NCBI GenBank assembly: GCA_002269645.1
Contig: NIVC01000093.1
Span: 124,001 to 188,000, forward strand
Source of the DNA: Macrostomum lignano
Lineage: Eukaryota
Reading direction: 5' to 3'
Length of the DNA stretch: 64,000 bases
The notes under the pieces were generated by a model. The model did not search any database. It was given only the letters and a program-made list of their open reading frames with translations, and had not been told where the DNA came from. Position numbers and translations under genes: made by a program. Within the stretch, counting starts at the first letter, position 1. Each line of letters begins with the position of its first letter. Positions 1-64,000 of this stretch are shown piece by piece.

Positions 1-980
1 TGAGGCTTAACATCAATGGTAACACCAACACCGTTGAAATCGTTTTCGAGTGAGTGCTTACAAGACGCTTCTAAATCTTACTATTTGAACTTCCTGTTGT
101 TGGTTTACATTTGTTAAATACAACTGTTTATAGCAGGACTGAGAACTATTTCTCAGGCCTCGTTTGGGGACTGAGAAATGGTTCTCAGTCCTCCTACAAC
201 CGATAAATTATCATAGAAGATGTTGTTCCTCGGGAAAAGGATGAGACTGCGAAAGAGGCGAGAAATGCACTTTCTGTACGTTAACTCGTGTTCCTTGTAC
301 TCGTATTTATCATACACGACTATAAAACTTCTGTTGCAGCCATCGAGCGTTTTGTCTATGGTTCAGTAGGCACTTAGCCCGGTCCATTCAACCATTTCGT
401 TCCGTAACGGCCGGGTTAGCTAGCTATAGGAGGTGGGTGTGAGGGGATGGGGCAGGAGGTGTCAACGATTTCAAGCTTTCATTCATGCCTCCTGGTCTCC
501 TCATGGTCTCCTCGGTAGGAGACACGATTCAGGTCATTCCACGGTGCCCTCAGCCCACGGTGACCTCATCCCACGGTATAGCCTCATCCCACGGTGTGTT
601 CCAATGTACGCTCGTAGTTTGAGCTCAATTTAGCAGCAATCTAATTCAAAATAGTTTACCACAAAACAAGAAAAACTACTTTTTATGCAGTCAGGCATCA
701 GATTTTAAGACAGACATGAACTGAAAAGAATTCACGCGTATGGAACTGCTGAGAGGGCCTGGCTCTTTACTAAGACTAACAAATACATGCATGGGAAATT
801 TTGCAAGACTGCAGAAAAGTTAAAAAAGCTACTGTATTGCGATGATGTTGGATCTTGCAGTTGGTGATAATTCTGGATTTTCAGTTGGTGATGATAATGG
901 ATCTTCACCTAGTTAATCTTTGCTGCGCATACTAGTGCTAATCAGCATTTGCAAGTCGTCCGTCACACGGGCCAGCTTCA

Positions 981-3900
981 TCACCAGCGTCTCCCACGGG
1001 ACGCAGAGCTCCGGAACGAGGCTCTGAACTCAGTAGACCTGGTGCCACCTGCGCCGGTGGCCCTCTCGGCCAGGTAGCTGTCATAATTGGCCGATATTTT
1101 GCCCAGTTCGGCGCGTAGATTCTCCTCGAAATGCGACATCGATTCGTTGTCGGTGTCTCGCCGGCCTGGGATTAGCGGGATTGAATTTTTACTTCGGAGT
1201 CTTGTTCATGTGCAGAAGACTCTTATACTCTATCTCACAATCTACCTTACAGCAGGGTCTTTAGCACCAGGGGCTTTAGCACCAGGGGCGCCAGCACCAG
1301 GGGCGCCAGCACCAGGGGCGCCAGCACCAGGGGCGCCAGCACCAGGGGTGCCAGCACCAGGGGCGCCAGCACCAGGGGCGCCAGCACCAGGGGCGCCAGC
1401 ACCAGGGGCGCCAGCACTTGGAATCATTGGGAGAACAATAGAAGCGTCTAATGCTACTAATGCAGTAGTCTATCAACCTTGATGTAAAATGCTTTATTAA
1501 ATTTTTAACTTACTACTAGCATATAGAGCGCTGTAAGTAGTGGTACCAACAGCTCCTCCAGAGCCAATCGAAGACAGATAGTCCTCAAACTGCTCGTGCT
1601 GATGACGCTGCCTTGATGGCAGTGCCGGCCGGAAACTCACGGCCGGCAGTTCGGGATGATAGCGCCGACTTCCCGCCAAGACAGACCCCGATAGCTGACG
1701 CCCTTGGGCGTTCCGATAACTGCAGTTGCTTTCCTTATTGAGTAGGAAGATTTTATGACAGTTTTATTTAAACAAGTAAACCAATTTGTGGTGTAGCATT
1801 GAGCAGGTTTTTCAGTAAGCCTATGTTTAATGAAATGACCAAACTATACGTAAGGTCTCTTCGGTAGGAGACGCCATTCAGATCATCCTACGGTGACCTC
1901 ATCCCACGGTGACCTCATCCTACGGTGACCTCATCCTACGGTGACCTCATCCTACGGTGACCTCATCCTACGGTGACCTCATCCCACGGTGACATCCCAC
2001 GGTGACCTCATCCCACGGTGACCTCATCCCACGGTGACCTCATCCTACGGTGACCTCATCCTACGGTGACCTCATCCTACGGTGACCTCATCCTACGGTG
2101 ACCTCATCCTACGGTGACCTCATCCTACGGTGACCTCATCCTACGGTGACCTCATCCTACGGTGACCTCATCCTACGGTGACCTCATCCTACGGTGACCT
2201 CATCCTACGGTGACCTCATCCTACGGTGACCTCATCCTACGGTGACCTCATCCTACGGTGACCTCATCCTACGGTGACCTCATCCTACGGTGACCTCATC
2301 CTACGGTGACCTCATCCCACGGTGACATCCCACGGTGACCTCATCCCACGGTGACCTCATCCCACGGTGACCTCATCCTACGGTGACCTCATCCTACGGT
2401 GACCTCATCCTACGGTGACCTCATCCTACGGTGACCTCATCCTACGGTGACCTCATCCCACGGTGACATCCCACGGTGACCTCATCCCACGGTGACCTCA
2501 TCCCACGGTGACCTCATCCTACGGTGACCTCATCCTACGGTGACCTCATCCTACGGTGACCTCATCCTACGGTGACCTCATCCTACGGTGACCTCATCCT
2601 ACGGTGACCTCATCCCACGGTGACCTCATCCCACGGTGACCTCATCCCACGGCGTCCGCGTGTATCCCTGTGTATAAAATTTTGAGCAGGACATCTTAGC
2701 GCCGCTTTCCGAGGAGCGAAGTTGAGAGTTTGATAAACGGCTTACCAATTTTATTTTCTCCAATTCTTCAAGCTGATGCCGGAGCCTTTTGGCCACATCA
2801 ATGGCTGCTTGGCAGACGAGACTTGCTGGCACCAGTCCCTTGTCCAGGGCCCGCTGTAGAATGGCTTCGCTGCATCTGTTCAGATTCAGGGCATCGAATA
2901 CTTGCTGACGCTCTGACTCGGGCGGCGACGGATCAGCTGGGGGATCACAGTATGTACAGCACGGAGATTATTGGCGAATTCGAATAATCCTAGGAAACGT
3001 CTTTAGCAGTCAGTCCCAAACCAATCCTTCACAAACTAATTCTTCACAAACCAATGCTTCACAAACCAATACTTCACAAACCAATGCTTCACAAACCAAT
3101 ACTTCACAAACCAATGCTTCACAAACCAATGCTTCACAAAACAATACTTCACAAATCAATGCTTCACAAACCAATGCTTCACAAACCAATGCTTCACAAA
3201 CCAGTCCTTCACAAACCAATCCTTCACAAACCAATCCTTCACAAACCAATCCTTCACAAACCATTGCTTCACAAACCATTGCTTCACAAACCAATCCTTC
3301 ACAAACCAATCCTTCACAAACCATTGCTTCACAAACCAATACTTCACAAACCAATGCTTCACAAACCAATACTTCACAAACCAATCCTTCACAAACCAAT
3401 CCTTCACAAACCAATCCTTCACAAACAAATCCTTCACAAACCAATCCTTCACAAATCAATACTTCACAAACCATTGCTTCACAAACCAATCCTTCACAAA
3501 CCAATCCTTCACAAACCAATGCTTCACAAACCATTGCTTCACAAACTAATCCTTCACAAACCAGTCCTTCACAAACCAGTCCTTCACAAACCAATCCTTC
3601 ACAAACCATTGCTTCACAAACCATTGCTTCACAAACCAATACTTCACAAACCAATGCTTCACAAACCAATACTTCACAAACCAATCCTTCACAAACCAAT
3701 CCTTCACAAACCAATCCTTCACAAACCAGTCCTTCACAAGCAGACTGGCTCACCAGAGAGCAGGGCCTCGGCCGCCTCGTACAGAGTATCGTGGCTGGTC
3801 CGATAGTCTGGCGGCATGCTGGCTGCCAGTTTGATAAAGTCGGCCACAGGAAGCCCCCCAGCCCGGGCCAGATCCAGCAGGTGACAGTCAATCACGCACG

Positions 3901-5131
3901 AGAGGACTTCGGGCACAACGCCGTCATTTTTCACAGTGTTCTCCACAATCTCGCACAGTACAGGGGCCGGCGTGTCTCTGAGTTCGTCCTGGGTGAAGCG
4001 GTGCAGCGCGCCGCCCGCCAGTTGCAGCAGTTTGGCGCGACACTCCGGGCTGGCCGTCTCGCTAACGCGAAGCGCTCGTCGAATCCAATCGGCATTGATC
4101 GACTCGGACAGCGGCGTGTCCGCTGGCAGGGCGAGAATCACCCTGTCGAGTACTTCGACGCCGGATTCTCTGGTTAACTGCTCACTGGATTTTTCGTCGG
4201 CTTGTTTATCCAATCGGTCGTCGTGGTCCTCTTCCTGGTCTTTGTGATCATCTTTTTCCGCGTCGGCCTCGCGCTCCGGTGGCGTTGGCGCCTGCTGCGG
4301 CGGGTTCAGGTGCTGGCTGAAAGCTTGATCCAGGTAGCGGGCGGCCAGCTCAGCCAGCGGTCGTCGACGCAGATGGGCGTTCGTTTCGGCGTTCAACTCG
4401 TCCTCGGTAGTGGTGGCAGCCGCGGCTGAAGACGAATCTGACGGGCAGACAGCTTGGATCAGTTGAAGGAATCGAGGCAAAGGCAGGCTCAGCAGATGAT
4501 TCTCAGTGTCGCGCTGCTGCTGCTGCTGCTGCCTGCTGGAGTACGGAGAAGAGAAGACGCGGTAGTGGTGATGGTGCCGGTAGAAGCGCTCGTCACTATC
4601 AGAGCTGAGCGCGGCAGCGGCAGCCGCCGAAGCCTCTGCCCGATGCCAGATGTCCAGCAGCGCGGCGAGACACCTCTCTGGAAGTTTCGTTTCGTCAGTT
4701 GGCCGACCGATGGAGCCGCAGCTGGTCAGCAGGTCGACAATGGGGCCGGCCGATTGGCCGACCTTGGCCGAATCAAGCAGCTCGCTGAGGTACCGGTCAG
4801 TCAGGTCGGCCAGGTTGCCTCGGCCGCGCATTGCCAGCCGTTCGGCCGCGCAGTGCAGTTGGACGACATTGTCCGGCGAGATGTCGATTCGTTTGTTGTA
4901 GCAGAAATCGGCAATCAAGTTGAAGCAATCGGCCCCGCCGGGAAAGTCCGATTCGAGTTCGAGCTCGGACACACTGGAATCGGCCAGGAGTTCGCGGAAT
5001 CGGTCAGATTTGATGAAGAGCGGGAACCGGTGCAGCTTCCACTCAGATTTGACGCCGTCAGCGGCAAGTCGGACCGTGAGGTCGGAGAGTTCACCAGAGT
5101 CTCGGTAGCGGAGAAGATCTTGGACTGGCAT
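981..5131 (-). CDS. BTB/POZ + NPH3-domain protein (NPH3/RPT2-like), ~657 aa, 4 coding exons
   Basis: Exons (minus) 5131-3754, 2936-2746, 1733-1514, 1165-981; all GT-AG, phases 1/0/1 consistent, total 1974 nt. BTB motifs LHRFPLFIKS, FPGGADCFNLIADFCY, NVVQLHCAAERLAM, GNLADLTDRYL. NPH3-type C-terminal motifs VIDCHLLDLA...DFIKLAASMPPDYRTSHDTLYEAAEALL and ESERQQVFDALNLNRCSEAILQRALDKGLVP. An acceptor at 5167-5169 implies an upstream exon or trans-splicing; the start Met (5131) and the last two exons are less certain. Confidence 0.85.
1262..1417. repeat. 15-bp minisatellite (GCACCAGGGGCGCCA), ~10 copies, BTB gene intron 3
   Basis: Tandem units read directly. Confidence 0.95.
1884..2652. repeat. 16-bp minisatellite (CGGTGACCTCATCCTA), ~48 copies, BTB gene intron 2
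   Basis: Tandem units read directly, with CCTA/CCCA variants. Confidence 0.97.
3020..3740. repeat. 15-bp minisatellite (CTTCACAAACCAATN), ~48 copies, BTB gene intron 1
   Basis: Tandem units; source of the spurious LHKPI/VCEGL ORFs. Confidence 0.97.
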
Positions 5132-5629
5132 GGCTGCAGCTCTCGCACTCTGTCCTGTGGGTCGCCCTGTTGAACAGACAGAGGCAGGGATAATATGACA
5201 GGGAAGAATGAAAGAACGGGCAGAAGAGGAAGGAGCAGGAAGAGGTGGTGGGCTGAGAGAGCTGCTCAAGGAGACCTTGTCTACATCTAGACTTTAGTCA
5301 TATTTTCATAAATACACACTAATATAAATTATCACAATTAGCGGTTTGGTTTAACCCATGATTAAGCTAGTTGAGCTAGTGCTGATGGAAGCCTTGACAA
5401 ACTTCTAGTAAAATTAAAATTAGGAATATAAATTAACTAGCTTCCATTTCAGTCTACATTTGTCACTCCAAGTTCTGGTGCTTGATCTCCATGCTCGATT
5501 TCCATGCTTCACCTGTGCATTCTAAACTGTACTTTTTTCTATGGAGGAGCGGGGAGTAAAACCGGAAAAAATGTCGTTCCCAAGGGAACAGAGTACGTGC
5601 ACTGTACACTCGCTTTTACAATTGATCCT

Positions 5630-5632
<3 letters not shown>

Positions 5633-5694
<62 letters not shown>

Positions 5695-5695
5695 T
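5633..5695. repeat. (GA)n microsatellite
   Basis: Read directly. Confidence 0.95.
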
Positions 5696-5825
5696 GCAAT
5701 CCCAGATGTAGCTGGCAACAGAGCTTTCACGTCTTCCTAACGATCCCCGTAACTTTACCACGTTGTCCTTAGAGTCCAGTCCGTAAGAGGCTGCCTTGAG
5801 ATTAGTGATTTTTCTGCTTAGTGTG

Positions 5826-6302
5826 TCAGGATTGACGATTAATGAGTCAGGATTGAGGATTAATGAGTCAGGATTGAGGATTAATGAGTCAGAATTGACG
5901 ATTAGTGAGTCAGGATTGACGATTAATGAGTCAGGATTGAGGATTAATGAGTCAGGATTGACGATTAGTGAGTCGGGATTGACGATTAATGAGTCGGGAT
6001 TGACAATTAATGAGTCAAGATTGACAATTAATGAGTCAGGATTGAGGATTAATGAGTCAGGATTGACGATTAATGAGTCAGGATTGACGATTAGTGAGTC
6101 AGGATTGACGATTAGTGAGTCGGGATTGACGATTAATGAGTCAGGATTGACGATTAGTGAGTCGGGATTGACGATTAATGAGTCAGGATTGACGATTAGT
6201 GAGTCGGGATTGACGATTAATGAGTCGGGATTGACGATTAATGAGTCAGGATTGACAATTAATGAGTCAGGATTGACAATTAATGAGTCAGGATTGACGA
6301 TT
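5826..6302. repeat. 21-bp minisatellite (TCAGGATTGACGATTAATGAG), ~23 copies
   Basis: Tandem units read directly. Confidence 0.95.
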
Positions 6303-6799
6303 ATCATTGACGACCCTTTCTGTGTCAGGAACTGCCGGATGTTTTGCGTCAATAGTGCCAGTCAGTGCCTTTTTGTGCGACAACTTGAGCAATGAAGATG
6401 ATCAAGGGGCAGAGAATCCGATAAGGTTGACAGGGGTGAGGCTTAAGTAAATTATTCAGGTCGGACTTTTCTCTTGGGATAATGCAGTTCTCTGACTCTC
6501 TATCTACTAGGCTCATTTCCCAAGGGAAGTGTGATTCGAAGAGCAGGCCTCGGACATAACTGTGGCATTTCTATTGGAGAAGCAAATTTATATTGTACTT
6601 TCTTGCTATCTGAAGGAAATGACGCCTCTCTGACTGCAGCATTTTCTGTCTTCAGGCGTTAATTTTTAATCAGGGGCCTTTCACGATGCATTAGTGTAAT
6701 AACCTCTGAGTCTGCTGATTCATGCGTGCGCAATATAGTTTATGGCCTAACCTGACCTTTCTTCCTTTTAATATTGATGATTCTCCGATAATAGTTTCA

Positions 6800-7030
6800 T
6801 CTATCTCTGTCCATCCCTCTCTTTCTCTATCTATCCCTCTCTATCCCTATCTACCGCTTTCAATCGCTCTCTATCCCTCTCTATCTCTATCTATCCATCT
6901 CTATCCCTCTCTATCCCTCGCTATCTCTCTCTATCCCTCGCTATCTCTCTCTTTCCATCTCTATCCCTCTCTACCCCTCGCTATCCCTCTATCCCTGTCT
7001 ATTTCTCTCTATCTTGCTATCCCTCTTCAT
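6800..7030. repeat. CT/CTAT-rich low-complexity repeat
   Basis: Recurrent CTATCCCTCT motifs. Confidence 0.8.
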
Positions 7031-7920
7031 CACTAATTATGACGCTAAACTTGTTCGCATGTTAAATTTCTTATTTACTTATTCGCAGACACACACAAAT
7101 TACTTACATTCCCAATGGCATTATTCAGGCCAAAACCGTCAAAGCTGTCATTTTTTGTTACATATTTATTCCAGACAGCTGACTAGATTAATACTGAGAA
7201 ATGACATTCCGGATTGGGGTTTTTCTTGTCTTTTTAGCTATTTTTCTGGTCAAAAAAAATCAATTTCGTGTGCATGCACCATTCGGACTCGAAAGCGAGG
7301 GGAGTATAGTCTGTGAGCTTGGGCTGGGGCTAGAAAATCAATGCTCCACAGATAGACTCAAGTGAAGAGGGAGGTTGCTAGGCTAGAAGGGACACGGCTA
7401 GAGAAGAATTGAGGTCCTCTGAGGACCTGGGCGAAGTCCCACCATCCTTAAGGGCGCACAGAGAGAGAGAGGGGAATATTAGATGGGTTGAGCCTCCCCC
7501 GGGGGCCACTCCACGGGAAAATGAGAGACAGAGATGAAAGTAGAATTGAGCAGGGAACAGGGGCGAAGTGTAGATAGTGGAAAATAGAATTACGCATAGT
7601 TGTAAGCAAGGCTTTGGCTGACTAGGATGTATAACTCGTTTACTCAGTAAGACTTGAGGCGACTAGCTGACCAAAGCTTTTACAGCAAGTTTTATCTCGG
7701 CGCAATAAACTTGCTGAGGATATCCTGTTCTCCGCGGGGATTTTATCGACTGGAAGTTTTGCTTCAATCGTTTTTCTAGCTTCATGCGTAACACTAAACC
7801 AAAAATGGGTTTTTTCAGATAGAGTAGATATTGACAAAGTGCAGATGAGAAACCGCGAGTAGCATGGAGATTTGTGGATTCTTTTGGCAAAACTGGATAG
7901 TGCTTTAGTGCCTCAGGGCC

Positions 7921-8535
7921 TCAGTGTCTGAGTGTCTCATTGTCTCAGTGTCTCACAGTCTCAGTGTCTCAGTGTCTGAGTGTCTCATTGTCTCAGTGTC
8001 TCACAGTCTCAGTGTCTCAGTGTCTCACAGTCTCAGTGTCCCAGTGTCTCAGTGTCTCAGTCTCAGTGTCCCAGTGTCTCAGTGTCTCAGTGTCTCAGTC
8101 TCAGTGTCCCAGTGTCTCAGTGTCTCAGTGTCTCAGTGTCTCACAGTCTCAGTGTCTCAGTGTCTCAGTGTCTCAGTCTCAGTGTCCCAGTGTCTCAGTG
8201 TCTCAGTGTCTCAGTCTCAGTGTCTCACAGTCTCAGTGTCTCAGTGTCTCAGTGTCTCAGTCTCAGTGTCCCAGTGTCTCAGTGTCTCAGTGTCTCAGTG
8301 TCTCAGTGTCTCAGTGTCTCAGTGTCTCAGTGTCTCAGTGTCTCAGTGTCCCAGTGTCTCAGTGTCTCAGTGTCTCAGTGTCTCACAGTCTCAGTGTCTC
8401 AGTGTCTCAGTGTCTCAGTCTCAGTGTCCCAGTGTCTCAGTGTCTCAGTGTCTCAGTGTCTCAGTGTCTCAGTGTCTCAGTGTCTCAGTGTCTCAGTGCC
8501 CCAGTGTCTCAGTCTCTCAGTGTCTCAGTGCCTCA
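7921..8535. repeat. 8-bp-based satellite (TCAGTGTC) with variants
   Basis: Read directly. Confidence 0.95.
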
Positions 8536-9127
8536 GGCCCGCAGTGCAGTGCCTTAGGGTTTCAGTGACTTGGTGTTTATATTTTTAGTGTTCTATACTG
8601 TCTGAAAAGTCTATAAGTTATGTTTTTATGGCGGATTAGAACAACATAAAGTTCCAATGTCGTTTAGTCCCTCTGTCTCGTCGTAATAATGTTAGGTTAG
8701 TGTCGGGTTCCTCGCATCAAAGCCTTACAATCTCAGTAAAAGCTCTGAGCCTCATGGCTGACTGTTTAGCAGCTTCAGCGCCACTGACCTGAGAGTAAAC
8801 TCGAACATGCCGGACTCTCCAGTCCGCCTCAGGGAAAGAGGCGGGCTGCAACCGTGAGGCAGATCCTGAAAGACGCAGAAACAGGATCTGGAGACGAGGT
8901 TGAGAAGATGGAGAGAGAGAGAGAGCCAAAGAGAGGGGAGGAAGCGGACTGAGCCGGGGGCCGAGGATATGAAGGGGTCACATATAGGAGAGAAAAATCT
9001 TCGAGGTGGAAGGACTGAGACGCGTATGTAAAAACGCATTCGAACCATACCTCTCTCTCAAGCTGTCTTCATCGGTGTCATATTTAATAGCTATAGTTGA
9101 CTTTTAGCTTCTCAAAACTCAGATATA

Positions 9128-10021
9128 ATGGTGTCTAAGCAGCACTTTGCCGCAGTCCTGACCAGCCTGGCAGCCTTCACAGTGTTGGCGGCCCTGACCA
9201 GCGGTCAGTCAGGCAAGTCCGAACTGCCAGACTGTCCCAGCAACGAGTCAGTTTGCAACGCTGTGCTGCACTTCCCGGACAGAATAGTGGATCAGGGCCG
9301 CTACTGCAACGGCTGCGTGAACTGCGCCCTACCGTCGGCTGAGTCGGACATCCCGGGCACTCTCGCCGCGATGTCCGAGCGCAGCTTCTACTGGCAGCAC
9401 TGGGAGGACCCCAACATGCGAGTGCAGTTCGTCAAGTGCAGCCCGATGCCCAAGCGAGCCAGGTGCAGCCTCGCCGACCAGAAACCGGCGGCGGTCTTTG
9501 CCAGCCCGATGTCCACCTGGAGTCCCCGGCTGCTGCAGTACCGCTGCAACTGCCCGGACGCCCAGTTCCAGCTGAGGTCCTGGCGGCCGGCCGAGAATGG
9601 CGCCGACTGGCACTACGACTTCCACTGCCACCTGCCTGTCTGCTCGGTGGCAACCGCCGACAGCGAAGGAACCCCTGCAGCTGGCCTCGACTCGACTCGT
9701 CGCGACGCCGACGATGACGTTTGCGTTGTGAAACGTCGTGCCAGCGAGAATTCGCCATCTAGCGTGGAGTTCAAGTGCACCTGTCCGCCCGAGTATCACT
9801 GCGTTATCAAGGAGGTTCAAACGAAGAAGCCGGCTTCAGAGCATCAGGGACACGCCGGCGGAGGCGGCGGTGGCGTCGGCGGCGGAGGAGACGGCGGAGG
9901 AGGCGGCAGCGGAGACGAGTCGGAATGGAGGGCCGACCCAGTGGGCGGCGGGCAGATCAGCCGGCGAAGATGCCAGAAGACGCACCATCAGAGCGGGGCG
10001 AACTCGACCACCGGGCATTGA
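9128..10021 (+). CDS. Secreted cysteine-rich protein, Argos/giant-lens-like (297 aa, single coding exon)
   Basis: Uninterrupted GC-rich ORF. N-terminal signal peptide (MVSKQHFAAVLTSLAAFTVLAALTSG). 16 Cys in the order LPDC..SVC..YCNGC..NC..VKC..ARC..RCNCP..FHC..PVC..DVC..KCTCP..YHC..RRC, matching my recollection of the Drosophila Argos pattern. The ORF is secure; the family assignment is inference. Confidence 0.7.
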   Translation: MVSKQHFAAVLTSLAAFTVLAALTSGQSGKSELPDCPSNESVCNAVLHFPDRIVDQGRYCNGCVNCALPSAESDIPGTLAAMSERSFYWQHWEDPNMRVQFVKCSPMPKRARCSLADQKPAAVFASPMSTWSPRLLQYRCNCPDAQFQLRSWRPAENGADWHYDFHCHLPVCSVATADSEGTPAAGLDSTRRDADDDVCVVKRRASENSPSSVEFKCTCPPEYHCVIKEVQTKKPASEHQGHAGGGGGGVGGGGDGGGGGSGDESEWRADPVGGGQISRRRCQKTHHQSGANSTTGH

Positions 10022-10024
10022 GTA

Positions 10025-10385
10025 ATTGGTTGATTGATTTATTGGTTAGTTGATTGATTGAGTAAATTGATTTGATTTATTGATTGGCTGATTGATTGGT
10101 TAGTTGATTGATTGATCAATTGATTGGTTGGTTGATTGGTTTGTTGATTTATTGATTAATTGATTGGTTGGTTAATTGATCGATTGGTTGGTTGATTGAT
10201 TGATCAATTGGTTAGTTGATTGTCCGATCAATTGGTTAGTTGATTGTCCGATCAATTGGTTAGTTGATTGTACGATCAATTGGTTAGTTAATTGTCCGAT
10301 CAATTGGTTAGTTAATTGTCCGATCAATTGGTTAGTAGATTGACTTATTAATTGGTTGGTTGGTGGATTTATGGATTGATTAATC
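10025..10385. repeat. GATTG/GGTT low-complexity repeat just 3' of the Argos-like stop
   Basis: Includes several GATTGTCCGATCAATTGGTTAGTT-type units. Confidence 0.85.
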
Positions 10386-11289
10386 GATTTAATGATGATT
10401 AATAAATTTAGAGGCTGACTAACAACGAAGGTAATTGTCAGACGATCGTTGAAACCCCCTGCGTGTATAAATTAATTATTTGTTCCTAAAAACTTGTATT
10501 ATCGTGTCTGTTAATGGTGGAAGTTGCCATCAAAGGATTAATACGTCTAAAGGGGGGGGGGGCATGAAGGTCAATAAAGGTCAATTATGACCGGTCAGCA
10601 ACTTGACATTTTATTCAGACCACAGATACTATAACCCAAAGAGTAGACACTTTTTGAGCCATAGACTATAACACAAAAATGGCTTTGAATCACCATTCAG
10701 ACTGCATGCCCAATTTCACACCCATAAACATTTGTTACTTTATCTCTCAATTTGATGTCACCCATGCATTCTGTGTTTAAATATTGCACTATTTCACAGA
10801 AAATGTCTGACAATAAGTCTTAGAAAGAATGAAGCAGAGACTCACAATTTGAAATAGTTTTAATAATCAATTTGAAAGCTGCAAACATTACTTTAAAAAA
10901 CTTGCAATTAACCTTTGAGAATTGTTTATTTTTTTAATTAACAAAAATCGCATTGTACGCATAGCAGTTGGCTTAGAATAAACCGTAAAGTGCATCAAAT
11001 TACTGAATTATGAATATGGTAAAAAATAAAAACTCTGAAAGAGCTTACATTGAAATTCTGAAACTGCTAGAAGCGCGCCAATTTGAAATTTGAATTTTTG
11101 GACAGTTTTATAAATTGTTTAAATAAGTTGGAATGGAAATGCAAACAGTGTCTTTCGCAGTAATACGTTGGTTGAAAAAGCAGATTGGGATAGTGTTATA
11201 TTTTATTTGTAGGCCACAAGAGAAATGCTAATTGCTAAGCAAATGGGTTGCTAGGGACGCTAAAACAGAAGATGCCAATGACATATTGC

Positions 11290-11570
11290 TAATAAACATT
11301 TATTGGTCGTTGCTGAGGGCTCTGGTTAAAGTACTTATGGTTGCCAAGGACTCTTGTTAGGTACCCACGGTTGTTAAGGCCTCCGGTTAGGGCAATCATG
11401 GTTGCTAAGGACTTTGGTAAAAATACACGTGGTTGCTAAGGCCTCTGGTTAGGGTGCTCATCGTTGCTAAGGCCTCTGGTTAGGGCAATCATGGTTGCTA
11501 GGGTCTCTGGTTAGGGTAATCATGGCTGTTAAGGACTTTGGTAAAGGTACACGCGGTTGCTAAGGACTCA
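11290..11570. repeat. Degenerate 31-bp tandem repeat (GGTTGCTAAGGCCTCTGGTTAGGGCAATCAT)
   Basis: 31-nt spacing of GGTTGCTAAGG. Confidence 0.8.
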
Positions 11571-11905
11571 ACCGTGTAGTTTATTTCGTTGTTGGGGGTC
11601 AGCATAGTCCAGTATTGACCCAGTGCGTCGCTAAGGACTTAGAAAACCGAATAAATAGGTTTTACTTCGCATTAGGTAAGAATGATTACAATATTATGTG
11701 TAGAAAAAATATGCCACTAAAAAACCTAACCATGACACCACCGAGATTTTCAAATAAATAGAAAAAAAACACAAATTTTTTAAAGGATGCCAATAGAAAG
11801 ACCAACGCTTTAAAACGAATAATAATAAGTGTAATTGTAGATTAAAAACTACAATTAGTATAGTAGTCAAGTTTCAGTTAGATAGATTAGCAGATTATTA
11901 AATTG

Positions 11906-14900
11906 CTAATCCAATCCAGCCGCGTCATTGTCCATGGCATTTTCTAAGAAATAGAAATTCTCTCGAACCAACTGCTGGCAGCTGTCGTAGCTGAGCAGGC
12001 AGTCGTGCAGAGCCGCCAATTCCGACTGCACAGCTAGCGAGTCCGGATCGCGCCTGGGAAATACGGTGGAGGTCAGCAGCTTATCTAACAGGTAGTGCAG
12101 CCACATCAGATTTGTTCGAGGATTGAATTTGCGCCAATCGTCTGAGCAGTCGCGGCGCATCATTCGGTACACCTGCGTGGGTTTTGGATGGGTGTTGGGC
12201 AGCGTGACTGGTGCTGATGCAGGCTCAGTGTCTGTACGGACAGACACAGTCAATACAGACAGAGACACAGTCAATACAGACAGAGACACAGTCAATACAG
12301 ACAGACACAGTCAATACAGACAGAGACACAGTCAATACAGACAGACACAGTCAATACAGACAGAGACAGTCAATACAGACAGAGACACAGTCAATACAGA
12401 CAGAGACAGTCAATACAGACAGAGACACAGTCAATGCAGACAGAGACACAGTCAATACAGACAGAGACACAGTCAATACAGACAGAGACACAGTCAATAC
12501 AGAGAGAGACAGTCAATACAGACAGAGACACAGTCAATACAGACAGAGACACAGTCAATACAGACAGAGACACAGTCAATACAGAGAGAGACACAGTCAA
12601 TAGAGACAGGGACACAGTCAATACAGACAGAGACACAGTCAATGCAGACAGAGACACAGTCAATACAGACAGAGACAGTCAATACAGACAGAGACACAGT
12701 CAATACAGACAGAGACACAGTCAATGCAGACAGAGATACAGTCAATACAGACAGGGACACAGTCAATACAGAAAGAGACACAGTCAATAGAGACAGGGAC
12801 ACAGTCAATACAGACAGAGACACAGTCAATGCATACAGAGACACAGTCAATACAGACAGAGACACAGTCAATACAGACAGAGACACAGTCAATACAGACA
12901 GAGACACAGTCAATACAGACAGAGACACAGTCAATACAGACAGAGACACAGTCAATACAGACAGAGACACAGTCAATACAGACAGAGACACAGTCAATAC
13001 AGACAGAGACACAGTCAATACAGAGAGAGACAGTCAATACAGACAGAGACACAGTCAATGCAGACAGAGACACAGTCAATACAGACAGAGACACAGTCAA
13101 TACAGACAGAGACACAGTCAATACAGACAGAGACACAGTCAATACAGACAGAGACACAGTCAATACAGACAGAGACACAGTCAATACAGACAGAGACACA
13201 GTCAATACAGACAGAGACACAGTCAATACAGACAGAGACACAGTCAATACAGACAGAGACACAGTCAATGCAGACAGAGACACAGTCAATACAGACAGAG
13301 ACACAGTCAATGCAGACAGAGACACAGTCAATACAGACAGAGACACAGTCAATACAGACAGAGACACAGTCAATACAGACAGAGACACAGTCAATACAGA
13401 CAGAGACACAGTCAATACAGAGAGAGACAGTCAATACAGACAGAGACAGTCAATACAGAGAGAGACACAGTCAATACAGAATCGGATACAGACACAACCA
13501 ACGCAGTACATTCTACTAGTAGTAATAGATAAACAATGAGATCACCTCAAACTGGTAGTCGCCATCGCCAACAAAGATGCCCTCGTCGCCGGACATATCA
13601 ATATAAAGCACGTAGCCAGGCGCCGGGCTGACCCGACTAACAGTGAAATCAATGATAGCCACTTCCAGGCCTTCGCAATTGATTGCGTAATTATGATCGG
13701 CCACTCGGTAGCGGATTTTAACCCGGCCAGACCGGCGGACCAGCACATTGTTCCAGTGCAGGTCGCGGTGCTCGAACTGGAACTGCGACTCGGCGGCGGC
13801 CAGAGACAGGGCCAGCTGGAGGATCACGGAGCGGGCCTCGCGGTAGCAGCCGAAACGGAAGGCCGGCAGGGGACAGCCCGCGAATCTTTTTGGGGAAGGA
13901 TTATGAGTCTTTGAATACATATGAGTCATGATTTATGAGTCATTGAATATATATGGGTCATGAGTCATATGAAATATTGAATATATAAGGGTCATTGGTT
14001 ATGAGTCATTGAATAGATATGGGTCACGACTCATGGATTATGAGTCATTAAATATGTATGGGGCATGAGTCATACGAGTCATCGAATAGATATGGGTCAT
14101 GAGTCACTAAATATATATGGGTCGTGAGTCATATGAGTCATTAAATACATATGGGTCGTGTGTCAGAAATTATTGAATAGATATTGGTCATGGGTTATGA
14201 GTCATTAAATACGAGTATATATGAGTCATGAGTCATTGAATACGATTATATATGAGTCATGAGTCATTGAATACGAGTATATATAGGTCATAAGTCATGA
14301 GTCATTGAATACATATGGGTCATGATCAATTGGCTATATGATCATAGAATGAAATTGAGGAAAAAATTAAAAAGATTACGTATATACTACTTACTTGTAC
14401 TCCAGTAGTAGCCACTGCTGCCTTGCCGGTAGAAATTCCGGATTTTCGTTATCAGACACTCGAACTCCGGCATTAAACGCTTCCCACTCCTCGGACAGGC
14501 GGGGGTGCAGTTTACCGCGAACAATGCTAGCATTGAGCAGCTGGACAAAGTTACCAGTTTTATTACTCCGATACCTATAGGCCAGGTTAGTCAGCTTGCG
14601 AGAGATCAACAGTTCAGGCAGGACTTCGTCGAACATTTTCTGCGGTTCGCAGTTCACCAGCTGGCCGCCCTCGATAGGGAACAGTTTCAGGGCCACCTCC
14701 TGGCGACCGCGGCGAGTGGCGTAGACCTCGCCGTAGACGCCTTCGCCAACTTTGTGCAGGCCGTCCAGCATCTCCTGGGATAGGGCGTCCTCCCATCTGG
14801 AGTGTGTGAAGGAGAAAGAATTTGATGAAAGAACCTAATCTAAGAACTAAAGAACTAATTCGGGGCTAAATTGGAATCTCGGCTTGGCTCTGCTCGTGCA

Positions 14901-16559
14901 GTAAACGCCCAGCTTGAGGGACAAACCATGAAGTGTACATGCCTAACCATAAATAAAGCTAGGGTCGCTGTACACTCCTGTGTGAGTGTGTGCCTGCTCA
15001 GGGGAGTCGGCGGAATGGGTCGGTTGTGTGTGACAATGTCGCCTAAAGTGCGCCAGGATACACACAGTCCATTCTCTGCTCTTCTAATTGGCGCCCATGT
15101 ACATGTCTCAAGGGGTATCTTAGTTGATGTGACCGCGCACAGAGGGTAGGTCTCAATTAGTGTAATTCTGTGCGTCATGACGCATCAACTTTTAATTTTT
15201 TCATCTCGAATTTCAACCCTCAGATGCCGAATTGACAGGCTGGATTCTTCTTCCAAGCTGGATACTGATTGATTTAAGTTCCTTGTTAATTTTAGCTACT
15301 GGGATTACAAGACTTCAAACTCCGACTCCGCAGCGCAGCGCACACAAGCTGTCTTTCTCTTGATCGCATCTCTTAGACAAAGAAATCTCTTGTACAATCT
15401 ATTATAAGCAGCAGACCCACCTAACGCAGTCGTTCTGACGGCACAGCCGCAATACGCAGTCGCGATATTCGCACTGCTGATAAAGTCGCCAATAGCTCTG
15501 TTCCAAAGATTGATCCAATAATTTCTCGTCGTCTTCCAAAGCAACATTGGCGGAAGCATTCACTGGCAATTTATGACAGCGCTTGCTAGGGGACAGGTCA
15601 GTCTCGAGATCAACGCCACTAGCATCGTGTTGACTACTACTATTAGTATTATTGTTATCACGCTCCTCCTGTTGTCGATTAGCGATAGCGGCTGCAACGC
15701 CTGCGTCAACTTCGATACGACGTTTAGCGACGCGTTTCAATTTTCGAGCCATATCCTGCTGGCTACTATTAGTAGCAGAAGTAGTAGAAGTAGCCACCGA
15801 TTGTTGGCTATTTCTAGCAGCTGCAGCTGAGGCGGCGGCACCGTTGCTATGCTTCAACTCGGAAGAAGCGGACGCGGCCAGAACGGCAACAGGCGACAAT
15901 GGCGACAGAGCTACAATGGCCGCTCTGAGCAACACGTTAGTAGCAACAGATTCGTTATTCTTCGACGATGACAGATGATTGACAGCTTCGTCGCAAGCTT
16001 CCAGACAGGGTGGGGATAGCGACTCCTGACGATCGGGCTGCTGGCTTTGCTGGCTGCGAAGATTATAATTACTAGCGGCTCGACGAGTTCGCCTAGTTGG
16101 CATGGGAGTCGAACTCGGGACTGCGACCTGTTGTCGATCAGCGGCTGTTAAAATCGGCGGAGGCAGCGCTTCCGACGTAGACGGCGCAGCTTTTCTACGT
16201 TGAGATTTTTTACCTGTCAACTGTTTGACTGGCGAAACGGCCTGACAACTATCGTCTGACGAGGTGATTGCCGCGAAAGCAGAAGACGAAGCCAAAGAAG
16301 AAGCAACAGAAGCAGCGGCGCTGCTTTGCTTTTGCTGGCGTTTCTTTTTTGAGGATCTTAAATTGCGTCTCAGCGGCGGTTTACGAGAATTAGACAGTGA
16401 GGAATTAACTGATGAAGACTCGGCGGACAAAGAGTCCATTGCCCGACTATTGGCAGTCAGCATTGCGGCCGTGGCAGCTGCGGCGGCGCATCGTCGAAAG
16501 CCTGGACGACGAGTTGTTGAGGTCGTCGTCGACAAAGACGAGGAACCCCTTTTAGGCAT
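11906..16559 (-). CDS. GSG2: Haspin serine/threonine kinase (histone H3T3 kinase), ~715 aa, 4 exons
   Basis: Exons (minus) 16559-15421, 14796-14395, 13885-13546, 12172-11906; phases 2/2/0, total 2148 nt. Basic low-complexity N-terminus, then [66 protein letters not shown], which are haspin-specific kinase motifs. Confidence 0.93.
12240..13480. repeat. 21-bp minisatellite (CACAGTCAATACAGACAGAGA), ~59 copies, Haspin intron 3
   Basis: Tandem units with 19-bp variants. Confidence 0.97.
13915..14340. repeat. Degenerate ATATGGGTCATGAGTCATTGAAT repeat, Haspin intron 2
   Basis: Recurrent motif with variable spacing. Confidence 0.8.
14857..15085 (+). mobile_element. 5'-truncated copy of the same SINE, in Haspin intron 1
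   Basis: Shares GGGGCTAAATTGGAATCTCGGCTTGGCTCTG, TGTACACTCCTGTGTGAGTGTGTGCCTG, CTCAGGGGAGTCGG and TAAAGTGCGCCAGG with 27486-27720; lacks the tRNA-like head. Confidence 0.7.
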
Positions 16560-16744
16560 GCCCGCTGATGAAGGGCTTCGGTTTTGATGTAATTAATTGT
16601 AAGCTGCGACGATGAAAGCGCGGTTTGAGCAGATAAGGCCAGACAACAGAAAATATCGCTGCGGGATAAATAGACTTCATTTTTGTCTTTTTAAGTAAAC
16701 TGCGTTTTAAGAAATTTGATTGTATAAAACTGATGAATAAGAAA

Positions 16745-16790
16745 GCAGACAGACAAACAGACAAACAGGCAGACAGACAGAAGGACAGAC

Positions 16791-16841
<51 letters not shown>

Positions 16842-16862
16842 TAGACAGACAGACAGACAGAC

Positions 16863-16897
<35 letters not shown>

Positions 16898-16898
16898 A

Positions 16899-16929
<31 letters not shown>

Positions 16930-16930
16930 A

Positions 16931-16975
<45 letters not shown>

Positions 16976-17045
16976 CACAGACAGAGAGACAGACAGACAG
17001 ACACACAGATGCACAGACAGACAGACAGACAGACAGCCAGACAGA
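16745..17045. repeat. (GACA)n microsatellite
   Basis: Read directly. Confidence 0.95.
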
Positions 17046-17819
17046 CGACAGTCAAAGACACTAAATCGGCTACTCCAATCAAGTTAAAATGAAAACCACA
17101 GAAAGCCGGCCATAAATCAAGTGCTAGGTCGTCAAGGGTTTTTATTCAAGCAGACAGTATAAACTGTAGTTGACAGTTAAATAAAGCTGGGTTCGTAATT
17201 ACAGAAACGGGATGACAGTGAAGATTAAATAAACTAATACTAAAACTTAAACAACATTAGTTTGTTAAATATTAAACAGTCAAATGTAAGTGTCAGTTTT
17301 ATAATACATGAATAACGTATTTAGTAAATAAAGTAAATAAGTTGTATATTACTAGTAATAATGAATTGTACTGTACTGCGAGACACTAAATTATTTGTAC
17401 AATTGCAACTGACACACTGAGACATTTGATATATAAGTAACTAAATTCAATTTGCACCGGATAAAACTACGGCAATAGACAAATATAAAGTTGGAAAAGC
17501 TGAAGAATATATTATACTACAATTTTTTTAAGTTAATAAGCACGATTATAATACGCTCGTAAAACAAGAAAAGCGCATTTAAATAAATTATTAACGATGA
17601 CGCCAAGATAAGAGTAAAGGAAATGAGTTTTATTGGTTACTGACAGCGAGCAGAAGGTAAGATATAAGGTAGAGAGCAGAAAAATGATTTTTTTTGTTTT
17701 ACAAAACAAATAATTAGTGTCATTACAATGGCATGCATGATTACGAGCAGTGGTAACTATAAAAAAACTATAACTTTCCACGACTCAAGCTTTTTTATTA
17801 TTACTGCAAATCAATTAAG

Positions 17820-18552
17820 CAGTCAGTCAGTCAGTCAGACAGTCAGTGAGTCAGTCAGTCAGTCAGTCAGTCAGTCAGACAGTCAGTGAGTCAGTCAGTC
17901 AGTCAGTCAGTCAGTCAGTCAGTCAGTCAGTCAGACAGTCAGTGAGTCAGTCAGTCAGTCAGTCAGTCAGTCAGTGAGTCAGTCAGTCAGTCAGTCAGTC
18001 AGTCAGTCAGTCAGTCAGTCAGTGAGTCAGTGAGTCAGTCAGTCAGTGAGTCAGTCAGTCAGTCAGTCAGTGAGTCAGTGAGTCAGTCAGTCAGGCAGTC
18101 AGTCAGTCAGTCAGGCAGTCAGTTAGGCAGTCAGTCAGTGAGTCAGTGAGTCAGTCAGTCAGTCAGTCAGTCAGTCAGTCAGTCAGTGTGTCAGTCAGTG
18201 TGTCAGTCAGTCAGTCAGTCAGTCAGTCAGTCAGTGTGTCAGTCAGTGTGTCAGTCAGTCAGTCAGTCAGTCAGTCAGTCAGTGTGTCAGTCAGTGTGTC
18301 AGTCAGTCAGTCAGTCAGTCAGTCAGTCAGTCAGTCAGTCAGTCAGTCAGTCAGTCAGTCAGTCAGTCAGTCAGTCAGTCAGTCAGTGAGTCAGTCAGTC
18401 AGTCAGTCAGTCAGTGAGTCAGTGAGTCAGTGAGTCAGTCAGTCAGTCAGTGAGTCAGTGAGTCAGTGAGTCAGTGAGTCAGTGAGTCAGTCAGTCAGTC
18501 AGTGAGTCAGTCAGTCAGTCAGTCAGTCAGTCAGTCAGTCAGTCAGTCAGTT
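17820..18552. repeat. (TCAG)n microsatellite
   Basis: Read directly. Confidence 0.97.
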
Positions 18553-18753
18553 AGTATTGCACACACATGAATCGCAATAACCAAATAAACAGTAAAAGCC
18601 GCCATTGATACACAGGGGACAACAGGGAGAGCAAAATGAAACCAATGGGAACAATAGGGTAAAATAATAATAAGTCGCACAGGGTAAGCTTAGGAGCCAG
18701 TCAATGCAAAGTCGTACAAGCATCAATTGAGCATTCAGCTACTCAGCTCGAAT

Positions 18754-30831
<12,078 letters not shown>

Positions 30832-33074
30832 TGTTTCTAGAAAATTAATTGAACTCAAGTAAGCGCTATTACGGGATAACGATTTCTATAACGATTTACG
30901 ACAATAAAAATGGTTGAATGCTCGTTAATTTACGCTACAAAAACAAATCGGATTTTTTGCTAAAGATCCATAATAAAGTTGCAAAACTTGCTTTTATTGC
31001 TGGTTCCTATGTTGTAATAAGATATTTACAACATTTTATGCATTTTTTAAGCTTTTTAACAAAAAACAGACATAAGGAGATTTTACTTTGTTTAACTGCG
31101 TTAAAAAATGTTTTTTTCAAACCATTTTGTAGCTAACGTTTTAAATCCTATTTTTAATAGCTTTTCTGGTAAAGTGATTTCAAGCAGATTTCATTTTCAA
31201 ACTTTCAAACTTCATTTGATACAATAAAAAGAATGACAATTATAAACGTAACGATCAAAGTATTTGAGAACGTTTTAAAAAATGACGTATCTGATCATAA
31301 CTTTAATATGGCAGCAAAAAAACAGATAGACTTATTCACCAAATTGAATTCTGAATTTACAGAACCGGGAAATTGATGTGGGCACTTAAGTTAAATTTTC
31401 GGCTGGTTCTCACTGATAGCTGTGCTAATGATATTATTAATGCTTTCTGTTGCTTCGAATTTATCACTTGTTACCATATTTCTAACTGATTCGAAGCATC
31501 AGGAAGCACGCACAGTGTGGGTAGGTTTGGTGCAATGCAAGGAAATCTAGAAATTTGTCGTACAACAATGCTACAAATTATTTAAGATTGATCGGCTGTC
31601 TACTGTGGTGAATTGGTGGCTGGTACGCTGTGTGTAACCGTCCATAATTATGTACTTTGTATGCTATATATTGCTAAAAATGACAAATTAAACTGTCTAT
31701 TGTTTGTCTTATGAATTGCAAATGCGCATGTATTTCTATAAATGGCCAACTATAGTGTCAAGTATGATAAATTCTTCAGATAGAAAGAATTTATACCAAA
31801 AATTAGCGTACTACGTGTGACATAGCTAGCAACCTATATACATGTATATAGAATGCACCAATTTCCTAATATTTTCGTTATTGTTTTACTGCTGCAGGTG
31901 AAAAAGCTCTATATGCTTTTTCAGTCAGGTGTTTTAGTGCTGATTATTTTCAGTGTATACTTGTATACTGCATGTACATGTATATACGTTCAAACCAAGC
32001 ATGCTGTGCGACTTGTTTATATGCTGCAATTGCAGTCGAATAGTAATTTAACATTTAACATCCTGCTAATACATTTTGATGAGAAGTTAAGATGAGAAGA
32101 GGACATTGGACATCGTCTAAGTGTCATAAATATACATTTATTACATTCATAATTAACTGAATGGATACCCTGCGAATTGAAACAAAAATACGAATGTGTC
32201 TTGAATTATTTTTCCTTTATAAATGAATAAATGCTTTTTAACTAATAAACTGATTAATAATACATTTGGATAAAAAGCTTAGTAAAACTAAACAATCAAA
32301 TTTCATTGACAAATTTAAGCTGTCAAATTTTGTAAACTTAAAATGTTTATTATTTAAAACAAAATACATTAACCTGATAAAAAACGACTAGAGTTACAAG
32401 TTTTGAAAAACACAGTTTAAAGCCTTTAAAAATGTAGTACATGTATAATTAAAGTTGAGATATTGATAATTGTTCATATTTTTGCACTATGTCAGATTGC
32501 TTTTTTATGATAAAAATGAAAACGATCGATGTGTTATAAAAAGCAAACTCTTTAAACACGTGTCGGTTTAGATAAACAAATTGCCATAATCCAAATTTAT
32601 AGGTAATTACATTTTTGAAATGTCAATAGCCTGGAATATTTCAAACCGCGGCTAACAACAGTCAATTATTAATCACAAAAAATCATAGGGTTATTGTTTA
32701 AAAAATGGCACAAACAGACATACAGTAAATAACTTAAAATGGAATGCAATATTAATAAATGACAAACTGTGAGTTGCATTAAGCAACAGTAATTGTGACG
32801 CAACACAATGTAAATAAATATCATTAAATATCCATGTGTATTAATGATTTTATGATAAATTATAAATATAAATGTTATGACAGTGATACAACAATAGATA
32901 ATATTGTGCTTGTTATGTACCCAGAAGTGTCGCATCTTCGTACGTTCGCATCGCATCTTCGCACGAGTTGTTAATTGCCAAGCAAGTGACAAAAAATACA
33001 CCCAGGTAAATTTAAAACGGAATCAGAGCTACAGGAGATACAGTATTACGAAGCAGTTTTGAGGAGATGCAGGT

Positions 33075-33615
33075 GAGACAGTAGCAGGCTTCCAGGTAAG
33101 ATAACAAATTTTCAGATGAGACATAGCCTTCCAGGTGAAACAGTATAGGGACTTCCAGGTGAGATAGTATAGGGACTTCCAGGTGAGGCAGTATAGGGAC
33201 TTCCAGGTGAGACAGTATCTAGGGACTTCCAGGTGAGACAGTATAGGGACTTCCATGTGAGACAGTATAGGGACTTCCAGGTGAGACAGTAGGAGACTTC
33301 CAGGTGAGACAGTATCTAGGGACTTCCAGGTGAGACAGTATAGGGACTTCCAGGTGAGACAGTATAGGGACTTCCATGTGAGACAGTATAGGGACTTCCA
33401 GGTGAGACAGTAGGAGACTTCCAGGTGAGACAGTATCTAGGGACTTCCAGGTGAGACAGTATAGGGACTTCCAGGTGAGACAGTATATGGACTTCCAGGT
33501 GAGACAGTAGGAGACTTCCAGGTGAGACAGTAGGAGACTTCCAGGTGAGACAGTAGGGACTTTCGGGTGAGAGTAGGGACTTCCAGGTGAGACAGTAGGG
33601 ACCTCCAAGTAAGAC
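33075..33615. repeat. 24-bp minisatellite (GGGACTTCCAGGTGAGACAGTATA) with 23-27-bp variants
   Basis: Tandem units just beyond the 4TM stop codon. Confidence 0.95.
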
Positions 33616-33707
33616 CATGCTTTGTGTTATTCATTAAAAATCACCTCAAACATTGCCTTAACCAAATAGATTTAATATTATTTCAGAGTTCAGTCATTCC
33701 CCAGGCA

Positions 33708-36700
33708 TCAAGCCTGTGCGTACACATCCGAAGCGGCATAAGAGCCAATGGCCGAATAAGGATTTCCGCCGTGCATCAGAAGCTGCTGCTGCTGCTGCTG
33801 CAGCTGCTGAGAATCAATATTAATTGGGTCGTCGCCATTGCCGAAAGCGGCTTTGTCGCCTGAACTGCTGCCAAGTTCGCTGTCAATCTCGCATGCGTAG
33901 GAATATATTACCAGACAGAAGCCCACCTGCGTGAAAGAGACAAAACCATACAGAATAATGACGCTGAGCGATACGGTTGGCATATCAATCAAGGTAGGTC
34001 CAGTGGCACATTAGTGGGGTAGACAGTGACACATTAGGAAAAACAGTGACACATTAGGAAAGACAGTGACACATTAGGGATGACAGTGACACATTAGGGA
34101 TGACAGTGACACATTAGGAAAGACAGTGACACATTAGGAAAAACAGTGACACATTAGGAAAAACAGTGACACATTAGGAAAGACAGTGACACATTAGGGA
34201 TGACAGTGACACATAAGGGAAGACGGTGACACATTAGGGAAGACTAGTAGTGAGAATAGTGACGCACACCAACCCAATAAAGGCAGCAAAAAAGGTCAAA
34301 GCTCGCGATGGCGATGCACTTACATTGCACAGAAATCGAATAATGTAGAAGAGATTCTTCCAAACCAGAAACGGTAGGCGCTGAAGCGATTAATGATAGA
34401 AAATACCTTTAGAAAGATTTCGATACGAAAATCAATATACTTTACTTTCGATAACCACGATAATTTCCACAGTTCCAAGTTCGATAATTTCCACAAATAA
34501 TTAGAAAGTGGACCACCACTTTCTAAACCGATAGAAAGTTTCGTTAAAGGAAGACAGACAGCAGGGGATATAACAGTGGTGGTGGCCCAGCAACTGAGGA
34601 TCTGGGAGGCTGGCCCAGCAACAGACACTCTGGGAGGCTGGCCCAGCAACTGAGGATCTGGGAGGCTGGCCCAGCAACTGAGGATCTGGGAGGCTGGCCC
34701 AGCAACTGAGGATCTGGGAGGCTGGCCCAGCAACTGAGGATCTGGGAGGCTGGCCCAGCAACTGAGGATCTGGGAGGCTGGCCCAGCAACAGAAACTCTG
34801 GGAGGCTGGCCCAGCAACAGACACTCTGGGAGGCTGGCCCAGCAACTGAGGATCTGGGAGGCTGGCCCAGCAACTGAGGATCTGGGAGGCTGGCCCAGCA
34901 ACTGAGGATCTGGGAGGCTGGCCCAGCAACTGAGGATCTGGGAGGCTGGCCCAGCAACAGAAACTCTGGGAGGCTGGCCCAGCAACAGACACTCTGGGAG
35001 GCTGGCCCAGCAACTGAGGATCTGGGAGGCTGGCCCAGCAACTGAGGATCTGGGAGGCTGGCCCAGCAACTGAGGATCTGGGAAGCTGCCAAGAGCCAAG
35101 AAACTAAGAAAGACAGGAGTAATAAATAGATACATGCAGTTGAAAAATGTTTTCTAACAGCTTCGATTGCTAATAAATACTAAAATAGTAGATAAGATCA
35201 TATTTAAATTGAATTTTAGCTAACTTACCCATCCAGCAAGGCCATACCAGGAATATACATAGCAGCTGATGCCCAGTTCAACAAGAATATAGATGCTCAA
35301 TAAAATGTAGAATCCTTTCAGAGCTGGTAGTAGATCATAAATTTTCTAAAAAAAATGTAGGCAGATGACAAAATATTGGCTTAAACAATTTAGAATATGA
35401 TATTTTAAAGCTATCAACAGTTAATGAAACCAGAATGCTTCAAAATGCTTACATAGACTCTTGGGCGCAGGATGGCCACCAGGACATAAACAGCCATGAC
35501 AATGATAATAATGTGGGCCAAAGTCATGATTCCATCACAGATGGCAAAACCTTTCCAAAACAGTCTCTTCCAGAATGATCGAAATGCTCCATGAATTTCA
35601 AACTTGAGATTCTCATCGTAGGTTAGCCAGTCAAGGAACACGGTGACTAGCTCAACAAATGCAGTGATCTAAAGAATAAAATGAAATACAAACATAATAA
35701 TTTTTTGATACTTTATCAAATGACAATTGATTTTTATAAACTTTTAACCATTGCAGTTTTTTCATAATTATAAACTAAAACTTCTATGCATTGTGAAATT
35801 TTATAAATCTTGAAAGCAAAAAGTCCAAGGTTTAATTCTCTATGATAAATCACTATATATTATCATTGAGATCCTTAAACTATAAACCTTATATAAACCC
35901 AAAATCTTTATAATTACAAAATTCCCAAGTTAATTTTCTAGGCCAATTTTAAAAAGAGTGTCCTATATAGACATGCTTGAATGCATTTTAAATGCAGAGC
36001 TTTTTGTCAATATCATCATACATGTGCAACTGCTGGCCGAGCTGGCCGATCCGGCCACCGTAAATCGTGGCTGACCAGGGGTAAGTCGCAAAATTGAGTC
36101 GACCAAAAACAGAAAAACACAAGAACCAAGAAAGAAAAGCAACAGGAAAGCGAAAAAAGAGCAGTTCAAGGAAAATGGTGAAGCAAAAGAAAAACAAGTC
36201 GCATAAGAAGCAAACTAAGTCGCAAAAAGGATCAGGTAAGTTGCAATAGGAGCAACTAAGTCGCAAAAAGGATCAGGTAAGTCGCATAAGAAGCAAACTA
36301 AGTCGCAAAAAGGATCAGGTAAGTCGCAACAGGAGCAACTAAGTCGCAAAAAGGATCAGGTAAGTCGCATAAGAAGCAAACTAAGTTGCAAAAAGGATCA
36401 GGTAAGTTGCAAAAAGGATTAAGTAAGTCGCAAAAAGAAGCAACTAAGTCGCAATAAGAGGGAAGTAAGTCACAATCAGAGGCAATCAGGGGGTAGTAAG
36501 TGCAAGTGTGGCAGGAGAGCAAAAACAGAATAGAAGCCTTCAACCACAGACAAGATCTTTGAAATCAGCAGCCTGTGTCAACAGTTTCCCATTGATTTCT
36601 TAAACTCTGGAGCAGGGGTCGGCAAACTCCGGCTCGCGAAGCCCCTCTATCTGGCCCTTGCCCCTCGGGTTCTTTGAAACTTCCTAACTAGCAAGGTTGG

Positions 36701-39550
36701 TGTCTCTTCAACTCTTATCTCTCTCTTCTTCTCGACCTTGCCTCCCCTCTTCTCTCTCTCTCCCCTTTTTCCCTCTTCTCTCTCCTCTCATTTTACTCTC
36801 CTCTCTTCTCCCCTCTCCTTTCTCCCCTTTTCTCTCTACCCTTTCTCCTCAATGCCCTCTTCTTTCCTCTTATCTTCAGCAAAAATATGTGCATATTTTC
36901 TTGCTTCAAAGTAGAGGGAATAGAAGATTAGAGATAAGCAAACAGAGGAGAGGCCAGCAATGCGATGGGAGAAAAGATTGAAGAGGAGAGAAAAGCTGAG
37001 GGAGGAAAAGAGATGAGAGAGAAGAGGAGATAAGAGGAAAGATAAGATGATGGATGAGATCAGAAGAGAGGAAAGAGGAAAGAGGAGAGAGTAGATGAAA
37101 GAAGAGAAGATAAAGAGGAGATGAGAGGAGAGTGAAGAGAGGAGAGATGAGAGAGTAGAGAAGAGAGGAGAGATAAGATGAGAGAGTAGAGTAGAGAGAC
37201 GAGAGGGAAGATAAGATGAGAGAGTAGAGTGGAATGGAGAGAGACGAGAGGAGAGATAAGAATGTAGAGAGGAGACAGAAGAATGTAGAAAGGAGACAGA
37301 AGAGATAAGAGAGGAGAGGAAAGAGATGAGGGATGAGAGAGAAAAGAAAAAGAGGATGAGAAGATTGAGGAATGGAGAGAATTTGCAAAGGCCTCAAATC
37401 TTAGTTTAACATGCATTACTCCCATCTTTGCCTTTTTCCTAACTGTTAACAAGTTTTTGTTTGAGCATGACTTCAAATTTAGAATCTATGCAAAAATAGT
37501 TCCAGGAATTGGAATTCAGTGGTTTAAAAATCTGTGGGTTTTCACAGCTTGTATCTCTACTGGATTCGTATTCTGCATCTGATGAGCCATCTGAATCAGG
37601 GCTCTCATCTTCCATGCCAAATCGTCTAGCAAATCGTTCTTGAGCTATAGGTCACACTGTATTCACTTCAAGACATTCATGAGTCATGACTTTTGTAGTA
37701 TGCTCACTACACTGCACTAAGACAATTTACTAATTGCTTCAGGCCGCCACTAGATGACATACTGATTAGCTGTTATAAAAATGCGCAATCTGCACGCAGC
37801 ACTAATTAGCTGGCGAAGCATTTAGCCTTAAAAATATGGTCATAGTTACTCCTGCCGTTTACCCTAAAGTTTTTGCTTGGTTTTCTTTCATAGGTAAGTC
37901 GCATTTTCTATCGAAAACTAAGTCGCACGGCCAACGTAATTTCAGAAGTTGCGCATGTATGATATCATGGTGCTATTTGCAACCTTGGGTCCAAAATCAG
38001 GGTGCCAAATTAGAAATCAAGGTGCCAATTGGCACTGGTCAGAATTTTAGTTTAAGAATTTAAATTTAATGCTTAATTTTTACACTTTTTGAAAGTCAGT
38101 ATATAGTATACATTATATTGTCATACAATTATGACTATATCAAAGATATTCTAGCAGTTTTGCAAGAATTATTTCATTTTTTATCAATCATAACTCATTG
38201 GTCACTGGATGACACTGTTGTAGACTATATATTCATTTATGTGAAATAGTTTTTTAATTAAAAATTGAAAAATTGAAAATTCCTAGAAAAAGTTGTAAAT
38301 AGTTATTACACTCATTATTCATTTAACTCTTTTTCATACATGAGATAAGATACACAGTCACACACACTATATTTCAATGATCTGAATTTTATTTCATTAT
38401 AATATTTACCATAAAAACCCAATAAATATATTTAATAAACATTTTAGTGCAATAAATTGATTGTAAGACAATAAGAATATATTATTATTTTGCAACAAAT
38501 TTAAAAAGAGAAATATCATTTCTTTATAGTAATATATTTTGTACTTTATACAAGTTATAGGCTACTATACTAATAAGTTTAAATTAAATTCTGAAAGTTC
38601 CAGCCTAAAACTTAAAAGTTCTAGCATACAATAGATGTGAAAAGGGTTGTGTAAAAAATCCCACATATGGAATAATGTCAGAAAATTGTGCCACAGAGCC
38701 AGTGTATAGTGTAGCTGTTGGTATACAAAATACCAAAATATTATAATTCAAAAAGGTTCCTATAATATTGCAATACAAAAAAGTCCTGTATTTTTGCAAT
38801 ACAAAAAGGTCCTTTATTTTTGCTACCTCTTCCAATAATGTCTAGCTTATATATCACAAGTAAATTTGTTTTTTTGGTGTAAACTTGAAAATATAATGAA
38901 GGGGGTTACTTTTATGATATGCTGTATAACAGATATAAGTATAATACAAGTGCAAATCTAGAAAAAAATAGGGCAGGGAAGCAAGCTATACTAAACACTA
39001 TAAACATAACCCAATATTGAAAAATAGACCTTGTATAGTGGCAGGCCAAAAGAATAGGGTATAATTTTTTATGTTAAATATATATTAACATAAATATTAT
39101 ACATATCATATTTATATTACTATATATACTATAACATATATATATATATTACTATTATACACCATACTATATATCTAGGCCTTAGTCAAAAATGATTAAA
39201 AAAATATTTCTCTATTAGCAAATTATAATATAAATATATTCTAGACTATAGCTTTCAAAAAAATAAATAATGATGCATATAAGGTCATTTAAAATAAAAA
39301 CTGTGCCTAGCCCTAAAAATTAACTGTGTGCAGTGTGCATAGCCATAGTATACAAGACATATAGCTAGGTCCCTTTTCCAAACATTTAAATATGAAATGT
39401 TTTTGCTTAATGACACAATGAAACTTTTTCCATACTTACTGTTATAATAATACATCCAATGAACGTTCCCATCCGATTATCAAAGCAAAGACAATGTTTA
39501 AGAGGTAACAATGGTTCAACGTCAGTTCTTTTTTTAAGCTTCCAACCCAT
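33708..39550 (-). CDS. Four-transmembrane protein (LAPTM/tetraspanin-like topology), ~260 aa, 5 exons
   Basis: Exons (minus) 39550-39440, 35668-35453, 35345-35229, 34406-34324, 33963-33708; phases 0/0/0/2, total 783 nt. N-terminal KHCLCFDNRMGTFIG, four hydrophobic segments, acidic/poly-Q cytosolic tail. The boundaries of the 83-nt exon are tentative. Confidence 0.7.
34021..34241. repeat. 20-bp minisatellite (AGACAGTGACACATTAGGAA), ~11 copies
   Basis: Tandem units in the last 4TM intron. Confidence 0.93.
34585..35090. repeat. 28-bp minisatellite, same unit as 19137-19655
   Basis: CAACTGAGGATCTGGGAGGCTGGCCCAG plus a CAACAGACACTCT variant. Confidence 0.96.
36195..36470. repeat. Degenerate TAAGTCGCAAAAAGGATCAGG-type tandem repeat
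   Basis: About ten TAAGTCGCA motifs at ~18-21-nt spacing. Confidence 0.85.
36613..37380. mobile_element. hAT-like MITE end followed by CT-rich then AG-rich satellite
   Basis: Starts CAGGGGTCGGCAAACTCCGGCTCGCGA (Charlie-like TIR). The reverse complement of 36613-36710 aligns by eye with 47745-47856. The second end was not found. Confidence 0.45.
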
Positions 39551-41671
39551 TATTCGGCTTCGGGTCTTATTATTTGCACAGGAACAGAGTCACACTCTTA
39601 TAAATAATTTAGTTTCTATTTTTTATTGCACAAAAAAGAAATGAAACAAAAAGCAGGTTATATGGAATAATTATTAAATACACTAGTGAAACTGACGGAA
39701 TCTCTAAGTATACAAATTCAAATAATATTGTGTGCCAATAGAAAAATAATAGAAACCTTTAAAAATGGCGGAACAAGAATAAGTTAAAAGTGATCTAGAA
39801 GCATTATTAATTGTGCTATAAATCTACAAAATAGTCACTTTATATTTAAAAAAATATTTTTAAAAGCTTTTCGCATTATAACTGTTTTTTTAGTAAATAT
39901 GCAAAAATATTGTCGTTTTGTTTGTTCAACGGATCTTTCTAAGTTGGATACGTAAATTTTACGGATGTTTTTTGGACGGCGCTTAAATGGATGTATAACC
40001 ACACAGCTATTTTCAGGATTTTGAACCGATTTTCCAGGATTTTCCCTGGTGGTCAGCTGTAGAACCCACTTGGAACCGTCAGTGAGTTCAAGCTCTGAGC
40101 ATGAAAACGTACATGAATTGTATTTGAGCATTTAACTACACGTGTATATTTGTAAGAAGGGAAAACGTAAAAATCTGTTGCCTGGAGCTTTGCTTTTGTG
40201 ATGAACCCCCCCCCCCTATAATTTTCTTGTGGGTTGGCTGCCTCAGTACATGGGTAATACAGTACATACATTGCCTGTACAGTGTATATATGCAGGATTT
40301 TCTTTTAAAAATTATCCTGATATACATTTATAGTTCCGCGTTGCATGCATCAGCTCCATCATGTACCATGGAGAAGTTGAAAATTTAAGCAGTCCTACAC
40401 ACAATTAGCAAAGTGCAAATCGATTATTTAATTAAATTTGCTTTTTTGTATTTTAAAAAAGTATAATATTTAAATTTTTGCATATAATTATTTATTTATT
40501 TTATATTGTCTGTTCTCTCGAAAAAGTCGTCTACATGCAGAGAGAAGCTTCGTTTTTCAGTTGCATTCGTCAAAAAATATCAAATCATATTTTAATACGC
40601 CATGCCCCTATAGCAGCTGGCAAAATTATGAAACTCTTGCACGGCTACATGTATGTGCTGCAACTTTGCTTGCCTGAAAGAAGAGGGATGTTCCACGTAC
40701 GAGATGGCCCACAGTATTATTACTGAAGATTTTGTGTGTCTAGCTGTGATTATTGCAGCAAACCAACCCAGCGAATAGAAGCAGGCTAGGAGGAGGCTAC
40801 CCTGCAGCCAACCACAAACCCAGCCAACCCCAGCAATTTACTACCGCCCTCACACCCTCCCTGAGACTGTTCAAAGCGGCCCCTCCTCTGGTGGAAATCG
40901 CCCCCGCCCCTAAAACCACAGACCAGACCAGCACGAATCTACTAGTGTGGCCCAATTTCCTTCCTTCAAGTCTACAGCCACCAACGGTCCAACTTAGGCT
41001 TGGAAAGCATACAAAATCGCCCAGCGGAATAAAAAAAAACAGCTGATTAAGACAAACCCGCTAAACTTCTTCCCACAAGTATTTTACCCCTATTCAATTC
41101 CGTCTCCCAACTCCCTTAGGGCTCGCCAAAGCGTTATAATAGAATTAAAAGCCAGAGAAATGCGGATTTGAAAGCCCAAATCCCCAATTGCATTTGGCCT
41201 TCTTCTCTAAAGACCACTTCACTCTGGTGCAGGAACTCTGCGCTCGTAAATTAAAAATCAACGATCGAAGTCTGCAAAATAGCTTAACGCGCGGGGCAGC
41301 GCAGATCTGCACTGCACAGAACACCTTGCGGCCTGAAGCTTGCAAACAGGTTTGTCTGGTTTTTTTGCAGGGCGAGACCCCGTAAGAAATCATACCTGGC
41401 ATCGTAAAAGCCAGAGTCAGTAGATATACATTAGATCTGGATTTTTTGACGCCGCTCAACCAGAACTAGAACGTTTCTGACTTTGTCTTTTTTAAATCTC
41501 TACCCTCCAGCCTAAACGATTTAAAAGCGAAGCAAAACCCATTCGAGCTGCTAATATAGAAAACTTCCAATGTCGACGATTCGAACACCTGGCTGACATT
41601 TGGTCCGCACTCTGGGTTTACCTTCCGGTGTCGGATTATAACTATTTCGGACAACTACGGCCAGCACAGAG

Positions 41672-60601
<18,930 letters not shown>

Positions 60602-60699
60602 GTGAGCAGATTGACTAGCTGAATCGGAGGATGCCATTTTCGGTAGATCTGTAGACCTGGTATTAGATGTCTATAGATTTAGCATGAAATTTAGATAAA

Positions 60700-61470
60700 T
60701 CTATAGATCTGGCAGTAGCTATACCTATAGATCTGACAGTAGCTATACCTATAGATCTGGCAGTAGCTACACCTATAGATCTGGCAGTAGCTACACCTGT
60801 AGATTTGGCAGTAGCTACACCTATAGATCTGGCAGTAGCTACACCTGTAGATTTGGCAGTAGCTACACCTATAGATCTGACAGTAGCTACATCTATAGAT
60901 CTGGCAGTAGCTACACCTATAGATCTGACAGTAGCTACACCTATAGATCTGGCAGTAGCTACACCTATAGATCTGACAGTAGCTACACCTGTAGATTTGG
61001 CAGTAGCTACACCTATAGATCTGACAGTAGCTACACCTATAGATCTGACAGTAGCTACACCTATAGATCTGGCAGTAGCTACATCTGTAGATCTGACAGT
61101 AGCTACACCTATAGATCTGGCAGTAGCTACACCTAAAGATCTGGCAGTAGCTACACCTATAGATCTGGTAGTAACTACACCTATAGATCTGGTAGTAACT
61201 ACACCTATAGATCTGGTAGTAACTACACCTATAGATCTGGTAGTAACTACACCTATAGATCTGGTAGTAACTACATCTATAGATCTGGTAGTAACTACAC
61301 CTATAGATCTGGTAGTAACTACATCTATAGATCTGGCAGTAGCAGATCTGGCAGTAGCTATATCTATAGATCTGGCAATAGTAGCAATATTTATAGATCT
61401 GGCAGTAACTACATCTGTAGACCTGATAGTATTCTATAGATCTTGTGGTAATATATAGATCTGACAGTAG
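60700..61470. repeat. 24-bp minisatellite (ATAGATCTGGCAGTAGCTACACCT)
   Basis: Tandem units read directly. Confidence 0.96.
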
Positions 61471-61946
61471 TTGCAATCTATCAATCTGAAGGTCAATCAA
61501 ATCTATAGATGCGTTTCATCCATGTATAGATAAATCTATAGATTTAGAAGTAGATAAATCCTTAGATCTGAAGCATTATAAACTAACAGATCTAGAGATA
61601 AACTAAATCTGCAGAATCCCTCTGACCCTAGTAGACCTAAAGAGTCCCTAAAGTTCAATCTTAAGTAAATCGTTAAAATTTCGATGAAGTAAAGTTTACT
61701 TATTAAATCACTCAAGAAAAGTTTCTGTAAGCAATATAAAAAATTGGCATTTTAATTAATTTTATGGTCAGGCATCTCCTCACCGCCTCTCATAAAAAAC
61801 AGCTACTGCTCTTCTCCCCCAAAACTTCACCTGTCAGACCTGTCATTGATAGCATTTTATTGGTCTCAGCGATCTGACAGCTGGTAAGCCTCGGGGCCAG
61901 TCCGTCCATCTAGCTAATTAAATTCACTTTTAGCCTTGCCTTGCCG

Positions 61947-62367
<421 letters not shown>

Positions 62368-62719
62368 TCTTGCTTGCTCCAAGAAGCGTGGCGTCTCCAG
62401 GCCCAGCAAAAAATCCCACCACTAGTCCATGGACAGTCAATTGATTGATTGGCCTCAGACCCCAAGCAGTGGCTTGGAAATTATGAAAGAAGAGAAAATG
62501 AAGAGAACGAGAGAGACACAGAGAGAATTACTTGATGAAGCTGAGAGGCTGACAGACTGGGCCCTCCTATACTGAAGATGTCGTTCCCCCGTAGACATCT
62601 ATTGGAGCTGTAAAACAGTGAATCTGAGGATGTCATTGCAGATAGGACTGTAGATCTGTTGTATTAGATATTTCTATAGATCTAGCAGTACATGCAGATA
62701 AATATATGGATCTAGCACT

Positions 62720-63552
62720 AATCTATAGATCTGACAGTAGCTACACCTATAGATCTGACAGTAGCTATACCTATAGATCTGACAGTAGCTACACCTATAG
62801 ATCTGGCAGTAGCTACACCTATAGATCTGACAGTAGCTACACCTATAGATCTGGCAGTAGCTACATCTGTAGATCTGACAGTAGCTACATCTATAGATCT
62901 GGCAGCAGCTACCCTTATAGATCTGACAGTAGCTACATCTATAGATCTGACAGTAGCTACATCTATAGATCTGGCAGCAGCTACCCTTATAGATCTGACA
63001 GTAGCTACATCTATAGATCTGGCAGTAGCTACACCTATAGATCTGACAGTAGCTACACCTATAGATCTGGCAGTAGCTACATCTGTAGATCTGACAGTAG
63101 CTACATCTATAGATCTGGCAGCAGCTACCCTTATAGATCTGACAGTAGCTACATCTATAGATCTGACAGTAGCTACATCTATAGATCTGGCAGCAGCTAC
63201 CCTTATAGATCTGACAGTAGCTACATCTATAGATCTGGCAGCAGCTACCCTTATAGATCTGACAGTAGCTACACCTATAGATCTGACAGTAGCTACATCT
63301 ATAGATCTGGCAGCAGCTACCCTTATAGATCTGACAGTAGCTACACCTATAGATCTGACAGTAGCTACATCTATAGATCTGGCAGCAGCTACCCTTATAG
63401 ATCTGACAGTAGCTACATCTATAGATCTGGCAGCAGCTACCCTTATAGATCTGACAGTAGCTACACCTATAGATCTGACAGTAGCTACACCTATAGATCT
63501 GGCAGCAGCCACCTTTATAGATCTGGAACTAATTTATAGATCTGACAGTAGC
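62720..63552. repeat. 24-bp minisatellite, same family as 60700-61470
   Basis: ATAGATCTGACAGTAGCTACACCT and variants. Confidence 0.96.
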
Positions 63553-64000
63553 TGGTTTGATTGGCCTCAGACCCAAAGCAGTGACTTTAAAATTATGAAA
63601 GAAGAAAATAAAGACAGAGAGAGGGAGAACTACTTGATGAAGCTGGGAGGCTGACAGGCTGGCACCAGCATTCTCGTACAGAAGAAGTCGTCATAAAGTA
63701 GTTATCCAGGATCTCAAAAGCATTTACAAATATATAATTTTGTTGTCTCATTACAGCCAGTTGTCTCATTAATGTTATTCATTATCACGGGGAGCATATT
63801 TCTCGGTTGAATAGTTACCCTTTGAAGCCTTGTAGCAGAGTTAGGTCTGTAGTCTTTGTCTCCAGCGTCTCGCAAATTCTGAGCTCTGAGTCCAAATCTA
63901 GCTTTGTGTGTTCTGATTGATTTCTTACTCATACATACACTAGATTCCAGCTGAATTTTGCCTTAGTTTAGCAACATCGCCTCCCAAAGCATCTGATAGA

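What the first reader, a model, noticed from the sequence alone, without database searches (positions are those of the whole stretch)
981..5131. Plant-type NPH3/RPT2-like (BTB-NPH3) gene in an animal locus
Seen: the spliced product carries LHRFPL, FPGGA..F.L.A.FCY, NVV.L.CAAE.L.M and GNL in the BTB. It also has VIDCHLLDLA..FIKLAASMP..RTSHDTLYEA and, across intron 1, SERQQVFDAL..CSE..LP-like segments. Established: these track the consensus of plant NRL proteins (NPH3, RPT2, NPY; Pfam NPH3), CUL3 adaptors in phototropism and auxin transport usually described as plant-specific. Seen: the gene has repeat-filled introns like its neighbours and shares the window with a teneurin, so plant contamination is unlikely. 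Inference: either an overlooked ancient eukaryotic family or an old horizontal transfer; function in an animal is unknown. I recall automated plant-named BTB annotations in some marine invertebrates but cannot verify them.
Basis: partly seen in the sequence, partly recalled or inferred. Interest (0 to 1): 0.82.

Follow-up and report, generated by a model that had tools for sequence, protein, structure and literature searches.

The report
Plant-type BTB-NPH3 gene in a flatworm
This stretch of a flatworm (Macrostomum lignano) genome holds an intact, intron-containing gene for a BTB-NPH3 protein; plant papers call this family plant-specific, yet relatives also turn up in molluscs, annelids, nemerteans, rotifers, parasitic flatworms and sponges.

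Summary
On the minus strand, 5131..981, lies a four-exon gene of about 644 aa. Its product scores above Pfam's curated cut-offs for BTB (25.9 bits against 20.5) and NPH3 (48.7 against 27).

A profile of this protein and its animal relatives aligns with a profile of plant NRL proteins over 440 columns, from the BTB to the end of the NPH3 domain (hhalign probability 100%, E 7e-58).

The window is Macrostomum lignano: a 97%-identical protein and four or more paralogs come from that species. Neighbouring genes are a Haspin kinase, C2H2 zinc fingers and a teneurin. GC3 is in the neighbours' range, so this is not contamination.

Homologs sit on megabase scaffolds of a nemertean, an annelid, three gastropods, a bdelloid rotifer, parasitic flatworms and two homoscleromorph sponges. 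In a neighbour-joining tree the streptophyte and sponge clades each get 100/100 bootstraps. No animal sequence nests within plants, so a recent transfer from plants is rejected. Ancient common descent and an ancient transfer remain open.

The animal proteins lack the plant C-terminal R-x-S-x-S motif; many end in a basic plus aromatic residue pair.

Function is inferred, not shown: a dimeric BTB scaffold, probably a CUL3 adaptor, with an all-helical NPH3 interaction module.

Databases already auto-label such proteins. No paper I could search discusses them.

The parts
3754..5131 (-). Exon 1: ATG at 5131-5129, aa 1-459 plus the first base of codon 460. It encodes the BTB domain, the helical linker, an acidic/Q-rich disordered insert and most of the NPH3 domain. 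The donor is GTGAGC at 3753.
   Evidence: Uninterrupted 1378-nt frame. tblastn with paralogs P0002 and P0004 and with the nemertean and abalone homologs covers 5131..3743.
4826..5110 (-). Coding region of the BTB/POZ domain (aa 8-102).
   Evidence: Pfam PF00651, 25.9 bits against a cut-off of 20.5. PDB sequence hits to ZBTB, BCL6 and KLHL BTB domains. Foldseek matches to BCL6 and KEAP1 BTB domains, with TM-score up to 0.80 normalised by target length.
2764..4519 (-). Coding region of the NPH3 domain (about aa 205-517), spliced across intron 1. It includes a low-confidence acidic loop at about aa 281-319.
   Evidence: Pfam PF03000, 48.7 bits against 27; the best stretch is aa 411-482 matching profile positions 183-254 of 258. 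hhalign against plant NRLs aligns through aa 517. The AlphaFold2 model is all-helical here, with pLDDT mostly 85-94.
2937..3753 (-). Intron 1 (phase 1), almost wholly a 15-bp minisatellite (3017-3739, 48 copies).
   Evidence: GT..AG borders. Tandem Repeats Finder. Paralog P0004 has a phase-1 intron at the same protein position...LLGSG|KSIP.
2746..2936 (-). Exon 2: aa 460-523, the end of the NPH3 domain and the start of a long C-terminal helix (...SERQQVFDALNLNRCSEAILQRALDKGLVPASLVCQAAIDVAKRLRHQLEELEKIKL). The donor is GTAAGC.
   Evidence: tblastn with P0001, P0002 and P0004.
1695..2745 (-). Intron 2 (phase 0 in the preferred model), holding a 16-bp minisatellite (1883-2652, 49 copies).
   Evidence: Paralog P0004 has a phase-0 intron at the matching place.
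1514..1694 (-). Exon 3 (preferred model): the disordered Ser/Arg-rich tail, LSGSVLAGSRRYHPELPAVSF...YSALYAS. Its 5' border is the least certain part of the model. The stronger-looking acceptors at 1719/1720 and 1728/1729 give a premature stop unless a weak donor at 2693 is used.
   Evidence: Frame analysis of four models. The similarity LSGSVLAGSRRYHPELPAVSF to P0004's RSGSRFARRSEPPSAVSGF lies at the start of the paralog's corresponding exon. No RNA evidence.
1166..1513 (-). Intron 3 (phase 1), with a 15-bp minisatellite (1263-1417, 10 copies).
   Evidence: Donor GTAAGT and acceptor ...CCCAG. Repeats.
981..1165 (-). Exon 4: the C-terminal tail, ending ...RASFRSSASRGRRW, with the stop codon at 983-981.
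   Evidence: ORF 981..1139. Paralogs end in ...SSRKW and ...RSRRW. The terminal [RK][YFW] pair recurs in the nemertean, annelid, gastropod and rotifer homologs.

Best explanation
The locus is a bona fide, probably functional Macrostomum lignano gene. It has four exons on the minus strand and encodes about 644 aa. The product is a BTB-NPH3 protein homologous over its whole length to the plant NPH3/RPT2-like (NRL) family.

It belongs to an animal branch of that family. This branch is present in Spiralia (free-living and parasitic flatworms, gastropods, an annelid, a nemertean, a bdelloid rotifer) and in homoscleromorph sponges. It lies outside the streptophyte clade.

Shown here: the domain architecture (BTB, then a helical linker, then an all-alpha NPH3 domain, then a long helix and a disordered Ser/Arg-rich tail); the homology; the host genome; and the taxonomic spread.

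Inferred: how it works. By analogy with plant NPH3 (established knowledge: a CUL3-associated adaptor in phototropin signalling) and with animal BTB adaptors, the BTB most likely dimerises and docks CUL3. The NPH3 helical domain would then be the partner or substrate-binding module. The disordered tail, ending in a basic-aromatic pair, would be a regulatory or docking element that replaces the plant 14-3-3 site.

My confidence in the identity is above 0.9. My confidence in the CUL3-adaptor mechanism is about 0.4.
For: Domains: Pfam BTB and NPH3 both score above their gathering cut-offs.

Homology to plants: an animal profile against a plant NRL profile gives probability 100%, E 7e-58, 440 aligned columns and 25% identity, from the BTB to the end of NPH3. 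Fifty positions share the same consensus residue in plants and spiralians, spread over all three regions.

Host genome: P0001 is 97% identical and paralogs are 29-59% identical, all from M. lignano. Paralog P0004 lies on NIVC01000052.1 (883 kb) and shares a phase-1 and a phase-0 intron position with the window gene. The introns carry the same kind of minisatellite as the rest of the window. The neighbours are Haspin, zinc-finger and teneurin genes. GC3 is 0.70, within the neighbours' 0.46-0.79.

Spread: a profile search of 1.84 billion proteins gave 1133 hits at E<=1e-3 and 99 at E<=1e-30. Named hits are Tubulanus, Owenia, Haliotis, Physella, Littorina, Opisthorchis, Paragonimus, Cichlidogyrus, Adineta, Corticium and Oscarella, mostly on 0.6-85 Mb scaffolds. 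Six of these score above the Pfam NPH3 cut-off at 50.6-67.3 bits. A sponge profile against the plant profile gives probability 100% and E 8e-42.

Tree: streptophytes, land plants and the sponge clade each get 100/100 bootstraps, and no animal sequence sits inside plants.

Structure: the AlphaFold2 model has pLDDT 81.6 and pTM 0.72, a BTB fold followed by helices only. Foldseek hits include the KEAP1 BTB with its following helices (152 alignment columns) and the vaccinia A55 BTB-BACK chain from its complex with CUL3 (157 columns). These are longer than a bare BTB match of 99-123 columns, but at rmsd 4.5-6.9.
Against: There is no transcript or protein evidence for this copy.

The exon 2/exon 3 junction is not settled. 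The best-looking acceptors give a premature stop, and the preferred acceptor has a poor pyrimidine tract.

CUL3 binding, dimerisation and membrane association are untested. The CUL3-contact residues were not mapped.

Plant partners of NRLs (phototropins, PIN carriers) are, to my knowledge, unknown in animals, so the plant pathway cannot be carried over.

Only 30 of the 150 listed hits could be given a taxon name. Presence or absence in cnidarians, deuterostomes, ecdysozoans and protists is therefore not established.

The tree is neighbour-joining on 392 columns. Spiralian monophyly has only 34% support.
Confidence: 0.8

Rival explanations
1. Plant or algal contamination, a chimeric contig, or a recent plant-to-flatworm gene transfer.
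For: The family is described as plant-specific in the plant literature (PMC11313873, PMC1257465, PMC4327156).
Against: A 97%-identical copy and several paralogs exist in M. lignano, and a paralog shares intron positions. The introns carry host-type minisatellites. The flanking genes are animal genes. GC3 is ordinary for the locus. Identity to plant profiles is only about 25%. Orthologs lie on megabase scaffolds of many animals. The streptophyte clade excludes all animal sequences in 100/100 bootstraps.
Confidence: 0.01
2. An ordinary animal BTB protein (of BTB-BACK-Kelch or BTB-ZF type) with a spurious NPH3 hit.
For: The best single Pfam stretch covers only profile positions 183-254 of 258 in this protein. 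PDB sequence and fold searches return only BTB matches.
Against: No BACK, Kelch or zinc-finger family is reported, even at E up to 10. hhalign aligns 440 columns collinearly with plant NRLs at E 7e-58. In Haliotis, Physella and Littorina the Pfam NPH3 match spans profile positions 1-255. The next-best hits after the animal clade are streptophyte NRLs, not KLHL or ZBTB proteins.
Confidence: 0.01
3. Same gene, different mechanism. The NPH3 domain would be a trafficking-associated GTPase or RAB/SNARE-binding module, as reported for Arabidopsis NRL5, and the protein would regulate membrane trafficking or cell polarity rather than act mainly as a CUL3 substrate adaptor.
For: [quoted passage not shown] RABs and longin VAMPs are conserved in animals (established knowledge). 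The NPH3 core is the part best conserved between the kingdoms.
Against: The model is all-alpha. Foldseek finds no GTPase or any other solved relative for the NPH3 part; the best hits are designed helical repeats, with TM-score at most 0.32. The paper defines no nucleotide-binding motif that could be checked. Nothing has been tested in animals.
Confidence: 0.25
4. This copy is a decaying duplicate (pseudogene) of a functional paralog.
For: M. lignano carries many duplicated genes. A 97% copy exists. The most canonical splice choice between exons 2 and 3 runs into a stop codon (model D). The coiled-coil segment after NPH3 is shorter than in other animals.
Against: Exon 1 holds a 459-codon open frame, and the residues invariant among the five aligned Macrostomum-clade relatives are all kept. 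An in-frame model reaches the family's conserved ...RRW C-terminus. That model matches the paralog's intron phases.
Confidence: 0.07

Closest known systems
Plant NPH3/RPT2-like (NRL) proteins: Arabidopsis NPH3, RPT2, NCH1, NPY/MAB4 and NRL5; Pfam PF03000 with PF00651
   Same: The order of parts is the same: an N-terminal BTB, a helical linker, the NPH3 domain, a long helix and a disordered tail. The match is collinear over 440 columns. Shared signatures include LHKFPL, FPGG..F..A.FCY, N(V)..LRCAAE.L.M, NL, D.YL..A....L....F..LA...P...R...D.LY and the ...LS.E....A.....P... block.
   Different: Identity is only about 25%, and the animal sequences form separate clades. There is no N-terminal extension before the BTB. 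An acidic/Q-rich insert lies inside the NPH3 region. The plant C-terminal R-x-S-x-S-COOH site is absent; 12 of 46 long spiralian-type sequences end in [RK][YFW]-COOH against 0 of 50 plant sequences. To my knowledge, phototropin and PIN partners are not known in animals.
Automated database entries for animal homologs: UniProt A0A1I8J8Q3 'NPH3 domain-containing protein' (M. lignano) and NCBI XP_046334247.2 'BTB/POZ domain-containing protein At5g48800-like' (Haliotis rufescens)
   Same: A0A1I8J8Q3 (P0001) is 97% identical to the window protein over aa 152-523. The abalone protein is a full-length homolog with Pfam NPH3 at 65.9 bits.
   Different: These are machine-given names. P0001 is an N-terminally truncated model that reads into intron 2. 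I found no paper in the searchable library that discusses them.
Animal BTB-BACK CUL3 adaptors (KEAP1, KLHL3/11/22, vaccinia A55)
   Same: They share the BTB fold followed directly by helices. Foldseek aligns 149-157 columns to KEAP1 and to the A55 chain of its CUL3 complex, more than a bare BTB match. This is the basis for the CUL3-adaptor inference.
   Different: There is no Pfam BACK or Kelch domain. The helical region after the BTB has no significant solved structural relative.
Homoscleromorph sponge BTB proteins (Corticium candelabrum LOC134178830 and others; Oscarella lobularis XP_065835738.1)
   Same: They are full-length homologs of the flatworm profile (E 1e-34 to 3e-44) and of plant NRLs (probability 100%, E 8e-42). 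Their ...IDFTKLSQDALERAAQN..IP block is very close to the plant ...CQKLS.EAC.HAAQNERLP block.
   Different: Pfam's NPH3 model does not detect them. They carry LPGG instead of FPGG, and an extra conserved region of about 150 aa after the coiled coil. They form a separate clade with 100% support, with many paralogs on one 9-Mb scaffold.

Membership tests
BTB-NPH3 (NRL) family | N-terminal BTB/POZ domain | tested here: met
   PF00651 at 25.9 bits against a cut-off of 20.5, aa 8-102. Foldseek to BCL6 and KEAP1 BTB domains, TM-score up to 0.80 by target length, rmsd 1.7-2.6.
BTB-NPH3 (NRL) family | NPH3 domain (PF03000) above Pfam's gathering score | tested here: met
   48.7 bits against 27, E 1e-12. 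Animal orthologs score 50.6-67.3 bits, with near-full profile coverage in gastropods.
BTB-NPH3 (NRL) family | Collinear full-length homology to plant NRLs, from the BTB through the end of NPH3 | tested here: met
   hhalign probability 100%, E 7e-58, 440 columns; query 14-504 against template 34-525.
BTB-NPH3 (NRL) family | C-terminal coiled coil after the NPH3 domain | tested here: inconclusive
   The model has a long helix at aa 497-522. Other animal homologs continue with ...LR.EL.S.K.I..MQ.EEL.... In this copy the helix is cut short by the exon 2 donor. No coiled-coil predictor was run.
BTB-NPH3 (NRL) family | C-terminal R-x-S-x-S-COOH phospho-site. Its role as the 14-3-3 binding site of plant NPH3 and RPT2 is from my own knowledge of the plant literature. 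| tested here: not met
   The window protein ends ...SRGRRW. None of the spiralian-type C-termini printed has the motif, while 24 of 50 plant sequences do. This feature is typical of plant members, not part of the Pfam definition.
BTB-NPH3 (NRL) family | Placement within the streptophyte NRL clade | tested here: not met
   The streptophyte clade (Chara, Mesotaenium, land plants) excludes all animal sequences in 100/100 neighbour-joining bootstraps. The gene is a member of the wider BTB-NPH3 family, not of any plant NRL subfamily.
BTB-NPH3 (NRL) family | CUL3 binding, interaction with AGC kinases or phototropin, and plasma-membrane association | not testable with these tools
   These need co-IP, localisation and kinase assays.
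BTB-NPH3 (NRL) family | GTPase activity of the NPH3 domain (reported for NRL5, PMC11313873) | not testable with these tools
   No motif is defined in the paper. The model is all-alpha with no solved GTPase-like relative. That neither supports nor excludes the activity.
BTB-BACK-Kelch (KLHL) family | BACK domain and Kelch repeats after the BTB | tested here: not met
   No BACK or Kelch family is reported by hmmscan at E up to 10.

The most novel reading that the evidence does not exclude
BTB-NPH3 would not be a plant invention but an old eukaryotic module, at least as old as the last common ancestor of sponges and bilaterians and possibly older than the plant-animal split. It would survive in sponges and Spiralia. 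The animal proteins would keep the same core biochemical activity as plant NRLs (a CUL3-linked or trafficking/polarity scaffold), independent of phototropin and auxin. The roughly 50 residues shared across the kingdoms would then mark the still-unknown core function of the NPH3 domain, and a transgenic, RNAi-tractable flatworm would be a second system in which to find it.
Probability: 0.3. Interest if true: 0.78.

Novelty: new member of a known kind. Interest (0 to 1): 0.62.

Why it matters
Papers on the family call the NPH3 domain plant-specific. [quoted passage not shown]

A full-length BTB-NPH3 family in sponges and many spiralian phyla contradicts that. It moves the origin of the module back, either to a very old common ancestor or to an ancient transfer between the streptophyte and animal lineages.

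It also offers a practical handle. The biochemical role of the NPH3 domain is still unclear in plants. Residues conserved between kingdoms that share no phototropin or auxin-carrier pathway point to the core activity.

For flatworm biology, it adds an uncharacterised family of at least four genes of likely ubiquitin-ligase adaptors.

Tried and rejected
1. The word-indexed homolog search found only Macrostomum and sponge proteins in all three tries. Low-complexity words probably crowded the candidate list. The exhaustive profile search was needed to reach other phyla and plants.

Fetching P0028's contig gave only a metagenome sample accession.

3. I tried to look up the spliced 644-aa product to find a transcript.

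4. No solved NPH3-domain structure exists by sequence or by fold. A structural comparison with a plant NPH3 model was not possible, because plant sequences could not be submitted for prediction.

5. I considered gene models with the acceptors at 1719/1720 or 1728/1729. With the strong donor at 2746 they end in a premature stop. They work only with a weak GTCCTG donor at 2693 (models B and C). I preferred model A because the paralog has a phase-0 intron there.

6. I looked for a second copy in the window by tblastn and found none.

7. Literature searches found no relevant paper. I searched NPH3 together with Macrostomum, metazoa, spiralian taxa and horizontal transfer, and also plant-style locus names such as At5g48800-like. 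The hit for 'NPY2-like' in Conus was a neuropeptide.

8. The bacterial promoter/terminator scan of the 5' flank does not apply to a eukaryotic gene, so I ignored it.


Full report
**What is at the locus**

The minus strand between 5131 and 981 carries one gene.

- Exon 1 (5131-3754) is a single 1378-nt open frame that starts at an ATG.
- A GTGAGC donor and a ...CCCCCAG acceptor join it in phase 1 to exon 2 (2936-2746), which ends at a consensus G|GTAAGC donor.
- Two further exons, 1694-1514 and 1165-981, encode a Ser/Arg-rich tail ending ...SRGRRW followed by the stop codon.

Each intron is nearly filled by a 15- or 16-bp minisatellite: 3017-3739, 1883-2652 and 1263-1417.

**Gene model caveat**

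The exon 2/exon 3 junction is the weak point. With the strong donor at 2746, the acceptors next to the pyrimidine tract (1719/1720 and 1728/1729) run into a stop codon. An acceptor at 1694/1695 keeps the frame through to ...RRW.

I prefer the 1694/1695 acceptor for three reasons.

- Paralog P0004 (locus L002, NIVC01000052.1) has a phase-0 intron at the corresponding point.
- P0004's next exon starts with DEIRSGSRFARRSEPPSAVSG, which matches the window's LSGSVLAGSRRYHPELPAVSF.
- P0004 also shares the phase-1 intron at ...LL(S/G)|.

There is no transcript evidence. A look-up of the spliced product was not accepted.

**Is it really BTB-NPH3?**

Yes.

- The 523 aa encoded by exons 1 and 2 score 48.7 bits on Pfam NPH3 (cut-off 27) and 25.9 bits on BTB (cut-off 20.5). 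No BACK, Kelch or zinc-finger family appears.
- A profile of eleven animal members aligns with a profile of seventeen streptophyte members over 440 columns. The alignment runs from the first BTB strand to the end of the NPH3 domain, with probability 100% and E 7e-58.
- Fifty positions carry the same consensus residue in plants and in spiralians, spread over the BTB, the linker helices and the NPH3 core.

**Whose genome?**

The best hit (97% identity) and the paralogs (29-59%) are from Macrostomum lignano. P0002 and P0004 lie on 721-kb and 883-kb scaffolds, and P0004's record is in assembly GCA_002269645.1.

The window also holds:

- a Haspin kinase gene at 11906-14771 on the minus strand (Haspin_kinase 91.4 and 46.6 bits);
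- C2H2 zinc-finger exons at 20-26.7 kb;
- a teneurin EGF exon at 60415-60618 (65.8 bits).

GC3 of exon 1 is 0.70, inside the neighbours' range of 0.46-0.79. Contamination or a chimeric contig is not credible.

**How widespread?**

An exhaustive profile search over 1.84 billion cluster representatives returned 1133 proteins at E<=1e-3 and 99 at E<=1e-30. About the first seventy align from their own residue 1, as the flatworm protein does. The later ones have an N-terminal extension.

| Group | Named hits |
|---|---|
| Nemertean | Tubulanus polymorphus |
| Annelid | Owenia fusiformis |
| Gastropods | Haliotis cracherodii and H. rufescens, Physella acuta, Littorina saxatilis |
| Flukes | Opisthorchis felineus, Paragonimus |
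| Monogenean | Cichlidogyrus casuarinus |
| Bdelloid rotifer | Adineta vaga |
| Homoscleromorph sponges | Corticium candelabrum, Oscarella lobularis |
| Later hits (streptophytes) | Psilotum, Selaginella, Physcomitrium, Chara braunii, Mesotaenium |

Most of the animal hits lie on scaffolds of 0.6-85 Mb.

Pfam's NPH3 model scores 50.6-67.3 bits in the nemertean, the annelid, the gastropods and the rotifer. It misses the flukes and the sponges. The sponge profile nevertheless matches the plant profile at probability 100% and E 8e-42 over 427 columns.

Only 30 of the 150 listed hits could be named. I therefore cannot say whether cnidarians, deuterostomes, ecdysozoans or protists have members.

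**Tree**

I built a neighbour-joining tree of 134 sequences on 392 columns with 100 bootstraps.

| Clade | Bootstrap support |
|---|---|
| Streptophytes (Chara and Mesotaenium basal to land plants) | 100/100 |
| Land plants | 100/100 |
| Sponge clade | 100/100 |
| Parasitic-flatworm clade | 78 |
| Macrostomum-type clade | 75 |
| All spiralian-type sequences as one clade | 34 |

No animal sequence falls inside plants.

This rejects a recent plant-to-animal transfer. It does not decide between descent from a very old common ancestor with many losses and an ancient transfer between the streptophyte and animal stems. On the named data alone (streptophytes plus a patchy set of animals) I rate the two as comparably likely.

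**Structure**

AlphaFold2 on a 17-sequence alignment gives pLDDT 81.6 and pTM 0.72. The model shows a BTB (strands at 18-33 and 56-59, plus helices) followed only by helices. The disordered loops are at 180-195 and 281-319.

Foldseek against the PDB returns BTB domains (BCL6, KEAP1, ZBTB). The somewhat longer, looser alignments are to the KEAP1 BTB with its following helices and to the vaccinia A55 BTB-BACK chain of its CUL3 complex.

The NPH3 part modelled alone (pLDDT 78.4) has no PDB match better than E 1.5e-3. All of its hits are generic or designed helical repeats, with TM-score at most 0.32. No NPH3 domain has been solved.

**How it likely works**

What is shown is the architecture and the conservation pattern. 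The rest is inference.

- Plant NPH3 acts with CUL3 and with phototropin kinases, and NPY proteins act at the cell cortex with AGC kinases. This is established plant knowledge.
- Arabidopsis NRL5 was reported to hydrolyse GTP and to bind RABs and VAMP721/722 (PMC11313873).
- To my knowledge, phototropins and PIN carriers are not known in animals. The conserved core must therefore serve something more general.

My best guess, at about 0.4, is a dimeric BTB adaptor that docks CUL3 and uses the NPH3 helices to bind partners. The main rival, at about 0.25, is a trafficking or polarity regulator of the NRL5 type.

The tails differ sharply between the kingdoms. Plant sequences end in R-x-S-x-S in 24 of 50 cases. 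Long spiralian-type sequences end in [RK][YFW]-COOH in 12 of 46 cases, where about 0.4 would be expected by chance, and no plant sequence does. The window protein ends ...RRW. This terminal pair is a candidate docking or regulatory motif with an unknown reader.

**Known or new?**

Databases already tag such proteins automatically. UniProt calls A0A1I8J8Q3 'NPH3 domain-containing protein', and NCBI calls the Haliotis protein 'At5g48800-like'.

The literature I could search says the opposite:

[quoted passage not shown] No paper joins NPH3 with Macrostomum, spiralian taxa, sponges or horizontal transfer.

I therefore file the gene as a new member of a known kind, in an unexpected lineage. It has variant features: no N-terminal extension, an acidic insert, and a different C-terminal motif.

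**Verdict**

- Interest is 0.62. The result is solid and contradicts a repeated textbook-type statement. It also gives a cross-kingdom handle on an unknown domain function.
- Against that, the result is visible in automated annotation, the function in animals is untested, and the deep origin is unresolved.

Noticed in passing
window 534-596 and 1883-2652: The 16-bp unit TCATCC(C/T)ACGGTGACC that fills intron 2 (49 copies) also occurs as a short array (3.8 copies) about 400 bp beyond the gene's 3' end. The same minisatellite family therefore sits both inside and outside the gene.
   Followed up: no
window-wide, e.g. 5818-6303, 7924-8588, 12123-13539, 16552-17092, 21009-22028, 24001-24933, 50676-51733, 53080-53809, 59728-60622, 60691-61500, 62706-63539: A very large share of the window is short-period tandem repeats. 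Many give long spurious ORFs such as (SVCL)n and (TDRQ)n. Several lie inside introns of the neighbouring genes.
   Followed up: partly
window 11906-14771 (-): A Haspin-like kinase gene in at least three exons (Pfam Haspin_kinase 91.4 and 46.6 bits). One intron (about 12.3-13.5 kb) is filled with tandem repeats.
   Followed up: partly
window 20126-26672 (-): A run of C2H2 zinc-finger exons (zf-C2H2_4, zf-C2H2, zf-C2H2_jaz), separated by repeat arrays. This may be one large zinc-finger gene or several.
   Followed up: partly
window 41672-42178, 51586-51840 and 60415-60618 (+): A likely teneurin gene spread over more than 19 kb. It has a Q/P-rich N-terminal ORF, an ORF with a hydrophobic stretch that looks like a transmembrane segment ([22 protein letters not shown]), and an exon with teneurin-type EGF repeats (EGF_Teneurin 65.8 bits). 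Only the EGF exon was verified.
   Followed up: partly
window 9128-10021 (+): A 297-aa ORF with a hydrophobic N-terminal stretch that looks like a signal peptide, many cysteines and a Gly-rich tail. It has GC3 of 0.78 and no Pfam hit.
   Followed up: no
L002 6001-12259 (paralog P0004, NIVC01000052.1): The paralog has six exons. Two of its introns, after aa 211 and after aa 400, are absent from the window gene, whose exon 1 is continuous there. Introns have therefore been gained or lost among the flatworm paralogs.
   Followed up: partly
proteins P0080, P0140, P0162, P0178, P0179, P0186, P0187 (Corticium candelabrum, one 9.05-Mb scaffold): The sponge has at least seven family members on a single scaffold with close LOC numbers, which suggests a local expansion. 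The sponge proteins also share a conserved region of about 150 aa after the coiled coil (G.W ... P.F..YD ... RRL..W) that is absent from the spiralian and plant members.
   Followed up: no
proteins P0058, P0059, P0066, P0068, P0073, P0076, P0084, P0132 (metagenome contigs up to 22 kb): A well-separated, AT-rich clade of family members is known only from JGI and ENA metagenomes. These carry repeated ...NLI.(M/V)A(G/S)(D/E)IL... units in place of the acidic insert. The source organism is unknown.
   Followed up: no
gastropod and other homologs (P0015, P0021, P0022, P0025, P0145, P0027, P0018, P0144): A second short motif, Y(F/W)P(Y/F), lies a few residues before the C-terminus in many animal members, including one sponge-clade protein. 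The window protein lacks it.
   Followed up: no
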